44,951 bases of DNA, from contig MHLM01000013.1 in the NCBI GenBank assembly GCA_001821395.1, forward strand, positions 1 through 44,951, in the 5' to 3' direction. How positions within the stretch are numbered: the first letter of the stretch is position 1; the number at the start of each line of letters is the position of its first letter. The position numbers and the translations under genes were made by a program. Below, piece after piece: positions 1-44,951 of the stretch. Origin of the DNA: Candidatus Lloydbacteria bacterium RIFCSPHIGHO2_02_FULL_50_18. Its GTDB lineage: Bacteria > Patescibacteriota > Minisyncoccia > Phycocordibacterales > UBA6899. The notes below the pieces were generated by a model, which was not told the origin of the DNA, ran no database searches, and saw nothing but the letters and a program-made list of their open reading frames with translations.

Positions 1-84
1 TGGCCTATAACACCACCAGTATATCCCGACGGGTATGTTCGTTTTTCGGCTCGCGCCAATAGGAGTTACTGTTGCAATTCAAGG

Positions 85-318
85 TTGAATAAAAGAAGTA
101 ACGCAGAAATATCTCTTTGCGCAACAGAGGGCTGCGGGATGAATCTCGATTTTCTTTTTGCTGATCAGAAGTATCTTACGGTAATGTCCGTTGATCCGGC
201 AGGTGGAGTGGCGGATACGGAGTATGCAGGATATTACGTATGGGTGAGTTCGAACAATCGCATCACCGCCTGTGCCCCCCGCGCTGAACTCGGCGCAGAT
301 ATTTCCGTTACGCGCTAG
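85..318 (+). CDS. hypothetical small protein (start uncertain: TTG at 85 or ATG at 139)
   Basis: Open frame ending with TAG at 316-318. The stop is embedded in a hairpin (307-330) followed by TGTTTTT and a second perfect hairpin, consistent with a real gene end. No recognisable motif. Confidence 0.25.
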   Translation: MNKRSNAEISLCATEGCGMNLDFLFADQKYLTVMSVDPAGGVADTEYAGYYVWVSSNNRITACAPRAELGADISVTR

Positions 319-368
319 TGCTTGCGTAACTGTTTTTAACATAGACCGAATATAAGTTCGGTCTATGT
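307..368 (+). terminator. tandem hairpins (GTTACGC..GCGTAAC at 307-330, then T-run, then 12-bp perfect stem ACATAGACCGAA-TATAA-TTCGGTCTATGT at 339-368)
   Basis: Read directly from the sequence. The first hairpin is followed by TGTTTTT. The second has a 5-nt loop. Confidence 0.4.
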
Positions 369-382
369 TGTATGAATGAATT

Positions 383-1015
383 TTGCATCAGCAAATATCG
401 ACTTCTCATTGTGGACGGCAAATAGTTCTTGACCTGAGGAATTCTTCACGTATGCTGTTTTTAGACAAGATTAAGGAGAAGCACGTGGGATTGTCGTTTC
501 CGATCTTCACATATTTGCATGGAAATACGACGGGAAAGACCACTGGGCAGCTTCGCTACTGCGATGAATCGACGCACCCGCTTACGTGCACGGTCGGTCT
601 TGATGAGTACTGTGCATATGTTCATGAAAACATGCTCGCGCATTGTCAGCTTGTCATTTTTGATGGCTTCATACTCCCGGGCGGGCTTCCTCGTGGGGCG
701 CAAATATTCGATTATGAATATGGACGTAGTACTGATAAGTATCGTACGTACGGAGTAAAGAAGATTCTGCATATCGAGAAGACTGCGACCGTAAAAGGCG
801 GATCGGAATTATCGCCTTCCTTTTGCGAGTACAAAGAGCGCGACATTAATTATGTTCAAGGGGTGACGGTGGTCACATTACGACGGTATATCATCGCGAT
901 CCCTCACGGTCACCGCGTGTTGGGATTTCGAGTCCGACCACGCTCGCTTGATCGTCAGTACACGTCCATCGAAGCAACAAGCAATAACGTTATTTTTCGC
1001 TCAGTTGTGAAATGA
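383..1015 (+). CDS. hypothetical protein (about 187-210 aa; alternative ATG at 452)
   Basis: 210-codon open frame with no recognisable domain. The coding status is uncertain. Confidence 0.3.
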   Translation: MHQQISTSHCGRQIVLDLRNSSRMLFLDKIKEKHVGLSFPIFTYLHGNTTGKTTGQLRYCDESTHPLTCTVGLDEYCAYVHENMLAHCQLVIFDGFILPGGLPRGAQIFDYEYGRSTDKYRTYGVKKILHIEKTATVKGGSELSPSFCEYKERDINYVQGVTVVTLRRYIIAIPHGHRVLGFRVRPRSLDRQYTSIEATSNNVIFRSVVK

Positions 1016-1166
1016 ACAAATACCCGCCATTCAGCGAGTATTTTTTGTGTTATTGAATATTATTGCCGCCTTATGTCCGGATCGTATTCTGCTTCTCCCC
1101 GCGCATGGGGGAGGTGTATGGGGGGGGTGAAGAATTCCCCCACATCGCGATTCGCGGAGAAATAAT

Positions 1167-1206
1167 TATTATCTTAACCTATGCTATAGCATAGGTTAAG
1201 ATAATA
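1167..1206. repeat. 40-bp perfect palindrome (20-bp arms, no spacer), AT-rich
   Basis: TATTATCTTAACCTATGCTA | TAGCATAGGTTAAGATAATA. The reverse complement of the right arm equals the left arm exactly. It lies in the 517-bp gap between convergent genes. Confidence 0.9.
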
Positions 1207-1239
1207 CATTTTGTCACACGTTGCCACCTTTTGTTACCA

Positions 1240-1386
1240 CCAGATGAAGCTCCCCGGGGCAGAGCACGGGGTTTTAATGCCGCATAATAAAAGGTATTAA
1301 ACCTCAGGGCAAGCCCTGGACTCGCAATGAGCTCGCAAAGCCTCGCGCGAGTCCGCGGCAGAGCCGCGGGGTATTGAACCTTTTTT
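1240..1386 (+). ncRNA. candidate small structured RNA or terminator cluster (GC-rich multi-hairpin segment ending in a T6 run)
   Basis: Consecutive perfect short stems: CCCCG-GGCAGAGCA-CGGGG, CAGGGC-AA-GCCCTG, ACTCGC...GCGAGT, and CCGCGG-CAGAG-CCGCGG followed by GGTATTGAACC and TTTTTT at 1381-1386. No match to RNase P, tmRNA or SRP consensus that I could verify. Confidence 0.2.
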
Positions 1387-1532
1387 AGCCCTCCTCGGCT
1401 CGGAAATGAAAAAGAAGAATTTTTCATTTCGCTCACTCTACGTCGGCAATAAAAATTCTCGAGGTCCGGAATCATTGGTCCGAAAGATTGAGACGGGACG
1501 GGCGTAAGCGTGCCCATTTTTATGACGGCTTC

Positions 1533-2891
1533 TCAGCGCTTGATCGCTTGAAGGTAGAGGAAGAGTGGAATCTCTTTGCGGGCATCGTTTTCAGCTTTTG
1601 CACGAGGACCTGAATCGCTCGCTTTGTGAGAGATCCACTCCTCGAGTTTTGTCACGGCAAATCCCGCTTTGGTGAACGCCTTAAAATAGAATTGCAACGG
1701 TCGGTGGAATGATATCGTCTGCGGAGAGTCGGCGAACCCCGGATGCATGTCGATAGCGGTGCTCGAGTTCGAGAGGTACTGATCGATGCGCCGGAATTGC
1801 ACTTTATTCTGGTCATCGTAATCCCACGATGATGCTTTCGGAATGCGGAAGGCGGGGTGATTCATCACGATGTGGAGCTGCCCGCCTTGTGTGAGAACGC
1901 GTGCCGCCTCTTTCATCGTACTCTCGATGTGCTCGATGTTTTGTATCGAGAGGCTGATGAGTGCCTTCGTGAACGTGTCATTATCGAACATCGTCAATTT
2001 GTCGGCGCTTGCGACGTGGTAGGGGATGAGCGGTGATTCTGCTTTAGCGATAGCAATGAGTTCCGGCGCAATGTCCACCCCTTCCACTTTTGCACCCGTT
2101 TTGGCGATCGCGCGCGTGAAAAATCCCTGACCACAGGCGAGGTCGAGAATATTGTCATCGGCTTTTGCGTCGATGAGACGAATCAGATTTGGGAGTATCA
2201 CCTTCTCGTGATAGGTATCCGCTTCGTTTAAATGCTTATCGTACCACGACGCGACCTCGCCCCATGACGCCGATGCGGTTCTCGGTCTATTTGGAATGTT
2301 CGACCTAAACGAAGGCTTTACTCCCTCTTTGTCGCCATGTTTGGTGTATGCTTTTTTCCCGGCAAAGTCCTCGCTCCTTCCGGTTCCAGGCCTAGGGGAA
2401 TACGCTGTCGGCACACCACTGCGAGGCACATAGGGAGTTCTTTTTTCCGCGTATTTACCTTTTTCCATCTTTGATTTTGACCAGGATGTTGATTTTTTTA
2501 CAGGAAAGGCACTGTGCGTGCTACTCTTCACGTAGCCTGCTTTTGTATAAGGTGTGCGAGATTCCGGTCTCCCGCCTATTCCATACGAAGAACGGACAAA
2601 CGGCTTTCGCTCGTCTCCGCCAGTTTCAGGTGTGCGGGGCGTATATGTCTTTTTGATATAGCCTGTTGAGTTTGGTCTTACCGTTGCGCTCGTTACGGGG
2701 GATTTGTAGATATTCGTGATCGTGGGTCGAAAAGACTTCGCACTATTTTTTGCGACATATCCGGAACTTGCCCGTAGCAAGGAGGGTCTTCCTGTTGGCG
2801 TGCCGAATGTTGCCTTTCGGCTAATGTGACGCTTTGAGGTCACATCCCTGTTCTTCGCCCCAACCTTCGGTCCGTATTTTTTCTTTTCCAT
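1533..2891 (-). CDS. class I SAM-dependent methyltransferase with ~290-aa basic, Tyr/Lys/Pro/Thr-rich low-complexity N-terminal extension
   Basis: The C-terminal half carries ILDLACGQGFFT (motif I, GxGxG-like) and a methyltransferase fold. The N-terminus has degenerate repeats (KTYTPRTP, RTPYTKAGY, KRTPYVPRSG, KAYTKHGD). Start is placed at ATG 2891 (MEKKKYGP) to avoid overlap with the upstream deaminase. The frame is open back to 3038. Confidence 0.7.
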   Translation of the reverse strand: MEKKKYGPKVGAKNRDVTSKRHISRKATFGTPTGRPSLLRASSGYVAKNSAKSFRPTITNIYKSPVTSATVRPNSTGYIKKTYTPRTPETGGDERKPFVRSSYGIGGRPESRTPYTKAGYVKSSTHSAFPVKKSTSWSKSKMEKGKYAEKRTPYVPRSGVPTAYSPRPGTGRSEDFAGKKAYTKHGDKEGVKPSFRSNIPNRPRTASASWGEVASWYDKHLNEADTYHEKVILPNLIRLIDAKADDNILDLACGQGFFTRAIAKTGAKVEGVDIAPELIAIAKAESPLIPYHVASADKLTMFDNDTFTKALISLSIQNIEHIESTMKEAARVLTQGGQLHIVMNHPAFRIPKASSWDYDDQNKVQFRRIDQYLSNSSTAIDMHPGFADSPQTISFHRPLQFYFKAFTKAGFAVTKLEEWISHKASDSGPRAKAENDARKEIPLFLYLQAIKR

Positions 2892-2952
2892 TTCGGCATT
2901 CTGACATACATTTGTCAATAAAACAAATCCCCGCGCTAAGGCGGGGTAAATA

Positions 2953-3465
2953 TCATGGATTCCAGTATTTTCCACTATGGAGAATTGACGGTCCGCCGAC
3001 GATGCCATCATACTCGATGATGCTGACACCCGCCTCACGGAGCATCATGTGCGCAATGACGATGTCTGCGCTCCATACCGATTCCGGCGGCGTGCGATCA
3101 TGCGCCTGCTTGTGGATGATAAGCGTTCTGATCCCCTCATCGATGATCTCCTGTGCGCACTCGGTGCATGCAGCCCACGGGCAGACCATCGTTAGTCCGT
3201 CGAAGTGGGGAACATTGTGTGCGCGTCGCGCGGTTCCAAGGGTCGAGCGTTCAGCATGGTGTACTAATTTGTATTTTAGTGCGCGGTCGTTCCACCGTTC
3301 GTCCGAGCTGATCACACCATGCGGGAAACGATTGTGATCGGCACCGAGAATGACTACGTTGTCGCCGATACGGGAGACGACAAGCGCACCATTCTGTGTT
3401 GATGGGTCGGGGCTTTTTGTCGCTTCCACGTATGCCTGCCGAAGCAGCTCTTTCCAAATATCCAT
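2953..3465 (-). CDS. dCMP deaminase / cytidine-deoxycytidylate deaminase family (ComEB-like)
   Basis: HAERSTL ... PCPWAACTECAQEI zinc-binding deaminase signature (H-A-E and P-C-x-x-C). GGAGG sits 6 nt upstream of ATG 3465. Confidence 0.8.
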   Translation of the reverse strand: MDIWKELLRQAYVEATKSPDPSTQNGALVVSRIGDNVVILGADHNRFPHGVISSDERWNDRALKYKLVHHAERSTLGTARRAHNVPHFDGLTMVCPWAACTECAQEIIDEGIRTLIIHKQAHDRTPPESVWSADIVIAHMMLREAGVSIIEYDGIVGGPSILHSGKYWNP

Positions 3466-3601
3466 GCAAACCTCCATTATATAGAGCAAACTTTGTCCAG
3501 TGTAAGGTCGCGCATTGCTTTTGTAGACTACACAAAATTGCAAAATATGCCGTAATGATGTATATTCCTCCTATCGACGCTCGCTTTGCGGGCGTTTAAT
3601 T

Positions 3602-5419
<1,818 letters not shown>

Positions 5420-5442
5420 TTCCCAATTGCGTGATTACTCTG

Positions 5443-5463
5443 CCCCGCAATAGCGGGGTTTTG
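5443..5463 (+). terminator. rho-independent terminator after typA
   Basis: CCCCGCAATAGCGGGG followed by TTTTG. Confidence 0.75.
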
Positions 5464-5769
5464 TATTTCACGTTGATTGACAATCAAGTCAAGAGATGAT
5501 ACAGTGTAATCCTCATAAAACTCCTCTCTCGAATGGTCGAACATTGAGAGACTTCCACAACAAATGGTAAGTCACAGAGGTATGTTGTGGGAAGTCTAGG
5601 ACATGCGCAAATGACGAATTTCATCGTTGCGAGGCCCCAGTGATTCGGTCGACATATGTGAATATGTCTTCCTCGTCACTCTCCCCGCGTCTCGATTTTC
5701 ATTCATTTTCGTCAGTCCGGTTATTTAATTACTGTTGCACTACGGTGTAACGGTCATAATCAAATTTAT

Positions 5770-7260
5770 ATGGAAGAAAAAAATAAGCCTGGTGCATACC
5801 GGGCAGGCGGACGACCGTCATATGGCGGTACGCGACGTGCAGTGGTTCTCGGTGGTATTGGTGGAGGCGGTCGCTATGAACCGCCACGCAAGCGCACAAA
5901 GAAAAGTAATTTTATCAGCAATATCGAGCGTGGAGGAGCTCCAGAGGCCCCGCGAACCGAGCGTCCTGCGTCGCACTCTGCGCCATTTGCGCGGCCAGCT
6001 TCTACCCCTCGCAAGTTCGCCCCGCGTTCATCTTCATATTCCTCAAATTCCTCATCACGTGGTACAAGCTCGTTTGGCGGAAGTCGCGGAGGTTTTTCAC
6101 GCGGTGGAAGCGGACGTCCGCAGCAGAAGCGCGGAAATACAAGAAATCCGGGTGAGAATATCGATGTCAATCGTTTTGTGAGTCGCGCAGTCGTAGTCGA
6201 GGAGGAAAAAATTTACGTCCCGACGCATCAGTTCAGCGATCTCAAGATCGAGACGAAGTTAAAAGAGAATATTACGAGAAAAGGTTATTCCATCCCAACT
6301 GCTATTCAGGATCAGTCGATTCCCGAAGTGCTAAAGGGTCGTGATCTTATCGGTATCGCAAATACCGGAGAAGGCAAGACCGCCGCATTTTTGGTGCCAC
6401 TGATCAACAAAATGATGCTTCATCCGGAGAGCCGTGTACTGGTCATTGTTCCGACGCGCGAGCTCGCACTTCAGATCGATGAAGAATTCATGGGATTTGC
6501 GAGGGGGCTCGGCATTTATTCGGTGTTGCTTGTCGGTGGAACGTCGATGGGTATGCAGATCGAGCGCTTGCGCCGTAGAGTGCGCATGGTCATAGGCACA
6601 CCGGGACGTCTCAAGGATCTCGTGGAGCGCGGAGAGCTGAAGCTTGCTGAGTTCGATAACCTCGTACTCGACGAAGCAGATCGTATGCTCGACATGGGTT
6701 TTATCGTGGATATCAAATTTCTCATTGAAAAAATGCCGAAGGAACGTCACACGCTCTTTTTCTCAGCGACATTCTCGCGCGAGATTGAGGACTTGGCACA
6801 CCGCATGCTGCACGACCCTATCCGCATCTCCGTGAAGAAGCAGGACACGGCAAAGAACGTGGAGCAGGACATCATTCGCTTCCGCGAGAAAGGTCAAAAG
6901 TTCGACTTGTTGTGTGACCTCTTGCACAAGTCCGAGTTCAACAAGGTACTCGTCTTCGGACGCACTAAACACGGCGTGGAAAAACTCGGCAAGGATCTCG
7001 CGCAGGCCGGATTCCGTGCCGCTTCGATTCATGGAAACAAGACGCAGCCGCAACGCCAGCGCGCACTTAAGGATTTCAAGGATGATCGTGTTCAGATCCT
7101 TGTTGCAACCGACGTCGCGGCACGCGGACTCGATATTCCGAATGTCTCGCACGTTATTAACTATGAAGTGCCGGGAACCTATGATGACTACGTGCATCGT
7201 ATCGGACGTACCGGACGTGCCGGAAAGAAGGGGGCAGCACTGACATTCGTAGAAGGATAA
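5770..7260 (+). CDS. DEAD-box ATP-dependent RNA helicase with ~130-aa N-terminal RGG/GGS-rich extension
   Basis: Q-motif and GEGKTAAF (motif I), DEAD at LVLDEADRMLD, SAT, HGNKTQPQR, ARGLD and HRIGRTGRAG motifs. The N-terminus is glycine/arginine/serine-rich. Confidence 0.9.
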   Translation: MEEKNKPGAYRAGGRPSYGGTRRAVVLGGIGGGGRYEPPRKRTKKSNFISNIERGGAPEAPRTERPASHSAPFARPASTPRKFAPRSSSYSSNSSSRGTSSFGGSRGGFSRGGSGRPQQKRGNTRNPGENIDVNRFVSRAVVVEEEKIYVPTHQFSDLKIETKLKENITRKGYSIPTAIQDQSIPEVLKGRDLIGIANTGEGKTAAFLVPLINKMMLHPESRVLVIVPTRELALQIDEEFMGFARGLGIYSVLLVGGTSMGMQIERLRRRVRMVIGTPGRLKDLVERGELKLAEFDNLVLDEADRMLDMGFIVDIKFLIEKMPKERHTLFFSATFSREIEDLAHRMLHDPIRISVKKQDTAKNVEQDIIRFREKGQKFDLLCDLLHKSEFNKVLVFGRTKHGVEKLGKDLAQAGFRAASIHGNKTQPQRQRALKDFKDDRVQILVATDVAARGLDIPNVSHVINYEVPGTYDDYVHRIGRTGRAGKKGAALTFVEG

Positions 7261-7490
7261 AGAAGGATAAACAGCAATAAAAAAACACGAGCAGGTTATA
7301 CTCGTGCACTCCGATGACTTATTCCCGATCCGAACCAATCTTTTTAAAAGATGAGTAACTTGGTTACTAAATGTGATCGTCGGGTCGGGGATAAGAAAGA
7401 GGAGTTTGTACAAGTTAATTATGTCAGTGTTACCATGTTTGTCAATTTGTTGTCCACTGCGCTCGCGGAAATAAGTCGGTGAAGCAAGCA

Positions 7491-7519
7491 TTTACTTTTT
7501 ATTTAATATCTGTTATAAT
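7491..7519 (+). promoter_or_regulatory. sigma70-like promoter: -35 TTTACT, 17-bp spacer, -10 TATAAT ending 7 nt before the tlyA ATG (leaderless)
   Basis: TTTACT at 7491-7496, TATAAT at 7514-7519, ATG at 7526. No Shine-Dalgarno sequence is possible. Confidence 0.5.
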
Positions 7520-7525
7520 AGATTT

Positions 7526-8287
7526 ATGATACGATCGTTCGATGAAGATGGTGTGCGGCTTGATAAAGCCCTCGTTGAACGAGGACTTGTTCCTTCTCGT
7601 GCCCGCGCACAGTCACTGATCCGCTCGAAGGGCGTGAAGGTAGACGGGAAGATCGTGACCGACAAGGACTTTATCGTCGATGAGGAAACGGAGGTCGTGC
7701 TGGTGACTCAGGACTTACGCTGGGTATCCCGCGCAGGACTCAAGCTCGAGCATGCGCTCACGTTTTGGCACATCGATGTGGCCGGGAAGGTTGCACTCGA
7801 CGTTGGAGCATCGACGGGAGGTTTCACTGATGTGTTGCTGAATGCCGGCATTAAGAAAGTCTATGCAGTCGACGTTGGCCATGGTCAGCTTGCAGAAAAG
7901 CTCCGCGACAACAAAAAGGTCGTGAACATGGAAGGTGTCCACATCAATACGGTCACACGAGCGACATTTAAAGAAAAGATCGATATTGTCGTCATTGATG
8001 TTTCCTTTATTTCTGTAGAAAAAGTATTGCCGTATATAAAAAGTCTCCTTAAGAAGGACGGTATCCTTATCGTTCTCGTGAAGCCGCAGTTTGAAGTGGG
8101 GAAGGCCGATATCGGAAAAGGTATCGTGACGGACCCGAAGCTTCATGCGAAGGTCGCGGGGCGTATTGAAACGGTCATTCATAGCATGGGCTTTCATGTC
8201 GCCGGTGTTGTTGCGTCACCGATCCTTGGTGGAGACGGCAATAAGGAGTTTTTACTGTATGCGCACTTGGGTGAACCGAAGATCTAA
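7526..8287 (+). CDS. tlyA: TlyA-family rRNA 2'-O-methyltransferase (hemolysin A-like) with N-terminal S4 domain
   Basis: An S4-like N-terminus (RLDKALVERGLVPSRARAQSLIRSKGVKVDG) followed by an FtsJ-like methyltransferase with LDVGASTGGFTDVLL. Confidence 0.85.
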   Translation: MIRSFDEDGVRLDKALVERGLVPSRARAQSLIRSKGVKVDGKIVTDKDFIVDEETEVVLVTQDLRWVSRAGLKLEHALTFWHIDVAGKVALDVGASTGGFTDVLLNAGIKKVYAVDVGHGQLAEKLRDNKKVVNMEGVHINTVTRATFKEKIDIVVIDVSFISVEKVLPYIKSLLKKDGILIVLVKPQFEVGKADIGKGIVTDPKLHAKVAGRIETVIHSMGFHVAGVVASPILGGDGNKEFLLYAHLGEPKI

Positions 8288-8310
8288 AGAGCATCGTACG
8301 CAGTAGCTCA

Positions 8311-8372
8311 TATCTTTTCTTTCTAAAAGATACATACCCTCGCAAGCAAAATGCTCGCGGGGGTATGTTGTG
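8311..8372. terminator. bidirectional terminator region between convergent tlyA and the LOG gene
   Basis: ATCTTTT-CTTTC-TAAAAGAT hairpin, and a long CATACCCTCGCAAGCAAAATGCTCGCGGGGGTATG hairpin. Confidence 0.5.
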
Positions 8373-8403
8373 CTACACGGAGACTGGAAGTGCACTTGTT
8401 GCT

Positions 8404-9180
8404 CTAGAGATTCTCTTTTGGGTTGATCTCGCACACCTCATGGAATTGATTTTCCTCAATATGCTCAATGATCTCATCTTTGTCGTCAATGATCGCGAAG
8501 AGGTGCAAGTCTTTTTTTGCGATCGTTCCATGGACCTGTAGCATCGTCTTTTCCAGAAAATCCTTAAGCGGGTCCCAAAAATCCGAACCGACGAGCACAA
8601 TAGGCACACGGTGCATCTTTTTTGTTTGGATAAGCGTGATGATCTCAAAGAATTCATCAAGTGTTCCAAATCCTCCCGGGAAAAAAATATACGCCTCGGC
8701 CGAATACGACATCGTCGTCTTTCGCGCAAAGAAATAATAGAATGATAGCGAATCGGTCACGTAGGGATTGATGATCTGTTCATGCGGAAGTTCAATGTTC
8801 AAGCCGATCGAATCTCCTTCAGCGTCCATTGCGCCACGGTTTCCCGCTTCCATGATACCGGGTCCGCCGCCGGTGATAATAGCGTAGCCTCTTTTTGAAA
8901 GTTTGTATGCGAGCGCCCGAGCATCCTTGTAGTGTACGTTTTCCGATAGGAATCGCGCTGAGCCGTAGATCGTCACCGATCGTTGGTATTTATTGATGAA
9001 CGAAAGTCCGTCACTGAATTCTTTTGTTATGCGAGAGACACGTTTTTCGTTTGCCGCTTCTTGAAGTGACGCTCTCGTGTGCGGCTCACGCTCAATGTTT
9101 GTTTCGGGGATGTTAATTGCGGGAAGATCACTCGATCCTGTTGGTTTTTTTCCAGGTGGCATATACGGAGAGTATAGCAT
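8404..9180 (-). CDS. LOG family protein (TIGR00730, Rossmann-fold nucleotide/cytokinin riboside 5'-monophosphate phosphoribohydrolase-like)
   Basis: GGGPGIMEA ... PGGFGTLDE(F)FE core motifs. Start is chosen at ATG 9180 (MLYSPY); the frame is open further upstream but would overlap the divergent gene. Confidence 0.75.
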   Translation of the reverse strand: MLYSPYMPPGKKPTGSSDLPAINIPETNIEREPHTRASLQEAANEKRVSRITKEFSDGLSFINKYQRSVTIYGSARFLSENVHYKDARALAYKLSKRGYAIITGGGPGIMEAGNRGAMDAEGDSIGLNIELPHEQIINPYVTDSLSFYYFFARKTTMSYSAEAYIFFPGGFGTLDEFFEIITLIQTKKMHRVPIVLVGSDFWDPLKDFLEKTMLQVHGTIAKKDLHLFAIIDDKDEIIEHIEENQFHEVCEINPKENL

Positions 9181-9205
9181 TTTCACCAAGACTGTACATG
9201 GTATA

Positions 9206-9994
9206 ATGGCTGCTGTAATGGAATATTTGAAGCATGTGGGAAATCTCAGGGCATACATCCGAAGGGATAAGGAAGATGCGGCGACATTTTTTGCGAAAGA
9301 CATTTCGCGCAAACTGAAAGAATTTCGGGATGTAGAGCGGCGCGATGTATTATTCCTTTCGTCGGGAGGTTCAGCACTTACTGCGCTTGACCGCATCGAT
9401 GATGAGGTCATCGGTCCCTATCTCACCATTGGTATCTTTGACGAACGTTTTGACGGGCACGGAAAGTCAATCAATTATGCGCAATTACGAAAAACTGATT
9501 TTTACAGAAAAGCGGTTGCGCGGGGTTGTCGGCTTATCGATACCAGCACGCGCAGAGGAGAGAGCAAGGAAATGCTCGCCGATTTTTATGAGAATGAATT
9601 ACGCAGCTGGCGCGTTCGTCACCCTCGGGGGGCTATTATGGCGACGATGGGTGTCGCAGTGAACGGGCATACTGCAGGCATCATGCCGCACACTGAGGAT
9701 CCACAAAAATTTTCCCAGCTTTTTGAGCAAGAGCGATGGATCATTGCATACGATGCGAAAGAGAAGGACCCATTTCCCTTACGCGTTACCACGACGCTTA
9801 CTTTCCTCCGCCAGGTCGATCTCGTCGGTATCTTTGTGGTGGGAAAAGAAAAAGGAGCAATGTTCGGAAGGCTGATGAGTGGTGACGACGTGGCTGAGAT
9901 CCCCGGTCGCATTGTGAAGACCCTTCCTCGCGGCGCGATATATCTTGACGCAGCGCTCGTTGGGGCGGCAGGGTATGCGACTCCGGCAAAATAA
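9206..9994 (+). CDS. 6-phosphogluconolactonase / glucosamine-6-phosphate deaminase fold protein
   Basis: LSSGGSALTAL matches the LSGGSTP-like motif, and MGVAVNGHTAGIMP matches the GxGxDGHTAS-like motif of the Pgl/NagB family. The ATG at 9206 overlaps a TATAAT-like sequence. Confidence 0.6.
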   Translation: MAAVMEYLKHVGNLRAYIRRDKEDAATFFAKDISRKLKEFRDVERRDVLFLSSGGSALTALDRIDDEVIGPYLTIGIFDERFDGHGKSINYAQLRKTDFYRKAVARGCRLIDTSTRRGESKEMLADFYENELRSWRVRHPRGAIMATMGVAVNGHTAGIMPHTEDPQKFSQLFEQERWIIAYDAKEKDPFPLRVTTTLTFLRQVDLVGIFVVGKEKGAMFGRLMSGDDVAEIPGRIVKTLPRGAIYLDAALVGAAGYATPAK

Positions 9995-9999
9995 TTTCC

Positions 10000-11016
10000 A
10001 TGAAGCTCGAACGCATATTGCACATCTTCAGTTTCATCATCGCACCATGCGTTATTGGGGTGCTCAGTGCGCTTTTTTTTCTGCAAAGAGGGGCATTGCT
10101 TTTTCCAGTTCACCCAGTTACTCCGGTGGGGGAGCAATCAACGAGCACAACCTACGTCATAACCGCGCCGGTCTTTAGTCCACCCTCGCCACCCCTCGAT
10201 CCTTCAAGGAGCACAGCTATACGACAACTCATTCCGGATGTCATTGCGCCAACCTCCACTCCAGAGAAGACGGTGGTGACACCGGAACCGCTCATCATCT
10301 GGAAGGATGCCGCACCTGACACTTCGATCACGAACAATACAGCCACTGGCGTGTCTCTCGCATTGAACGAGAGCGATATCGTTCGCTTTACGAATGACGA
10401 ACGTGCAAGTGAGGGACTGCCGCCATTTTCGATGAATAGTAACCTTACTGCGATCGCGAGAGCAAAAGCGATCGACATGATCGAAAAACAGTACTTTGCA
10501 CACGTATCGCCGTCCGGTATCGATGTGGCAAAAATGTCAGAGTTTTATGGTTATCTCTACTTGAACATCGGAGAAAATTTAGCACTCGGTGACTTTGTTT
10601 CGAGTCGTGAAGTGGTAACAGGCTGGATGAATTCTCCGGGACATCGGGCAAATATCATGAATACGAGCTACAAAGAGATAGGTGTCGCCGCACTCGTGGG
10701 TACCTATGAAGGGCATACGGTTTGGTTCGCGGTGCAGGAATTCGGCCGTCCTCTTTCCGATTGCCCGTCGCCAGATCCGCTGCTTGATAAAAAGATCAGT
10801 ATTTTTGAAGAAGAGCTTACGAAGCTCGATGGGTCGCTTGATAGACTGAATACACAAATGGAAACTCCCGGCACGAGTGCCAAAGCCTATAATCTAATGG
10901 TCGATGATTTTAACACCATCGCCGAACTGTACAATAGTCTTCTCGCTACAACGAAGGATGCAATTCTTCGCTACAATGCGGAAGCCAAAAGATATAATGA
11001 TTGCGTCGGCTTATGA
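10000..11016 (+). CDS. membrane-anchored CAP/SCP (PR-1-like, YkwD family) domain protein with Pro/Thr-rich linker and C-terminal coiled-coil-like tail
   Basis: An N-terminal hydrophobic segment, then the CAP core NDERASEGLPP ... GENLA ... GWMNSPGHRANIMN ... YKEIGVA. Confidence 0.75.
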   Translation: MKLERILHIFSFIIAPCVIGVLSALFFLQRGALLFPVHPVTPVGEQSTSTTYVITAPVFSPPSPPLDPSRSTAIRQLIPDVIAPTSTPEKTVVTPEPLIIWKDAAPDTSITNNTATGVSLALNESDIVRFTNDERASEGLPPFSMNSNLTAIARAKAIDMIEKQYFAHVSPSGIDVAKMSEFYGYLYLNIGENLALGDFVSSREVVTGWMNSPGHRANIMNTSYKEIGVAALVGTYEGHTVWFAVQEFGRPLSDCPSPDPLLDKKISIFEEELTKLDGSLDRLNTQMETPGTSAKAYNLMVDDFNTIAELYNSLLATTKDAILRYNAEAKRYNDCVGL

Positions 11017-11178
11017 GCATGGTCGTGACTGGGGTGCTTTAGCGTACCGTCCTACCCGTTCTCGAACAAAACCATCGCACGCCAACTCGTGTAAATAGCA
11101 AATGACTTGCGCGCCGGTTGATTTTATGGGCTTATGGTATTAGGATACTTGCAGTGATGTTTTTTGAAAGGAATTCCG

Positions 11179-12129
11179 ATGAAAAGACCGATCGAGGTGA
11201 TCGGGGTTCCGTTTGCACAGGGCGGTAGTAAGGGTGGGTCTGCAAACGGACCTCGAGGGCTTATCGAAAATGGGCTGCTGGATTTTCTTGAGACAAATGG
11301 GCTTACGTCGACTTACACTGACGTGCAGGGGACAAGCATGTTCCCCGAAATATTCTCAGCCTCTCCGGTGCTCTCCGGACCCGTATGTTCTCATGATGCG
11401 GTTCTTGAGGTGGCGAAACTTGCCGGTGCGCGCGTATTCGCTGCGCATACGCTCGGGCGACTGCCGCTGGTGATCGGGGGTGATCATTCGATCTCGCTTG
11501 GTACGGTTCCGCAATTTCTCGATCCGGTATTCTCGCATGGGAGAAAGGTGGGGCTCATTTGGCTTGATGCGCATTATGATGCGCACACACCAAAGACGTC
11601 GCATTCGCACTTTGCGAACGGTTTCCCACTTGCCTCCGCGCTTGGATACGGAGAACGCACACTCGGTTGCTATGGGGCATTTGGTAGAGCCGCACAGCAT
11701 CGACGTTTACGATTTCGGCCTGAACATGTGTTGCATCTCGGTGCAGGAAAGAGCGATTGTGAACCTGAAGAACTCGCGCTGCTTCAGAAGCTCAATGTTA
11801 AGACCGTAACGATGACCGATGTCAATCGTGGCGGGTACAAGGTGTTGATTGATGCCCTTGATGCGCTTCTTTGTGAAGTTGACGATGTCATCTTCACCTT
11901 CGATCTTGATGCGATGCATAAAAAATTCGTCCCCGGTGTTTCCTTTCAGAGTACGGGTGGTTTGTTTCCGTGGCATGCATTCAAGATCGCGGATAGGATC
12001 GCAACTTCAGGTAAATTGCGCCAGATCGAGATCGTTGAATATAATCCTGATGCGGAGGAATATACGGACCTCGGATATCCCAAAACAGTTGATTTTGTTC
12101 TTTTCTTTCTTGAGCGGCTTCTTCACTGA
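11179..12129 (+). CDS. arginase/agmatinase (ureohydrolase) family enzyme, probably arginase
   Basis: GGDHSIS, DAHYDAHTP and the binuclear-Mn ligand pattern. It sits next to the ornithine aminotransferase and P5C dehydrogenase genes. AAAGGAA lies upstream of ATG 11179. Confidence 0.75.
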   Translation: MKRPIEVIGVPFAQGGSKGGSANGPRGLIENGLLDFLETNGLTSTYTDVQGTSMFPEIFSASPVLSGPVCSHDAVLEVAKLAGARVFAAHTLGRLPLVIGGDHSISLGTVPQFLDPVFSHGRKVGLIWLDAHYDAHTPKTSHSHFANGFPLASALGYGERTLGCYGAFGRAAQHRRLRFRPEHVLHLGAGKSDCEPEELALLQKLNVKTVTMTDVNRGGYKVLIDALDALLCEVDDVIFTFDLDAMHKKFVPGVSFQSTGGLFPWHAFKIADRIATSGKLRQIEIVEYNPDAEEYTDLGYPKTVDFVLFFLERLLH

Positions 12130-12142
12130 GTCAAACAAATAA

Positions 12143-12169
12143 CCCCATGCTAAGGCATGGGGTTTTTTT
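12143..12169. terminator. bidirectional rho-independent terminator (CCCCATGC-TAAG-GCATGGGG + T7)
   Basis: A perfect 8-bp stem flanked by an A-rich stretch on the left and a T-run on the right. It lies between the convergent arginase and aminotransferase genes. Confidence 0.85.
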
Positions 12170-13459
12170 CTACTCTTTCGGTAGGGTCCGCAGAGCGATC
12201 TCTGCAAACGTTTTACCGATAAGTTCCGCGAGGCGCTTCACTTCAGTTTCGGTGATGATGAGTGCCGGAGTGATGCGGATGACATTATGTGCATCCTTTG
12301 TCATAACACCATTTTTAAGCAGTTCATCGATCACCATGTGCGAGTCAACGCCTGGTGCAAGAACAATACCGATCATGAGTCCGCGACCGCGTACGAGCGG
12401 TGCGATCTTCGCAGCTCCACCACAGGACAATTCTTGTCTCAGTTGATGGAGCAGTGATGCACCCATCATTGCTGAACGAACGCAAAGCTTCTCGTCTTTG
12501 ATGATCGCAAGTGCCTCAAGAGCGATCGCCATTGCCGTCGTGTTGCCGCCGTGCGTTGAGCCATGGTCTCCGGGCGTGAACACCATGTGCTCGTCGTTCC
12601 CGAGAACCATTGCCACGGGATGCTTGCCCGCACCCAAGGTTTTTCCGATCACGACTAAGTCCGGTTTCACTCCTTCGTGCCATGAGGCAAGCAGGTATCC
12701 GGTGCGGCCGAGTCCGGCTTGGATCTCGTCTGCGCAAAAAATAACATTGTTCTTTTCGCACAGAAATGCACAGGCTTTCAGGTACCCCGGAGGAGGGATT
12801 CGTACACCCCCTTCACCTTGGATGGGCTCTACCAGAAAACCGACGATGGTCGGAGCACCGCTCTCTGCGTCCTCTTGCATCACCTTCGCAAAAGCACCAT
12901 AGTCCCCATATGGAACAGTGATGAATGCATCCGCAGCGTAGGGACCAAAGTTCTCGCGGTATGTGGGTTCACTGGAGAATCCGACAACAGTCGTCGTGCG
13001 ACCGTGAAAGTTCCCCTCACAGATGACGATACGGGCTTTACCCCGCTCGACGCTCTTTTTCGTGTATCCCCATTTGCGCATCAATTTGATTGCAGCCTCG
13101 ACCGCCTCAACCCCACCATTTGTGGTGAGCGCCTTGTCATAGCCAAATGCCTTTGTGCAGGCGTATTCAAGCATCGTTCCAAGCTGAGGTGTGGGGTGGA
13201 CGTTTGGCACGATACCGACGACACCCCAACCATCCTTGTCAACGGCGTTGAGTTTCCGAAGCAGTGCACAGATACGCGGATGGTTGTGCCCGAGACCGAC
13301 CGAGCCATAGCCGGATGCGGCGTCGATGTATTCCTTCCCGTCGGTATCTTTGACGTAGATGCCTTTTCCTTTTGCAAAACAGACCGATGATCTCGCGTAA
13401 TGTCTTGAGCCATAGTGGTCCATTTGTGCAAGCAGTTCCCCAGTACTCTTTTTGCTCAT
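12170..13459 (-). CDS. rocD: ornithine aminotransferase (class III PLP aminotransferase)
   Basis: ADEIQAGLGRTG and GKTLGAG (PLP lysine) motifs resemble OAT more than ArgD. The length is typical for the family. Confidence 0.8.
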   Translation of the reverse strand: MSKKSTGELLAQMDHYGSRHYARSSVCFAKGKGIYVKDTDGKEYIDAASGYGSVGLGHNHPRICALLRKLNAVDKDGWGVVGIVPNVHPTPQLGTMLEYACTKAFGYDKALTTNGGVEAVEAAIKLMRKWGYTKKSVERGKARIVICEGNFHGRTTTVVGFSSEPTYRENFGPYAADAFITVPYGDYGAFAKVMQEDAESGAPTIVGFLVEPIQGEGGVRIPPPGYLKACAFLCEKNNVIFCADEIQAGLGRTGYLLASWHEGVKPDLVVIGKTLGAGKHPVAMVLGNDEHMVFTPGDHGSTHGGNTTAMAIALEALAIIKDEKLCVRSAMMGASLLHQLRQELSCGGAAKIAPLVRGRGLMIGIVLAPGVDSHMVIDELLKNGVMTKDAHNVIRITPALIITETEVKRLAELIGKTFAEIALRTLPKE

Positions 13460-13637
13460 TTTTTCACTCCTTTAAACAACGGGTACTCCTTTCTCGTTCT
13501 ACCAGAACAAATGAGAGAGGGCAACCCCATATGAATGACAAGTTCAGCACTGTGGTTAAGCCAGATTTACCCTTTGACAGGTGGAAGGAAGAGCAGTAGG
13601 TTGAGGAAGGTTTTACAGCTCTTTGAAGGAGAAAGTA

Positions 13638-15362
13638 ATGAAGTTACCAACCAAGCGTGCATTTCGGAAAGAAGCTGATGTGGTGATGTCTGGTGAAAGT
13701 TATCCCGACTTTACAACCGGAGCAGTGAGGGAGCGCCTTATAGAGGCGCATCATGAAATTTGTTCGTGCTATCTGAGAAAAACGTTTCCTCATGTTTTGG
13801 CGGGAAAAGAATTTAATTCATCACTCACTACGTATGCGGATGTTAACCCATATTCTGGCTTCGCTTTGTGTCAGTTTCAGCGCTTTGATCCGACATGGGA
13901 CATCGGCAGTGCAATTGGTGATATCGAAAAGGCACAAGATGTCTGGCGCGAAACACCATGGAAGGTGCGGGCCGAATATCTCTATTCGCTTGCGCATGCA
14001 CTTATGAGCGAGAAGTGGACGTGGCGTTTCGTGTCGGCCCTGATGCTTGACACCGGAAAGAGTGCGGCTGAAGCATGGGGTGAGTACAACGAAGTGTATC
14101 GTTTTGTGCTGATCCATATTGGGTTTATGTTCAAACGATATACAGAAAACGACCAATTCAAATCGTGCGGACTTTCCGGTGATTATTTCGGCTACAGCTT
14201 CAAGGGTCGCGGTATTGGTCTTGTGGTCGCGCCGTTCAATTTTCCTGCAGCTATTCCCGTTCGCATGCTGACACTCATGCTGGCATTCGGCAACGTCGTG
14301 ATTTTGAAGGGCGCGACGACCGCATCGTTGGTGACCCGTGTCATCTTCGATGTGTGCGAAGAAGTACGGAAGGAGACGGGCATCGGCCCAGTGGGCTTGG
14401 TGAACTTTGCTCCGGGTTCCGGCGGAACTGCCGTGGATGCATTTCTCTCCGATCCTCGGCTTAAGATCGTCTCATTCACCGGAAGCTCGGAGGTCTGTGA
14501 GGCGATGATCAAGAAGCATCAGTTTTCTCCACGTACGGGCGGAAATCAGTTGACGATCGGCTCGGCGGAAACCGGCGGCGTGAACTGGGTCGTATTGCGC
14601 TACTTCCACGATCTCGATTGGTTCGTTTTGCAGTGCATTAAGGGCAACTTCGGTATCAGCGGGCAGAAATGCTCAACGACACGATTGGTATTTGTTCCCG
14701 AGGAACTCAAAGAAGATCTGCTTCACCGTCTCTTTGTGGCTTACGACAAGCTCATATACGGCAATGTCCTCGATGGTGCGGACTTGGGTCCCGTGATCGA
14801 TATGGCTGCAAAGAGAGAGATCGACAAAAAGATTGCATTCCTTGCGAATGGTTTCGCAGAGATTGTGTATCAGAAAACGATCACCCCTTCGCCGAGTGGT
14901 CAAGATGTCGCTCCAACGATTTTGCTTGCTGACAATGATGCAATTCGCAATAAGGTGGTAATGCAAACACTTCTCGACACCGAGATATTTGGTCCGGTCT
15001 TCACCTTGGTGCCATTTCGATCGATAGACGAGGTTCATGCATTGCGCCCGTCGATGGAATACGGTCTTACGGGTTCGTATTACGCCGAGCATCCTGAACG
15101 ACTTGCGGAAGGCATGATGTTCCTTCCGGCAGGGAATGCCTATGGCAATCGTCGTTCGACCGGTGCAACCGGCCCGGAAGAATTTGGCGGGCTCGGTGGC
15201 TCGAAGTCATCATACAACTCTGGACTCAAGGGATATGATGAGGTCGCGCTCTATGTGCAAAAGCGAACGCACTCTGCTGTCTATCCGAAGAGTTGGACGG
15301 AAAGAGAGAAACGCACGTTCCGCAGGAAAATGGAACTACATGGCGTTGCCGTGAAGTGGTAA
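13638..15362 (+). CDS. rocA: aldehyde dehydrogenase family, 1-pyrroline-5-carboxylate (glutamate semialdehyde) dehydrogenase type
   Basis: ALDH fold with catalytic Cys in QKCSTT and FTGSSEV. The length (~575 aa) and neighbourhood fit P5CDH. AAGGAG lies upstream of ATG 13638. Confidence 0.75.
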   Translation: MKLPTKRAFRKEADVVMSGESYPDFTTGAVRERLIEAHHEICSCYLRKTFPHVLAGKEFNSSLTTYADVNPYSGFALCQFQRFDPTWDIGSAIGDIEKAQDVWRETPWKVRAEYLYSLAHALMSEKWTWRFVSALMLDTGKSAAEAWGEYNEVYRFVLIHIGFMFKRYTENDQFKSCGLSGDYFGYSFKGRGIGLVVAPFNFPAAIPVRMLTLMLAFGNVVILKGATTASLVTRVIFDVCEEVRKETGIGPVGLVNFAPGSGGTAVDAFLSDPRLKIVSFTGSSEVCEAMIKKHQFSPRTGGNQLTIGSAETGGVNWVVLRYFHDLDWFVLQCIKGNFGISGQKCSTTRLVFVPEELKEDLLHRLFVAYDKLIYGNVLDGADLGPVIDMAAKREIDKKIAFLANGFAEIVYQKTITPSPSGQDVAPTILLADNDAIRNKVVMQTLLDTEIFGPVFTLVPFRSIDEVHALRPSMEYGLTGSYYAEHPERLAEGMMFLPAGNAYGNRRSTGATGPEEFGGLGGSKSSYNSGLKGYDEVALYVQKRTHSAVYPKSWTEREKRTFRRKMELHGVAVKW

Positions 15363-15384
15363 GGGGATACATCCCATTGTTTGG

Positions 15385-15417
15385 CCGCTTATCCGAAAAG
15401 GGTAAGCGGTTTTTTTA
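15385..15417 (+). terminator. rho-independent terminator after rocA-like gene
   Basis: CCGCTTATCC-GAAAA-GGGTAAGCGG followed by T7. Confidence 0.8.
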
Positions 15418-15518
15418 TTCATAATTATTACCCGTATCCCCTCATTTGAGTTTTTTGTCGTAAGAATATTTTGCAAGCAAGCATTTCTATATTTAAAGCC
15501 ATATTTTCACCCTTTTTT

Positions 15519-15537
15519 GTCAAGGTTTAACCTTGAC
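15519..15537. promoter_or_regulatory. 19-bp palindrome GTCAAGGTT-T-AACCTTGAC (9-1-9) overlapping a TTGACA box; copy 1 of a shared operator-like element
   Basis: Perfect inverted repeat. The extended context TTTTTGTCAAGGTTTAACCTTGACATTCATCG recurs at 29161-29193. Confidence 0.6.
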
Positions 15538-15638
15538 ATTCATCGTGCATGACCGCTTTTTTGTCTCGCTTCCTTTACTTATCATGAATACGATGTAGTT
15601 TGAAAGTAGCGTCATTCTTTCACAAAGGAGGTTCTATT

Positions 15639-16331
15639 ATGACTGAGACAAAAGTTCTAGAAAAAGTCGATGCGAGCCTTGTGGAGCTCAAGGGGAGGCT
15701 GTTTAATACGCTCAAGTTGCGTGAACGTCTCTTGACTGCCGATGCTATGTTGCGACCCATTGGACAATTGTGGTTACTGGCCGCTGTTTTCATCGGTGGA
15801 CCATATGTTTATGACCCGCTTCGTTATTCGGTGCACGCAGGATTCATCTACTCCGCGATTAGTTTTGCCCTTTATTACGGTCTGATCGGCGCGGTGCGTC
15901 GGAGTACTGAGACTTATCTCGAAAAACTCGCCGCGAGTTTTGGATACGATCTTACAAAGGGGAGCCTGAAGGCATTGCAGGATCAGCTCGATGTGAATAA
16001 ACCATTCAAAGATAGTGATGACCCACGGCTCGTGCAATTCCTCTTTCGTATTGGAAATTTTCTTCATCTTCCACGAAGAGGTTTGGTTCAACAGACGGTT
16101 GTGCTTGCCCAGTTTATCTTTTTGGGCTATTACACGTTCAACTACATTCACTTCTTTGGCAATCTCACTCCCGAGCATTTTCCCGAAATTCTTTGGCAAT
16201 TGCATGGGGCAGTAACGCTTTTTGGAGTGATCATGATGGCGAAAAATGCATCGTTTCTCCTGACGAGCAGATTCTTCCTTGCTTTCATTAAGGGTGCTCT
16301 TGACTTTAAGATGCTATCAAAGAAGGAGTAG
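15639..16331 (+). CDS. hypothetical polytopic membrane protein
   Basis: AAGGAGG sits 7 nt upstream of the ATG. It has several hydrophobic segments and no recognisable domain. Confidence 0.6.
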   Translation: MTETKVLEKVDASLVELKGRLFNTLKLRERLLTADAMLRPIGQLWLLAAVFIGGPYVYDPLRYSVHAGFIYSAISFALYYGLIGAVRRSTETYLEKLAASFGYDLTKGSLKALQDQLDVNKPFKDSDDPRLVQFLFRIGNFLHLPRRGLVQQTVVLAQFIFLGYYTFNYIHFFGNLTPEHFPEILWQLHGAVTLFGVIMMAKNASFLLTSRFFLAFIKGALDFKMLSKKE

Positions 16332-16344
16332 TTTTTGTAAAGTA

Positions 16345-16372
16345 CCGCCGACGAAAGTCGGCGGTTTTTTGT
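16345..16372 (+). terminator. rho-independent terminator (CCGCCGAC-GAAA-GTCGGCGG + T-run)
   Basis: Perfect stem followed by TTTTTTGTTTTTT. Confidence 0.85.
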
Positions 16373-16443
16373 TTTTTATACGCATTCATATGCAGGGAGC
16401 AAGCATGGCTGTGCCATGAAAAGAGATCACTCTCGAAGAAGTG

Positions 16444-17679
16444 CTATTTCGTATCGACCAGGCGAAGAGGGAAGTAGACAGCAATGAGCATGATGCCTGC
16501 AAGTACGGAAAAGAGCTGTACCATGGTAACGATCTGAAATTGAAGCAAAATACTTGCGAGAATAGGAGCGGCGATGAATGCCATTGGCCGTGAGCGACGG
16601 AAATGTCCGATCAGCCCCGCCTGTCTTCCGTTGATCTTTTTGAAGAAAAATGTCTCCGACATTGATTCAACAGTTGCAGCTCCAGAGCGACCGACAAAAA
16701 GCAGTATCGTCCATACGAGGAGACCAACTTTCGCTTCCGAGAGAATGGGAATGAGCGCTGATGTTCCGGCCATGATGAGAAATCCCGCGACAAGCAGTTC
16801 TTTTTCCCCGATCAATTTGTCCGCGAGCCACCCGAGCGGATATGGGAATATGATGAATGCGGAAAGTGCAAAGGTCGTGATAAGTCCGATATCGGTGAAC
16901 GAGACCCCAAGATGATCGTGGAGGTAGAGCGGAAAATAAATGATCATCCATGAATAAAAGAATTGCAGAAAGAAGTTGACGATAAGGATGTTCTTGATGT
17001 CATCGCGCTCGACCTTTGTATCGAGTGACATGAGTTTTGGAACATCCTCGTATGCAAGGTCCTCAAAACCGTTGAACCAATACATGATGATGAAGATCGT
17101 GGGTACCATGATCAACGCACCGAGGAGATAGACCGGCTGGAATCCATATTGATCAACGATCTGTCCCGCAAAAAAGGGAGGTAATAGCCATGCGATACTA
17201 CCGATCACCAGGAAAAGCCCTCGGACCACACCGGTTTTTTCGTTGCTGGAATAGCGTTCCAGAAACACGTCAAAATTAAAATACAACGTCGAGATCAATG
17301 CTGCCTCGATGACGAAAAGAGGAATGATGAGCCATGCGGAATCGAACATCGCGAGTCCGAGAAGCAGAATGATATGAAGAATGATGAGTGAAAGCGTCCA
17401 TCGGTAGTTACCATGCTTGCGGAGCACACGCGGGGCGTAAAAGAGTGCAAGCAGTGTGATGAGTGAAGCGAAGGTGTAGAGCGTACCCACAGTATTTTCC
17501 GGCTCGCTCCAAATCTTCATCGATGAAAGTGAAGGTGTTCCGGAGATGGAATGCTGTATATACGAAGAGTCAACGTAGATCGTGAGTGATACTTGCGCAG
17601 AAAAAAAGAACAACAGCATTGAGAGCGCAATGAATGCTGTTTTTGCTGAAAGCGGTGTTGCCCGTTTGAAAATATTCAT
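16444..17679 (-). CDS. MFS-type transporter (12 predicted hydrophobic segments)
   Basis: Hydrophobicity pattern, length and the loop motif GRSGAATVESM are typical of the major facilitator superfamily. Start is chosen at MNIFKRATP. Confidence 0.7.
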   Translation of the reverse strand: MNIFKRATPLSAKTAFIALSMLLFFFSAQVSLTIYVDSSYIQHSISGTPSLSSMKIWSEPENTVGTLYTFASLITLLALFYAPRVLRKHGNYRWTLSLIILHIILLLGLAMFDSAWLIIPLFVIEAALISTLYFNFDVFLERYSSNEKTGVVRGLFLVIGSIAWLLPPFFAGQIVDQYGFQPVYLLGALIMVPTIFIIMYWFNGFEDLAYEDVPKLMSLDTKVERDDIKNILIVNFFLQFFYSWMIIYFPLYLHDHLGVSFTDIGLITTFALSAFIIFPYPLGWLADKLIGEKELLVAGFLIMAGTSALIPILSEAKVGLLVWTILLFVGRSGAATVESMSETFFFKKINGRQAGLIGHFRRSRPMAFIAAPILASILLQFQIVTMVQLFSVLAGIMLIAVYFPLRLVDTK

Positions 17680-17705
17680 GAGCGCATTATAGCAAAAATA
17701 ATCAC

Positions 17706-17733
17706 AAAAAAAGCAGCCGAAGCCGCTTTTTTG
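17706..17733 (-). terminator. weak terminator-like hairpin after rnj (GCGGC-UUCG-GCUGC + U-run on minus strand)
   Basis: 5-bp stem including one G·U pair, flanked by A and T runs. Confidence 0.4.
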
Positions 17734-17750
17734 CATTCTTTTTTCAGATA

Positions 17751-19850
17751 TTATATTCCAAGCAACACCGGTATCACCATCGGCTGCTTCTGTGTCATTT
17801 GGAACAGAAATTTGCCGACCTCATCGCGAACGTCTTCTTTGACGTATTCGAAATTCACCGTCTTCATGTCCCTACTGCACGCATCCTCGACGGTCTTCTT
17901 GATGATCAGTCGTGCCTGATTCAGCAGTTCTTGTGATTCACGCACATACACGAAACCGCGTGCAATGATATCGGGAGACTTCATGAGCCTACCCGTGTGC
18001 ATGTCCACGGTCGCGACAATGACCACGATGCCATCTTCTGCCAGCATTTGGCGGTCACGCAGCACGACCTCCTGTAGGTTGCCGATGGCGAATCCGTCGA
18101 CCATGATATCTTCCTTGGGCGCTGAGACGGAAAGGCGCACCATCTTTGTTCCTTTCTCGCGAATTTCAAGAATAGTGCCGTTGTCCGGAATGATCGCATT
18201 TCCCTTGAGGACGCCTGCAGTCTCAGCGATCTCTGTGTGAGAGCGAAGCATGTAATGGTATCCGTGAAGCGGGATAAAGAACTTGGGGCTGATATGTGAA
18301 ATGATCCATTTTGATTCCTCGCGATATGAATGTCCCGATGAATGCACATCCGATGTTTCATAGTGCACGACATGCGCGCCTTGTCTGGATAACAGGTCTT
18401 TCAGTTTTTGCACTGCTCGTTCGTTTCCCGGGACAACTGATGATGAGAACAGCACCATGTCTCCTTCGCCAATCTTGATATGCTTGTGTTTTTTTTGTGC
18501 AACGCGCATGAGTACTGCGAAGGGGTCTCCCTGTGCGCCGGTGACGAGCATGACAATGCGCTCGGGCGGATAGTTTTCCATTTCCTCGATCGGAATGACC
18601 GTCCCTTTTTTGTATTCGAACAATTTTGCTTTTTGCGCAAGCTCAATATTAGTCTTCATGCTTCTGCCGTCAATCACGACCTTGCGGTTGTGTTTATCAG
18701 CGAATTCGATGATCTTGATGAGGCGTTCAAGCAATGAAGAGAATGTTGCAACGATGACGCGACCATGCGCCTCCTTGATCAACTTCTCGATCGTATGATG
18801 CACGATTGGTTCGGGAATAGAGAATCCCGGTTTCTGGCAATTCGTCGAGTCTGCCATGAGTAACAATGTATTTTCAGTCTTGAATTTCTTGTATTCCTTC
18901 AATTCGTTCGCGGTGGGAATTCCTCCGTCGTGATCAAGCTTCAAGTCACCCGTGTGAACGATGTTACCGTACGGTGTCTCAATGATGATGCCCATTGAGT
19001 CGGGAATCGTGTGGGTAACCTTGAAGAATCGGACCGCGAGATCAGTGAACGAGATGCGCTCATCGGTCTCAACTATTTTCATGTTTATTGGTGCGAGATC
19101 CGGAAATTCATCATGACGTTTCTGGATCAGCATTGCAGTGAGGTTTCTCGCGTAGACCGGAGGGTTTCCCAGCAGCGGAAGAATATATGGCAGGCCCCCG
19201 ATGTGGTCCAAATGGCCGTGGGTGATGAAGATGCCGCGGATCTTGTCTTTGCGTTCCTCGAGGTATTGTGTGTTCGCAAGAATATAATCGACTCCTGGGG
19301 TGTCCTCGTCCTTGAATTTAAAACCGCAGTCGACGATCACGATGTCGTCACCAAATTCCATCGCGGACATATTTCGTCCGATCTCTTCGACGCCTCCAAG
19401 GATCACAATGCGGACATCTCCTGCCGCAAGCGGGGGGATCGCAACCTTCTTTTCTGCGGTCTGTTTGCGCATTTCACGTTCCACAGTGATCGCGTTCCTC
19501 GTATCGTCATAGTGTTTACCCGCTGCGCCTGTTGACTCGCGTCTGCGTTCCGGTCCGCGACTTCCGTGACTGCTGCCTCCGCTTCGTGGGCGTGAGGAGG
19601 AGCCGCGTGAGGGCGCACTGGACACGCTTCTTATCGGGCGTCCGCCTTGCGTACGCACGGGCTGACCGGGGGTTGCACCGCCGGCCCTTGATGGGACAAA
19701 TGCGCGCGCTGCGCCGTGTGTGCGCGTGCGTTGATGTTCTCCACCGGGCCGCACGTAGCTCTGCACGCCGGTCGTGCGCAGTCCCGTCCTCGGTCGCTCC
19801 GGCTGTCCCCCCGGAGACGCCTTTCCTTGGCTGTTGTTTCTTTCATTCAT
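17751..19850 (-). CDS. rnj: ribonuclease J (metallo-beta-lactamase / beta-CASP RNase) with ~140-aa R/G/S/P-rich N-terminal extension
   Basis: HGHLDHIGG motif, beta-CASP region and RNase J C-terminal domain. The N-terminus is low-complexity (RPRSGGSSHGSRGPERRRESTG). Confidence 0.9.
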   Translation of the reverse strand: MNERNNSQGKASPGGQPERPRTGLRTTGVQSYVRPGGEHQRTRTHGAARAFVPSRAGGATPGQPVRTQGGRPIRSVSSAPSRGSSSRPRSGGSSHGSRGPERRRESTGAAGKHYDDTRNAITVEREMRKQTAEKKVAIPPLAAGDVRIVILGGVEEIGRNMSAMEFGDDIVIVDCGFKFKDEDTPGVDYILANTQYLEERKDKIRGIFITHGHLDHIGGLPYILPLLGNPPVYARNLTAMLIQKRHDEFPDLAPINMKIVETDERISFTDLAVRFFKVTHTIPDSMGIIIETPYGNIVHTGDLKLDHDGGIPTANELKEYKKFKTENTLLLMADSTNCQKPGFSIPEPIVHHTIEKLIKEAHGRVIVATFSSLLERLIKIIEFADKHNRKVVIDGRSMKTNIELAQKAKLFEYKKGTVIPIEEMENYPPERIVMLVTGAQGDPFAVLMRVAQKKHKHIKIGEGDMVLFSSSVVPGNERAVQKLKDLLSRQGAHVVHYETSDVHSSGHSYREESKWIISHISPKFFIPLHGYHYMLRSHTEIAETAGVLKGNAIIPDNGTILEIREKGTKMVRLSVSAPKEDIMVDGFAIGNLQEVVLRDRQMLAEDGIVVIVATVDMHTGRLMKSPDIIARGFVYVRESQELLNQARLIIKKTVEDACSRDMKTVNFEYVKEDVRDEVGKFLFQMTQKQPMVIPVLLGI

Positions 19851-19895
19851 AACCTTAAGTAATAAATTTGATAATAATTGATGTAATAATTGAAT

Positions 19896-21683
19896 TTAGT
19901 TTGGCCGCACCGTGTCGCCCTCAAACCATTTCCAGACACGCTCACTCTCGATGTACCAATTCTCTATTCCAAGAAATCGCTCCGATTCCATCGTGATAAG
20001 CCCCGCATGTATGCCGCGCACCTTATTTGATGTCGCATAAAGGAAGTCCGGACTATAGATGAATACTGCCGGCACGTCGCTCGTGAGCTCGGTGACAAAT
20101 TGCGACAATATCGTGTTTCGTTTTTCGCTGTCTCTTTCTTTGCGTGCATTTTCGAGCAGCGTGTCTACTTTTTTATTTGCATAGAAAGCGATATTCAGCC
20201 CCGGAGCATTTCTTTGAGACGAATGCCAATAGGCAAAGGGATCAGGAGTGCGTCCGATGATCTGGCCATAAAGGAGCACGTCGTATTTTCGCGGAGAAAG
20301 TACTTCGGTTGTGAACGACGAGGACTCAAAGACACGTAGTGTCACACGCGCCCCCAATTTTTCCCAATCAGCTTTGACCAATTCTCCCGCCTGCTTTAAT
20401 TCAGGAACATCGGGAATAGCGATAGAAAAGTCTAGCGTGGTCACCGTCTTCGTCTTCTTATCGGTCTTTTGATAGATGCCTAAGGCATTTGGCGCCCAGC
20501 CGTTCGACTCAAGAAGGTCGCGGGCTTTGGTGATACGTTCGAGAGGGGTGATCGCAGCATCATTGGTGTTTTCATCCGGGGTATCCAAGAAAGGAAGCGG
20601 ACTATCGATAGTACGTCCATATCCGAACAATACATCCGTGACGATCTTTTCTTTGTCGACCGACAGTGCAAGTGCTTTGCGTACTGTTTTGTCGGCGAAG
20701 ATCGGTGCCTTGTTTTGATTGAAATAGAGCGCGAAGATGCGTGGAAGTGGAGCACGCTCGATCTGTGCCCCCGCGGCTTCGAGCGATCCTGCGAGCGATG
20801 GTTCCACTGTGTGCATTTGGTCGATCACATGATCTGCATACGCTTGCGTCAGGTCTTTGTTGTTTCCAAAAAATACAATACGCAGATCTTCAATGAAGGG
20901 TTCTCCTTTTGCGTACTGTTTCCATGCGACGAGATCATAGTACTGTGGAAGTCCGTTGTCTTTGTCTTGCATGACGCTTTTTACGCGAAACGGACCTGAA
21001 CCTATTGGTTTGATGTTGTAGTAGGTCACATCAAATTCGTCGTTGGGTACATTCTGCCAGATATGTTTCGGCAGAATGCCCATGGTCGTGCTTTCAAGAA
21101 ATGGGGCATATGGTTGCTTGATATGAAATATGACCGTGAGCGGGTCCGGTGTTTCCACCTCCACTCCTTCCCAGCTTGCACGTCTTGGACTTTTGATCAC
21201 GAGCCCCTGGTCGCGCACTTTGTCGATCGTGAAAGCAATGTCCGCTGAGGTGATCGGTTCGCCGTCATGCCAGAGCAGTTCAGGACGAAGAGTGAAGGTA
21301 TAGGTAAGTCCGTCAGGAGATATCGAGTAGTTGGAAGCGAGGTCGGGAACGAGCGTTCCATCCTCGGTCGCACTCAAAAGGCCGGAATAGATAAGTTGAG
21401 ACATGTCGCGATCGGCATCGGATTTTGCGATGATGGGATTGATGAATCGCGGTCGACCGATGATGCCCTCTGCGAGTGTTCCGCCATGTCGCGGCACCTC
21501 GACCAAAAAACGGTCATTCAGTCGCGCAAGCAGTACAAATGAGCTTACGACGAATACGACCGCCGCGAGGAGCAGAACTCGTCGGAGAGTGATGGGAAGC
21601 GACAATAGTGCGTGCAAGAGCGAACATGTCGTTCTTGGTGCACTTTTGTGTGATTCAGTTGATTGTGAGAGCAATTCCTCCAC
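19896..21683 (-). CDS. ABC transporter substrate-binding protein, family 5 (peptide/nickel type), membrane-anchored
   Basis: The size (~595 aa) and sequence gestalt match OppA/DppA-like SBPs. It has an N-terminal hydrophobic anchor. No permease or ATPase genes are adjacent. Confidence 0.7.
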   Translation of the reverse strand: MEELLSQSTESHKSAPRTTCSLLHALLSLPITLRRVLLLAAVVFVVSSFVLLARLNDRFLVEVPRHGGTLAEGIIGRPRFINPIIAKSDADRDMSQLIYSGLLSATEDGTLVPDLASNYSISPDGLTYTFTLRPELLWHDGEPITSADIAFTIDKVRDQGLVIKSPRRASWEGVEVETPDPLTVIFHIKQPYAPFLESTTMGILPKHIWQNVPNDEFDVTYYNIKPIGSGPFRVKSVMQDKDNGLPQYYDLVAWKQYAKGEPFIEDLRIVFFGNNKDLTQAYADHVIDQMHTVEPSLAGSLEAAGAQIERAPLPRIFALYFNQNKAPIFADKTVRKALALSVDKEKIVTDVLFGYGRTIDSPLPFLDTPDENTNDAAITPLERITKARDLLESNGWAPNALGIYQKTDKKTKTVTTLDFSIAIPDVPELKQAGELVKADWEKLGARVTLRVFESSSFTTEVLSPRKYDVLLYGQIIGRTPDPFAYWHSSQRNAPGLNIAFYANKKVDTLLENARKERDSEKRNTILSQFVTELTSDVPAVFIYSPDFLYATSNKVRGIHAGLITMESERFLGIENWYIESERVWKWFEGDTVRPN

Positions 21684-21841
21684 GGAGAAAATTTAAGTGC
21701 TAATGAGTGTATGACGTTTCATGGAAAAAAACGAGAAATCGTGACCGCAACAAAACAGGGGATACATGCAAGGCTTTCTCGACCAATCCGCAAAATACAA
21801 AAAAGTAGATTCGTTTTCGATTGAAACGAGAAGGGAGTTCT

Positions 21842-22081
21842 TTACCTTCCCAAGAAGAGTGCTACAAAGCTTGCAGCGATGAATGCTACGCCAAGAGCAA
21901 TCGTCGTGACGAACATTATCTTCTCGAATCCTCTGCGAGTGTAGGCCGCTCCACCTCCGCCGTCTCCTCCTCCGAATGCTCCGCCAAGCTCAGCCCCAGA
22001 GCGCTGGAGCAAGATGAGGCCTGAAAGGGCTACGGAAATAACGATTTGTATCCAGGGCAGTGCCTGTGCGAGTAGTTCCAT
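21842..22081 (-). CDS. secG: preprotein translocase subunit SecG
   Basis: MELLAQALPWIQIVISVALSGLILLQRSG...GGAFGGG...FVTTIALGVAFIAASF. Two transmembrane segments with a Gly-rich loop are typical of SecG. Confidence 0.85.
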   Translation of the reverse strand: MELLAQALPWIQIVISVALSGLILLQRSGAELGGAFGGGDGGGGAAYTRRGFEKIMFVTTIALGVAFIAASFVALFLGR

Positions 22082-22193
22082 GTGAGAGAGAGTATAGCAT
22101 ACCGCTTTTCTTCTGCAAGTCATTCTCCACATGGGGGTAGGTCAGGGCTAAGCAGGAGGTATATAAGTGCAAAAAAGCGCATTACGTCCATTT

Positions 22194-22222
22194 TTGACTC
22201 TACCGTCGCTTCTCCATATAAT
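22194..22222 (+). promoter_or_regulatory. near-consensus sigma70 promoter (TTGACT-17-TATAAT) upstream of groES
   Basis: TTGACT at 22194-22199, a 17-bp spacer, and TATAAT at 22217-22222. The start codon of groES lies ~100 nt downstream. Confidence 0.6.
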
Positions 22223-22327
22223 GATGGCACTTTCAATGTTGCACTTCCTGCTTTTTGTGCGCGGTGTGACATTGGGCGTGAGTGCGCAGTTTTCATCGGT
22301 ATTAAGAGCAGTAATTTTTAAGCATAT

Positions 22328-22669
22328 ATGGCAAAGGCAACAGCAAAAAAAAGTGCGGCAGCAACAAAACTCGCAATTGCCCCACTCGGTGATCGCGTGC
22401 TTATTCAACCGCTCGATAAGGTGGGTGAGTCAAAAACGGCATCCGGTTTTATTCTTCCCGGCAAAGAGGGCAATGAAAAACACGAACGCGGCCTCGTCGT
22501 TGCGACCGGCCCTGGACGCTATAATGCGGAAGGAAAACGTCTTCAGGTGGAGGTAAAGGCAGGTGACAAGGTGTGGTTCAAGCGCGGCTATGATGCCGAA
22601 GAGGTGAAAGTGGGAGGTGAAGATCACGTGCTGACCTCTGAATCGAATGTATTAGCTATCGAACAATAA
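22328..22669 (+). CDS. groES: co-chaperonin GroES (with ~17-aa Lys/Ala-rich N-terminal extension)
   Basis: GDRVLIQP ... GFILPG ... GDKVWFKRGYD match the GroES consensus. Confidence 0.9.
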   Translation: MAKATAKKSAAATKLAIAPLGDRVLIQPLDKVGESKTASGFILPGKEGNEKHERGLVVATGPGRYNAEGKRLQVEVKAGDKVWFKRGYDAEEVKVGGEDHVLTSESNVLAIEQ

Positions 22670-22680
22670 TTTCCATTTAA

Positions 22681-24372
<1,692 letters not shown>

Positions 24373-24404
24373 TTACATAGGGTAAACTACCCACGTAAGA
24401 AAAA

Positions 24405-24428
24405 ACGCCTCAATTGCGGCGTTTTTTC
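24405..24428 (+). terminator. terminator after groEL (ACGCC-loop-GGCGT + T6)
   Basis: 5-bp GC stem followed by a T-run. Confidence 0.6.
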
Positions 24429-24443
24429 TTATTGGATGAGGGC

Positions 24444-24472
24444 TTGCCAAGACTTAGAAAATATGATATAGT
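24444..24472 (+). promoter_or_regulatory. sigma70-like promoter TTGCCA-17-TATAGT for the small gene at 24525
   Basis: TTGCCA at 24444-24449 and TATAGT at 24467-24472. Confidence 0.5.
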
Positions 24473-24524
24473 CATTCTGCGTTAAATTAACGTATCGTTC
24501 TTTCAATCCTTAGGAGAAATTTCT

Positions 24525-24725
24525 ATGTGCGCAATCCTTGACCAAGATGACGATGATTTCGACGGCACCGTTCAAACCACTGAGAGTGACGGACGCGTTC
24601 CGGCTCGTATCAGCGCTACCACAGACGACCAGGGCTGGCTGCCCAAAGTCGTGGCAAAGGCCGCTGTTGTCGCAGGTGTCCGCAGTAATTGTGGCGTCGA
24701 CGTGTTGATGAGCTTGGCTCACTGA
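24525..24725 (+). CDS. small acidic hypothetical protein (66 aa)
   Basis: Own promoter, TAGGAGA sequence 7 nt upstream of the ATG, and a strong terminator at 24741-24776. Confidence 0.5.
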   Translation: MCAILDQDDDDFDGTVQTTESDGRVPARISATTDDQGWLPKVVAKAAVVAGVRSNCGVDVLMSLAH

Positions 24726-24740
24726 CGCATAACGTCAAAC

Positions 24741-24776
24741 CGCCCGACCAGGAAACTGGCCGGGCGTAATTTTTTA
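24741..24776 (+). terminator. rho-independent terminator (11-bp GC-rich stem + T-run)
   Basis: CGCCCGACCAG-GAAA-CTGGCCGGGCG followed by TAATTTTTT. Confidence 0.85.
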
Positions 24777-24862
24777 TATTGACTTTTTTTCCGAACGGGA
24801 GAATACTTTTCTCGCACCGCGATTCTGCGGTGATTTGTACCTTTCTATTTAAGGAGTCATAA

Positions 24863-25087
24863 GTGAGCTCACGCAAAAAGACCTTTGCAAGACGTATCGT
24901 CGATGTCGGAGACGAGATCGAGCCGGAAGACATCGTTACTGATCTGCCGTTTTCGACCAAACGTGATTCGTCTGACCACGACGGGCTCTCGATCGAGGAT
25001 CACGTCATGCGGTGCGGGGCGTCTGTTCCGGTGCCTGCAGCAATGCCGCTCTATCGCATCATTCCTTCCTCGCCGATTGGTCGCTGA
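24863..25087 (+). CDS. small hypothetical protein (74 aa, GTG start)
   Basis: AAGGAG sits 6 nt upstream of the GTG. A TTGACT box lies upstream, and a terminator at 25101-25125 follows immediately. Confidence 0.5.
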   Translation: MSSRKKTFARRIVDVGDEIEPEDIVTDLPFSTKRDSSDHDGLSIEDHVMRCGASVPVPAAMPLYRIIPSSPIGR

Positions 25088-25100
25088 TCCATGCACTCGA

Positions 25101-25125
25101 AGCACCCACATCAGGGTGCTTTTTA
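25101..25125 (+). terminator. rho-independent terminator (AGCACCC-ACATCA-GGGTGCT + T5)
   Basis: Perfect 7-bp stem followed by a T-run. Confidence 0.85.
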
Positions 25126-25198
25126 TATGAATTTGACAACATTTATTTTTTAGGTTACTGTCTACATTATTCTTCGTGTTCATTCAATAGGAGTCTTC

Positions 25199-25486
25199 TT
25201 GAGCAACATAACTGATAAATCCGTACGTTCGGACGGTGAGCGTCTATTTTTTATCGATCCGGCACGCAAGGCACTCGGTGAGTATTACGTTGACGAGTGT
25301 GATCGTCAGGTCTTTCGCAATGAGCGCGGCGAGCCGTACTATTTCGGTCTGGTGGACGGCGAGCTTTATCCGATAATCATCTGCCCTCCTTTCGTTCAAG
25401 TGTTTCGTAAGCCGGCATTTCCGGGAGGCGGAGTTGCTATCGGTGAAGGGCTCTACAAAATCGGGTCACATATCGGAGTCGGTTAA
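25199..25486 (+). CDS. small hypothetical protein (95 aa, TTG start, Gly-rich C-terminus)
   Basis: AGGAGTC lies upstream of TTG 25199 (same AGGAGTC-N-TGAGC context as the gene at 24863). A TTGACA box is at 25133. A terminator at 25499-25519 follows. Confidence 0.5.
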   Translation: MSNITDKSVRSDGERLFFIDPARKALGEYYVDECDRQVFRNERGEPYYFGLVDGELYPIIICPPFVQVFRKPAFPGGGVAIGEGLYKIGSHIGVG

Positions 25487-25498
25487 TTGTTTATCTAC

Positions 25499-25519
25499 GC
25501 CCCCCAGTGGGCGTTTTTT
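25499..25519 (+). terminator. rho-independent terminator (CGCCC-loop-GGGCG + T6)
   Basis: Short GC stem followed by TTTTTT. Confidence 0.7.
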
Positions 25520-25580
25520 ATTTCATCTTTATTGACCGATTTGGTACACTAGTTGTATACACGCTGCTAATTTTATCCTT

Positions 25581-26570
25581 ATGGATCTATCAAAGATCAG
25601 GAACATGTCCGCGAAAAGTATCTTCTTATTTGTGGGGTTCGCGATTATCGCGTTGGTTGTGCTTTGGGGATTGATGGGGTATTCGCAGTCACAGCTCGGC
25701 CTCTCCGGTTCTGTGACCAGCTACTCCCAACCGCTCCTTGCCCCGGGTATGATGGGGGATGTTTCCTATCGCGAGAATGCAAAGGGGGTTGCTTACGACG
25801 CGGTTGTCACTAACGGTGTTTCGCAAATAATGCCATCGCCGATCAGGGAAACGAGTGCTCCTGCCGGAACCTCGAAGATCATCAAGAACGGCGAGCTCGA
25901 ATTGCTTGTTGAAGATGTCGATATTGCGGCGAAAGAGATCGATGCCGTGCGTATGGAGTTTGGAGGACAGATTGGTAATGCGTCTTTTTCTGACTACTCT
26001 TCTTCACGCCGTGGAGACCTGACCATCTGGGTTCCGAGCGAGCATTTTGACGGTGCGCTTGAAAAGATCAAGGCATTAGGGCTTCGTGTTACAAGTGAGC
26101 GAATCGCGGTTTCTGATGTGTCCGCACAGTTTGTCGATCTCGAAGCACGGCTCAAGAATCTCCACGCCACGGAGGCGCAGTATCTTGAGATCATGAAGCG
26201 TTCGGGAAGTATCCCCGATGTACTTTCTGTCACACGCGAGCTCTCATTGACGCGTGCTCAAATAGAGCAGCTCCAGGGACAGCTTGATTATCTTTCGCGA
26301 CAGGTGGCACTATCGTCTATCCACATCTCACTCACCGAAGAGATCGCTGCTGCACTGGGTAAGAATGAGTGGCGTCCGATGTCAGTCGTTCGAGCTGCGT
26401 GGCGGGAAATGGTGCTGGATCTTACTGATTTCATCAATGTCATCTTGGTACTTGTGGTCAAATTGCCGCTCTTACTACTCAAATTTGCGTTTTGGGGATC
26501 CATCATTTATGCTGTGTGGCGTTTTGGACGATTCGTCTATTTACGCCTCCGTGGACCGGCTTTGTCATAG
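25581..26570 (+). CDS. DUF4349-like membrane-anchored protein
   Basis: N-terminal and C-terminal hydrophobic anchors. The central region (GELELLVEDVDIAAKEID..., repeated coiled segments) matches my recollection of the DUF4349 family. Confidence 0.55.
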   Translation: MDLSKIRNMSAKSIFLFVGFAIIALVVLWGLMGYSQSQLGLSGSVTSYSQPLLAPGMMGDVSYRENAKGVAYDAVVTNGVSQIMPSPIRETSAPAGTSKIIKNGELELLVEDVDIAAKEIDAVRMEFGGQIGNASFSDYSSSRRGDLTIWVPSEHFDGALEKIKALGLRVTSERIAVSDVSAQFVDLEARLKNLHATEAQYLEIMKRSGSIPDVLSVTRELSLTRAQIEQLQGQLDYLSRQVALSSIHISLTEEIAAALGKNEWRPMSVVRAAWREMVLDLTDFINVILVLVVKLPLLLLKFAFWGSIIYAVWRFGRFVYLRLRGPALS

Positions 26571-26587
26571 GGAGGAGGGGAGGTATA

Positions 26588-26689
26588 ATGGCAGCACGAT
26601 ATTACTGGTATAAGAAACAATATGAATATTTCGATAATTTTTTTCGGCGTTATCGCACTCGCATTATTGTGGTCGGTTGGCATCTATAA
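26588..26689 (+). CDS. 33-codon upstream ORF with very strong SD (GGAGGAGGGGAGG) overlapping the lemA start in another frame
   Basis: ATG 26588 is 5 nt after the SD run. The frame ends at TAA 26687-26689, 66 nt inside lemA. Confidence 0.3.
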   Translation: MAARYYWYKKQYEYFDNFFRRYRTRIIVVGWHL

Positions 26690-27182
26690 TAATTTAGTTA
26701 AACTCGTTGCTCGCTCCGAGGAGGCTTGGGCGGACATTGAGGTTCAGTTGAAGAGGCGCTATGATCTCATCCCGAATCTCATTGAAACGGTAAAGGGTTA
26801 TGCAAAGCATGAGGAAGGGACGCTTACTAAGGTTATCGAGGCACGCAATATGGCGATGCAGGCGAATGGTAGTCCCAGAGAGCAGGCGAAGACACAGAAT
26901 ATGATCACTGACGCCCTCAAGTCCGTCTTTGCCCTCACCGAGGCATATCCCGATCTCAAGGCAAATCAGAATTTCCTGAGCTTGCAATCTGAACTTTCGG
27001 ATACCGAGAACAAGATCCAGGCTGCGCGCAGGTTCTACAACGGCAACGTGCGTGATCTTACAATCGCTATTTCGACTTTCCCGAGCAATATCGTGGCGAA
27101 CATTTTCCACTTTGCGAAGAAAGAATACTTTGATCTCCCCGACAACGACGCCGCACAGCAGAATGTTGAAGTGAAGTTCTAG
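26622..27182 (+). CDS. lemA: LemA family protein
   Basis: An N-terminal transmembrane segment, then the YNNLVKLVARSEEAWADIEVQLKRRYDLIPNLIETVKGYAKHE consensus characteristic of LemA. Confidence 0.85.
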   Translation: MNISIIFFGVIALALLWSVGIYNNLVKLVARSEEAWADIEVQLKRRYDLIPNLIETVKGYAKHEEGTLTKVIEARNMAMQANGSPREQAKTQNMITDALKSVFALTEAYPDLKANQNFLSLQSELSDTENKIQAARRFYNGNVRDLTIAISTFPSNIVANIFHFAKKEYFDLPDNDAAQQNVEVKF

Positions 27183-27184
27183 AA

Positions 27185-27796
27185 ATGAAGACTACTGAGG
27201 ATGACGAATCGCGAGTATTACACACAGCACCCGAGGGAGTTTCTCCTGCAGTTGCAGAGTTGCTGACTTACGGCAAGGTGAGTTTTCGGAGTATTTCCGC
27301 GATGTTAATTGATTTGCTTCGGCGGAGATATCTCATTTTTGATGGAGACGGTTGTATTTCTTCTCGAGTACTTGAGTATTCGGACAGGAATGAACTGAGC
27401 AAGTCCGAGAAAGCATTTCTTGAATTTTTCTTTCCTAACGGAAAAAGATATGAGACCCTTCACGACTGGGCAAAGTTTAAAGCTACTTCAGATGGAATGG
27501 GTAAACTCGAGTTTATTAAATCTGCGGTCTCGTATGATATTTACGGGACTCTCACTGGGATGACGGAAAATTTATTGGGGCAACTCACTGAACTTACCGA
27601 AAAGAAGCGTAATGCTTTGCGGCGATATATTTCCTATCTCACGGTTGCAGAGAAAGAAAGGAACCGAACCGTTGCATTAACGGATATCGGCGAGCATCTT
27701 CCGTATCTTGTTGCGCTAGGTCTTGAAGAACATTGGACTGCACTTCTCTCTGGGGGGCAGATATCTGAAGAGGTCGAGCGTGACATGATGAGATGA
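27185..27796 (+). CDS. hypothetical soluble protein (203 aa), possibly related to the cytoplasmic part of DUF2207-type LemA partners
   Basis: Starts 3 nt after lemA. The weak motif ...YISYLTVAEKER... is all that supports the DUF2207 idea. Confidence 0.5.
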   Translation: MKTTEDDESRVLHTAPEGVSPAVAELLTYGKVSFRSISAMLIDLLRRRYLIFDGDGCISSRVLEYSDRNELSKSEKAFLEFFFPNGKRYETLHDWAKFKATSDGMGKLEFIKSAVSYDIYGTLTGMTENLLGQLTELTEKKRNALRRYISYLTVAEKERNRTVALTDIGEHLPYLVALGLEEHWTALLSGGQISEEVERDMMR

Positions 27797-27859
27797 GCGA
27801 TCGATTCTCGCTGCGTCGCATGTTTTGATAACAACACCCTTAGTATTAACTGAATTACT

Positions 27860-28132
27860 ATGTCCATGCCGTTTACAGATCAATCAGAAAAAATAAAGAA
27901 CATGCTCGCCTGGTTGTGGCCGTTGTTAGCGGTACTGTTGCTATTTCTGAAATATTCTCTGACTCTCGGGGTCTACTGGCTCGGCGTTTTTGCAGCGATT
28001 TACTGTGTGACGTATCCGTACTTTTTCTATCGTCGAGGATGGAGTATGCTAAGATCCTTTATGTATGGGATTGTTTTGGGGCTTCTTTCTACGTTCGTGT
28101 TCATCTTTGTCCTTCTGTCGCAATTTGATTAA
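27860..28132 (+). CDS. small membrane protein (90 aa, 3 hydrophobic segments)
   Basis: Hydrophobicity. It sits between the lemA partner and htpX. Confidence 0.4.
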   Translation: MSMPFTDQSEKIKNMLAWLWPLLAVLLLFLKYSLTLGVYWLGVFAAIYCVTYPYFFYRRGWSMLRSFMYGIVLGLLSTFVFIFVLLSQFD

Positions 28133-28145
28133 GTATACTTTCTCT

Positions 28146-29048
28146 ATGGCAACGCTCTACACACATCAATCGGAAAACATAACAAAGACCTGGGTTTTGC
28201 TCACCGGATTTTTGGTATTCATCATTGGCCTGGGATATTTATTCGCACAGATATACGGCAACCCCGGCATCCTCTATATTGCGATCTTCATTAGCCTTCT
28301 CATGAATGTGGGGAGCTATTGGTATTCGGACAAATTGGTACTCAGTATGGTGCATGCGCGACCGGTCACTCATGAAGAAAATCCCGAGCTCTGGAATATT
28401 GTCGAGAATCTCGCTATCACTGCCGGGCTTCCGATGCCTGCGCTGTATGTTGTCGATGACCCGTCTCCGAACGCTTTCGCGACGGGGCGTGACAAGGAGC
28501 ACGCTGCGATCGCGGTTCACACTGGACTTTTGCAGATCTTGAAAAAGACCGAACTTGAGGGAGTGCTTGCACATGAGCTCTCGCACGTGGGCAACCGCGA
28601 CACCCTCGTTTCGACGGTTGTCGTCGTGCTCGCGGGAATGATCGCCATCATGGCCGATATGTTTCTGCGTATGTCGATGTTCGGGGGAGGGCGTAGTCGC
28701 GACCGTGAGGGCGGGGGAGGACTCATGCTTGTTATCGCCATCGTTGCTGCAATTCTCGCGCCTATCGCGGCAACCATGATCAAGCTCGCGATCTCGCGTA
28801 AACGAGAATTTCTCGCCGATGCATCAGGGGCATTGCTCACGCGCTATCCCGAAGGACTTGCTTCAGCGCTGGAAAAAATAAGCACAGCAGGAGCGATGAC
28901 TCCTTCGACGACCGCATCGAACGCGTATGCTCACTTGTATATCTCGAACCCATTCGGCGGGACAAAGAAGTTCATGTCGGGCATGTTCATGACTCATCCT
29001 CCCGTGGAAGAGCGTATCGCCAATCTCCGAGGGATGAACGTGCAATAG
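28146..29048 (+). CDS. htpX: HtpX (M48 family membrane zinc metalloprotease)
   Basis: HELSHV (HExxH), N-terminal transmembrane helices and the C-terminal MTHPPVEERI motif. Confidence 0.9.
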   Translation: MATLYTHQSENITKTWVLLTGFLVFIIGLGYLFAQIYGNPGILYIAIFISLLMNVGSYWYSDKLVLSMVHARPVTHEENPELWNIVENLAITAGLPMPALYVVDDPSPNAFATGRDKEHAAIAVHTGLLQILKKTELEGVLAHELSHVGNRDTLVSTVVVVLAGMIAIMADMFLRMSMFGGGRSRDREGGGGLMLVIAIVAAILAPIAATMIKLAISRKREFLADASGALLTRYPEGLASALEKISTAGAMTPSTTASNAYAHLYISNPFGGTKKFMSGMFMTHPPVEERIANLRGMNVQ

Positions 29049-29166
29049 CGTATCTCGCAGTAGACAGCGAGCACCCATGAAAGATCTCAGTACCAAGCGA
29101 CTGAGATTTTTTACACGATAAAATTTTTAGCTTCTTATATTTTAAGCCACAAAATCAGCACTTTTT

Positions 29167-29185
29167 GTTAAGGTTTAACCTTGAC
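29167..29185. promoter_or_regulatory. copy 2 of the 9-1-9 palindrome (GTTAAGGTT-T-AACCTTGAC) overlapping TTGACA; TATTTT -10 lies 17 bp downstream
   Basis: Context TTTTTGTTAAGGTTTAACCTTGACATTGATGG. TTGACA is at 29181-29186 and TATTTT at 29204-29209. Confidence 0.6.
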
Positions 29186-29334
29186 ATTGATGGGCGCAAT
29201 TTGTATTTTCGTCAGTAGAAGTAGTTGACAATGCAGTGTATTGTGTGCTACTATTAACAACAGAGAGGTAGTAGCATTAAGTTGCACATTGCCAATCGAC
29301 AAGAGTTTTTAAGATCAACTTTTTGGAGAAAAAA

Positions 29335-30483
29335 ATGGCACTCAGCCTGATCGGTGAGACACTCACCTTTGCACACGATGGTCAGTTACTCAATTTTTGC
29401 GTGTATGACCAGAATGAGCCGGAGGGTGACGATTTTGTCACTCGCTGCGAAAAGAAGAACAATGCGCTCCATTATGGTCATGCTTGGTTTGATGTGCAAA
29501 ATGGTTTTTGCACGTCGGAGGATATGTTCGCCGCAGCCAAGGAGTTGCGCGGCACTTATGCGCTCTTCTGCGATATGGACGCGCGTCAGCAGTCACAGTT
29601 CATATACAAGATGACGATGCATATCTGCGCGCTCATCGGCGTATCGGCGTGCGATTGGGAACCTTCGCAAGAATTCGTGCTGGATGCGATCCAAGACGAA
29701 CTCTCTGACAAAGATCTGAAAAAGGCCGCCTTGGAAGTTTACGTTCTCCCATGCGAGGAAGAGCCGGACCAACCAGTTGCCGGAAACGATTTCACAACGG
29801 ATCCGGATCTCATTCGCATTGCGCAGCAGAGCTCACGCTTGCGCGTCTTGCTGAATTACGACGAGGAGGATGCAAAAGAAGGAAGAAGTGCTCGTCGTGG
29901 CCTGTCGGTCAATGGTCGCAATCGCGCTTGTTTCTACTCCGGTCGCCGTGCGCTTTCGATCCGTCGTGATAGTGATGCACTCTTTTGTGCAGAAGACACA
30001 CGGGTCGGCTGTGACTGGGAAGCAATGTGCGAGGAGGTCGACAAGGATGGTGAAGGGGTGGTCACGGAGTTCCCGGATGAGTTTGATTTTGCGTACGAGG
30101 AGTACGCGAAAATGAAACGGTTGGGGGATGAGGAGTACACCCCAAAAAATGTGCGCGATGAGAGAGCATCTCGAGTCCGCATTGTGGACTCCTTTGACCC
30201 TTGGGACTTGCGTGATCGGGGCTACGGCTTCTACGATGCGTTAAATCGGAATTACCAGTGTGATTGCCCTGCATGCAGTGGCGACGATTGGTTCTCAATG
30301 CCAGAGATCATCGATGAAGATGCGGAGCAGCAACGTTTGATCGATCGCTTTGGCGATCAGGATGACTGGGACTCTTTCGTTGACTTTGGTCCTTCCGATC
30401 GTGAGATCGACGCGATCCACTTCGGTCACTCTTCTCGGTTGCAGCTTACCGGTCGCTATCGCAAGGCGGTCGCTCCGTTCTGA
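29335..30483 (+). CDS. hypothetical acidic, Cys-rich protein (382 aa)
   Basis: GGAGA lies upstream of the ATG. The protein is very rich in D/E, has 14 Cys including CDCPAC, and has no recognisable domain. Confidence 0.6.
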   Translation: MALSLIGETLTFAHDGQLLNFCVYDQNEPEGDDFVTRCEKKNNALHYGHAWFDVQNGFCTSEDMFAAAKELRGTYALFCDMDARQQSQFIYKMTMHICALIGVSACDWEPSQEFVLDAIQDELSDKDLKKAALEVYVLPCEEEPDQPVAGNDFTTDPDLIRIAQQSSRLRVLLNYDEEDAKEGRSARRGLSVNGRNRACFYSGRRALSIRRDSDALFCAEDTRVGCDWEAMCEEVDKDGEGVVTEFPDEFDFAYEEYAKMKRLGDEEYTPKNVRDERASRVRIVDSFDPWDLRDRGYGFYDALNRNYQCDCPACSGDDWFSMPEIIDEDAEQQRLIDRFGDQDDWDSFVDFGPSDREIDAIHFGHSSRLQLTGRYRKAVAPF

Positions 30484-30508
30484 TCTTTGTTCGATGTATC
30501 GCATTTAT

Positions 30509-30535
30509 GGACAGCCCAACGGCTGTCCATTTTTT
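30509..30535 (+). terminator. rho-independent terminator (GGACAGCC-CAAC-GGCTGTCC + T6)
   Basis: Perfect 8-bp stem followed by ATTTTTT. Confidence 0.85.
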
Positions 30536-30560
30536 ATTGCTGTATGTTATAATTTTTTTA

Positions 30561-31448
30561 ATGAAAGAACTTATCGACAACATTCAAAAGAGTATTTATG
30601 GGCCCGAACATTACCAAGCGATACTGACGCAGCCCCTCCGTGCGTCCTTCAAATATTTTGCCTCACTCGCGCTCTTGCTTACGGTCTTTTTGACGATCAT
30701 CTCATCGATCCCGCTCATTATGAATGCTAACGTTTTTGCGCATGAATTCCCGGCAAAGTTTTTTGCTTATTTTCCTGACGAACTGGAGGTAACCGTTGCC
30801 AGTGGTATCGTTTCATCGAATGTTGCTGAGCCTTATTTTCTTCCCATCCCGACCGAATTATCAGCCGCCATGAGCTCCAAAAAGGGGACGCTCACGAACA
30901 TCGCGGTCATTGATACGCTGACTCCGTTCTCATTGAATCAGTTCGCCGCATATAAGTCCGCGCTTTGGATCGGCCGCGATCAGTTGGTTTATATTGATGA
31001 TGGGGGGGCGATCAAGATCCAGCCGATAGAGAAGACGTTCAATTATGTATTGAACGAGGGGAAGCTCCGCGGGATCGAGTCTCGCATGTCTCCTTATTAT
31101 GCTTTTATCGGCCCGTTGATCGTTCTCGCTATCTTCCTTGTACTTACCATCGGCTTTGCGTCCAATATCGTTTATCTGCTTTTGGGCGCCCTCCTCATCA
31201 TGCTACTCGGGCGCATATTGAAGTTACGGTTAAGCTATGCAAAGGCGTACCAGATAGGACTGCACGCCATCACCCTCCCGCTTCTCATCGACGCCATGCT
31301 GGCGATGAGCAGTCTCGCCTTCATTCGTGTGCAATTTGCATCAACGATCATTATGCTTTTGATTGTGTATGTGAATCTCAGCACGAGAAAACAAACAAGC
31401 ACTATTGCTGCTACCCCCACCGTCTCCGACGATGCACCGGAATCCTAG
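30561..31448 (+). CDS. polytopic membrane protein, DUF1189-like by overall pattern
   Basis: The N-terminus (MKELIDNIQKSIYGPEHYQAIL...) and the transmembrane distribution resemble DUF1189 family proteins. The family assignment is from memory and is low-confidence. Confidence 0.5.
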   Translation: MKELIDNIQKSIYGPEHYQAILTQPLRASFKYFASLALLLTVFLTIISSIPLIMNANVFAHEFPAKFFAYFPDELEVTVASGIVSSNVAEPYFLPIPTELSAAMSSKKGTLTNIAVIDTLTPFSLNQFAAYKSALWIGRDQLVYIDDGGAIKIQPIEKTFNYVLNEGKLRGIESRMSPYYAFIGPLIVLAIFLVLTIGFASNIVYLLLGALLIMLLGRILKLRLSYAKAYQIGLHAITLPLLIDAMLAMSSLAFIRVQFASTIIMLLIVYVNLSTRKQTSTIAATPTVSDDAPES

Positions 31449-31546
31449 GACAAGAGTGCGGAGATGATGGGGACGCGCCCCCTCTCGACGTCTCATGCTT
31501 TTCGTGATAATCAGAGGTAAGAAGTACACTCTGAAAGGTCTCATCT

Positions 31547-32053
31547 ATGGAGCAAAGACCCCCTGAAGTGCTTGGCGTTGATATCGGTCAAGTGTTGATT
31601 GAGCAGAGGCCGGAAGATCCGAGCTTGCTATTCCGCGGACCGAATTATCTCAATTCACCGGAAATGCCGGATGCCTTTCGTGTCCTGCGTCGGTTGCGCG
31701 AAGAACGATTTGGCGAGAATATTTATCTGATCACTCGTTGCGGGCGAACGGTGCGCGAAAAGCGGATCGAATGGCTTGATCATCATCGTTTTTATGAGCG
31801 GGTCGGAATTCCGCGTGTGACGCCAAGGTATTGCTGGACTCCGCAGAATAAATCCGATGTGTGTTACGACCTTGGCATCACACATTTTATCGACGATGAT
31901 CCGCGCGAGCTGGTACATTTGGACGGACTCATCCCGACATTGCTCTTATTTCGCCCCGAAGAACGTTACGTTGCGGAATATGAACGTTTTGTTGCGCAGG
32001 CTACGGTGCGTGTCGCCTCTTGGCTAGCAATCGAGAAACTACTACTCCCGTAG
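31547..32053 (+). CDS. hypothetical protein (168 aa), possibly a small nucleotidase/HAD-like hydrolase
   Basis: Open frame followed by a strong terminator. The family assignment is weak. Confidence 0.45.
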   Translation: MEQRPPEVLGVDIGQVLIEQRPEDPSLLFRGPNYLNSPEMPDAFRVLRRLREERFGENIYLITRCGRTVREKRIEWLDHHRFYERVGIPRVTPRYCWTPQNKSDVCYDLGITHFIDDDPRELVHLDGLIPTLLLFRPEERYVAEYERFVAQATVRVASWLAIEKLLLP

Positions 32054-32057
32054 ATAC

Positions 32058-32084
32058 AACCGACGTACACCGTCGGTTTTTTTA
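32058..32084 (+). terminator. rho-independent terminator (CCGACG-TACAC-CGTCGG + T8)
   Basis: Stem with a T-run. Confidence 0.85.
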
Positions 32085-32189
32085 TTGGATTCCGTTTACG
32101 AAAAAGCCAACCCAATGTCCGGCTCTGCGGACTTGGCTTACTGCGTCAGTACCCCCTCCCGATTTGTCATCAAGTTCTTCCAAACACTG

Positions 32190-32276
32190 CGGAGGAGGAG
32201 AGATTCGAACTCTCGAACGAGTTGCCCCGTTGCCGCCTTTCCAAGGCGGTGCACTAGACCGCTATGCGACTCCTCC
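32190..32276 (-). tRNA. tRNA-Ser (anticodon GGA), long variable arm, CCA not encoded
   Basis: Minus strand reads GGAGGAG-TC-GCA-TAGCGGTCTAG-TGC-A-CCGCC-TTGGAAA-GGCGG-(variable arm CAACGGGGCAACTCGTTC)-GAGAG-TTCGAAT-CTCTC-CTCCTCC-G. It has a 7-bp acceptor stem, a canonical T-loop, and anticodon GGA in a 7-nt loop. Confidence 0.9.
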
Positions 32277-32704
32277 GCACTATTTATAAGAATTTTTCAA
32301 GAGCACTATCTCCTTACATTTGGCAGCAAGGATGAAATGAAGCTAGCTTCAATTTCATCCGAGCGAACTAAATGCATGCTTCATTCAGGAGCTGTACGCC
32401 TTTTGGATATTTTCTTCGTCTCAAAGCAAACTCGAAACTATCTCAAAAGGTCTTGCGTTTCGGTTCCCACTTCAGAAAGCGGGTTCCCATCACCGAAGCT
32501 CACACCATGCGAACCCTCCAGTTACGAGACGCACTATAGCAATTTTATCGTCGCGACGCAAAAGGGCACTGTGCTCATTCGAAACAACCCAATCGTTGAA
32601 CAACTCTCCGATATTGTGTGGGGACGGCGTTCGCTTGCGCGAAGTCCTTTCCGATGGCAGGATGAACACAGAAGAGGCAGTACATTGCATTGAAAGGGAA
32701 TCGT

Positions 32705-33136
32705 ATGACACGAAAAAAAAATCCGCCGAAACCCGTGCAAAAGTGGTGGGCGACCATATTTGTGTTTTTTGCTCCGGAGGCTACGGATGAATTCTTGACC
32801 ATCGCGTTGCCGTCGTTTCGCGCGAACACAGAAGCCGATGCGATCGTGCAAGCGACACAGCATATCACTCGAAACTGGTTCAACGTTGATACTGAATCGT
32901 ACCGCATGGATGATGATGAAAAGACTATGCTGTTGCCATGGAAGCTCGTCACCATTGAGATCCCCGAATTGTTCGCAAAGCATCTCGAGGAGGCTTGGCA
33001 ATTCGACAAACGCGAGGAACGCCGAGAAGCCAAGATGCCGACATCGCAGGATGTGACGATCATTGATTTTCCGATTCGCCCCCCCGTCGACGGAGGTACT
33101 CCTCCATCTGGCCAACCGGATAAGCCCAAGAAATAA
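32705..33136 (+). CDS. hypothetical protein (143 aa) with basic N-terminus and Pro-rich C-terminus
   Basis: AAAGGGAA lies upstream of the ATG. A terminator at 33146-33172 follows. Confidence 0.5.
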   Translation: MTRKKNPPKPVQKWWATIFVFFAPEATDEFLTIALPSFRANTEADAIVQATQHITRNWFNVDTESYRMDDDEKTMLLPWKLVTIEIPELFAKHLEEAWQFDKREERREAKMPTSQDVTIIDFPIRPPVDGGTPPSGQPDKPKK

Positions 33137-33145
33137 CCTCTCACA

Positions 33146-33172
33146 CCCACGACACATGTACGTGGGTTTTTT
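33146..33172 (+). terminator. rho-independent terminator (CCCACG-ACACATGTA-CGTGGG + T6)
   Basis: Perfect 6-bp stem followed by a T-run. Confidence 0.8.
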
Positions 33173-33206
33173 GTGACTATTTTTGTTTTGCTCATGTTCT
33201 GTTAGT

Positions 33207-33974
33207 ATGCGCTCAAATATGCAAAACTCCGCGATCACGTTGCTCAGCCTCAATATGCATCAAGACTATCATCTTGAAACCGTTACTGCGCTCATCACCG
33301 AGCGGGCGACCGACGTCATCTGTCTTCAGGAGACACAAAAGATATTTGTCGAGGACATTGCACGACGACTTGGATATGACTTTTTATTTTCATTGAGAAC
33401 GTATAATGCCTCTCGAGATGATGGTGCCGAACTCAGGGAAGAGGGCGTTGCGCTCATTTGGCACCCTTCTCTTCGGTTGCGAGACAGTAGTGTTATTGCA
33501 TACCGGGAAAAAGACCAGCCTGTCGTGAAACGATTGACGGATGATCCGAATGACGTACGGAGAACGATGCTTGTCGCAACGCTTCTGCGTGGGGTGCAAG
33601 TATTCCGCATCGGCACCACACATTTTACCTGGACACCCGACGGAAGCGCCTCGGAAGAGCAATGCGGCGATATGCATCGCATGCTCAGTGCGCTCGAAGT
33701 ATTTCATGACGAGTACGGCATCGTATTTTGCGGTGATTTCAACGCACCACGCGGCGGAGAGATATTTCAAATGATGAGTGATGTGTATACCGACAATCTT
33801 CCCAGATCGATCGTAACAACACTTGATCAGGCGCTTCATCGTGCAGCTCCTATTTTTCACGCCGTCGATAGCATCTTTTGCACTAAGGAATACGCTGTTT
33901 CCGATGTCGCCGTTGTCGATGGAGTGAGTGACCACATGGCACTTTTTGCAAAGGTGTCAAAGAGTGTGTGCTAG
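33207..33974 (+). CDS. endonuclease/exonuclease/phosphatase (EEP) family protein
   Basis: LSLNMH ... DVICLQE ... GDFNA ... SDHMAL catalytic motifs of the EEP/DNase I-like fold. The start is at 33207 or 33219. Confidence 0.7.
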   Translation: MRSNMQNSAITLLSLNMHQDYHLETVTALITERATDVICLQETQKIFVEDIARRLGYDFLFSLRTYNASRDDGAELREEGVALIWHPSLRLRDSSVIAYREKDQPVVKRLTDDPNDVRRTMLVATLLRGVQVFRIGTTHFTWTPDGSASEEQCGDMHRMLSALEVFHDEYGIVFCGDFNAPRGGEIFQMMSDVYTDNLPRSIVTTLDQALHRAAPIFHAVDSIFCTKEYAVSDVAVVDGVSDHMALFAKVSKSVC

Positions 33975-34360
33975 TGCATGTTTTGTCTTACCCAGTTCAA
34001 GTGATGGTGTCGCAAAGAAGCTTTGTGGAACATGGCGGTTTGAGAGAGCTATTGTCAAAATGAAATTATCGGCGCACAGGTTTTACTATCCACAATTATA
34101 CTCTTGCGGCTTCGTCAGTAATTGCTAGAATCATAAATAGGGAGAGTCGTGTGATTCTCCACAAGAAGTCCTGTGGGACCTTAATTAGACCGAGACGTAA
34201 CAGTCCCGGTTTTGGTTTTTTGGAGTTTTTATACGAATTGAGCATTGTATTTTATCTTGGACTGAAGCATCTTTAGGGACCTTGATCATCTGCAGAATTT
34301 TTCCTCAAAAGCGAGGGCAGTGCGCACCCGCAGGAAAGAATTGCGTCTTTCTTTAAGCGA

Positions 34361-34486
34361 GGGTTTTGATCTTTTGGGCCCCCGCAGACGTATTGCTTGG
34401 TCCGATCGGCTTTGTGATCGGAATTCGTCGAGGGCACACGCGACCGCCGCTGGAAGCGGTCGCGTGTGCCCAAAAGATCAAAACCC
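34361..34486. repeat. nested inverted-repeat element: perfect 19-bp IR (GGGTTTTGATCTTTTGGGC ... GCCCAAAAGATCAAAACCC) enclosing a perfect 16-bp-stem hairpin (34432-34471)
   Basis: Both repeats were verified base by base. A small 7-bp hairpin at 34401-34422 lies between them. Possibly MITE-like or a structured RNA. Confidence 0.85.
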
Positions 34487-34565
34487 GAGCGGTTACTATC
34501 CACACGTTTTCCCCCCTTGCGGGAGTCTAAAACACCACAGATTGGTACAATAGGCAAAGCTCTTT

Positions 34566-36500
34566 ATGGCGGATCACACCAAGAAAATATCGATACATAT
34601 CGGCAATTCGAAACCATCTCCTGCCCCTCTGGGGCATAGTAGCGAGCATTTGCGCGCGCATAGTGAGAAAGCAGTGGTACCATCCGCACACACTAAGTCC
34701 AAGTCTTTGATCGTCACTCATGCGCAAAGCGTATTTCCCGAATCATCAAAGTCGGTAAAAACACTGACTCCCGTCAAACTCGCTATCCCCAAAAAACCAG
34801 TCACGATGGAAGGGATTTCCATGAGCACTATCGCTATCGCCTATTTTTGTATGGAGCTCGGCATCGAGCATTCAATTCCCACTTATGCGGGTGGATTGGG
34901 GATCCTTGCCGGTGATACGCTTCGTTCTGCGGCAGATCTCAATGTGGACATGATCGGCATCTCTCTCTTGTATCGAAAGGGATATTTTCGCCAACGTTTC
35001 GATGACTCAGGTTGGCAGATCGAAGAAGATGAGCAGTGGGATCCGACACAAAAGTTGATCCTCCTTCCCGGCCTCGCTGAGGTCACCATCGAAGGAAGAA
35101 TGGTGTTCATTCGCGCATGGCTCTATAAAATGAGCGGAGTGAATGGTCACGTCAATCCGATCATATTTCTCGATACGGATGTCGACGGGAATAGTGAGGA
35201 TGACCGACAGATCACCGCAAAGCTCTACGCGGGTGATCGCAGAATGAGGCTGATGCAGGAAGCGGTTTTGGGAATCGGCGGTTTTCGCATGCTACAGACA
35301 TTGGGAGCGACCAATATCGAAAAATTCCATATGAATGAAGGACACTCCGCACTGCTGACACTTGAGCTCTATCGGAAATATCATGAATACGATGGTCCGG
35401 TCGAAGAGGTAAAGAGCCGAGCCGTTTTTACGACGCATACACCAATTGCGGCCGGTCACGATGTGTTCACTCGAGACCTTGCGCATGCGGTGCTCGGGAA
35501 AGAGTGTATACCGGAAGAGGTTCAGCATTTGGCATTTGTTGACGGGATGTTGCACATGACACATCTTGGGTTTTCTTTTTCCGGCTATCACAATGGTGTT
35601 GCAAAAAAACATAGTGAAGTTACCCGTGAACTTTTTCCGGGCTATCATATTGAATCGATCACGAACGGTGTCCATGCCGGGGAGTGGGTCAGCGCACCGC
35701 TTGCGGTGCTGTTCGATCGCTATATAGCAGGATGGCGCTTTGATGCACATAATCTTCGATATGCCCTCGTGATCCCGGCCGACGAATTACGGTCTGCGCA
35801 TCAAGCGATGAAGGTGCGTTTGTGTGAGTATGTCCACATTTCGGACCCTGCGACCATCTTTGATCCGCAGGTCTTTACGATCGGTTTTGCGCGAAGGGCA
35901 ACTTCGTACAAGCGCGGTAATATGCTTTTTCATGACGTTGAGCGCCTCAAGCGTATCGCCGAAAAAAGCAACGGTATTCAGATCGTCTATGCGGGAAAGG
36001 CGCACCCCGATGATCGCGATGGTAAGCTGATGATGCAAGAGGTCATTCGGCAGATGCGTACTTTTGCCGGATCAAAAGTGAAATGCATCTATCTTCCCAA
36101 CTACGACATGGAGGTGGCTAAGCTCTTGGTCTCTAGTGTGGACCTGTGGCTCAATACTCCCGTGCGTCCCATGGAAGCGTCGGGAACATCAGGAATGAAG
36201 GCGGCAATGAACGGTGTGCCCCATTTTTCTACGCTCGACGGCTGGTGGCTTGAGGGGCATATCGAGAATGTTACCGGCTGGTCTATTGGTCCTCATCCTG
36301 AAGAGGGGAGGAATCGAGATGTCGATGAAGAGGATGCGGACGATCTGTACAAGAAACTTGAGTATGTGATCATACCGCGATTTGAAGATGATCCGCATGC
36401 ATGGGTGAAGATGATGCGCAGTGCTATTGCAATCAACGGTTCGTTCTTTAACACGCAGAGGATGATGGAGCAGTATGTCCTCGGCGCCTACTTCAAGTAG
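34566..36500 (+). CDS. glgP: alpha-glucan (glycogen/maltodextrin) phosphorylase, GT35 short type
   Basis: YFCMELG...YAGGLGILAGD, EGHSALLTLE, TTHTPIAAGHD and EASGTSGMKAAMNGVPHFSTLDGWWLEG (the PLP-site Lys lies in TSGMKA). The first ~80 residues are Lys/Ser-rich and may not all be translated; alternative starts are at 34806 and 34821. Confidence 0.85.
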   Translation: MADHTKKISIHIGNSKPSPAPLGHSSEHLRAHSEKAVVPSAHTKSKSLIVTHAQSVFPESSKSVKTLTPVKLAIPKKPVTMEGISMSTIAIAYFCMELGIEHSIPTYAGGLGILAGDTLRSAADLNVDMIGISLLYRKGYFRQRFDDSGWQIEEDEQWDPTQKLILLPGLAEVTIEGRMVFIRAWLYKMSGVNGHVNPIIFLDTDVDGNSEDDRQITAKLYAGDRRMRLMQEAVLGIGGFRMLQTLGATNIEKFHMNEGHSALLTLELYRKYHEYDGPVEEVKSRAVFTTHTPIAAGHDVFTRDLAHAVLGKECIPEEVQHLAFVDGMLHMTHLGFSFSGYHNGVAKKHSEVTRELFPGYHIESITNGVHAGEWVSAPLAVLFDRYIAGWRFDAHNLRYALVIPADELRSAHQAMKVRLCEYVHISDPATIFDPQVFTIGFARRATSYKRGNMLFHDVERLKRIAEKSNGIQIVYAGKAHPDDRDGKLMMQEVIRQMRTFAGSKVKCIYLPNYDMEVAKLLVSSVDLWLNTPVRPMEASGTSGMKAAMNGVPHFSTLDGWWLEGHIENVTGWSIGPHPEEGRNRDVDEEDADDLYKKLEYVIIPRFEDDPHAWVKMMRSAIAINGSFFNTQRMMEQYVLGAYFK

Positions 36501-36626
36501 CCAATTCTCCAAATTTGGCGCCTTTCATTTTTTTTACACAACAACCTGACGATGGCCTTCTTGGCGCTTGTCGCCTTTCTTCATGCGTGCTAGTTTTGCT
36601 TCAGGTGTTCATCTCAACGAGGAGCA

Positions 36627-37535
36627 ATGATGAGAGTAATGACAAAGCTTGAAGAACGACTATTCGCCAATGTCGATTATGCGTTTCTGCGCAGTGTCAG
36701 TGGATCGCCAGCTGAGATTCAGGCGGTGCTTGATCGCATCAGCGATATGCTCTGCGACGATATTGATCCGATACAGCTCCTGGCGCACAATCGTGTCGTG
36801 TACGAGGAGACGGCCCTTCAGTATGCGCAAAATACGGAGCATGAGCATATACCCGACGCCCTGATTGCTTTTATGAACAAGCTTCGTAATAACGACATGG
36901 TGCTTGATATTGGTTGTGGAACCGGTCGTGATGCGGTCTTTATGGCGATCAGCGACCGAACGCTTCGGAAATGTTTCATGGGAAGGATGAAGGACGGCAA
37001 GGCGGCACATGAACGTTTTGGTATTCCAAGGAAATCCTTCTTCGCGCTCGGTATCGATGCATCGCCGGGGATGGTGCGGTCCGCGACGGCATTCGCTGAA
37101 GCTCATGGGCTTACTCGTCGGGGGGGCGAAGCACCTCGTGCAGAATTTCTCTGTGAGATAGCCGATATGCATTTTCTCAGAACGGTCGAAACCGTAGAGG
37201 GCTTATTTGATGGAGTATGGTCTTCAGCTGCGCTTTTCATGCATACGCCGCAGCAATGCATCGCACCAGCGTTGGAAGGTGTAGCACACGTGCTTCGTCG
37301 CGGCGGTGTCTTTGGTGTGAGTTATTTCAACAGTCCCATTGGTGTCTCTTACAACAATCTGCGTTACTCACGAACGGGCGAGATCAAATATTTTTCCCGC
37401 CCACAATCCGCACAGATCGTTCTTGCTGCCGAGTCAGCCGGACTGTGTTTGATCGAGGAGTCATTGTCCGATCTTGAAATGGCCGGAACGTTGAAAAAAG
37501 ACTTCTTCATCTCGCAGCTATTTCGAAAAAAATAG
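36627..37535 (+). CDS. class I SAM-dependent methyltransferase
   Basis: VLDIGCGTGRDA motif I. AGGAG lies upstream of ATGATG. Confidence 0.75.
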   Translation: MMRVMTKLEERLFANVDYAFLRSVSGSPAEIQAVLDRISDMLCDDIDPIQLLAHNRVVYEETALQYAQNTEHEHIPDALIAFMNKLRNNDMVLDIGCGTGRDAVFMAISDRTLRKCFMGRMKDGKAAHERFGIPRKSFFALGIDASPGMVRSATAFAEAHGLTRRGGEAPRAEFLCEIADMHFLRTVETVEGLFDGVWSSAALFMHTPQQCIAPALEGVAHVLRRGGVFGVSYFNSPIGVSYNNLRYSRTGEIKYFSRPQSAQIVLAAESAGLCLIEESLSDLEMAGTLKKDFFISQLFRKK

Positions 37536-37609
37536 TTTTAATCAATATGCCGTCCTTTTGGGCGGTTTTTTCTTGTACAGAGTCGAGTTCATGCGTTACC
37601 CTTCATATC

Positions 37610-38098
37610 ATGTCGAAGCGCACACGAATGTTCGTTCTTCCGTCGCTCATTTTCATGTCGCTTTTTGCGTTTCTGCTGTTTGGTCACGTGCGGCAAACGA
37701 TACACGATCGTGTACTTTGTTCCCATGGAACCCATCTCTTACATCTTTCAGATCCGATCGTTGTCACCGTACTTCGAACACAGGAAGAACATCGTCGCGG
37801 ACTTTCAGGGAAGGAAGAGCTCCCTCCTGATGAAGGAGTGATCTTTGATTTTGGTGTAGTCGGACCTCAGCATTTTTGGATGAAGGATATGCGATTTTCA
37901 CTTGATATGATATTTCTTGACAGCGATTGGAGGGTGGTGAAAATCTTTTCGGCTGTGCACCCTGATTCATATCCGGATTCATTTGATTCTCCGGATGACA
38001 CGCGTTATGCGCTTGAGGTGACATCCGGCCTTGTTGCGAGAGAGCAGCTTACCGTTGGTACAGCATTGCGCATGCTTTCGTGCGAAGAAATTTATTGA
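37610..38098 (+). CDS. DUF192 (COG1430) family protein with N-terminal membrane anchor
   Basis: GLSGK...GVIFDFG...HFWMKDMRFSLDMIFLDSDWRVVKI...YALEVTSGL matches the DUF192 consensus pattern. Confidence 0.7.
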   Translation: MSKRTRMFVLPSLIFMSLFAFLLFGHVRQTIHDRVLCSHGTHLLHLSDPIVVTVLRTQEEHRRGLSGKEELPPDEGVIFDFGVVGPQHFWMKDMRFSLDMIFLDSDWRVVKIFSAVHPDSYPDSFDSPDDTRYALEVTSGLVAREQLTVGTALRMLSCEEIY

Positions 38099-40536
38099 TA
38101 GGAGGCGAGATAGTGCATCAGCGTTTCTCCGACGAGCGTTAGGCTATTTGCGCTGCAGTGTGAAGGTGTATCGTTTGTCGTATTGAACCAGGGCTCGTAA
38201 TCAAAGTCGATGACGAGAAAGGAGGGAATTCCTGCCGCGATAAGGGGAAGATGGTCGTCACCTATCTTGTGCTTCACGGAATGATCAAATACAAGCGGTG
38301 CGAGGGCCCCGCCGATGTCCCAGAAACGCGATTGCTCTTCTTTTGCGGCATTGTACGAATATGCCTCTTTAGCAATCCCAAGATCCTCATCGCAAACCAT
38401 ATCGAATAGCACTGCGTGGTCCGGTTTTCCGGCTAGGTATAGTGCTGGGTACATTGCGGCAAAATGGGTTGAACCGAGCGGCGTCCAATTCGGGTCACCG
38501 CCACCCAGCGCAGTCGCCCCTTCTTCCCCGTCAAAGAAGACGAAGTCGATGCCAAGCGTGCTCGAGGCATGATCGAGGGACAATGTCCGCGCCGCCTCAA
38601 GAAGCAGTGCGACGCCGGATGCGGAATTATTCGCTCCGGGCATATATGCGTTGGGATCTTTTTTATCACGATATGCGCGACTGATGCTGTCATAATGAGT
38701 TCCGAGAATGATTCTTTTTTTTGCTTCGGGATTATATCGGGCAATGATATTCGACAGGGGAATAGGTCGATTGTCGTCGGTCACATGCACCCACGAGTCA
38801 CGTGCCGCATCAATATGCAGGTCCTGCATTCGCTTGAGGAGAAGGTTGCCTAGTGCGTTATTTCCCTCCGAGCCGATCTCCCGCGAACCGAGCGCAACGA
38901 TCGTGCGGATGTCCGTCATCGCGTTTGCTCCTTCGAATTGTGTAAAACGTCCTCGTTGTGGTATCGATTCCTCCGCGTGCTGATCATTTTGGTCTGCAAT
39001 GAATCGCGTTACAAGGTGGTCGACCGGCGCGAAGTCGTCGGTCAGGATGTCATACTGCTCAAGTGATCGTCCGGCGATCGGAAAAATGTGTGAATTCAAG
39101 CTTGCGAGAAACGGATCGGTGCTGGTGCGGATGCGTTCCTCGATGCCCGGCATGAGTTGGTCTGCCATTCCGACAACAATGAAATTCTGTACCTGCGTGC
39201 TCGCGGGTGATTCCGCGGCAAAGACGTATACATAGGGAAAAACATCTTTCATCGTACGGAGCTCGGAAAAGAGGAGCGATTCATCGGACGTGGCCCCGGA
39301 ACCAATGATGTTTGCCATGAAGATGCCTTTTGGTGCAAGGTGTTCCTTTGCATTTTGAAAAAATTCTCTTGTGGTGAAATGCGTCGGGATCGAATAGAGA
39401 GAGAAATAGACATCACTAAAAATAAGATCATATCGGTCTTTGCTTTCACGAAGAAAGCGACGGCCGTCCATTGTGTGCGTTCTGATGGAGGTGGTTTCGG
39501 TAAGATCAAAATACTCTTTTGCGATCGATTCGAGTTCCGGTTCGATCTCTACGACATCGATCTGTGCGTTCGCTCGTTCCCCATGTATCGCTTTTGGAAT
39601 GGTATATATTCCTCCGCCGATCACGAGTGCACGAGCAAGCTCGGGGTTTGTGAAGCGGTACAAAGCATAATATTTTGTGTAGTCGAAGGTGAGATCTTTT
39701 CCGTCAAGAAAGATTGCGCCCGAGCCGCTTCGGTCTTGGAGAAAAAAACGAGCGGGCCGTCCCGCGTAGATAGAGTCAAGAACGGTGAGCTTTTCATAAA
39801 CACCGTCTTTCATATAACGTATGCGCGGATCGAGGTCTGCGTTCCTTGCGATTATGAATGTTGCAGTGATGGCGATGAGCAATAGCAGCAAAAAGAATAT
39901 GGCATCCCGACGTCTTGCTCCCGTAGTAGTTGAAACAAGCCCGCATCCTCCCAGAAGAACGATGAGCGTTGTCGTTCCGTAGAGGATGGCACTAATGCCA
40001 ATGGAGGGGATAAGGACGAATCCCGCAAGTAAGCTGCCGAGGATCGAGCCTGCAGTCGACCAGAAGAAGATATTGCCGCTCATGGTCCCCAATCCCATGT
40101 GGGGACGGAATTCATGTCCGAGTTTGATTGCGAACGGCGACAGCATGCCGAGGAGGTAACCGGGCATAAAAAAGAGCACCATTGACCAAATGAGCGGCCC
40201 GGTTCTGATGGAGAAGAGGCCGCTTGCGATGGGTAGGATCGTCAGTGAAAGGACGTACAGCACAAAGAGGCTGATACCGCCTTTGAATATCACATTGTAG
40301 AATTCTTGAAACGTTGGTTTTGCATCCGCTCGTATGCCGCCCTTCCAGTATCCGACAGAAAGTGCCGCAAGGATGACGCTGATCACCGACGAGACCGTAT
40401 AAATGGTGTTTCCATAAAAAGGCGACAGGATGCGTGTTGCGGTGATCTCGATCACGAGGATAGCGGCACCGGTCACAAAAACGATCGATTGCAGACGATA
40501 TTTATCCCACCACGCATAGAGTGAACCTTTTCTCAT
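38092..40536 (-). CDS. three-domain fusion: N-terminal polytopic membrane domain + spermidine synthase-like (aminopropyltransferase fold) domain + C-terminal M28 peptidase/glutaminyl-cyclase-like domain
   Basis: About 7 transmembrane segments. The middle domain carries VIGGGIYTIPKAI...DVVEIEPEL...YDLIFSDVYFS (spermidine synthase-like). The C-terminus carries GTHYDSI...PGANNSASGVALLLEAA...FVFFDGEEG (M28 fold, with Asn where the metal-binding Asp pair is expected). Confidence 0.75.
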   Translation of the reverse strand: MRKGSLYAWWDKYRLQSIVFVTGAAILVIEITATRILSPFYGNTIYTVSSVISVILAALSVGYWKGGIRADAKPTFQEFYNVIFKGGISLFVLYVLSLTILPIASGLFSIRTGPLIWSMVLFFMPGYLLGMLSPFAIKLGHEFRPHMGLGTMSGNIFFWSTAGSILGSLLAGFVLIPSIGISAILYGTTTLIVLLGGCGLVSTTTGARRRDAIFFLLLLLIAITATFIIARNADLDPRIRYMKDGVYEKLTVLDSIYAGRPARFFLQDRSGSGAIFLDGKDLTFDYTKYYALYRFTNPELARALVIGGGIYTIPKAIHGERANAQIDVVEIEPELESIAKEYFDLTETTSIRTHTMDGRRFLRESKDRYDLIFSDVYFSLYSIPTHFTTREFFQNAKEHLAPKGIFMANIIGSGATSDESLLFSELRTMKDVFPYVYVFAAESPASTQVQNFIVVGMADQLMPGIEERIRTSTDPFLASLNSHIFPIAGRSLEQYDILTDDFAPVDHLVTRFIADQNDQHAEESIPQRGRFTQFEGANAMTDIRTIVALGSREIGSEGNNALGNLLLKRMQDLHIDAARDSWVHVTDDNRPIPLSNIIARYNPEAKKRIILGTHYDSISRAYRDKKDPNAYMPGANNSASGVALLLEAARTLSLDHASSTLGIDFVFFDGEEGATALGGGDPNWTPLGSTHFAAMYPALYLAGKPDHAVLFDMVCDEDLGIAKEAYSYNAAKEEQSRFWDIGGALAPLVFDHSVKHKIGDDHLPLIAAGIPSFLVIDFDYEPWFNTTNDTPSHCSANSLTLVGETLMHYLASYQ

Positions 40537-40745
40537 GGAAAAATTTTAACATAGTGTCGAGCGAAAGAACACGTGGTCGCATGTGGTCAAGTGCGGTATC
40601 GAAAAATATAGTATTGATATTTGCGATCGTTGCGTATTTGAATAGTGAGCATTCGAAGTGTAAGTGCAACAAAATACTCACGCTTTTCATAAGTTATCCC
40701 CATTAGGAAAAGTCTCTCAAGTGACGATACAATAGGCACATAAAC

Positions 40746-40838
40746 ACCTTGGAGTTCTTGCCTTCGAGGTGTTCATTGTTAACTGAAGCCCTGTTCGAAA
40801 ATTAATCTTCATCTCATTATTTTTCGGACAGGGTTTTT
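40746..40838 (+). promoter_or_regulatory. two tandem hairpins in the nrdJ leader; the second (CCCTGTTCGAAAA...TTTTTCGGACAGGG) is followed by TTTTTG
   Basis: ACACCTTGGAG-TTCTTG-CCTTCGAGGTGT (11-bp stem with 2 G·U pairs), then a 13-bp stem plus T-run ending ~170 nt before the nrdJ ATG. Confidence 0.4.
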
Positions 40839-41007
40839 GAGTCAGTCGGTTTGCCATGAGTTTCTCAAATGGATGAAATTCGAGACGCGGGGAAAGAGAC
40901 GAGGAAGACATATTCTTATATGGTGACCGAGTCGCAGGGGCTCCGCAACGAAGAAGTTCGCCATTTGAGAAATTCATATTATTAGGTTTATTATTCCCAC
41001 ATACATT

Positions 41008-43308
41008 ATGTCGAACGCTCCCACACGTAAGGCAATCAAGAAGAAGCCCGCTCCAAAGGGCAGTTTATTAAAAGAAGTGCGTAAGCGTGACGGTACGGTC
41101 GTACCATTTGATCGCGAACGGATCAAGAGCGCGATAGTTCGCGCTATGCTTGTCTGCGAAGAAGGCGGAGAGGAGGCCGCCGAGCAGGTGACAACCGCCG
41201 TAGTTTTGGCGCTTGAAAAGTCCATGAAGGGACGAAAAGGGTATCTGCCGACCGTTGAAGATGTTCAGGATACCGTTGAAACAGAGCTTATCTTTATGGA
41301 TTTTGCCAAGACGGCAAAAGGATATATTCTCTACCGCGAAGAGCATAAGAAGATCCGCGATATCGCGGGGATTATCCCCGAATCAGTTAAGGATCTTGCA
41401 CGAGAGAGCAAAAAATATTTTAAAAATTCACTTGCGGAATTTGTATACTATCGTTCGTATTCACGCTGGATTGAGCATGAGCAGCGACGTGAGACGTGGG
41501 TGGAGACGGTAGACCGATACATGTCGTTCATGCGCGAGAATCTCGACAAAAAACTGACGGAAAAAGAGTATGACGAAGTGCGCGAAGGCATCGTGCGCCA
41601 AGAGATCATGCCCTCGATGCGACTCATGTGGGGTGCGGGATCTGCAGCGCGAAAGACCAATGTCACCGGTTACAATTGCTCATTCATTGCACCCTCGAAA
41701 TTGCAGGACTTTGGCGAAGTGATGTATCTCTCGATGTGCGGCACGGGTGTGGGATTTTCTGTTGAGAGTCTCACGGTGCAGCAGTTGCCGCAGATCAAAA
41801 AGCAGACGGGAAAGATGCTGAAGACGCACGTCGTCGGTGACTCGAAGGAGGGTTGGGCGGATGCGTTCGTCTATGCCCTCAAGACATGGTTCGACGGGAA
41901 TGATCTGAAGTTCGACTACTCGCAGCTCCGTCCCGCAGGCGCGCGGCTTATGACGATGGGAGGCAAAAGCTCTGGTCCCGAGCCATTGCGCAATCTCATC
42001 GAATTTTCCCGGGAGAAGATACTGCGACGACAGGGAAGACGTCTCTCAAATCTCGATGTGCACGACATCATCTGTAAGATCGGAGAGGTGGTCGTTTCGG
42101 GAGGAGTGCGCCGCAGTGCGCTGATATCGCTTTCTGATCTCGACGATTATGACATGCGCAATGCAAAGGACGGACAATTCTATCTCACCGAACCGCAGCG
42201 CATGATGGCCAACAATTCGGCGGTGTATACACAGAAGCCTTCGACCGCAGAGTTTCTCGAAGAGTGGATCGCGCTCATGAAGTCCGGCTCTGGCGAGCGC
42301 GGTATCTTCAATCGCGGGTCCCTTCCGCTCCAGATGCCGGAACGCCGCAAAAAGGTGTTCATGAAGGATATCGACACCTGCGGAACCAATCCCTGCGGTG
42401 AGATCATCTTGAAGTCCAAGCAATTTTGTAATCTCACAGAGATCGTTATTCGCGCCGATGATACGCGAGCGAGCCTTATGAGAAAGATGCGTCTCGCGAC
42501 GATCCTCGGAACGTATCAATCGACGCTGACCAATTTCAAGTATCTCTCAAAGGAGTGGAAGAAGAATTGTGAGGATGAACGCCTGCTTGGAGTATCCATC
42601 ACCGGTCAGTGGGACAATGCGGAACTTGCGCACGATGCGAAGCTGCTCCGTGATCTCCGTGATGAAGCGATTGCCGTCAATAAAGTGTATGCAAAGAAAT
42701 TCGGGATCAATGCATCGACCTCGATCACCGCGGTCAAGCCTTCGGGCACCGTATCACAGCTTGTGGACGCATCAAGCGGCATGCATCCTCGTCATGCACC
42801 GTTCTACATCCGCCGCGTCCGTATTTCCGCGACCGACGCGCTGTTCAAGATGCTCCGCGATCAGGGGATACCGTACAATCCTGAGGTGGGACAGAGCGCG
42901 GAAAGTGCGGTCACCTATGTCGTTGATTTCCCCGTGAAAGCGCCAAAAGGTTCGGTCTACAAGGATGACATCACGGCGCTCGAACAGCTTGCGCACTGGA
43001 AGCTCATCAAAGAGAACTACACCGAGCACAATCCGTCCGTCACCGTTTCGATCGGTGAGAACGAATGGCTTGCCGTCGCAAATTGGATCTATGACAATTG
43101 GGACTTGGTGGGCGGACTTTCTTTCCTTCCGCGAACCGATTACGTGTACCAGCTCGCGCCGTATGAGGCGATCAGTGAAGAGCGGTATATTGAGCTGTCG
43201 AAGCGCTGGGAGGGGATTGATTTCTCGAAGATTGTTTCTTACGAGAAGATTGATGAGACGCAGGGATCAAAGGAACTTGCCTGCGTCAGCGGCGTATGTG
43301 AGATTTAA
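41008..43308 (+). CDS. nrdJ: adenosylcobalamin-dependent (class II) ribonucleotide reductase with N-terminal ATP-cone
   Basis: ATP-cone (VRKRDGTVVPFDRERIKSAIVRA). The catalytic motif NPCGEI, the C-terminal Cys pair (CVSGVCEI) and the absence of an adjacent beta-subunit gene favour class II. Confidence 0.8.
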   Translation: MSNAPTRKAIKKKPAPKGSLLKEVRKRDGTVVPFDRERIKSAIVRAMLVCEEGGEEAAEQVTTAVVLALEKSMKGRKGYLPTVEDVQDTVETELIFMDFAKTAKGYILYREEHKKIRDIAGIIPESVKDLARESKKYFKNSLAEFVYYRSYSRWIEHEQRRETWVETVDRYMSFMRENLDKKLTEKEYDEVREGIVRQEIMPSMRLMWGAGSAARKTNVTGYNCSFIAPSKLQDFGEVMYLSMCGTGVGFSVESLTVQQLPQIKKQTGKMLKTHVVGDSKEGWADAFVYALKTWFDGNDLKFDYSQLRPAGARLMTMGGKSSGPEPLRNLIEFSREKILRRQGRRLSNLDVHDIICKIGEVVVSGGVRRSALISLSDLDDYDMRNAKDGQFYLTEPQRMMANNSAVYTQKPSTAEFLEEWIALMKSGSGERGIFNRGSLPLQMPERRKKVFMKDIDTCGTNPCGEIILKSKQFCNLTEIVIRADDTRASLMRKMRLATILGTYQSTLTNFKYLSKEWKKNCEDERLLGVSITGQWDNAELAHDAKLLRDLRDEAIAVNKVYAKKFGINASTSITAVKPSGTVSQLVDASSGMHPRHAPFYIRRVRISATDALFKMLRDQGIPYNPEVGQSAESAVTYVVDFPVKAPKGSVYKDDITALEQLAHWKLIKENYTEHNPSVTVSIGENEWLAVANWIYDNWDLVGGLSFLPRTDYVYQLAPYEAISEERYIELSKRWEGIDFSKIVSYEKIDETQGSKELACVSGVCEI

Positions 43309-43641
43309 CATTCATTTTTGGCGAATTTCATCGTTGACTTCGACGAGCGGTCCGGCGAACTTACGAGAGTAAGTCCGCTCGGACACGCCCGCCTTGTCGC
43401 CTCGAACTTCATCCAAAACTGAACGTTAAATTGCGAAGGCAATTGGAGTGAGGAGGTGTTTGGCGTTACGACACGAAGTCGTCAAAGCACCCAATAATTG
43501 CGACCAATTTTTCTTAGCGGTAGTCCGCTTTAAAAGTATGAAGTGCCCAAGTGGTGCACACCAAACTGACTTTAAACTGGCAATTTCACACATAGATTAA
43601 CTTAACGTCACAAGTCATTGCGTATTAATTTGGAATTGATC

Positions 43642-44355
43642 ATGATAATAGTAATTCTTCTAGCATTCATCGTTTGGTTATTTCTTGCGCTATACTGCTT
43701 TTACCTTCTCAAAATATATCGATCCAAAAAAGCAGAAATAAGACAAAATTCTACTATAAGCAAGGCGGATAAACCAATAGCAGAAAAACTGCAGTATGAA
43801 CTGACCGTTGAAGACAAGTTGCTAGGGTTTTCCGTAAAAAGCTTTATTACACTTACAACCAATGCGCTATTAGTGATTATCACCACGATAGGTGTGTATA
43901 CTTCAGCCCAGTCTTTTAGGGAACAAAGTGTTTTAAATCGAGAACAAAACATACTTGAATATAAAAAAGAGAGAGCATATGTGAATTTGCAAAAATTTGA
44001 GGATATTGTGTTTCCGAATGGTAATCATAAACTAGTATTCCAAATATCAAATTCTGGAGGAACTCCGGCAATGAAGACTGTCGCGTCCGTGTTTTACTCA
44101 GAAGATGTAACTGATGAAACAAAGAAAAAAGAATTTTTACGTTACTTTGCGTTGACGGGACTGACAATTTCGCCAGGCGGAAGTTGGGCATATAATTTTG
44201 ACGTGCGAAAGGAGTTACTAATAAATTACGCACAAGATTCAGCAATATTATTTGATGTAAATTACAACGATTATCTTGGAGCGAGTAAAATAAGTCGCAC
44301 GCTAGTTGTGTTTAGAGACAATAAATTTGAAGTTCTGGGTAATGAAATGGATTAA
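43642..44355 (+). CDS. hypothetical membrane protein in an AT-rich block (two N-terminal transmembrane segments, then a soluble domain)
   Basis: Open frame from TTG 43618, with ATG at 43642. Its composition is markedly AT-richer than the rest of the window. Confidence 0.5.
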   Translation: MIIVILLAFIVWLFLALYCFYLLKIYRSKKAEIRQNSTISKADKPIAEKLQYELTVEDKLLGFSVKSFITLTTNALLVIITTIGVYTSAQSFREQSVLNREQNILEYKKERAYVNLQKFEDIVFPNGNHKLVFQISNSGGTPAMKTVASVFYSEDVTDETKKKEFLRYFALTGLTISPGGSWAYNFDVRKELLINYAQDSAILFDVNYNDYLGASKISRTLVVFRDNKFEVLGNEMD

Positions 44356-44529
44356 AACGGAAACCTCTATCCAAAAAACGGGGATAATTCCAAACAAACC
44401 TCAAATCACTAAAGTATTATTTAGCTGCTATCGCTGATAAATAACACTTTTGAAAACGGGGATAATCTATAAAAAACTGTCGGGAGTACTTTTTTGTACA
44501 TAGGTCGAACGCGAAGCATTGCTGGAAAA

Positions 44530-44558
44530 TAAAAAACCCGCATGTGCGGGTTTTGTGA
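44530..44558. terminator. bidirectional terminator (A6-CCCGCATGTGCGGG-T4)
   Basis: Perfect 6-bp stem flanked by A-run and T-run. It sits immediately after the stop of the minus-strand ORF at 44570. Confidence 0.75.
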
Positions 44559-44569
44559 AGCGTATGTGC

Positions 44570-44821
44570 TTAGGTTTTTTGGGGAATGATTTTGAATGCG
44601 TCATTTTCCCCGACATACTCTCCCGTTCTCAGAAGGATCACGTGTTGGAATCCATAGAACATAAAGGTCTTATGGCCGACCGTCTCAAAGCACACCATGG
44701 GATCGGTACGACCGCCTCCAGCCGAATTTTCCACTTTGGCAATAGTGTGCCACCTGCCTTTTATCCGTATTTTCCCCCCAGTGCATTTGTCGGCAATATT
44801 CCTCATTTCGAAGATTCTCAT
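44570..44821 (-). CDS. small hypothetical protein (83 aa)
   Basis: GGGAG sits 6 nt upstream of the ATG on the minus strand. A terminator follows the stop. A plus-strand ORF at 44519-44881 overlaps it and is less supported. Confidence 0.4.
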   Translation of the reverse strand: MRIFEMRNIADKCTGGKIRIKGRWHTIAKVENSAGGGRTDPMVCFETVGHKTFMFYGFQHVILLRTGEYVGENDAFKIIPQKT

Positions 44822-44951
44822 TTCTCGCTCCCATTTCTGTTTTATTCTGTTGCTGATATTACTACGAGGTACTTTCTTTGAAAACGGGGATACTTAAATT
44901 CTAACCTGAATTGCAACAAGGAATTATTGGCGCGCTGTCAATAAAACAACA

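Follow-up and report, generated by a model that had tools for sequence, protein, structure and literature searches.

The SAM-dependent methyltransferase encoded on the minus strand at positions 1533 to 2891 of the window (the whole stretch of 44,951 nucleotides analyzed here) consists of a class I catalytic domain preceded by a polycationic N-terminal tail of about 205 residues, which is predicted to be disordered. As judged from codon comparisons with homologues, the tail is shown to be translated and under purifying selection. We infer, with moderate confidence, that it acts as a tether to RNA or another polyanion, RNA being the most probable ligand and ribosome biogenesis a plausible context.

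Architecture of the gene and of the catalytic domain

The list of open reading frames bears out the minus-strand frame ending at 1533 that an earlier note on this DNA had described, and the encoded protein is 100% identical to the NCBI Candidatus Lloydbacteria protein A2845_01210. The 501 codons attributed to that frame are indeed open through the tail, but 49 of them lie upstream of the true start, crossing a terminator-like hairpin and the 3' end of a dCMP-deaminase-like gene in another frame. A start equivalent to ATG 2891 is kept in 18 homologues (Alignment A1) and is shared by all close homologues. The features of the gene are the following:

1533..2891, minus strand: methyltransferase coding sequence, 452 codons plus stop, with the ATG at 2891 (list of open reading frames, Pfam match)
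2277..2891, minus strand: tail, residues 1 to 205, predicted disordered, polycationic (charge, pLDDT, pN/pS, motif and spacing statistics)
1533..2276, minus strand: catalytic domain, residues 206 to 452 plus stop, class I SAM methyltransferase whose C-terminal lid is rich in beta structure (Pfam, pLDDT)
2892..2921, minus strand: conserved promoter-like element TTATTGACAAATGTATGTCAGAATGCCGAA, abutting the ATG (kept in L001 and L007 to L009)
2929..2946, minus strand: terminator-like hairpin separating the dCMP-deaminase-like gene from the methyltransferase promoter

The promoter-like element occurs once in the window and is conserved despite the saturated synonymous sites of the gene; it contains an extended -10-like sequence, TGTCAGAAT, whose end lies 6 nt before the ATG. 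No Shine-Dalgarno sequence was found before ATG 2891. The majority of genes in the window also have none, and several carry a -10-like box 6 to 9 nt before the ATG, a pattern that fits leaderless mRNAs. A counterpart of the hairpin was found in L007. On the other side of the gene, the region from 1 to 1532 was considered as a degraded copy of the cation ATPase located downstream of the gene in relatives, and this was ruled out.

The assignment to the SAM methyltransferases, also made in the earlier note, is confirmed as class I by the match of residues 248 to 340 to Methyltransf_11 (PF08241; E = 1.5e-15, 58.1 bits against a cutoff of 21.2) and to PF13649 (53.5 bits against 27). The AlphaFold2 model assigns to residues 205 to 452 a pLDDT of 85 to 99 and an alternation of strands and helices corresponding to a Rossmann-like alpha/beta fold. 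The SAM-binding motif I reads LDLACGQGFF; in 116 sequences, G254 and G256 are invariant, D250 and D273 are at least 90% conserved, and the domain has 39 invariant columns. Orthologues are present in over 550 species of Patescibacteria.

More than 1,400 methyltransferase entries of the PDB match the domain at an E value of at most 0.001, and the Trm112-bound Hvo_0019 is one among many similar fold matches. The nearest solved relatives are 3bkw from Mesorhizobium loti (sequence E = 8e-15; Foldseek E = 9e-18, with a TM score of about 0.73 on the target), 3g5l from Listeria monocytogenes, and ToxA, which are without a tail and share 22 to 26% identity with the catalytic domain. The first two are uncharacterized structural-genomics methyltransferases, and ToxA, whose N-terminal residue Tyr7 was the target of crystallized point mutants, acts on a small molecule. 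Further nearest solved relatives are natural-product methyltransferases. With regard to the substrate, NCBIfam, the PDB sequence search, and Foldseek returned matches only to generic, uncharacterized, or small-molecule methyltransferases. No NCBIfam profile reached its cutoff, and the PRK00216 equivalogs all scored far under theirs. The name UbiE/MenG quinone C-methyltransferase, given to homologues by JGI, was rejected (TIGR01934, 61.9 bits against 158.35), as were the rRNA and tRNA methyltransferase identities RlmD (27 bits against 458), RlmA (26 against 303), and Erm (20 to 22 against 212 to 500); the RlmA structure 1p91 was matched with an E value of 1.5e-4 in the SAM-binding region only. 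Of the three RNA-metabolism enzymes that had been proposed for the window, the methyltransferase bears this label as an assumption: its catalytic domain matched no characterized RNA methyltransferase.

Composition, selection, and variability of the tail

The tail had been put at about 290 residues and two thirds of the protein; its measured extent, about 205 residues, corresponds to 45% of the 452. Its description as basic and Tyr/Lys/Pro/Thr-rich agrees with a pI of 10.7, a net charge of +34, and a composition rich in K, S, T, P, G, R, and Y, where K, S, T, and P dominate and R and G account for only 9% each. All of the repeat peptides quoted earlier are present, and Y-[TSV]-P-R and Y-[TVI]-K are both strongly overrepresented relative to chance. 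In particular, Y[TSV]PR was observed 3 times against 0.046 expected and [YF][TVI][PK][RKASH] 6 times against 0.33, counts that none of 20,000 shuffles equaled. The repetition is therefore one of a short degenerate peptide motif but not of DNA, since Tandem Repeats Finder returned no array with a score of at least 30 between positions 1400 and 3100. Moreover, the aromatic residues are spaced more evenly than random (CV 0.44, P = 0.0005). No RGG tripeptide, as would be expected of a fibrillarin-type GAR/RGG domain, was seen on reading the tail by eye, and no hydrophobic or amphipathic segment was found in it. A Pfam search with the tail alone gave no match at E values up to 10; on this ground we rejected a likeness of the KYGPK..K..RD stretch to the N terminus of uS4.

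Disorder prediction, proposed earlier as a check, supports an unstructured tail: the AlphaFold2 pLDDT is below 50 from residue 1 to about 200, and residues up to 206 contain no predicted helix or strand. In every 40-residue window over residues 2 to 217, hydrophobic residues make up at most 15% and the net charge is at least +5, so that the tail combines the low structure, low hydrophobicity, and high net charge of intrinsically disordered regions.

Compared with the closest homologue, the whole tail has a pN of 0.21 and a pS of 0.77 (saturated), and its first 31 codons have a pN of 0.027 and a pS of 0.89, values that bear out the earlier statement that the repeat region is coding; the pN of the catalytic domain is 0.066. 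Among 19 homologues (Alignment A1), four sequence islands are kept in the tail, all on the minus strand:

2799..2891, minus strand: island 1, residues 1 to 31, M-E-K-K-K-Y-G-P-K...R-D-V-T-x-K-R-[YH]-[IV]-x-R-K-A-x-F-G
2634..2681, minus strand: island 2, residues 71 to 86, VRPNSTGY[IV]KKTYTPR, with Y78 and K80 invariant
2457..2498, minus strand: island 3, residues 132 to 145, KKSTSWSKSKxEK
2259..2318, minus strand: junction island, residues 192 to 211, KP[SV]F[RK]S..PN[RK]PRTASASWG, where pLDDT rises

Island 1 keeps 94% amino acid identity at a pS of 0.89. The junction island continues into the first catalytic-domain helix, and a KPPRT-like junction is found in other tail types as well.

Catalytic domains 57 to 89% identical carry N-terminal extensions of 0 to 321 residues. 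This comparison of orthologue lengths, which had been called for, places the tail in close orthologues, and the suspicion of an assembly artifact can thus be dismissed. The majority of orthologues have no tail, which makes it an accessory element; in the tail-less L005, a hidden N-terminal extension was ruled out by stop codons upstream. In the sampled homologues, extensions of at least 20 residues are nearly all basic (pI about 10 to 12) whatever their sequence type, and related clades present RPYTPR repeats, [RK]PSFGDR tandem repeats, KPSYGA-type sequences, or P/K-rich stretches. All long homologue tails examined have aromatic residues every few positions. Tail length and sequence turn over fast, with frequent indels, and the tail of L088 contains a 159-bp tandem repeat in 3.1 copies at 90% identity. 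A search with the tail alone against 1.84 billion representative proteins gave 3 proteins, all consistent with methyltransferase orthologues, and a tail-like module was thus not found on other families.

These data bear on two explanations that would deprive the tail of a role. That translation begins downstream, the tail region being an untranslated leader, is extremely improbable. It could be invoked from the missing Shine-Dalgarno sequence and from TTGACA, which, read as a -35 element with a 17-nt spacer, would set the transcription start just inside the open reading frame. However, the amino acids are conserved while the synonymous sites are scrambled, in many homologues the frame is uninterrupted and every indel preserves it, and Shine-Dalgarno sequences are missing from most genes of the window, whose -10-like boxes agree with leaderless mRNAs. 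Furthermore, the first in-frame ATG after the start encodes Met142, which is not conserved in Alignment A1; there is thus no conserved internal start, and initiation at this position was rejected. That the tail is slippage-generated sequence, tolerated but in itself functionless, would account for the rapid turnover and the indels, for the recent 159-bp duplication in one lineage, and for the tail-less majority of orthologues. We consider this very unlikely, since the pN of the tail is far under its pS, four islands are conserved, one of them nearly unchanged at saturated synonymous divergence, the sampled extensions are nearly all basic, and the aromatic spacing is not random.

Basic tails on other enzymes and gene neighborhood

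Basic N-terminal tails had been reported also for a DEAD-box helicase and for RNase J in the same window, and both were found:

5770..7260, plus strand: DEAD-box RNA helicase; tail at residues 1 to 150 (5770-6219), basic and G/R/S-rich
17751..19850, minus strand: RNase J; tail at residues 1 to 140 (19431-19850), basic and R/G/S-rich
3602..5419, plus strand: BipA/TypA GTPase; in related genomes, adjacent to the tailed methyltransferase in a conserved divergent arrangement

The helicase tail, of about 140 to 150 residues, contains an SRGGFSRGG-type stretch, and orthologous helicase tails share the motifs TRRAVVLGGIGGGGRYEPPRKRTKKSNFI and RNPGENIDVNRFV. That of RNase J measures about 120 to 140 residues, and its DNA (19430-19850) is, as previously remarked, GC rich (64%, compared to 49% in the remainder of the gene). 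With these two tails alone, a Pfam search at E values up to 10 gave only a meaningless SR-25 match for the helicase. Tails of this length and basicity are all but confined to enzymes that act on nucleic acids: of the 30 proteins of the window, only the methyltransferase, the helicase, and RNase J have one, and among 700 open reading frames from about 80 Patescibacteria loci, apart from two weaker cases and a number of spurious frames, they were seen on the same three kinds of enzyme and on a sigma-70. The sigma-70, in L018, has an HC2-like basic tail. A literature search on disordered regions in Patescibacteria or the Candidate Phyla Radiation found nothing on the subject.

The earlier suggestion of a shared module does not hold as a common sequence element. 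The helicase and RNase J tails are R/G/S-rich, that of the methyltransferase is K/T/S/P/Y-rich, and its local alignment with either of them scores no better than with shuffled sequences (z of about 0.5). The helicase and RNase J tails have an order-dependent similarity (z = 5.5) that patchy S/R/G composition may alone explain.

In tailed lineages, the methyltransferase gene is divergent from BipA, followed by the tailed DEAD-box helicase and often by TlyA, and the helicase tail accompanies the methyltransferase tail in every tailed locus examined. In the window, the deaminase-like gene sits between BipA and the methyltransferase. Across 81 loci, no conserved neighborhood was found outside the tailed clade, the weak recurrences, identified by eye and not by profile, being an RsmE-like gene (downstream, 5 loci) and a YchF-like gene (6 loci). 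Both the tail and the synteny with BipA and the helicase are clade specific, so that phylogeny confounds their association.

Possible role of the tail

In the Lloydbacteria-related clade, the class I SAM enzyme, 247 residues long, is fused to an N-terminal arm of about 205 that is predicted to be disordered and in which aromatic-basic peptides, short and conserved (Y-[TSV]-P-R, Y-[TVI]-K, K-Y-G-P-K, and S-W-S-K-S-K), alternate with indel-rich linkers. In the tether reading that we favor, this arm would be a multivalent, low-specificity polyanion binder, in which Lys and Arg contact phosphates while Tyr, Phe, and Trp, at their regular intervals, stack on bases. The enzyme would be tethered to a large RNA, plausibly rRNA or ribosome-assembly intermediates, and tethering would raise its local concentration and perhaps help RNA remodeling; the arm probably meets the domain at the N-terminal helix beside the active-site entrance. 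We infer that tails lengthen when units encoding the motifs are duplicated in tandem and in frame, and that they later diverge, keeping charge and aromatic pattern but not sequence. The mean charge of the catalytic domain is +1.5 in tailed and +3.9 in tail-less enzymes, which we read as charge compensation and count in favor of the tether. The near confinement of long basic tails to nucleic-acid enzymes and the BipA, helicase, and TlyA neighborhood of the tailed lineages also speak for it. It counts against RNA as the ligand that the catalytic domain carries no sign of an RNA substrate and is, in the protein of the window, slightly acidic (charge -2.4), and against specificity for RNA that DNA, polyphosphate, or acidic lipids would be bound just as well by a tail of such positive charge. 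Bacterial precedents are helicase disordered regions that favor both RNA binding and phase separation (PMC11260450), condensates of CsdA that organize ribosome biogenesis (doi 10.64898/2026.09.17.752289), and the disordered N-terminal extension, 132 residues long, of Helicobacter pylori RNase J (PMC10700544).

In an improbable alternative, the substrate is a small molecule, a lipid, or a protein and the tail anchors the enzyme to DNA or the nucleoid, to polyphosphate, or to the acidic inner face of the membrane. The nearest structural relatives, being small-molecule methyltransferases, are in agreement with it, and so are a catalytic domain that is not basic, the resemblance of the short P/K/A-rich tails of other clades to histone H1-like DNA-binding tails, and the HC2-like tail of the L018 sigma-70. 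However, the strong conservation of the family in so many species of metabolically minimal bacteria, the ribosome-assembly genes adjoining the tailed forms, and the lack of a hydrophobic or amphipathic segment in the tail argue against it. Another explanation, hinted at in the earlier note and unlikely in our opinion, is a condensate or degradosome scaffold, where the tails of the three enzymes co-assemble with RNA into a phase-separated body for RNA processing or ribosome biogenesis, the methyltransferase being client or co-scaffold. Even aromatic spacing, as found in the methyltransferase tail, is associated with phase-separating low-complexity domains. The restriction of long basic disordered tails to these three proteins of the window, the joint occurrence of methyltransferase and helicase tails, and the helicase-RNase J similarity also speak for a scaffold, as do the condensates formed by disordered regions of bacterial helicases (PMC11260450; doi 10.64898/2026.09.17.752289), the H. 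pylori degradosome of RNase J and a DEAD-box helicase (bioRxiv 10.1101/2021.08.09.455701), and the suspected role of the N-terminal disordered region of its RNase J in driving foci (PMC10700544). Yet the methyltransferase tail is unrelated in sequence to the other two or to any other protein family, the helicase-RNase J similarity may reflect merely composition, and RNase J tails are far commoner than methyltransferase tails, so that the three do not form one evolutionary unit.

Going further, it is possible to hypothesize, as a speculation with a low chance of being correct, that the Lloydbacteria-related clade has a nucleolus-like condensate organizing ribosome biogenesis and RNA processing, with tails added independently to several enzymes. 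The tailed enzymes would be the methyltransferase, the neighboring DEAD-box helicase, and RNase J, and a related locus has the sigma-70 with a basic tail. What is selected would be charge and aromatic stickers at even intervals, not sequence, which would explain the unrelated tail types (RPYTPR, PSFGDR, and P/K-rich) on the same orthologue in sister clades. There may be a connection with cold habitats, given that several of the genomes with tails apparently come from glacier-fed streams or groundwater, as inferred from record names.

In bacterial RNA organization, a theme is emerging of RNA helicases and RNases that bear basic disordered tails, and the present case extends it to a methyltransferase in minimal-genome bacteria. 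Furthermore, one orthologous enzyme occurs with no tail, a short tail, or long tails of differing sequence, nearly all positively charged, and this variety offers an evolutionary series, provided by nature, with which to ask which properties of a disordered region are visible to selection: charge, valence, and patterning in place of sequence. In view of the tail and of the BipA/helicase/TlyA neighborhood, the substrate is best sought first at the ribosome; should the tether and condensate readings be wrong, the tail would be a lineage-specific low-complexity extension.

Some known systems are comparable in part. Fibrillarin (Nop1) is a SAM methyltransferase whose N-terminal GAR domain binds RNA and supports nucleolar condensation. 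Its evolution has been reviewed (PMC7608942). Both enzymes join a SAM methyltransferase to an N-terminal basic, disordered, low-complexity domain, but the catalytic family here is of the Methyltransf_11 type, with no fibrillarin domain match. Moreover, fibrillarin has RGG repeats in place of a K/T/S/P/Y-rich tail with Y-x-P-R and Y-x-K. Bud23/WBSCR22, the 18S rRNA m7G methyltransferase, has a lysine-rich basic disordered tail thought to contact pre-ribosomal RNA. It shares with our enzyme a Methyltransf_11-type catalytic domain, a homology at the level of the general class I fold, and a basic disordered extension, which is, however, C-terminal and short (about 70 residues) instead of N-terminal and about 205 residues long. 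The C-terminal disordered regions of RhlE1/RhlE2 and CsdA serve in RNA binding, phase separation, cold adaptation, and ribosome biogenesis (PMC11260450; doi 10.64898/2026.09.17.752289); different from them, the helicase tail of the window is N-terminal, and the same kind of appendage occurs also on a methyltransferase. The RNase J of H. pylori, partnered with a DEAD-box helicase, resembles that of the window in the length of its extension (132 against about 120 to 140 residues), but the former is described as Helicobacter specific (PMC10700544), whereas the Patescibacteria trait is widespread, with a basic N-terminal extension of at least 60 residues in 90 of the 120 closest RNase J homologues, and presumably arose independently.

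Extent and coding of the tail

The protein encoded by the minus-strand gene 1533-2891 is 100% identical to NCBI A2845_01210, annotated as a hypothetical protein. An open frame of 501 codons, as reported in the earlier note, does exist on the minus strand (3038 to 1533, beginning with GTG), but its first 49 codons overlap, out of frame, the 3' end of a dCMP-deaminase-like gene (2953-3543) and also span a terminator-like hairpin (2946-2929). In the alignment, all close homologues start at the equivalent of the ATG at 2891, with MEKKKYGPK or M-x-K-x-x-ERKYGPK. On these grounds the first 49 codons lie outside the gene, and the methyltransferase therefore comprises 452 residues, in agreement with the coordinates 1533-2891 originally proposed.

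On the basis of composition and AlphaFold2 pLDDT, the tail spans about 205 residues, or 45% of the protein, rather than the ~290 residues and two thirds first estimated. Residues 1-205 (K 13%, S 12%, T 11%, P 10%, G 9%, R 9%, Y 6%) have a pI of 10.7 and a net charge of +34, and are modelled with pLDDT below 50 and no secondary structure. With reference to L087, the locus encoding the closest homologue (P0002), synonymous sites are saturated (pS 0.77 to 0.89), and pN is 0.21 in the tail, 0.027 in its first 31 codons and 0.066 in the catalytic domain. Because pN is low while pS is saturated, the tail can be said to change about three times faster than the catalytic domain and yet to be clearly constrained in frame; the comparison indicates that it is translated, as previously supposed, and under selection. 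The alignment of 19 homologues revealed four conserved islands, connected by indel-rich linkers:

Residues 1-31, tail island 1
Residues 71-86, tail island 2, VRPxxTGYVKKTYTPR
Residues 132-145, tail island 3, KKSTSWSKSKxEK
Residues 192-211, junction island, KPVFKSVVPNKPRTASASWG

The description of the tail as repetitive holds at the peptide level, where a short motif recurs beyond chance, but not at the DNA level, where no tandem repeat was found. In particular, Y[TSV]PR occurs three times in the tail (residues 83, 154 and 164; 0.046 expected) and [YF][TVI][PK][RKASH] six times (0.33 expected), and none of 20,000 composition-preserving shuffles matched the count of either motif. Furthermore, the gaps between the 19 aromatic residues are evener than random (coefficient of variation 0.44, P = 0.0005).

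Catalytic domain and tails of the orthologues

Residues 206-452 form a class I SAM methyltransferase domain, matching Methyltransf_11 (E 1.5e-15) and Methyltransf_25 (E 4e-14) above their gathering scores, with LDLACGQG as motif I, 39 invariant columns among 116 homologues, a pLDDT of 85 to 99, a pI of 6.3 and a charge of -2.4. Its best solved relatives are the uncharacterised structural-genomics proteins 3bkw and 3g5l, together with enzymes acting on small molecules, among them ToxA and natural-product methyltransferases. No NCBIfam model matched the methyltransferase at cut-off; UbiE/MenG, the name used by some sources, reached 62 bits against a cut-off of 158.

More than 551 species representatives of the Patescibacteria have the domain, and most of them carry an N-terminal extension shorter than 30 aa; in the one tail-less orthologue inspected, upstream stop codons occur. 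Long tails (about 100 to 230 aa) are found in a Lloydbacteria-related clade (loci L001-L018). In a set of 120 metagenomic homologues, extension length varied between 0 and 321 aa, and nearly all extensions of at least 20 aa are basic (pI about 10 to 12). The mean charge of the catalytic domain is +1.5 in tailed enzymes versus +3.9 in tail-less ones. Tail sequence varies by clade.

Table. Tail types among the methyltransferase and its homologues
K/T/S/P/Y-rich: methyltransferase of the window
RPYTPR repeats: P0035, P0033
KPSYGA: P0042, P0044, P0057
[RK]PSFGDR tandem repeats, 200-320 aa: P0100, P0101, P0109
Short, P/K-rich: other clades of orthologues

A KPPRT-like junction beside the catalytic domain recurs in several of these types, which suggests a single short ancestral extension, expanded later. 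Such growth is illustrated by the P0109 tail (6211-6705 of its locus, L088), where a 159-bp (53-codon) DNA tandem repeat, present in 3.1 copies with 90% identity, encodes the [RK]PSFGDR peptides and represents a recent in-frame expansion; the tail in the window looks like an old, degenerated outcome of the same process. This natural series of unrelated tails carried by a single orthologue is the most attractive feature here.

In tailed lineages the methyltransferase gene is divergent from an adjoining BipA gene, with the helicase, and often TlyA, next in order. BipA is the divergent neighbour in at least 12 genomes (L001-L018, L088), and the BipA/helicase arrangement is kept even in the distant PSFGDR-type clade (L088). 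No conserved neighbourhood was found beyond the tailed clade and, since tail and synteny are both clade-specific, their association is confounded by phylogeny. The window differs in that the dCMP-deaminase-like gene is inserted between the methyltransferase and BipA.

Basic tails of other proteins and possible role

Two further enzymes of the window, both identified with confidence, carry basic R/G/S-rich N-terminal tails, as the earlier note had observed:

5770-7260, DEAD-box helicase
5770-6219, tail of the helicase, about 140 aa
17751-19850, RNase J
19431-19850, tail of RNase J, about 120 aa

The GC-rich character of the DNA encoding the RNase J tail was also confirmed (64% versus 49% in the remainder of the gene). 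Only these three of the 30 predicted proteins of the window possess a long basic, low-hydrophobicity segment, which TlyA, BipA and the second methyltransferase (36627-37535) do not have. When 700 ORFs (200 aa or longer) drawn from about 80 Patescibacteria loci were surveyed, such segments turned up on the methyltransferase, on the helicase and RNase J, and on a single sigma-70 factor with a histone-H1-like tail; two further cases were weaker, and some of the ORFs concerned were spurious. The sigma-70 (regions 1.1 to 4; L018, 10957-12327, minus strand) is a further nucleic-acid protein of the clade with a basic tail, of about 100 aa and rich in K/A/V/T/P, which matches the HC2 profile with an E value of 1.8e-8, under the Pfam cut-off. 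Helicase tails of 96 to 172 aa, with conserved motifs of their own, occur in every tailed-methyltransferase locus containing the helicase. The RNase J tails have a wider distribution, with a basic extension of at least 60 aa in 90 of the 120 closest homologues. The part of the earlier interpretation that holds is that these basic tails exist, are conserved and are confined to nucleic-acid enzymes. At 34566-34810 (plus strand), a glycogen-phosphorylase-like ORF shows an N-terminal S/K/P-rich stretch of about 80 aa ahead of its first conserved residues; either its start was mis-called, or this may be a weaker extension, the fourth in the window.

The proposal of a tail module shared by the three enzymes did not hold. 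The methyltransferase tail resembles the other two in composition only (z about 0.5), and a search of 1.84 billion representative proteins with this tail as the sole query retrieved just three, all consistent with methyltransferase orthologues. Since it lacks sequence likeness to the others, the three tails constitute one physico-chemical class and not one module. A function common to all three may be supposed. Aligned with each other, the tails of the helicase and RNase J reach a Smith-Waterman score of 102 (shuffled 51 +/- 9, z 5.5), which could stem from their patchy S/R/G composition or from some weak arrangement in common.

Indirect evidence points to an action of the methyltransferase on RNA or the ribosome, because bacteria with minimal metabolism conserve the family strongly, because this type of tail is otherwise found on nucleic-acid enzymes and because tailed lineages place the gene in the neighbourhood described. 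The best-supported reading is that the tail is a multivalent arm binding polyanions, most probably RNA, with low specificity, and that it would tether the enzyme to large RNAs or ribosome-assembly intermediates. The charge would come from Lys and Arg, and the stacking on bases from the evenly spaced aromatic residues. The closest methyltransferase analogues are the GAR domain of fibrillarin and the basic tail of Bud23. The general principle has analogues in helicase disordered regions, which increase RNA binding and phase separation (PMC11260450), in CsdA condensates, which organise ribosome biogenesis (doi 10.64898/2026.09.17.752289), and in H. pylori RNase J, whose N-terminal extension is a disordered stretch of 132 residues (PMC10700544).

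As alternatives, the tails may serve as a condensate or degradosome scaffold, in line with the precedents on phase separation, or the tail may direct a small-molecule enzyme, of the kind found among the solved relatives, to a polyanion other than RNA. A neutral expansion and a wrongly assigned start are both disfavoured by the selection data: the tail amino acids are constrained in frame, Met142, the sole in-frame ATG within the tail, is not conserved among homologues, and the four islands are common to the 19 homologues, so that the tail is neither bypassed by a downstream start nor missing from close orthologues, the two outcomes that the earlier note would have counted against its reading. 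The enzyme with an RNA-tethering tail would be a fresh variant of a known theme, that of enzymes with basic disordered tails; the earlier observation was largely right once size and wording are corrected, and its interpretation stands in part.

Upstream element and flanking region

Two elements precede the methyltransferase gene:

2929-2946, minus strand, terminator-like hairpin
2892-2921, minus strand, promoter-like element of 30 nt abutting the ATG, TTATTGACAAATGTATGYCAGAATGCCGAA, also written TTATTGACAAATGTATGTCAGAATGCCGAA

The 30-nt element is nearly identical across five genomes (including L001 and L007-L009) despite saturated synonymous sites. It includes an extended -10-like TGyCAGAAT ending 6 nt before the ATG, and resembles the promoter of a leaderless mRNA, although the conserved TTGACA is just 9 nt from the -10-like box. 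Of 25 genes in the window, most show no Shine-Dalgarno sequence; TATAAT-like or -10-like boxes stand 6 to 9 nt before the ATG of several (e.g., starts 7526, 40536 and 5770; among them TlyA, a spermidine-synthase-like gene and the DEAD-box helicase). Given the position of its own box and the scarcity of Shine-Dalgarno sequences, the methyltransferase mRNA is likely leaderless, and leaderless transcripts are suggested to be common in this organism.

At the beginning of the window (1 to ~1.5 kb), there is a perfect 40-nt palindrome (TATTATCTTAACCTATGCTATAGCATAGGTTAAGATAATA, 1167-1206), to which none of the related loci gave a DNA match; no convincing long gene was found in the ~1.5-kb stretch around it. 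The ORF 383-1015 (plus strand) gave no Pfam match; its homologue in L010 (E 7e-28, 32% identical across 171 aa) lies directly downstream of the methyltransferase there, so that the ORF probably represents a genuine, conserved hypothetical gene.

Follow-up and report, generated by a model that had tools for sequence, protein, structure and literature searches.

Three candidate small-protein genes with predicted promoters and terminators of their own downstream of groEL in Candidatus Lloydbacteria

Lineage-specific small proteins of bacteria (<100 aa, encoded in monocistronic units) are the closest described counterparts of the locus reported here, which resembles them in size, stand-alone unit design, strong Shine-Dalgarno sequences, absence from database families, and fast divergence. 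The locus differs from them in that three different families follow one another in constant order at a single syntenic site of a CPR lineage, all known here from sequence alone. Stem-loops at the 5′ terminus stabilize mRNAs, as in the ompA 5′ hairpin of E. coli and the aprE and ermC leaders of B. subtilis. The stress repressors HrcA and HspR bind directly downstream of the −10 element in other bacteria. The WW domain is defined by two conserved tryptophans 20–22 residues apart, a conserved proline, and a three-stranded sheet. The genomes of CPR/Patescibacteria are small and rich in unnamed genes, and the build and regulation of their transcription units are almost uncharted; a literature search on Lloydbacteria, small proteins of Patescibacteria, and LemA/HtpX/DUF4349 returned nothing relevant. 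The locus is a candidate way into gene regulation in Lloydbacteria, as yet with no bearing on a major open question.

The window, meaning the whole stretch of 44,951 nt that was analysed, contained three ORFs of 66, 74, and 95 aa at positions 24444–25525 downstream of groEL, and all features described below were on the + strand. Each unit was read as a sigma-70-type promoter followed by a short leader, a strong Shine-Dalgarno sequence, the ORF, and an intrinsic terminator. The initial annotation had proposed three separate small genes, and their coordinates, promoters, Shine-Dalgarno sequences, and terminators were all found again, with frames of the translated type under purifying selection. 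With moderate confidence, the trio is regarded as genuine, independently transcribed small-protein genes on the chromosome of an uncultured groundwater bacterium, Candidatus Lloydbacteria (CPR/Patescibacteria), and this degree of confidence covers the explanation as a whole, including the three families, the slot, and the leader hairpin described below.

The first unit was divided from groESL by the intrinsic terminator of groEL (24399–24428; AAAAAACGCC-loop-GGCGTTTTTT, −9.7 kcal/mol, T-run from 24426), and a terminator was present at the same place in the related loci L011, L019, L021, L095, and L097. The predicted promoter P1 (24444–24472) was composed of a −35 box TTGCCA, a 17-nt spacer, and a TG-extended −10 element TATAGT, and scored 10 of 12 matches in the promoter scan, with the TG present. 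This −35 box, like TTGACT before ORF2 and TTGACA before ORF3, fits the pattern TTG(C/A)C(A/T) given in the initial annotation. The P1 pattern, GGGCTTGCCA...TGATA(T/C)A(G/A)T, was kept in L011, and similar sites were found in L021, L095, L097, and L098. The leader contained a perfect palindrome, CGTTAA-A-TTAACG (24480–24492), with a 7-bp stem; folding gave a centroid structure of −4.7 kcal/mol and a minimum free energy of −6.2 for the whole leader. The palindrome was kept in L011 with an altered centre base, and L021 had TGCGTT-AATGC-AACGCA; it is a candidate for a weak RNA hairpin or possibly an operator. The Shine-Dalgarno sequence AGGAG (24512–24516) was located 8 nt 5′ of the ATG start of ORF1 (24525–24725; 66 aa, pI 4.2, net charge −6). 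The unit was closed by the intrinsic terminator T1 (24741–24775; CGCCCGACCAG-GAAA-CTGGCCGGGCG, T-run from 24767, −19.0 kcal/mol), which was identical in L011 and was represented by a related hairpin at the equivalent place in L012.

The second unit followed with the predicted promoter P2 (24779–24807; −35 TTGACT, 17-nt spacer, −10 AATACT), which was matched by the scanner, and the pattern TTGAC(A/T)-17-(A/G)ATACT preceded ORF2-family genes in L011, L012, L014, L015, and L019. The intergenic region 1 was 88% identical to that of L011, a value above that of each of the three ORFs. The Shine-Dalgarno sequence AAGGAG (24851–24856) was located 6 nt 5′ of the GTG start of ORF2 (24863–25087; 74 aa, pI 5.5), and the terminator T2 (25100–25125; GCACCC-ACAUCA-GGGUGC, T-run from 25120, −10.6 kcal/mol) had a stem that was remodelled yet retained in L011 (GCATCCGC...GCGGGTGC). 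The third unit began with the predicted promoter P3 (25133–25161; −35 TTGACA, 17-nt spacer, weak −10 TACTGT), which was below the scanner threshold and was read by inspection. P3 was identical in L011 (TTGACA...AGGTTACTGT), and L012 had TAGACA-17-TATGGT. Folding of the third leader gave no stable structure. The Shine-Dalgarno sequence AGGAG (25189–25193) was located 5 nt 5′ of the TTG start of ORF3 (25199–25486; 95 aa), which was followed by the terminator T3 (25497–25520; ACGCCC-CCCAGU-GGGCGU, T-run from 25515, −9.7 kcal/mol). The T3 stem was shared with L011, and in L012, L019, L095, and L097 its function was served by a different stem.

Promoters and terminators were kept unit by unit among the relatives that carried the respective genes. 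Of the 23 family members, which came from 12 loci, 22 had an automatically detected terminator 20–60 nt past the stop codon, and in the remaining one (ORF1 of L011) a terminator was seen by eye. A promoter on the 5′ side and an intrinsic terminator on the 3′ side, both retained in relatives, are the marks of a monocistronic unit, and they were present in all three predicted units; the three mRNAs are thus expected to be short and monocistronic, with the promoters and transcription starts likewise predicted. The earlier description of the trio as unusually tightly insulated did not hold, as intrinsic terminators were abundant throughout the window. The high local density of terminators resulted from the shortness of the genes and not from a special type of insulation.

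The coding character of the ORFs was examined by comparison with L011, in which GroEL was 98% identical. The dN/dS values of ORF1, ORF2, and ORF3 were 0.14, 0.25, and 0.23, respectively (groEL, 0.016), and for each ORF the annotated frame gave the lowest value of six, with 0.31–2.1 in the other five frames. Mismatches at codon positions 1, 2, and 3 numbered 13, 11, and 29 for ORF1, 9, 10, and 20 for ORF2, and 21, 21, and 44 for ORF3, whereas the intergenic regions were flat. All three ORFs therefore showed purifying selection that was confined to the proposed frame, together with an excess of third-position changes, as expected for protein-coding sequences. Conservation of the DNA and not of the reading frames, which had been named as the outcome that would speak against the genes, was not what the comparison with L011 revealed. 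The purifying selection was moderate, and amino-acid identity dropped fast, to 63–82% where GroEL was 98% identical.

The ORF1, ORF2, and ORF3 families were small, fast-evolving, and without a database name, and among the genomes searched they were found only in Lloydbacteria-like ones. Word-indexed searches of 5.8 billion proteins returned one divergent relative per ORF, and an exhaustive profile search returned 11 small relatives of ORF3. Neither the 45-kb window nor the 83 loci scanned contained further matches to the family HMMs, ORF3 peptide patterns found no relatives among GTDB species genomes, and a scan of JGI metagenomes with the ORF3 patterns recovered the same strain only. The ORF1 family had members in L011, L019, L020, L021, and L095/96, and the ORF2 family had nine members. 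The genes occupied a fixed slot, running from groES-groEL through ORF1, ORF2, and ORF3 in this order to (DUF4349-)LemA and on to HtpX, and the content of the slot varied by species. When synteny with groEL was checked in relatives, as had been suggested, every member with long enough flanks was located between groEL and DUF4349/LemA. On the short locus L094 (609 bp), an ORF2-like gene and, after it, an ORF3-like gene were all that could be seen.

The fixed position is not proof of a functional tie to groEL, LemA, or HtpX, because vertical inheritance with conserved gene order could suffice. It is possible, though we tend to doubt it, that the groEL–LemA interval is a permissive hotspot of orphan genes, in which small, dispensable genes of recent origin appear, diverge, and vanish with no tie to their neighbours. 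The length of the gap in Lloydbacteria, 0.8 to 2.2 kb, and its small-gene sets varied in the manner that such a hotspot would produce: families of 67, 71, and 121 aa were found in L018, L020, and L022, a 109-aa family in L014 and L015, and a 316-aa membrane protein in L016/17. The three families evolved fast, and their mosaic presence and absence between related genomes was as expected for dispensable genes. In the distant Parcubacteria L030, L048, and L060 the gap was missing, and groEL adjoined LemA with no room for small genes. However, all three ORFs were under purifying selection, the order 1-2-3 and the regulatory modules persisted down to about 83–86% GroEL identity, and the N-terminal MCAILD motif of ORF1 was retained despite synonymous codon changes in four genomes. 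Selection, order, and motif retention indicate that the genes have a function; a link to the neighbours does not follow from them.

The reading as genuine independent genes also includes the leader of the second unit. A 6-bp hairpin had been noticed there initially, and its arms CACCGC/GCGGTG were located at 24815–24832, where the predicted mRNA 5′ end would form the stem-loop CACCGC-GAUUCU-GCGGUG, beginning 7 nt past the −10 hexamer. The hairpin was present in all eight ORF2-family genes that had upstream sequence, and across the instances the stem began 7–8 nt past the −10 hexamer. In an alignment of 7 sequences, 42 of 42 base-pair cells were paired, with changes on both sides in 3 of 6 pairs, and the covariation score was reached by none of 500 shuffles; 4 of the 7 sequences in this count had come from a pattern search that required complementarity. 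Among these four, L097 unit 3 and L098 were also chosen independently as upstream regions of ORF2-family genes, and L016 and L097 unit 2 entered through the pattern search alone. The covariation included G-U intermediates, and the loop was 4 to 7 nt long. A covariance model found 11 instances in 910 kb, every one inside the groEL–LemA gap. The hairpin arms of L014, L015, and L019 had been misaligned by MAFFT, were excluded from the model, and served as held-out tests; the matches included these three held-out loci (E values of 2e-4 to 3e-3) and L017, a near-copy of the training locus L016.

A paired stem backed by covariation was thus found in the unit-2 leader, as expected for a stabilizing stem-loop. 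The unit-2 mRNA would begin with this conserved structure, whose most likely role would be to shield the 5′ end from degradation or to provide a handle for a regulator, and the ORF2 product may accordingly reach high levels without depending on groESL. As in the ompA, aprE, and ermC stabilizers, the stem began near the predicted +1 position and carried compensatory changes, and a gene for RNase J was present within the same window. In contrast to those systems, the transcription start of unit 2 is placed by prediction only, and half of the stem positions were invariant, which hints at specific recognition. The promoter–hairpin module is compact and suited to reporter systems.

It seems unlikely that the unit-2 palindrome instead serves a dimeric repressor as its DNA operator. 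The outer CA...TG and the inner C...G were invariant, the palindrome overlapped the predicted transcription start, and five instances were near-perfect 16-bp palindromes (CACYACATGTGTRGTG), all of which would suit a repressor site. However, the spacing of the half-sites varied (4, 5, 6, and 7 nt), and in three instances the arms co-varied through G-U (T-G) intermediates, so that RNA pairing was kept and DNA symmetry was not.

Induction by stress, which had been suggested initially, with the three units as cassettes of a heat-shock or envelope-stress regulon shared with groESL and htpX, is also improbable. The invariant position within the SecG/GroES/GroEL/.../LemA/HtpX neighbourhood and the palindromes directly past the −10 elements of P1 and P2 are consistent with it, and in the location of the inverted repeat directly downstream of the −10 element near a chaperonin, the locus is similar to the CIRCE/HrcA and HAIR/HspR operators. 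The unit-2 repeat nevertheless differs from CIRCE and HAIR in its unrelated sequence, variable spacing, RNA-like covariation of the arms, and absence before groES. With up to 3 mismatches allowed, the window contained no CIRCE element (TTAGCACTC-N9-GAGTGCTAA), and membership in an HrcA/CIRCE regulon was rejected on this count. Furthermore, no copy of the unit-2 palindrome preceded groES, LemA, or HtpX in the 910 kb searched, and the promoters were of the housekeeping type.

For all three ORFs, scans against Pfam, NCBIfam, PHROGs, and PADLOC gave no matches, and the hydrophobicity of every 15-residue stretch was too low for a signal peptide or membrane helix, in agreement with the initial view that the products had no known motif and no signal peptide. 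The products are read as cytoplasmic from their composition and models, since they have neither a signal peptide nor a membrane segment. ORF1 was composed of the N-terminal MCAILD, an acidic stretch, and a conserved C-terminal half (DDxxW-x3-VV-x2-A...G...VD-LM), and is predicted to be acidic and largely unstructured, with MCAILD and the DDxxW-helix as short motifs. MCAILD is similar to the N-terminus of class-II glutamine amidotransferases; the family scan gave no profile support for this likeness. ORF2, likewise acidic, had two conserved motifs, with R-x-[IV]-D-V-G-D-E close to the N-terminus and DG-[LP]-S-[IL]-E-[DE]-[HW]-x3-C in mid-protein. Its AlphaFold2 model, built on an alignment of only 3 sequences, had a pLDDT of 58.8, a pTM of 0.13, and a helix at residues 44–50. 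The protein looks mostly disordered with one short helix, and the low model confidence is weak evidence for disorder because of the three-sequence alignment. An "acidic-W/H-helix" theme shared by ORF1 and ORF2 was seen by eye, and their paralogy was rejected as unproven at an hhalign probability of only 0.4–2.9%.

Both proteins probably act by binding partner proteins. That these partners belong to the surrounding protein-quality-control/envelope module (GroEL, LemA, and HtpX) is a speculative and doubtful suggestion. Quite improbable is the wider proposal that the groEL–LemA gap holds a clade-specific set of small adaptors tuning GroEL, LemA, and HtpX, with CAYYRC...GYRRUG as the control site of a CIRCE-independent stress circuit; if true, it would represent a new circuit in bacteria in which regulation has hardly been explored.

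Residues from about 10 to 60 of ORF3 formed a β-hairpin domain with the conserved sequence LGEYYVDxxGRxVFxNxxGxPYYFG...P, followed by a glycine-rich tail of low confidence. The AlphaFold2 model showed consecutive β-hairpins with confidence, and the fold had no match among PDB or viral folds. ORF3 is therefore predicted to be a small folded β-hairpin domain with a flexible glycine-rich tail, and the locus supplies three well-supported conserved small proteins, one of them a confidently folded domain for which no structural relative was found. The sequence G-[YW]-x-x-D-x-x-G-R-x-[VY]-[FY]-x-N resembles the core of WW domains, and WW domains and WG-type repeats are likewise built of β-hairpins. 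The tryptophan of the WW domain was, however, replaced by tyrosine or phenylalanine, the spacing was shorter, and only the three-stranded sheet element was shared. A sequence-profile search of the PDB gave only sub-threshold matches to tandem-WW proteins (E values of 0.09–1.2) and choline-binding proteins. A WW identity was rejected, with a best WW_1 E value of 0.15 in 1 of 13 members and PDB profile matches at E≥0.086. UniRef labelled ORF3 as "WG repeat-containing"; the WG repeat family (PF14903) was absent at E≤1 for ORF3 and 12 relatives, and this identity was likewise rejected.

A cryptic toxin–antitoxin or toxin/regulator set, as proposed initially, is highly improbable: the genes are small and adjacent, with an acidic product beside more basic ones, but unlike co-transcribed type II pairs each has its own promoter and terminator, kept in relatives, and they occur singly or in varied combinations there. 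No toxin, antitoxin, or defence family was matched in Pfam, NCBIfam, PADLOC, or PHROGs, and the chromosomal position was fixed and vertically inherited; a type II module was rejected on the separating terminators and the missing family matches. Phage records contained no tblastn match to ORF2 or ORF3, and cargo of a phage or mobile element was rejected given this result, the lack of PHROG homologues, and the fixed synteny. An integron-cassette reading was also rejected, as every unit starts from a promoter of its own, and the hairpins at the 3′ ends, short GC stems followed by T-runs, are not attC sites.

The view that the ORFs are spurious and that non-coding RNAs or regulatory DNA account for the conserved features, which could draw on the shortness of the ORFs, two non-ATG starts, an ORF2 that one public annotation of this contig left uncalled, and an intergenic region 1 better conserved than the ORFs, is refuted as far as sequence evidence allows by the third-position periodicity, the lowest dN/dS in the annotated frames, start codons that interconvert at one site, protein-level homologues detectable at 26–40% identity, and the confident predicted fold of ORF3.

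The TTG and GTG starts were replaced by ATG at the same position in relatives; the GTG of ORF2 was the first codon past an in-frame stop, and L012 had ATG there. The start context that units 2 and 3 had been said to share with a gap of N4/5 is corrected to AGGAGTC-N4-GTGAGC for ORF2 and AGGAGTC-N3-TTGAGC for ORF3. In L011, the closest relative, the contexts were AGGAGTC..GTGGTC and AGGAGCC..ATGAGC, respectively, and the likeness was not kept. The duplication suggested by it was likewise not supported, as profile comparison found no relation and the leaders differed. For annotation, the locus provides three definable families, confirmed GTG and TTG starts, and one ORF that a public gene call had skipped.

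The three open reading frames 3′ of groEL, ORF1–ORF3, were best explained, judging by sequence, as ordinary small-protein genes, each transcribed independently and none characterised before. These genes represented three clade-restricted families in one conserved slot of a proteostasis and envelope neighbourhood. The genome comes from aquifer sediment and belongs to an uncultured member of the CPR/Parcubacteria, whose phylum is poorly studied. The new elements here are the three families, none of which has a name, one domain for which no fold relative was detected, and a promoter–hairpin module that is conserved. The gene order was RNase J(−), SBP_bac_5(−), SecG(−), groES, groEL, ORF1, ORF2, ORF3, DUF4349, LemA, DUF2207_C, a 90-aa membrane protein, and M48/HtpX. 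ORF1 (24525–24725, ATG start, 66 aa), ORF2 (24863–25087, GTG start, 74 aa), and ORF3 (25199–25486, TTG start, 95 aa) had the coordinates proposed in the initial annotation and were deposited as the hypothetical proteins OGZ05730, OGZ05731, and OGZ05732. ORF2, with its GTG start, was absent from one public annotation of the window contig (L001, ENA gene calls). The public annotations also differed in the DUF4349 start codon (321 or 329 aa) and in the lengths of SecG and DUF1189. A tRNA-Ser(GGA) gene (32189–32276, minus strand) was the sole Rfam or ARAGORN match in the 45-kb window.

Eighty loci were collected by scanning 185,579 species genomes with LemA as the anchor. The order SecG(−)/groES/groEL/gap/(DUF4349)/LemA/.../HtpX was kept in the Lloydbacteria-like loci, with a gap of 0.8–2.2 kb, and the groEL–LemA distance of 46 to about 240 bp in the more distant Parcubacteria L030, L048, and L060 left no room for the ORF1–3 genes. 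ORF3 relatives from an exhaustive search added L095, L096, L097 (a 352-kb contig), and L098 to the same gap. L094 (609 bp, too short to show neighbours) contained an ORF2-like gene and, 3′ of it, an ORF3-like one. When three family HMMs were compared with all ORFs in the window and in 83 loci, matches occurred only inside the groEL–LemA gap, and no paralogue was found elsewhere in the 45-kb window. Across the gap loci, GroEL identity to the window was 83–98%, whereas ORF3 identity fell to 26–40%, indicating that the small proteins are old within the clade but fast-evolving. The main rival explanation is that the gap is a tolerant site accumulating small lineage-specific genes. Family presence was mosaic, with unrelated small-gene families filling the gap in some genomes, and those of the three families that were present always kept the order 1, 2, 3. 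A functional link of ORF1–3 to GroEL, LemA, and HtpX is plausible from their position only.

Conserved families of small gap genes, unrelated in sequence to ORF1–3, were located in the Lloydbacteria-like loci L015 (4100–4843), L018 (1238–2085), L020 (3985–4832), L022 (4243–4795), and L014 (4502–4831). The unrelated gap proteins included those of about 67 aa, about 71 aa ('MLYPQVMSN...'), and about 116–121 aa ('MRESDAQMLITIFGG...'), and another family of 109 aa had a glycine-rich tail. A predicted membrane protein of 316–318 aa was inserted in the gap of L016 (4019–4975) and L017 (4024–4974), with a 65–72-aa 'DDW' protein and an ORF3 homologue of two modules downstream of it. In L097, a Barstar-family gene (11736–12017) lay 3′ of the DUF1189 gene.

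Word-indexed searches of 5.8 billion proteins gave exactly one divergent relative per ORF, on two short contigs. The closest relative, L011, contained groEL and then genes of 65, 75, and 95 aa, and L012 contained 64-aa and 95-aa genes and then LemA. GroEL was 98% identical between the window and L011, with a dN/dS of 0.016; the ORF1, ORF2, and ORF3 proteins were 75%, 82%, and 63% identical, with dN/dS values of 0.14, 0.25, and 0.23, respectively. In a six-frame control against L011, the annotated frame was lowest for each ORF (other frames, 0.31 to 2.1), and a 70-aa antisense ORF opposite ORF1 gave 1.11. Mismatches by codon position were 13/11/29 for ORF1, 9/10/20 for ORF2, and 21/21/44 for ORF3, and the intergenic segments were flat. 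The frames, and not only the DNA, were thus conserved, as the lowest dN/dS in the annotated frame and the highest mismatch count at position 3 indicate, and this pattern identifies ORF1, ORF2, and ORF3 as protein-coding genes; a non-coding reading was rejected on the tested features. The ORF3 start was TTG in the window and ATG in L011. The GTG start of ORF2, directly 3′ of an in-frame stop, was ATG in L012.

The description of three monocistronic small genes was right, with conserved frames and a reasonably clear predicted set-up of own promoter, strong ribosome-binding site, and own terminator for each. The promoters P1 (24444–24472; TTGCCA-17-TATAGT with a TG extension) and P2 (24779–24807; TTGACT-17-AATACT) were predicted by a consensus promoter scan. 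P3 (25133–25161; TTGACA-17-TACTGT), the weakest of the three with its weak −10, was recognised by eye only and was kept in relatives. AGGAG-type ribosome-binding sites lay 8, 6, and 5 nt 5′ of the ORF1, ORF2, and ORF3 starts, and four hairpin and T-run terminators were found, one 3′ of groEL and one per ORF. The units were separate as proposed, but their insulation was not unusual, since such terminators were frequent throughout the window; the arrangement is a normal one in this genome and looks dense only because the genes are short. The start context said to be shared by ORF2 and ORF3 was present, but its spacers measured 4 and 3 nt, and it was not kept in the nearest relative. Profile–profile comparison gave no support for the proposed duplication of ORF2 and ORF3, nor for ORF1–ORF2 paralogy (probability 0.4–2.9%).

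By an automatic criterion, a hairpin and T-run followed 22 of 23 family members from 12 loci at 20–60 nt; in the 23rd (ORF1 of L011) the hairpin was the same as that of the window by eye. The stems often differed in sequence, which argues that function rather than DNA was conserved. The ORF3 leader was unstructured, and the ORF1 leader contained a perfect 13-nt palindrome of weak folding energy. No CIRCE element was found in the window. The groES promoter was near-consensus (TTGACT-17-TATAAT, about 100 nt 5′ of the ATG; 22194–22330), and the groES start had no obvious AGGAG upstream and no CIRCE element. A P1-type promoter (GGGCTTGC..-TG-extended -10) followed the groEL terminator in the window (24444–24472), L021 (about 3795–3845), L097 (about 5133–5165), and L098 (about 3003–3035), and was kept even where the first downstream ORF differed, encoding very acidic peptides of 48, 22, and 36 aa. 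Several acidic peptides behind it carried a 'DFD' motif, with 'DFD..ELPI' common to L097 and L098.

The spacer between ORF1 and ORF2, comprising the ORF1 terminator, P2, and the leader, was 88% identical to that of L011, compared with 70–83% for the three ORFs and 64–74% for the other spacers. In front of each of the eight ORF2-family genes whose upstream sequence was available stood TTGAC(A/T)-17-(A/G)AT(A/C)(A/C)T and, 7–8 nt later, a 6–9-bp hairpin (24815–24832 in the window), which puts this hairpin at the 5′ end predicted for the unit-2 mRNA. In the seven-sequence alignment 42 of 42 pair cells were paired, and three of six pairs changed on both sides (C-G/U-G/U-A, C-G/U-A, and A-U/G-C). 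The covariation score was reached by none of 500 shuffles, and pairing dropped to 14–58% in slid registers. The hairpins of L016, L098, and the two L097 units were obtained by a pattern search demanding complementarity; L097 unit 3 and L098 were also chosen independently, as upstreams of ORF2-family genes. A promoter and hairpin covariance model recovered the held-out L014, L015, and L019 (E 2e-4 to 3e-3) together with L017, which is nearly a copy of the training locus L016; nothing else in 910 kb was significant. The variable loop (4–7 nt) and the G-U intermediates favour an RNA-level hairpin. The outer CA/UG and the inner C-G never vary, so that recognition of the specific sequence, or a role as a DNA operator, would also be conceivable. 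Most likely, the stem-loop would stabilise or regulate the mRNA. The RNase J gene (up to about 19850, minus strand; Lactamase_B, RNase_J_b_CASP, and RNase_J_C domains), about 5 kb upstream, is relevant to the idea of 5′-hairpin protection. A second palindrome, CACCGC-TT-GCGGTG, occurred at 35695–35708 without a recognisable promoter upstream.

The three products were acidic (pI 4.2–5.5) and had no hydrophobic segment. None matched a family in Pfam, NCBIfam, PHROGs, or PADLOC, and tblastn against 50,697 phage records gave no match for ORF2 or ORF3. The suggested toxin role was unsupported; toxin–antitoxin and phage-cargo readings were rejected on the tested features.

Six ORF1 relatives shared a DD-x-x-W-x3-[VI]-x2-A...G...VD-LM half. 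The N-terminus MCAILD of four relatives was encoded by synonymously different codons in every genome (TGC/TGT, GCA/GCT/GCG, ATC/ATT/ATA, CTT/CTC/CTA, and GAC/GAT), and therefore the peptide itself is under selection. Nine ORF2 relatives shared the motifs R-x-[IV]-D-V-G-D-E and DG-[LP]-S-x-E-[DE]-[WH]-x3-C. The ORF2 model, from three sequences only, was of low confidence (pLDDT 58.8, pTM 0.13); its single helix covered the second motif, and the model would fit a protein that is mostly disordered. Tentatively, the acidic, weakly structured ORF1 and ORF2 products might bind proteins through their short conserved motifs.

An exhaustive HMM search with ORF3 (1.84 billion cluster representatives) gave 13 matches, two of which were repeat proteins regarded as spurious. 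The other 11 were small proteins (95–163 aa) that had in common the motif LG-x-Y-x-V-D-x-x-G-R-x-V-F-x-N-x-x-G-x-P-Y-Y-x-G...P....R-S and a tail rich in glycine. The AlphaFold2 model from this alignment (pLDDT 79; 10-residue blocks across residues 11–60 averaging 90–95) was a beta-hairpin stack with a low-confidence tail, and this small beta domain might, with low confidence, serve in protein binding. Weak profile matches to tandem-WW proteins (E about 0.09) and the UniRef name 'WG repeat' are leads only; the WW and WG-repeat family profiles matched no ORF3-family member, and the signature tryptophans of the WW domain were missing. Some members (133–163 aa) carried an extra N-terminal copy of a 'VR..G..YFID..P..GEF' module (L016/L017, 5447–5869; L097, 6001–6492; L098, 3669–4121), which indicates internal duplication.

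Follow-up and report, generated by a model that had tools for sequence, protein, structure and literature searches.

The ERIC/IRU and REP/BIME sequences of Enterobacteria are non-coding, about 35-130 nt long and complementary over long stretches at their termini; they are located in intergenic regions that are transcribed and at gene 3' ends. Their presence varies between relatives, they are found near IS elements and are thought to form RNA hairpins affecting mRNA stability, and they are defined by a conserved sequence, which is present in tens to hundreds of copies per genome. The element described here, which precedes an alpha-glucan phosphorylase gene (glgP), differs from them in that its stems are not conserved, three complete copies occur in three genomes, and it has the form of a three-way junction with conserved loops. 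It resembles MITEs in being small and devoid of coding capacity, in having a terminal inverted repeat and in its patchy distribution, but it has no target-site duplication, its termini are its most variable part, and no second copy was found in the 45 kb of DNA analysed. With orphan Rfam-type motifs it shares covarying helices, conserved unpaired nucleotides and a narrow phylogenetic range; it differs from them in the unusual length and near-perfect pairing of its closing stem and in that it can be lost. Like the integron attC sites, it conserves structure without sequence, is of similar length and has the forked variable top seen in long attC sites; it differs from them in having neither R-box cores, extrahelical bases, an integrase nor a cassette array, and in occurring singly.

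Bacteria of the CPR/Patescibacteria have tiny genomes and are not culturable alone, and to our knowledge almost no regulatory RNAs have been characterized in them. The DNA analysed in this work (44,951 nucleotides, hereafter the window) is one contig from a groundwater bacterium that has not been cultured; among its named relatives a Candidatus Lloydbacteria genome (Parcubacteria, CPR; locus L007) is the closest, with a glgP identity of 75%. Two candidate RNA genes without a counterpart in Rfam lie in the 590-bp spacer in front of glgP. Our preferred reading, to which we assign a probability of roughly 0.55, is that the inverted repeats of this spacer represent one copy of a small undescribed family of three-way-junction elements of ~130-155 nt in Lloydbacteria-like CPR bacteria, and that selection acts on the fold of the plus strand, in which the helices P1, P2 and P3 remain paired as their sequences change.

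The locus and its relatives

The locus was gathered from 11 related organisms, using the glgP and Exo_endo_phos proteins as queries; a search of the genome collection with glgP returned the L007 contig only. The 4 kb around the element are 100% identical in three further public assemblies and 99.95% identical in another one. An earlier interpretation made from the DNA sequence alone (the sequence-only reading) had placed the spacer between an EEP-family gene and glgP, and the domain matches of the two flanking genes agree with this (Table 1); the genes neighbouring the element carry Exo_endo_phos, Phosphorylase and methyltransferase domains. The spacer had also been called non-coding. No ORF in 33975-34565 has a Pfam match and none is conserved in the relatives, but the block is not empty, it contains a conserved small-RNA unit.

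About 100 nt (33975-34078) separate the stop codon of the Exo_endo_phos gene from the box 1 region (see below) only in the window, L040 and L041; in L007, L042 and L014 this stretch is missing and the stop codon directly adjoins box 1. The 3' half of the stretch (AGCTTTGTGGAACA..TTGAGAG.GCTATTGTCAAAATGAAATTA) is conserved among the three loci in which the stretch is present, and a sigma-70-like match lies within it.

Table 1. Features of the glgP upstream spacer and its borders (window coordinates)
Feature	Position	Strand	Remarks
Exo_endo_phos protein gene	ends 33974		5' neighbour of the block; domain match
Direct repeat TTACTATCCACA	34083-34094 and 34493-34504		exact copies; CTTGCGG after each
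Putative small-RNA promoter	34086..34131	+	direct-repeat copy 1
Box 1, CTATCCACA	34086-34094	+
-35-like TTGCGG	34104-34109	+
Extended -10, TGCTAGAAT	34123-34131	+
Candidate small RNA, ~85 nt	34137..34223	+	conserved; no Rfam match
Small-RNA 5' hairpin	34141-34160	+	covarying
Small-RNA hairpin AAGUCC-UGUG-GGACCUU	34165-34181	+	strongly conserved; consensus AAG(Y)CC-UGUG-GG(R)..CUU
Small-RNA terminator hairpin	34188-34212	+	U-tract ends near 34222
Putative promoter remnant atcTGCAGAATtttt	34288..34302	+	of extended -10 promoter TGATAGAAT; one base fewer, no gene in window
Partial 5' element duplicate (AAGCGAGGG..CCCGCAG)	34309-34333	+	direct repeat; doubled GCGAGGG
Terminator-like hairpin and T-rich run	34329-34354	+	after the partial duplicate
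P0	34357-58 / 34489-90	+
Tandem G.A pairs	34359-60 / 34487-88	+
19-nt perfect inverted repeat	34361-34379 / 34468-34486		88 nt between arms
P1, closing stem, 19 bp	34361-79 / 34468-86	+
P2a	34381-83 / 34432-34	+
P2b	34387-90 / 34426-29	+
Internal loop GCUUGGU	34395-34401	+	conserved
P2c	34401-08 / 34415-22	+
7-bp hairpin	34401-34407 / 34416-34422		8 bp counting one G.U pair
16-bp stem, 8-nt loop	34432-34447 / 34456-34471
P3	34436-47 / 34456-67	+	extendable to 34432-47 / 34456-71
P3 loop CGCUGGAA	34448-55	+
Putative glgP promoter region	34496..34565	+	direct-repeat copy 2; short leader to ATG 34566
Box 2, CTATCCACA	34496-34504	+
TTGCGG	34517-34522	+
Extended -10 of glgP, TGGTACAAT	34543-34551	+
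glgP, 644-aa alpha-glucan phosphorylase	ATG 34566		3' neighbour of the block; Pfam domain Phosphorylase (PF00343)

The inverted repeats form a three-way junction

All repeats of the sequence-only reading were located again in the sequence at the same positions (Table 1). When the 45-kb window was simulated 30 times by a first-order Markov model, perfect inverted repeats with up to 150 nt between their arms reached a maximum length of 10-15 nt, as compared with the 19 and 16 nt observed here; the inverted repeats are not explained by chance. The 12-mer direct repeat is weaker evidence by itself (2 of 100 shuffles gave at least two matches at up to one mismatch), thus its reality rests on its conservation in relatives.

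The nested repeats fold as a three-way junction of ~136 nt (34357-34490), in which the 19-bp closing stem carries two arms: the P2 arm, consisting of three short helices and an asymmetric internal loop, and the P3 arm, a hairpin of 12-16 bp. The folding energy of the 151-nt region 34350-34500 is -80.2 kcal/mol (z = -8.2), a value reached by none of 200 shuffled sequences. Because the 3' arm of the 16-bp hairpin and that of the 19-nt repeat share 4 nt, the P1 and P3-base pairings compete at the junction. Stems of 19-21 bp with perfect Watson-Crick pairing are unusual for functional RNAs, and they could also be kept at the DNA level by template switching.

The sequence-only reading had allowed for an Rfam family as the explanation of the structure; the covariance-model scan returned none. 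With Rfam 15 (4227 families) the element had no match, the best hit in 33800-34700 being no better than E = 1.5, six related loci gave no match at E <=1, and at the gathering threshold a tRNA-Ser was the sole match in the whole window. P1 is followed by GAGCGGUUACUAUCC, without the U-tract directly after the hairpin that characterizes intrinsic terminators, in contrast to the neighbouring small RNA of the same genome, which has a canonical U-tract terminator. There is no adjoining reverse transcriptase as would be expected for a retron msr-msd, the downstream gene being glgP in the window and in L007, and a convergent glgP in L016. The junction strands of 0-1 nt leave no room for the core (CUGANGA / GAAA / UH) of a hammerhead or similar small self-cleaving ribozyme, and no Rfam ribozyme matched. 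No promoter was found for the element; it is preceded by a terminator-like hairpin in all three contexts. Inspection by eye for pseudoknots between the conserved loops, or for pairing of a loop with the glgP start region, gave nothing consistent across the copies. A blastn search of phage and plasmid collections with the element gave no match, and scans of viral contigs with two gapped core patterns gave chance matches, each scoring at most 17 bits with the refined covariance model (R2).

Copies in related loci and covariation

A covariance model built only from the window sequence and its predicted fold (R1) found a copy in L007 (3780-3933; 67 bits, E 3e-14) and another one in L016 (4843-4974, minus strand, just 3' of the glgP stop codon; 72 bits, E 2e-15). 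The L007 copy lies at the same position as the window copy and shares with it the base (AAGCGAGGG...CCCGAGCGG) and the topology, folding at -93.7 kcal/mol (z = -8.7). Its P1 is a perfect stem of 21 bp, the sequence of which is unlike that of the window, and the P2 and P3 sequences differ too. The L016 copy (-63.7 kcal/mol, z = -3.8) has the same topology with a different P1 of roughly 19 bp, which contains bulges, and a core nearly letter-identical to that of the window (CCUCCGCAG-N7-GCUUGGUCCGAU..., P3 loop CGCUGGAA). The alignment of the window and L016 is confined to this 92-nt core (73% identity), the flanks share nothing, and in L016 the element is absent upstream of glgP and present downstream of it. 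L042 and L006, which come from one sample, contain the left and right halves of another copy, whose P1 arms form a 20-bp helix with two G.U pairs and a single bulge, and a further variant is represented by its 5' half on the L041 contig. In the close relative L040 the element has decayed to a weak 16.8-kcal hairpin at the site, and in L010, L014, L016, L017 and L019 the DNA from the terminator of the small RNA to the promoter of glgP is only short filler, with no element. The 45-kb window contained no second copy, and a search of 133 kb of related loci with the refined model gave no additional ones; in 715 kb of unrelated viral DNA this model scored 17 bits at best. When a metagenome collection was scanned for the 19-mer arm, all 17 matches were single arms in unrelated coding DNA; the scan did not return the source locus itself.

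In the alignment of the three complete copies, which was fitted to the structure of the model (alignment A5), standard pairs account for 96.4% of the pair cells, and in 31 of 48 pairs both sides have changed and pairing is retained. None of 500 shuffles reached these values, and when the partner was slid by 1-3 columns only 32-47% of the cells were paired, with at most seven pairs changed on both sides. RNAalifold independently found the same structure in the three-copy alignment, with 53 pairs, 34 of them compensatory. Compensatory changes of the kind expected of a structured non-coding RNA are thus present, in three sequences and in an alignment fitted to the model; for so few sequences the covariation is unusually strong. 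Invariant positions are in the junction and the loops (CCRCAG, GCUUGGU, CGAGG and CGCWGGA).

The perfection of the stems had been taken as an argument against an evolved RNA structure, but it is not a trait of the family, as shown by the bulges of the L016 stem and by the two G.U pairs and the bulge of L042/L006. Conservation of the whole block in relatives, which would have pointed to a cis-regulatory RNA rather than to an insertion, was not observed either. The segment between the direct repeats does vary between relatives, as had been anticipated for an insertion; the boxes and the small RNA, however, stay in place where the element is absent.

Several features of the element depend on the strand. 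Five G.U pairs and zero A.C mismatches are counted on the modelled strand, which corresponds to the plus strand of the window. The tandem G.A at the base of P1 is kept in the copies upstream of glgP, and in each of the three copies the fold of the complement is less stable than that of the modelled strand (by 1.5, 8.1 and 4.9 kcal/mol). This asymmetry between G.U and A.C, the tandem G.A and the lower energy together favour a single-stranded molecule of the modelled polarity, most simply RNA, and on the basis of these models RNA is most likely the molecule that folds.

Seven contigs end inside the element (L004, L005, L006, L008, L009, L041 and L042, from six samples and at least three species; window position 34462-34465). 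The arms of the element are shorter than the k-mers of the assemblers, the contigs break nonetheless. Coverage loss induced by the hairpin, strain heterogeneity or inversion are possible reasons. Such breaks in the metagenome assemblies of several samples would account for fragmented bins.

A conserved small RNA and DnaA-box-like promoter elements

The second candidate RNA gene of the spacer, which the sequence-only reading had not mentioned, is a conserved small RNA of ~85 nt (Table 1). A covariance model of it (R3) found exactly one site upstream of glgP, with 73-99 bits, in all ten Lloydbacteria-like loci covering the region, and none in two distant glgP loci. RNAalifold predicts 14 consensus pairs, four with compensatory changes. 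The gene located 5' of the small RNA varies (Exo_endo_phos, ABC transporter, orphan ORF, IS fragment), the linkage to glgP is constant. The possibility that the conserved segment is a small ORF was considered: K-[SP]-C-G-[TD]-L-I is in frame in three sequences, but the frame lacks a start codon in L017 and L019, and the covarying 5' hairpin also contradicts a coding function.

DnaA boxes have the consensus 9-mer TTATCCACA and serve as transcriptional operators at the E. coli dnaA and nrdAB promoters, DnaA being a regulator of nrdAB (PMC8203912). The direct repeats of the spacer contain a box, (C/T)TATCCAC(A/G), or in its wider form (C/T)TATCC(A/C)C(A/G), which matches this consensus in 8 of 9 positions. 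Box 1 is located 30-31 nt upstream of TAGAAT/TAGACT/TAAACT in 10 of 10 related loci, and box 2 lies 30-31 or 40-41 nt upstream of the glgP TACAAT (conserved TGATACAAT) in all relatives, two spacings that differ by about one helical turn. The second TTGCGG is too distant from the -10 element to be a -35 element. In the window there are 13 box matches at up to one mismatch, three of which fall in the 590-bp block (CTATCCACA twice and TTCTCCACA once). We infer from the sequence that the box/-10 regions upstream of the small RNA and of glgP function as promoters, and that the box-1 promoter drives the small RNA.

The direct repeats had been interpreted as the signature of an insertion with duplication of its target, or alternatively as a duplicated promoter segment. 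Both copies are present in five relatives (L010, L014, L016, L017 and L019) that have no element between them, and in every relative they bracket the small-RNA gene. The boxes therefore predate the element and cannot be a target duplication; the second copy does belong to a promoter region. The direct repeats read as two copies of a conserved DnaA-box-like operator, at the promoters of the small RNA and of glgP, unrelated to the element. The boxes are predicted to be operators of one regulator, possibly DnaA, although the motif could belong to another regulator. A further parallel to the DnaA operators is that the same box (TTATCCCCA, at 40694) occurs 25 nt upstream of TACAAT in front of the ribonucleotide-reductase gene (41008-43308), a classical DnaA target, in the window as well as in L007, L006 and L010. 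A difference is that there is one box per promoter here, at -45 to -55, and we know of no report that glgP or a small RNA is a DnaA target. A replication origin was also considered as the context of the boxes; they are all in the same orientation and number only three, and it is not an origin because the GC skew, positive throughout the window, never switches sign.

Some other features of these promoter regions deserve mention. In the window and in L007 there are 14 nt between the glgP -10 and the ATG, without a Shine-Dalgarno sequence, thus the glgP mRNA would be nearly leaderless; the element-free relatives have a glgP leader of ~40 nt with a covarying hairpin. GCTCTT(C/T)AT is found just 5' of the glgP start codon in the window and in all relatives. 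The ribonucleotide-reductase leader (40694-41007) contains a terminator-like hairpin at ~40789-40838 and a 17-nt inverted repeat (40856-72 / 40961-77); it folds at -50 kcal/mol (z = -4.2) and has no match among the Rfam riboswitches. In an AT-rich stretch of 525 bp at the end of the window (44371-44895) there are three copies of GAAAACGGGGATAAT (ATTATCCCCGTTTTC on the minus strand), whose TTATCCCCG core is DnaA-box-like, and which could be an operator cluster or part of an origin.

The slot between the small RNA and the element

In relatives the slot between the small-RNA terminator and the element has its own promoter, TGATAGAAT, and different cargo: L007 carries the orphan ORF138 (138 aa, 3343-3759) and L042 a Metallophos gene (4435-5217), both after tctgatagaatttttgt. 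What appears to be left of this promoter in the window (Table 1) was recognized in an alignment made by eye and with a 9-nt blast seed. ORF138 was considered as a partner gene of the element and rejected: it is an orphan with no Pfam match and no homologue among 5.8 billion proteins, and the slot gene of L042 is a different one. The reading frame of the L042 metallophosphoesterase begins at ATA, with no canonical start codon nearby. Partial copies similar to that found 5' of the window element are present upstream of the element in L041 and L042.

Discussion

In our best reading, the inverted repeats form a lineage-restricted structured RNA-like element that can be lost. The rival explanations treat the structure as a property of the DNA. 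The sequence-only reading favoured MITE or IS terminal repeats, and in the corresponding model the element is non-autonomous (a MITE, a foldback element or a solo IS end) and is mobilised in trans by a transposase that recognizes P1 as a terminal inverted repeat. The family occupies two unrelated positions and both orientations relative to glgP, its presence is patchy among close relatives, there are partial copies nearby and contigs break at the element, all of which would suit such a model. In addition, the L016 copy is located 467 nt downstream of a DDE_Tnp_4 transposase fragment, with an IS200-like fragment at the same locus; this transposase fragment and the partial duplicates beside the window copy are a hint of DNA-level mobility. 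The termini of transposase-recognized elements are, however, their conserved part, whereas here the terminal repeats differ completely between the copies (the P1 arms of the window, L007, L016, L041 and L042/L006 are all different) and it is the interior loops that are conserved. The stem is not flanked by a target-site duplication, the adjacent sequences being AAGCGA and GAGCGG, and the 30-bp direct repeats, which lie 250 nt and 3 nt from the stem, are also present in relatives without the element. Nor was a second copy found in the 45-kb window or in 133 kb of related loci, the homology between the window and L016 stops at the junction core, unlike that of a shared IS end, and no transposase remnant was seen in the window or in the other loci. 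Thus, of the hallmarks of a MITE or IS the terminal inverted repeats are there, the conserved termini and the flanking duplication are not, and the most variable termini, the missing target-site duplication and the lack of a transposase remnant in the window speak against a MITE. We regard a mobile element of this kind as quite unlikely. The earlier verdict of an unannotated mobile or regulatory structure can be retained only in part: an unannotated structured element does lie upstream of glgP and a regulatory role has some support, the transposon interpretation is not supported.

A functionless cluster of DNA palindromes, which arose by local duplication and inversion and is kept perfect by intrastrand template switching (quasipalindrome correction), would explain why the window and L007 stems are fully Watson-Crick, why there are partial tandem duplicates, and why the element could be lost in L040 and several relatives with no obvious replacement. 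Template switching is known to turn imperfect inverted repeats into perfect ones (PMC7202029). It accounts for the paired arms, but not for the unpaired junction and loop sequences, which are the best conserved, nor for the persistence of the three-arm topology in three genomes in which the intergenic flanks can no longer be aligned, and G.U pairs on one strand only are not expected from it; we consider this explanation unlikely. The conservation of structure over sequence, the size of ~130-150 nt and the forked top are also reminiscent of a single-stranded-DNA site used by a recombinase, transposase or primase (integron attC, IS200/IS605 end, single-strand origin), and the strand bias of the fold and the IS remnants near the L016 copy point in the same direction. 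Against this, no R''/R' cores (RYYYAAC / GTTRRRY) were seen by eye at the base of the stem, the neighbouring genes of the window include no integrase, cassette array, HUH transposase or replication gene, and the neighbourhood is one of housekeeping genes, which makes such a site very unlikely. Template-switched palindrome, mobile foldback and single-strand recombination site jointly receive about a third of our credence. Hardly credible, finally, is an invertible DNA switch, in which the 19-21-bp P1 arms would be recombination sites around an invertible 88-nt core next to the glgP promoter. An inverted repeat does enclose a short segment immediately upstream of the promoter, and in seven cases the assembly ends at, or close to, the inner edge of an arm, which a mixture of orientations could produce. 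All six spanning assemblies, as assembled contigs, show however one orientation, the core has no promoter-like sequence and itself consists of covarying hairpins, the arm sequences are not conserved, unlike a recombinase site, and there is no invertase among the genes examined around the locus.

The transposase fragments of the L016 glgP locus (GCA_043720495.1) are an IS200-like Y1_Tnp fragment upstream of glgP and a DDE_Tnp_4 fragment downstream of it (1861-2130 and 5441-5701, respectively). Between the DDE_Tnp_4 fragment and the element copy there are repeated C(U/C)CCGCAGG hairpins.

How a structured RNA element might work can be discussed only tentatively. The element of the window clade comes after a terminator-like hairpin and lies 3-5 nt upstream of the glgP promoter box, so placed that it would form the 3' end of the variable cargo transcription unit. 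It may act as a 3'-end or stand-alone RNA module, whose base-paired termini would yield a stable small RNA, possibly processed by RNase III. At the same time it could be a barrier insulating the glgP promoter from upstream transcription, and the conserved loops might provide the contact surface for a partner. We consider this combination of a stable RNA, promoter insulation and loop contacts possible, though it is less probable than the existence of the family itself.

A bolder proposal, which we find rather doubtful as a whole, would be that the element encodes a stable small RNA of a new class in CPR bacteria, a three-way junction of ~140 nt with paired ends and three invariant loop motifs, that it relocates within genomes and has a protein or RNA partner, and that together with the small RNA and the DnaA-box-like operators it would tie glgP and the ribonucleotide reductase to the replication initiator. 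If this were true, glycogen breakdown (glgP) and dNTP supply would be coupled to the replication initiator in these reduced genomes. The DnaA-box-like operator appears to be common to the small RNA, glgP and the ribonucleotide reductase, and if confirmed, these results would provide the first testable regulon and two new RNA families for CPR/Patescibacteria.

Two observations concern other parts of the window. The longest perfect inverted repeat of the window is a 40-bp perfect palindrome with zero spacer at 1167-1206 (TATTATCTTAACCTATGCTA / TAGCATAGGTTAAGATAATA). The tRNA-Ser(GGA) is encoded by the minus strand (32189-32276), inside a plus-strand gene of 192 aa of the public annotation (32115-32693); this ORF, which lacks a Pfam match, is probably at least partly spurious. 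A 26-nt inverted repeat of 81% identity (32172-97 / 32270-95) flanks the tRNA gene.

Follow-up and report, generated by a model that had tools for sequence, protein, structure and literature searches.

A contig-terminal IS30-family element, its preferred target motif and probable fragments of a short repeat family downstream of nrdJ in Candidatus Lloydbacteria

The mobile elements of CPR/Patescibacteria are poorly catalogued, and among the papers listed by a full-text literature search, none joined REPIN/RAYT elements with Patescibacteria. Among the closest described systems, IS30 chooses near-palindromic hot spots, where it makes a 2-bp duplication, or its own inverted repeats, and by targeting its own ends it makes complex rearrangements (PMC9333248). 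IS that home into REP sequences are on record for the families IS3, IS110, IS4, IS256 and IS5, without IS30, and the REP clusters coincide with strain-variable regions (PMC1525189). For the REP/REPIN-RAYT elements themselves, we follow the published definition (PMC3337134).

The whole stretch of DNA that we analyzed, 44,951 nt and hereafter the window, ends in an element that shares with IS30 of E. coli and its family, whose DDE transposases work by copy-out-paste-in, the NCBIfam model, the HTH_38 domain, 26-bp repeats, a single ORF in ~1.1 kb, a putative 2-bp duplication and a partly palindromic target. It differs in that its target, AAA[C/T]GGGGA-NN, is new, its host is a CPR bacterium, what it targets seems to be not a unique hot spot but the head of another repeat family, and the element is known here from sequence alone. 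Like the REP-targeting IS (IS1397 and ISKpn1 of the IS3 family; IS621 of the IS110 family), it appears to insert at a fixed point in a short extragenic, partly palindromic repeat, but the repeat family of the window is sparse and only loosely palindromic. With REP/REPIN-RAYT elements, this family appears to share a short repeat inverted around a Y1-type gene, a long palindromic doublet (L248, 85 nt) and extragenic copies, whereas its Y1 genes are only truncated fragments of 61-75 aa with sub-threshold Pfam scores and it has few copies in the available DNA. Short direct repeats in AT-rich DNA are also known as plasmid iterons and prophage att sites; here, in contrast, the spacing is irregular, an initiator or integrase gene is lacking, and the neighboring 237-aa protein has no plasmid or phage homology.

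We regard it as fairly probable, grading the whole explanation with its IS30, target and repeat readings together, that the interval downstream of nrdJ is a patchwork in a variable spot of a Candidatus Lloydbacteria (Patescibacteria/CPR) genome. Its parts are mostly ordinary, namely a contig-terminal IS30 element, the preferred target motif of that element, probable fragments of a small repeat family and one orphan gene that was probably acquired horizontally, and no major concept is altered by the finding. Modestly new are the sharp GGGGA-NN target of an IS30 subfamily, which would add IS30 to the families homing into short genomic repeats, and, in CPR bacteria, a REP/MITE-like repeat associated with remnants of Y1, through which genome plasticity and contig breaks could be approached in ultra-small genomes. 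The features of the interval are as follows.

43344..43391, + strand: conserved stable hairpin just past the nrdJ stop codon (-28.3 kcal/mol, z -3.9)
43642..44355, + strand: gene for a 237-aa predicted membrane protein, the low-GC core of the block
44375..44386, + strand: motif copy 1, 20 nt past the stop codon of the 237-aa gene, with a match limited to the head of the repeat family
44453..44464, + strand: motif copy 2; matches the head of the repeat family only and adjoins the end of contig L004
44533..44554, both strands: bidirectional intrinsic terminator hairpin from a perfect inverted repeat of 10 bp; the 237-aa and 83-aa genes converge on it
44570..44821, - strand: 83-aa ORF with a Shine-Dalgarno-like GGGAG 6 nt before the ATG and its own terminator
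44879..44892, + strand: motif copy 3, with GGGGA at 44886-44890 followed by TA at 44891-44892; probable first part of a ~50-nt unit split by the IS
44893..44951, + strand: left end of the IS30-family IS, with the left inverted repeat CTTAAATTCTAACCTGAATTGCAA; the window stops 59 nt in

By exact protein matches, the window belongs to Candidatus Lloydbacteria RIFCSPHIGHO2_01_FULL (GCA_001818945.1, contig MHLI01000007.1). The region 3' of nrdJ differs in every relative examined and appears to be a variable locus in which accessory DNA and debris of mobile elements accumulate. Upstream synteny is kept in relatives, where a fused spermidine-synthase/M28 peptidase gene is followed by nrdJ; the closest NrdJ among species representatives is 94% identical, and in the closest relatives (94-81%) homology ends within about 80-260 nt past nrdJ. 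None of 80 related nrdJ loci has the 237-aa, 83-aa, Smr or PNPOx genes nearby. Past nrdJ, a toxin-antitoxin-like gene pair and a Y1 fragment are present in L020, the closest relative, and other small AT-rich ORFs in L021.

The AT-rich block consists of about 1.1 kb, roughly 43450-44520, around the single 237-aa gene, with 35% GC. The first-pass annotation had described the composition after nrdJ as visibly AT-richer; the sliding composition of the window bears this out for about 43450-44650, the only part with a GC of 0.34-0.38, but the first 140 nt past nrdJ are at ~50% GC and the 83-aa ORF has a host-like GC3 of 0.548. The plot of GC and codon-position composition that had been suggested sets the 237-aa gene (GC 0.348, GC3 0.309) apart from the 34 other ORFs of the window (GC 0.499 +/- 0.025, GC3 0.539 +/- 0.054). 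The gene lies where it had been placed, and the predicted membrane protein that it encodes appears to be a near-orphan: among 1.84 billion cluster representatives, it has one real homologue with 49% identity (L019), searches of Pfam, PHROG, PADLOC and NCBIfam returned no significant match, and tblastn found no homologue in 50,697 phage records, 72,556 plasmids or IMG/VR. The gene and its flanks (~1.1 kb, 35% GC) would have been acquired horizontally. The suggestion of horizontally acquired DNA thus holds for a foreign, near-orphan gene in a lineage-variable spot with a mobile element at the window end, but not for a plasmid or phage relative. The 83-aa minus-strand ORF is present with its Shine-Dalgarno-like sequence as annotated; it found only itself among 5.8 billion protein clusters and nothing significant in Pfam, PHROGs, PADLOC or NCBIfam. 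Its AlphaFold model is uninformative (pLDDT 48), and that of the 237-aa protein, with long N-terminal helices and a C-terminal beta domain, is of low confidence (pLDDT 62); both models are too poor for a fold search.

Extension beyond 44951 showed that the window ends in a 1,118-bp IS30-family IS with one ORF for a 332-aa transposase, which was read through on contig L004. This contig comes from another sample (ERZ27254763) and ends exactly at copy 2. The transposase matches the NCBIfam IS30-family model NF033563 with 218 bits (cut-off 80) and Pfam HTH_38 with an E value of 6e-12, and its match to the rve core is weak (E 0.008). The termini are 26-bp inverted repeats, in which CTTAAATTCTAACCTGAATTGCAA and the right end read inward, CTTAAATTCTATCTTGAAACGCAA, match at ~20/24 positions, or 22/26 counting the flanking TA. 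The element thereby combines the transposase family, terminal repeats of ~20-30 bp and a single-gene unit of ~1-1.2 kb with multiple copies, as expected of the IS30 family. The identical transposase was seen on 23 contigs or more, among which four left and three right flanks can be told apart, and 10 loci with differing flanks share the last 59-65 nt of the window at 100% identity. Nearly all contigs of this locus stop 124-212 nt upstream of the start of the 83-aa ORF, just inside the IS. The end of the window is an assembly break in a multicopy IS and not a biological boundary: the contig ends in the IS that starts at 44893 because assemblers break in multicopy repeats. What looked like an end-of-contig puzzle is therefore neither an unresolved island nor a plasmid origin or prophage.

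The dinucleotides at the IS termini are TG, TA, TA and AA on the left and TA, AA and TG on the right; the two sets correspond, which would be expected of a 2-bp target duplication, and for the copy in the window the duplicated dinucleotide would be the TA at 44891-44892. Metagenome assemblies join the IS flanks inconsistently, so joins across the IS are unreliable and both ends are seen unambiguously in no single copy. The flank labeled 'a' is linked to all four left flanks across samples, and B-b joins in four assemblies contradict simple duplication pairing and need IS-IS recombination or chimeric assembly. Flank 'a' (L013, L015, L016) leads into an Smr-domain gene and then a PNPOx-family gene. 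The search for integrase or replication genes downstream that had been proposed led instead to the IS30-family DDE transposase, with copy 3 as its insertion target.

The motif itself had been described as a thrice-repeated 20-bp sequence. Three copies do lie on the same strand, but a length of 20 bp fits only copies 2 and 3, and the true core is 12-16 nt. The 12-nt core AAAACGGGGATA occurs in three exact copies at 44375-44386, 44453-44464 and 44881-44892, all on the + strand, against a chance expectation of 0.15 (0/100 shuffles reached three matches), and no fourth match with at most one mismatch was found on either strand of the window. Copies 2 and 3, which bracket the 83-aa ORF as annotated, have 16 nt in common (TTTGAAAACGGGGATA), and both have ACTTT further upstream, offset by a 3-nt indel. 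Copies 1 and 2 share a stretch of 14 nt, AAAACGGGGATAAT only. The similarity 5' of the core in copies 2 and 3 is not significant, since 80/1000 shuffles reach the same, and on this ground a ~60-nt segmental duplication of the two copies was dropped. The copies are irregularly spaced (78 and 428 nt), all three are extragenic, and RNA folding gave weak or absent hairpin potential in them.

Motif copies distributed over promoters of core genes would have spoken against horizontally acquired DNA; neither the remaining 43 kb of the window nor L009-L018, which are IS-flanking loci of the same population, contain the motif. Within this DNA, the family appears in this one cluster only, apart from the related sequence TAATGGGGATAAC upstream of nrdJ, and it is far sparser than classical REPs, which have tens to hundreds of copies per genome. 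In 1.2 Mb of related loci, a degenerate motif pattern was not enriched after same-strand stop codons, which speaks against a general 3'-end or terminator-like element. The 16-mer has 46 single matches in IMG/VR, each on a different contig, which look like chance. The motif does not look like a DnaA box, sigma-28 promoter, dif site, integron attC, CRISPR repeat or DNA-uptake sequence, all of which we set aside on sequence mismatch, spacing or copy number.

From the IS ends of relatives, we gathered 31 distinct flanks of elements with transposases 65-100% identical. GGGA is located exactly at -6 to -3 from the IS terminus in 12 of them (background 0.0034 per position, binomial P about 3e-22), and GGG lies within -8 to -2 in 18/31. 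The position of GGGA points to the motif as the preferred target of this IS30 subfamily, and the flank statistics show a preference for insertion 2 nt past GGGGA preceded by A/T-rich sequence, most often AAA[C/T]GGGGA. The IS end is directly adjoined by GAAACGGGG(A) in the window, L110 and L105, which are three independent lineages, and relatives with 46% identity have TAATGGGGA 2-3 nt outside their termini. Several IS copies carry the complementary half, TCCCC[A/G]TTT, on the other side of the element; both palindrome halves surround it in L198, AAATGGGGA-CA-[IS]-TG-TCCCCATTT, and also in L191. In the window, copy 3 adjoins the IS as ...GAAAACGGGGA-TA-[IS] and is the left half of the site hit by this IS copy. 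The IS30 transposase may bind the repeat head during target capture. A broad metagenome scan with the transposase returned mostly relatives of 30-50% identity and little on close insertion sites.

Profile search and comparison show the motif as what appears to be the conserved head of a ~50-nt repeat. Sixteen copies align over ~50 nt, with the head AAA[C/T]GGGGATAAGTCC, ~25 nt and a TGTGnTAnAAT-like box. The reconstructed empty site, copy 3 joined to flank 'a', reads GAAAACGGGGATAAATTCAATTG. An nhmmer profile made from non-window copies only matches this site over model positions 6-54 (E 1.5e-5), indicating that copy 3 and the sequence beyond the IS, just upstream of the Smr-domain gene, would form one full repeat unit split by the IS. 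Flank 'a' is thus most likely the true continuation of copy 3, judging from the TA dinucleotide and the profile match. Copies 1 and 2 match the profile on the head alone, over the first ~17 positions, and neither match is significant (E 0.56 and 1.7). Lying in the 3' untranslated region of the low-GC gene, they may be head-only remnants or unused target sites, and they could be something other than repeat fragments.

The repeat also occurs apart from the IS. In L019, the locus of the 237-aa gene homologue, AAAAACAGGGATAAC is located 27 nt past the stop codon, and the closest genomes have GGAAACGGGGATAAGTCC (L020) and GAAAACGAAAACGGGGGTAAGTAC (L021) 3' of nrdJ, where no IS30 is present within 8 kb. 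A truncated ORF, MPRMNRLAFGDTIYHVINRANG..., follows the motif after 38 nt in L020 and resembles the N-terminus of a Y1 (IS200-like) transposase. Furthermore, the ORFs of truncated Y1 (IS200-like) transposases in related metagenome contigs are preceded by the repeat at a distance of about 45 nt; the protein collection holds five such Y1-like fragments of 61-75 aa (P0129-P0133), with 17 bits for Pfam Y1_Tnp, below the cut-off of 23. On the Y1-fragment contigs, the repeat precedes the ORF, follows it in inverted orientation (L247, L248) or interrupts it (L249, L248). Its positions, 227 (+) and 646 (-) in L247 and 1 (+), 201 (+) and 278 (-) in L248, bracket truncated Y1 fragments only, and neither an intact Y1 transposase among the related contigs examined nor a Y1 gene in the window was found. 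Many copies are extragenic, often just past stop codons. Hairpin potential is clear in L019, L110, L247 and L248, where the repeat forms the 85-nt palindrome (-17.3 kcal/mol, z -3.8). L249 has direct copies before and within the Y1 ORF, an arrangement that recalls a MITE or an IS200/IS605-type left end more than a REPIN.

The ~50-nt repeat would thus be mobile and of a REP/REPIN- or MITE-like kind, with REP/REPIN-RAYT elements or MITEs from an IS200-type element as the closest systems. REPs usually start with GT[AG]G (GTAG), which is their defining feature; the heads AAA[C/T]GGGGATAAGTCC of the 16-copy alignment have no GTAG at the 5' end. Membership in REP/REPIN-RAYT is unproven because of this head, the lack of an intact Y1, the low copy number and the weak hairpins in the window. 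A more specific version is a tentative proposal, which we hold to be possible but on balance improbable. It takes the family as an undescribed REPIN/MITE-like repeat of Lloydbacteria and related Paceibacteria, with ~50-nt arms headed AAA[C/T]GGGGATAAGTCC, that derives from or was moved by a Y1 (IS200/RAYT-like) transposase. A dedicated IS30 subfamily would home to the head, 2 nt past GGGGA, as a safe landing site, and motif arrays would accumulate beside IS ends.

The main alternative explanation, a rather unlikely one, is that the motif is a host promoter-associated protein-binding site (operator or UP-like), whose three copies regulate local units and near which the IS landed by chance. It would account for ATAAGTTATCCCCATT lying 24-26 nt (mostly 25) upstream of a -10-like TACAAT/TATAAT box before nrdJ in eight genomes, and for the TGTGnTAnAAT box of the repeat family, about 25-28 nt past the motif and directly before start codons. 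At 28 nt past the motif, copy 1 has TATTAT and reconstructed copy 3 has TACTAT, the latter 12 nt ahead of the Smr start codon. However, the orientation of motif and -10 box at nrdJ is opposite to that in the repeat family, copies 1 and 2 are followed by no gene before the terminator, and scanning for consensus promoters gave no hit at the copies. Over the 1.2 Mb of related loci, intergenic DNA has only a ~2-fold enrichment of a looser pattern, mostly through the nrdJ site itself. Units of the family interrupt coding sequence and form inverted pairs, unlike operators, which argues for mobility over a promoter site.

The extra copies could also be by-products of IS30 activity, either duplicated flanks or decayed solo ends after insertions and rearrangements targeted to inverted repeats, and we consider this improbable. 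Direct arrays of the flank motif beside one IS end do recur (three copies with a 31-nt period in L198, tandem TTATTAGGGACG in L105 and GGGGATAGGGACCGGGGG in L196), a 3' IS30 fragment is fused to a repeat copy in L247, and complex rearrangements following from the targeting of its own ends are described for IS30 (PMC9333248). Yet a 2-bp duplication cannot make repeats of 12-16 nt, and the motif is present in L020 and L021, where IS30 is absent within 8 kb. Local alignment of the block to the IS body and ends on both strands was no better than with shuffles, and decayed IS30 ends were rejected as the identity of any block segment, together with a resemblance by eye between the inverted repeat and the flanks of copies 1 and 2. 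The preferred reading remains a repeat family whose head is the target of the IS30 subfamily.

Iterons of a plasmid or phage, or att-like repeats at the borders of an integrated element, as first suggested, would fit direct repeats in an AT-rich, compositionally foreign segment beside a mobile-element gene but are very unlikely, given the irregular 78- and 428-nt spacing, the host-like composition of the segment between copies 2 and 3 with the 83-aa ORF, the chance-like 16-mer matches in IMG/VR, the lack of phage, plasmid or IMG/VR homologues of the 237-aa protein, and the lack of Rep, tyrosine/serine integrase or partition genes in the 1.3 kb beyond the window (L004) or among the Smr and PNPOx genes past flank 'a'. 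Furthermore, no tyrosine/serine recombinase lies beside or between the copies, which are not duplicated att ends, and no tRNA or tmRNA fragment able to serve as an att site was found.

At last, the RNA structures of the interval were folded. The bidirectional terminator is present as first annotated: on both strands, the perfect inverted repeat pairs 9 bp around a loop of 4 nt (-13.8 kcal/mol for +, -13.3 for -) and gives a GC-rich hairpin followed by a U-tract as in intrinsic terminators. The U-tract is better on the - strand (UUUUUUAUUUU) than on the + strand (UUUUGUG), and known RNA families gave only chance-level matches on the terminator (E 1.2-3.8). The hairpin just past nrdJ is part of the conserved nrdJ 3' region, outside the AT-rich block, and the homologous segment of L020 has a compensatory change in the inner stem, from ACTTAC/GTAAGT to ACGTAC/GTACGT.

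The region ahead of nrdJ contains a ATAAGTTATCCCCATT element that is conserved at this position in eight Paceibacteria genomes and whose core, read on the opposite strand, gives the core of the motif repeated at the end of the window. A -10-like box (TACAAT/TATAAT) follows the element at a distance of 24–26 nt (25 nt in most), and the element is unlike the NrdR-box consensus. The ATAAGTTATCCCCATT element is probably the promoter of nrdJ or a regulator site. The features around nrdJ, with the element in related loci (L-numbers), are as follows:

38092-40536 (-), gene for an 814-aa protein adjoining nrdJ
40685-40745, nrdJ-upstream region
40693-40706, site TTATCCCCATTAGG within this region
43344-43391, hairpin with a GAGA loop directly after the nrdJ stop codon
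43411-43433 and 43556-43578, a further short repeat in two copies, with the sequence CCAAA(A)CTGA(A)C(G)TTTAAA
L020 7582, L021 7822, L023 142, L028 4255, L029 5830, L070 7870 and L098 7359, nrdJ-upstream element in relatives

In L020, the closest relative, a 41-nt segment carrying the element is present again downstream of nrdJ (10736-10776, compared with 7553-7593 in the same locus and 40672-40712 in the window; 93% identical), and because of this duplication nrdJ is bracketed there by two element copies. The 814-aa protein encoded next to nrdJ is a fusion that joins a multi-pass membrane region to a domain resembling spermidine synthase and to an M28 peptidase domain, and the fusion gene is kept beside nrdJ in several relatives (L020, L028 and L029).

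At the other end of nrdJ, the hairpin is very stable, with a predicted folding energy of -28.3 kcal/mol (z -3.9), shows one compensatory stem change in L020, and had no match in Rfam; it may serve as a 3’-end stabiliser or terminator of nrdJ. The further short repeat lies between this hairpin and the low-GC gene for a 237-aa membrane protein, and is also found in relatives 3’ of nrdJ and 5’ of the homologue of the 237-aa gene (L021 ~10403-10428; L028 ~6985-7015 and ~7214-7240; L019 ~40-75).

Outside the window, the GGGGA motif occurs in tandem arrays immediately outside one end of IS30 elements in three loci from other lineages: L198 (705-790, where GGAAATGGGGACA occurs three times at a period of 31 nt), L105 (TTATTAGGGACG repeats upstream of its IS) and L196 (the motif in tandem upstream of its IS). 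The IS may give rise to such arrays or may be drawn to them. In L247 (645-745), the final ~85 nt of an IS30 element, comprising the 3’ end of the transposase gene and the right inverted repeat, are joined directly to a copy of the repeat head in inverted orientation; the deletion here is internal to the IS and runs up to the repeat.

The ~50-nt repeat unit headed by the motif also precedes Y1-like transposase ORFs, which a second copy of the unit cuts at about codon 52–61 (copies at 348-395 and 585-628 in L249, and at 1-45 and 201-245 in L248). The cut lies at a similar position in all five known Y1-like fragments (61–75 aa), so that the truncated form itself may be what propagates.

The contig L004 (sample ERZ27254763) spans the whole IS that begins at the end of the window, yet ends one base inside the second motif copy (window 44454), a hint of a population variant diverging exactly at the motif, for example by a deletion between the first and second copies. 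Left flank B was joined to right flank b across the IS repeatedly in independent assemblies (L009, L010, L011 and L014, compared with L012 and L015-L018), although the dinucleotides beside the IS differ between B and b (TG versus AA). Either chimeric joining across the IS is systematic in these assemblies, or the flanks have been reshuffled in this population by IS-IS recombination.
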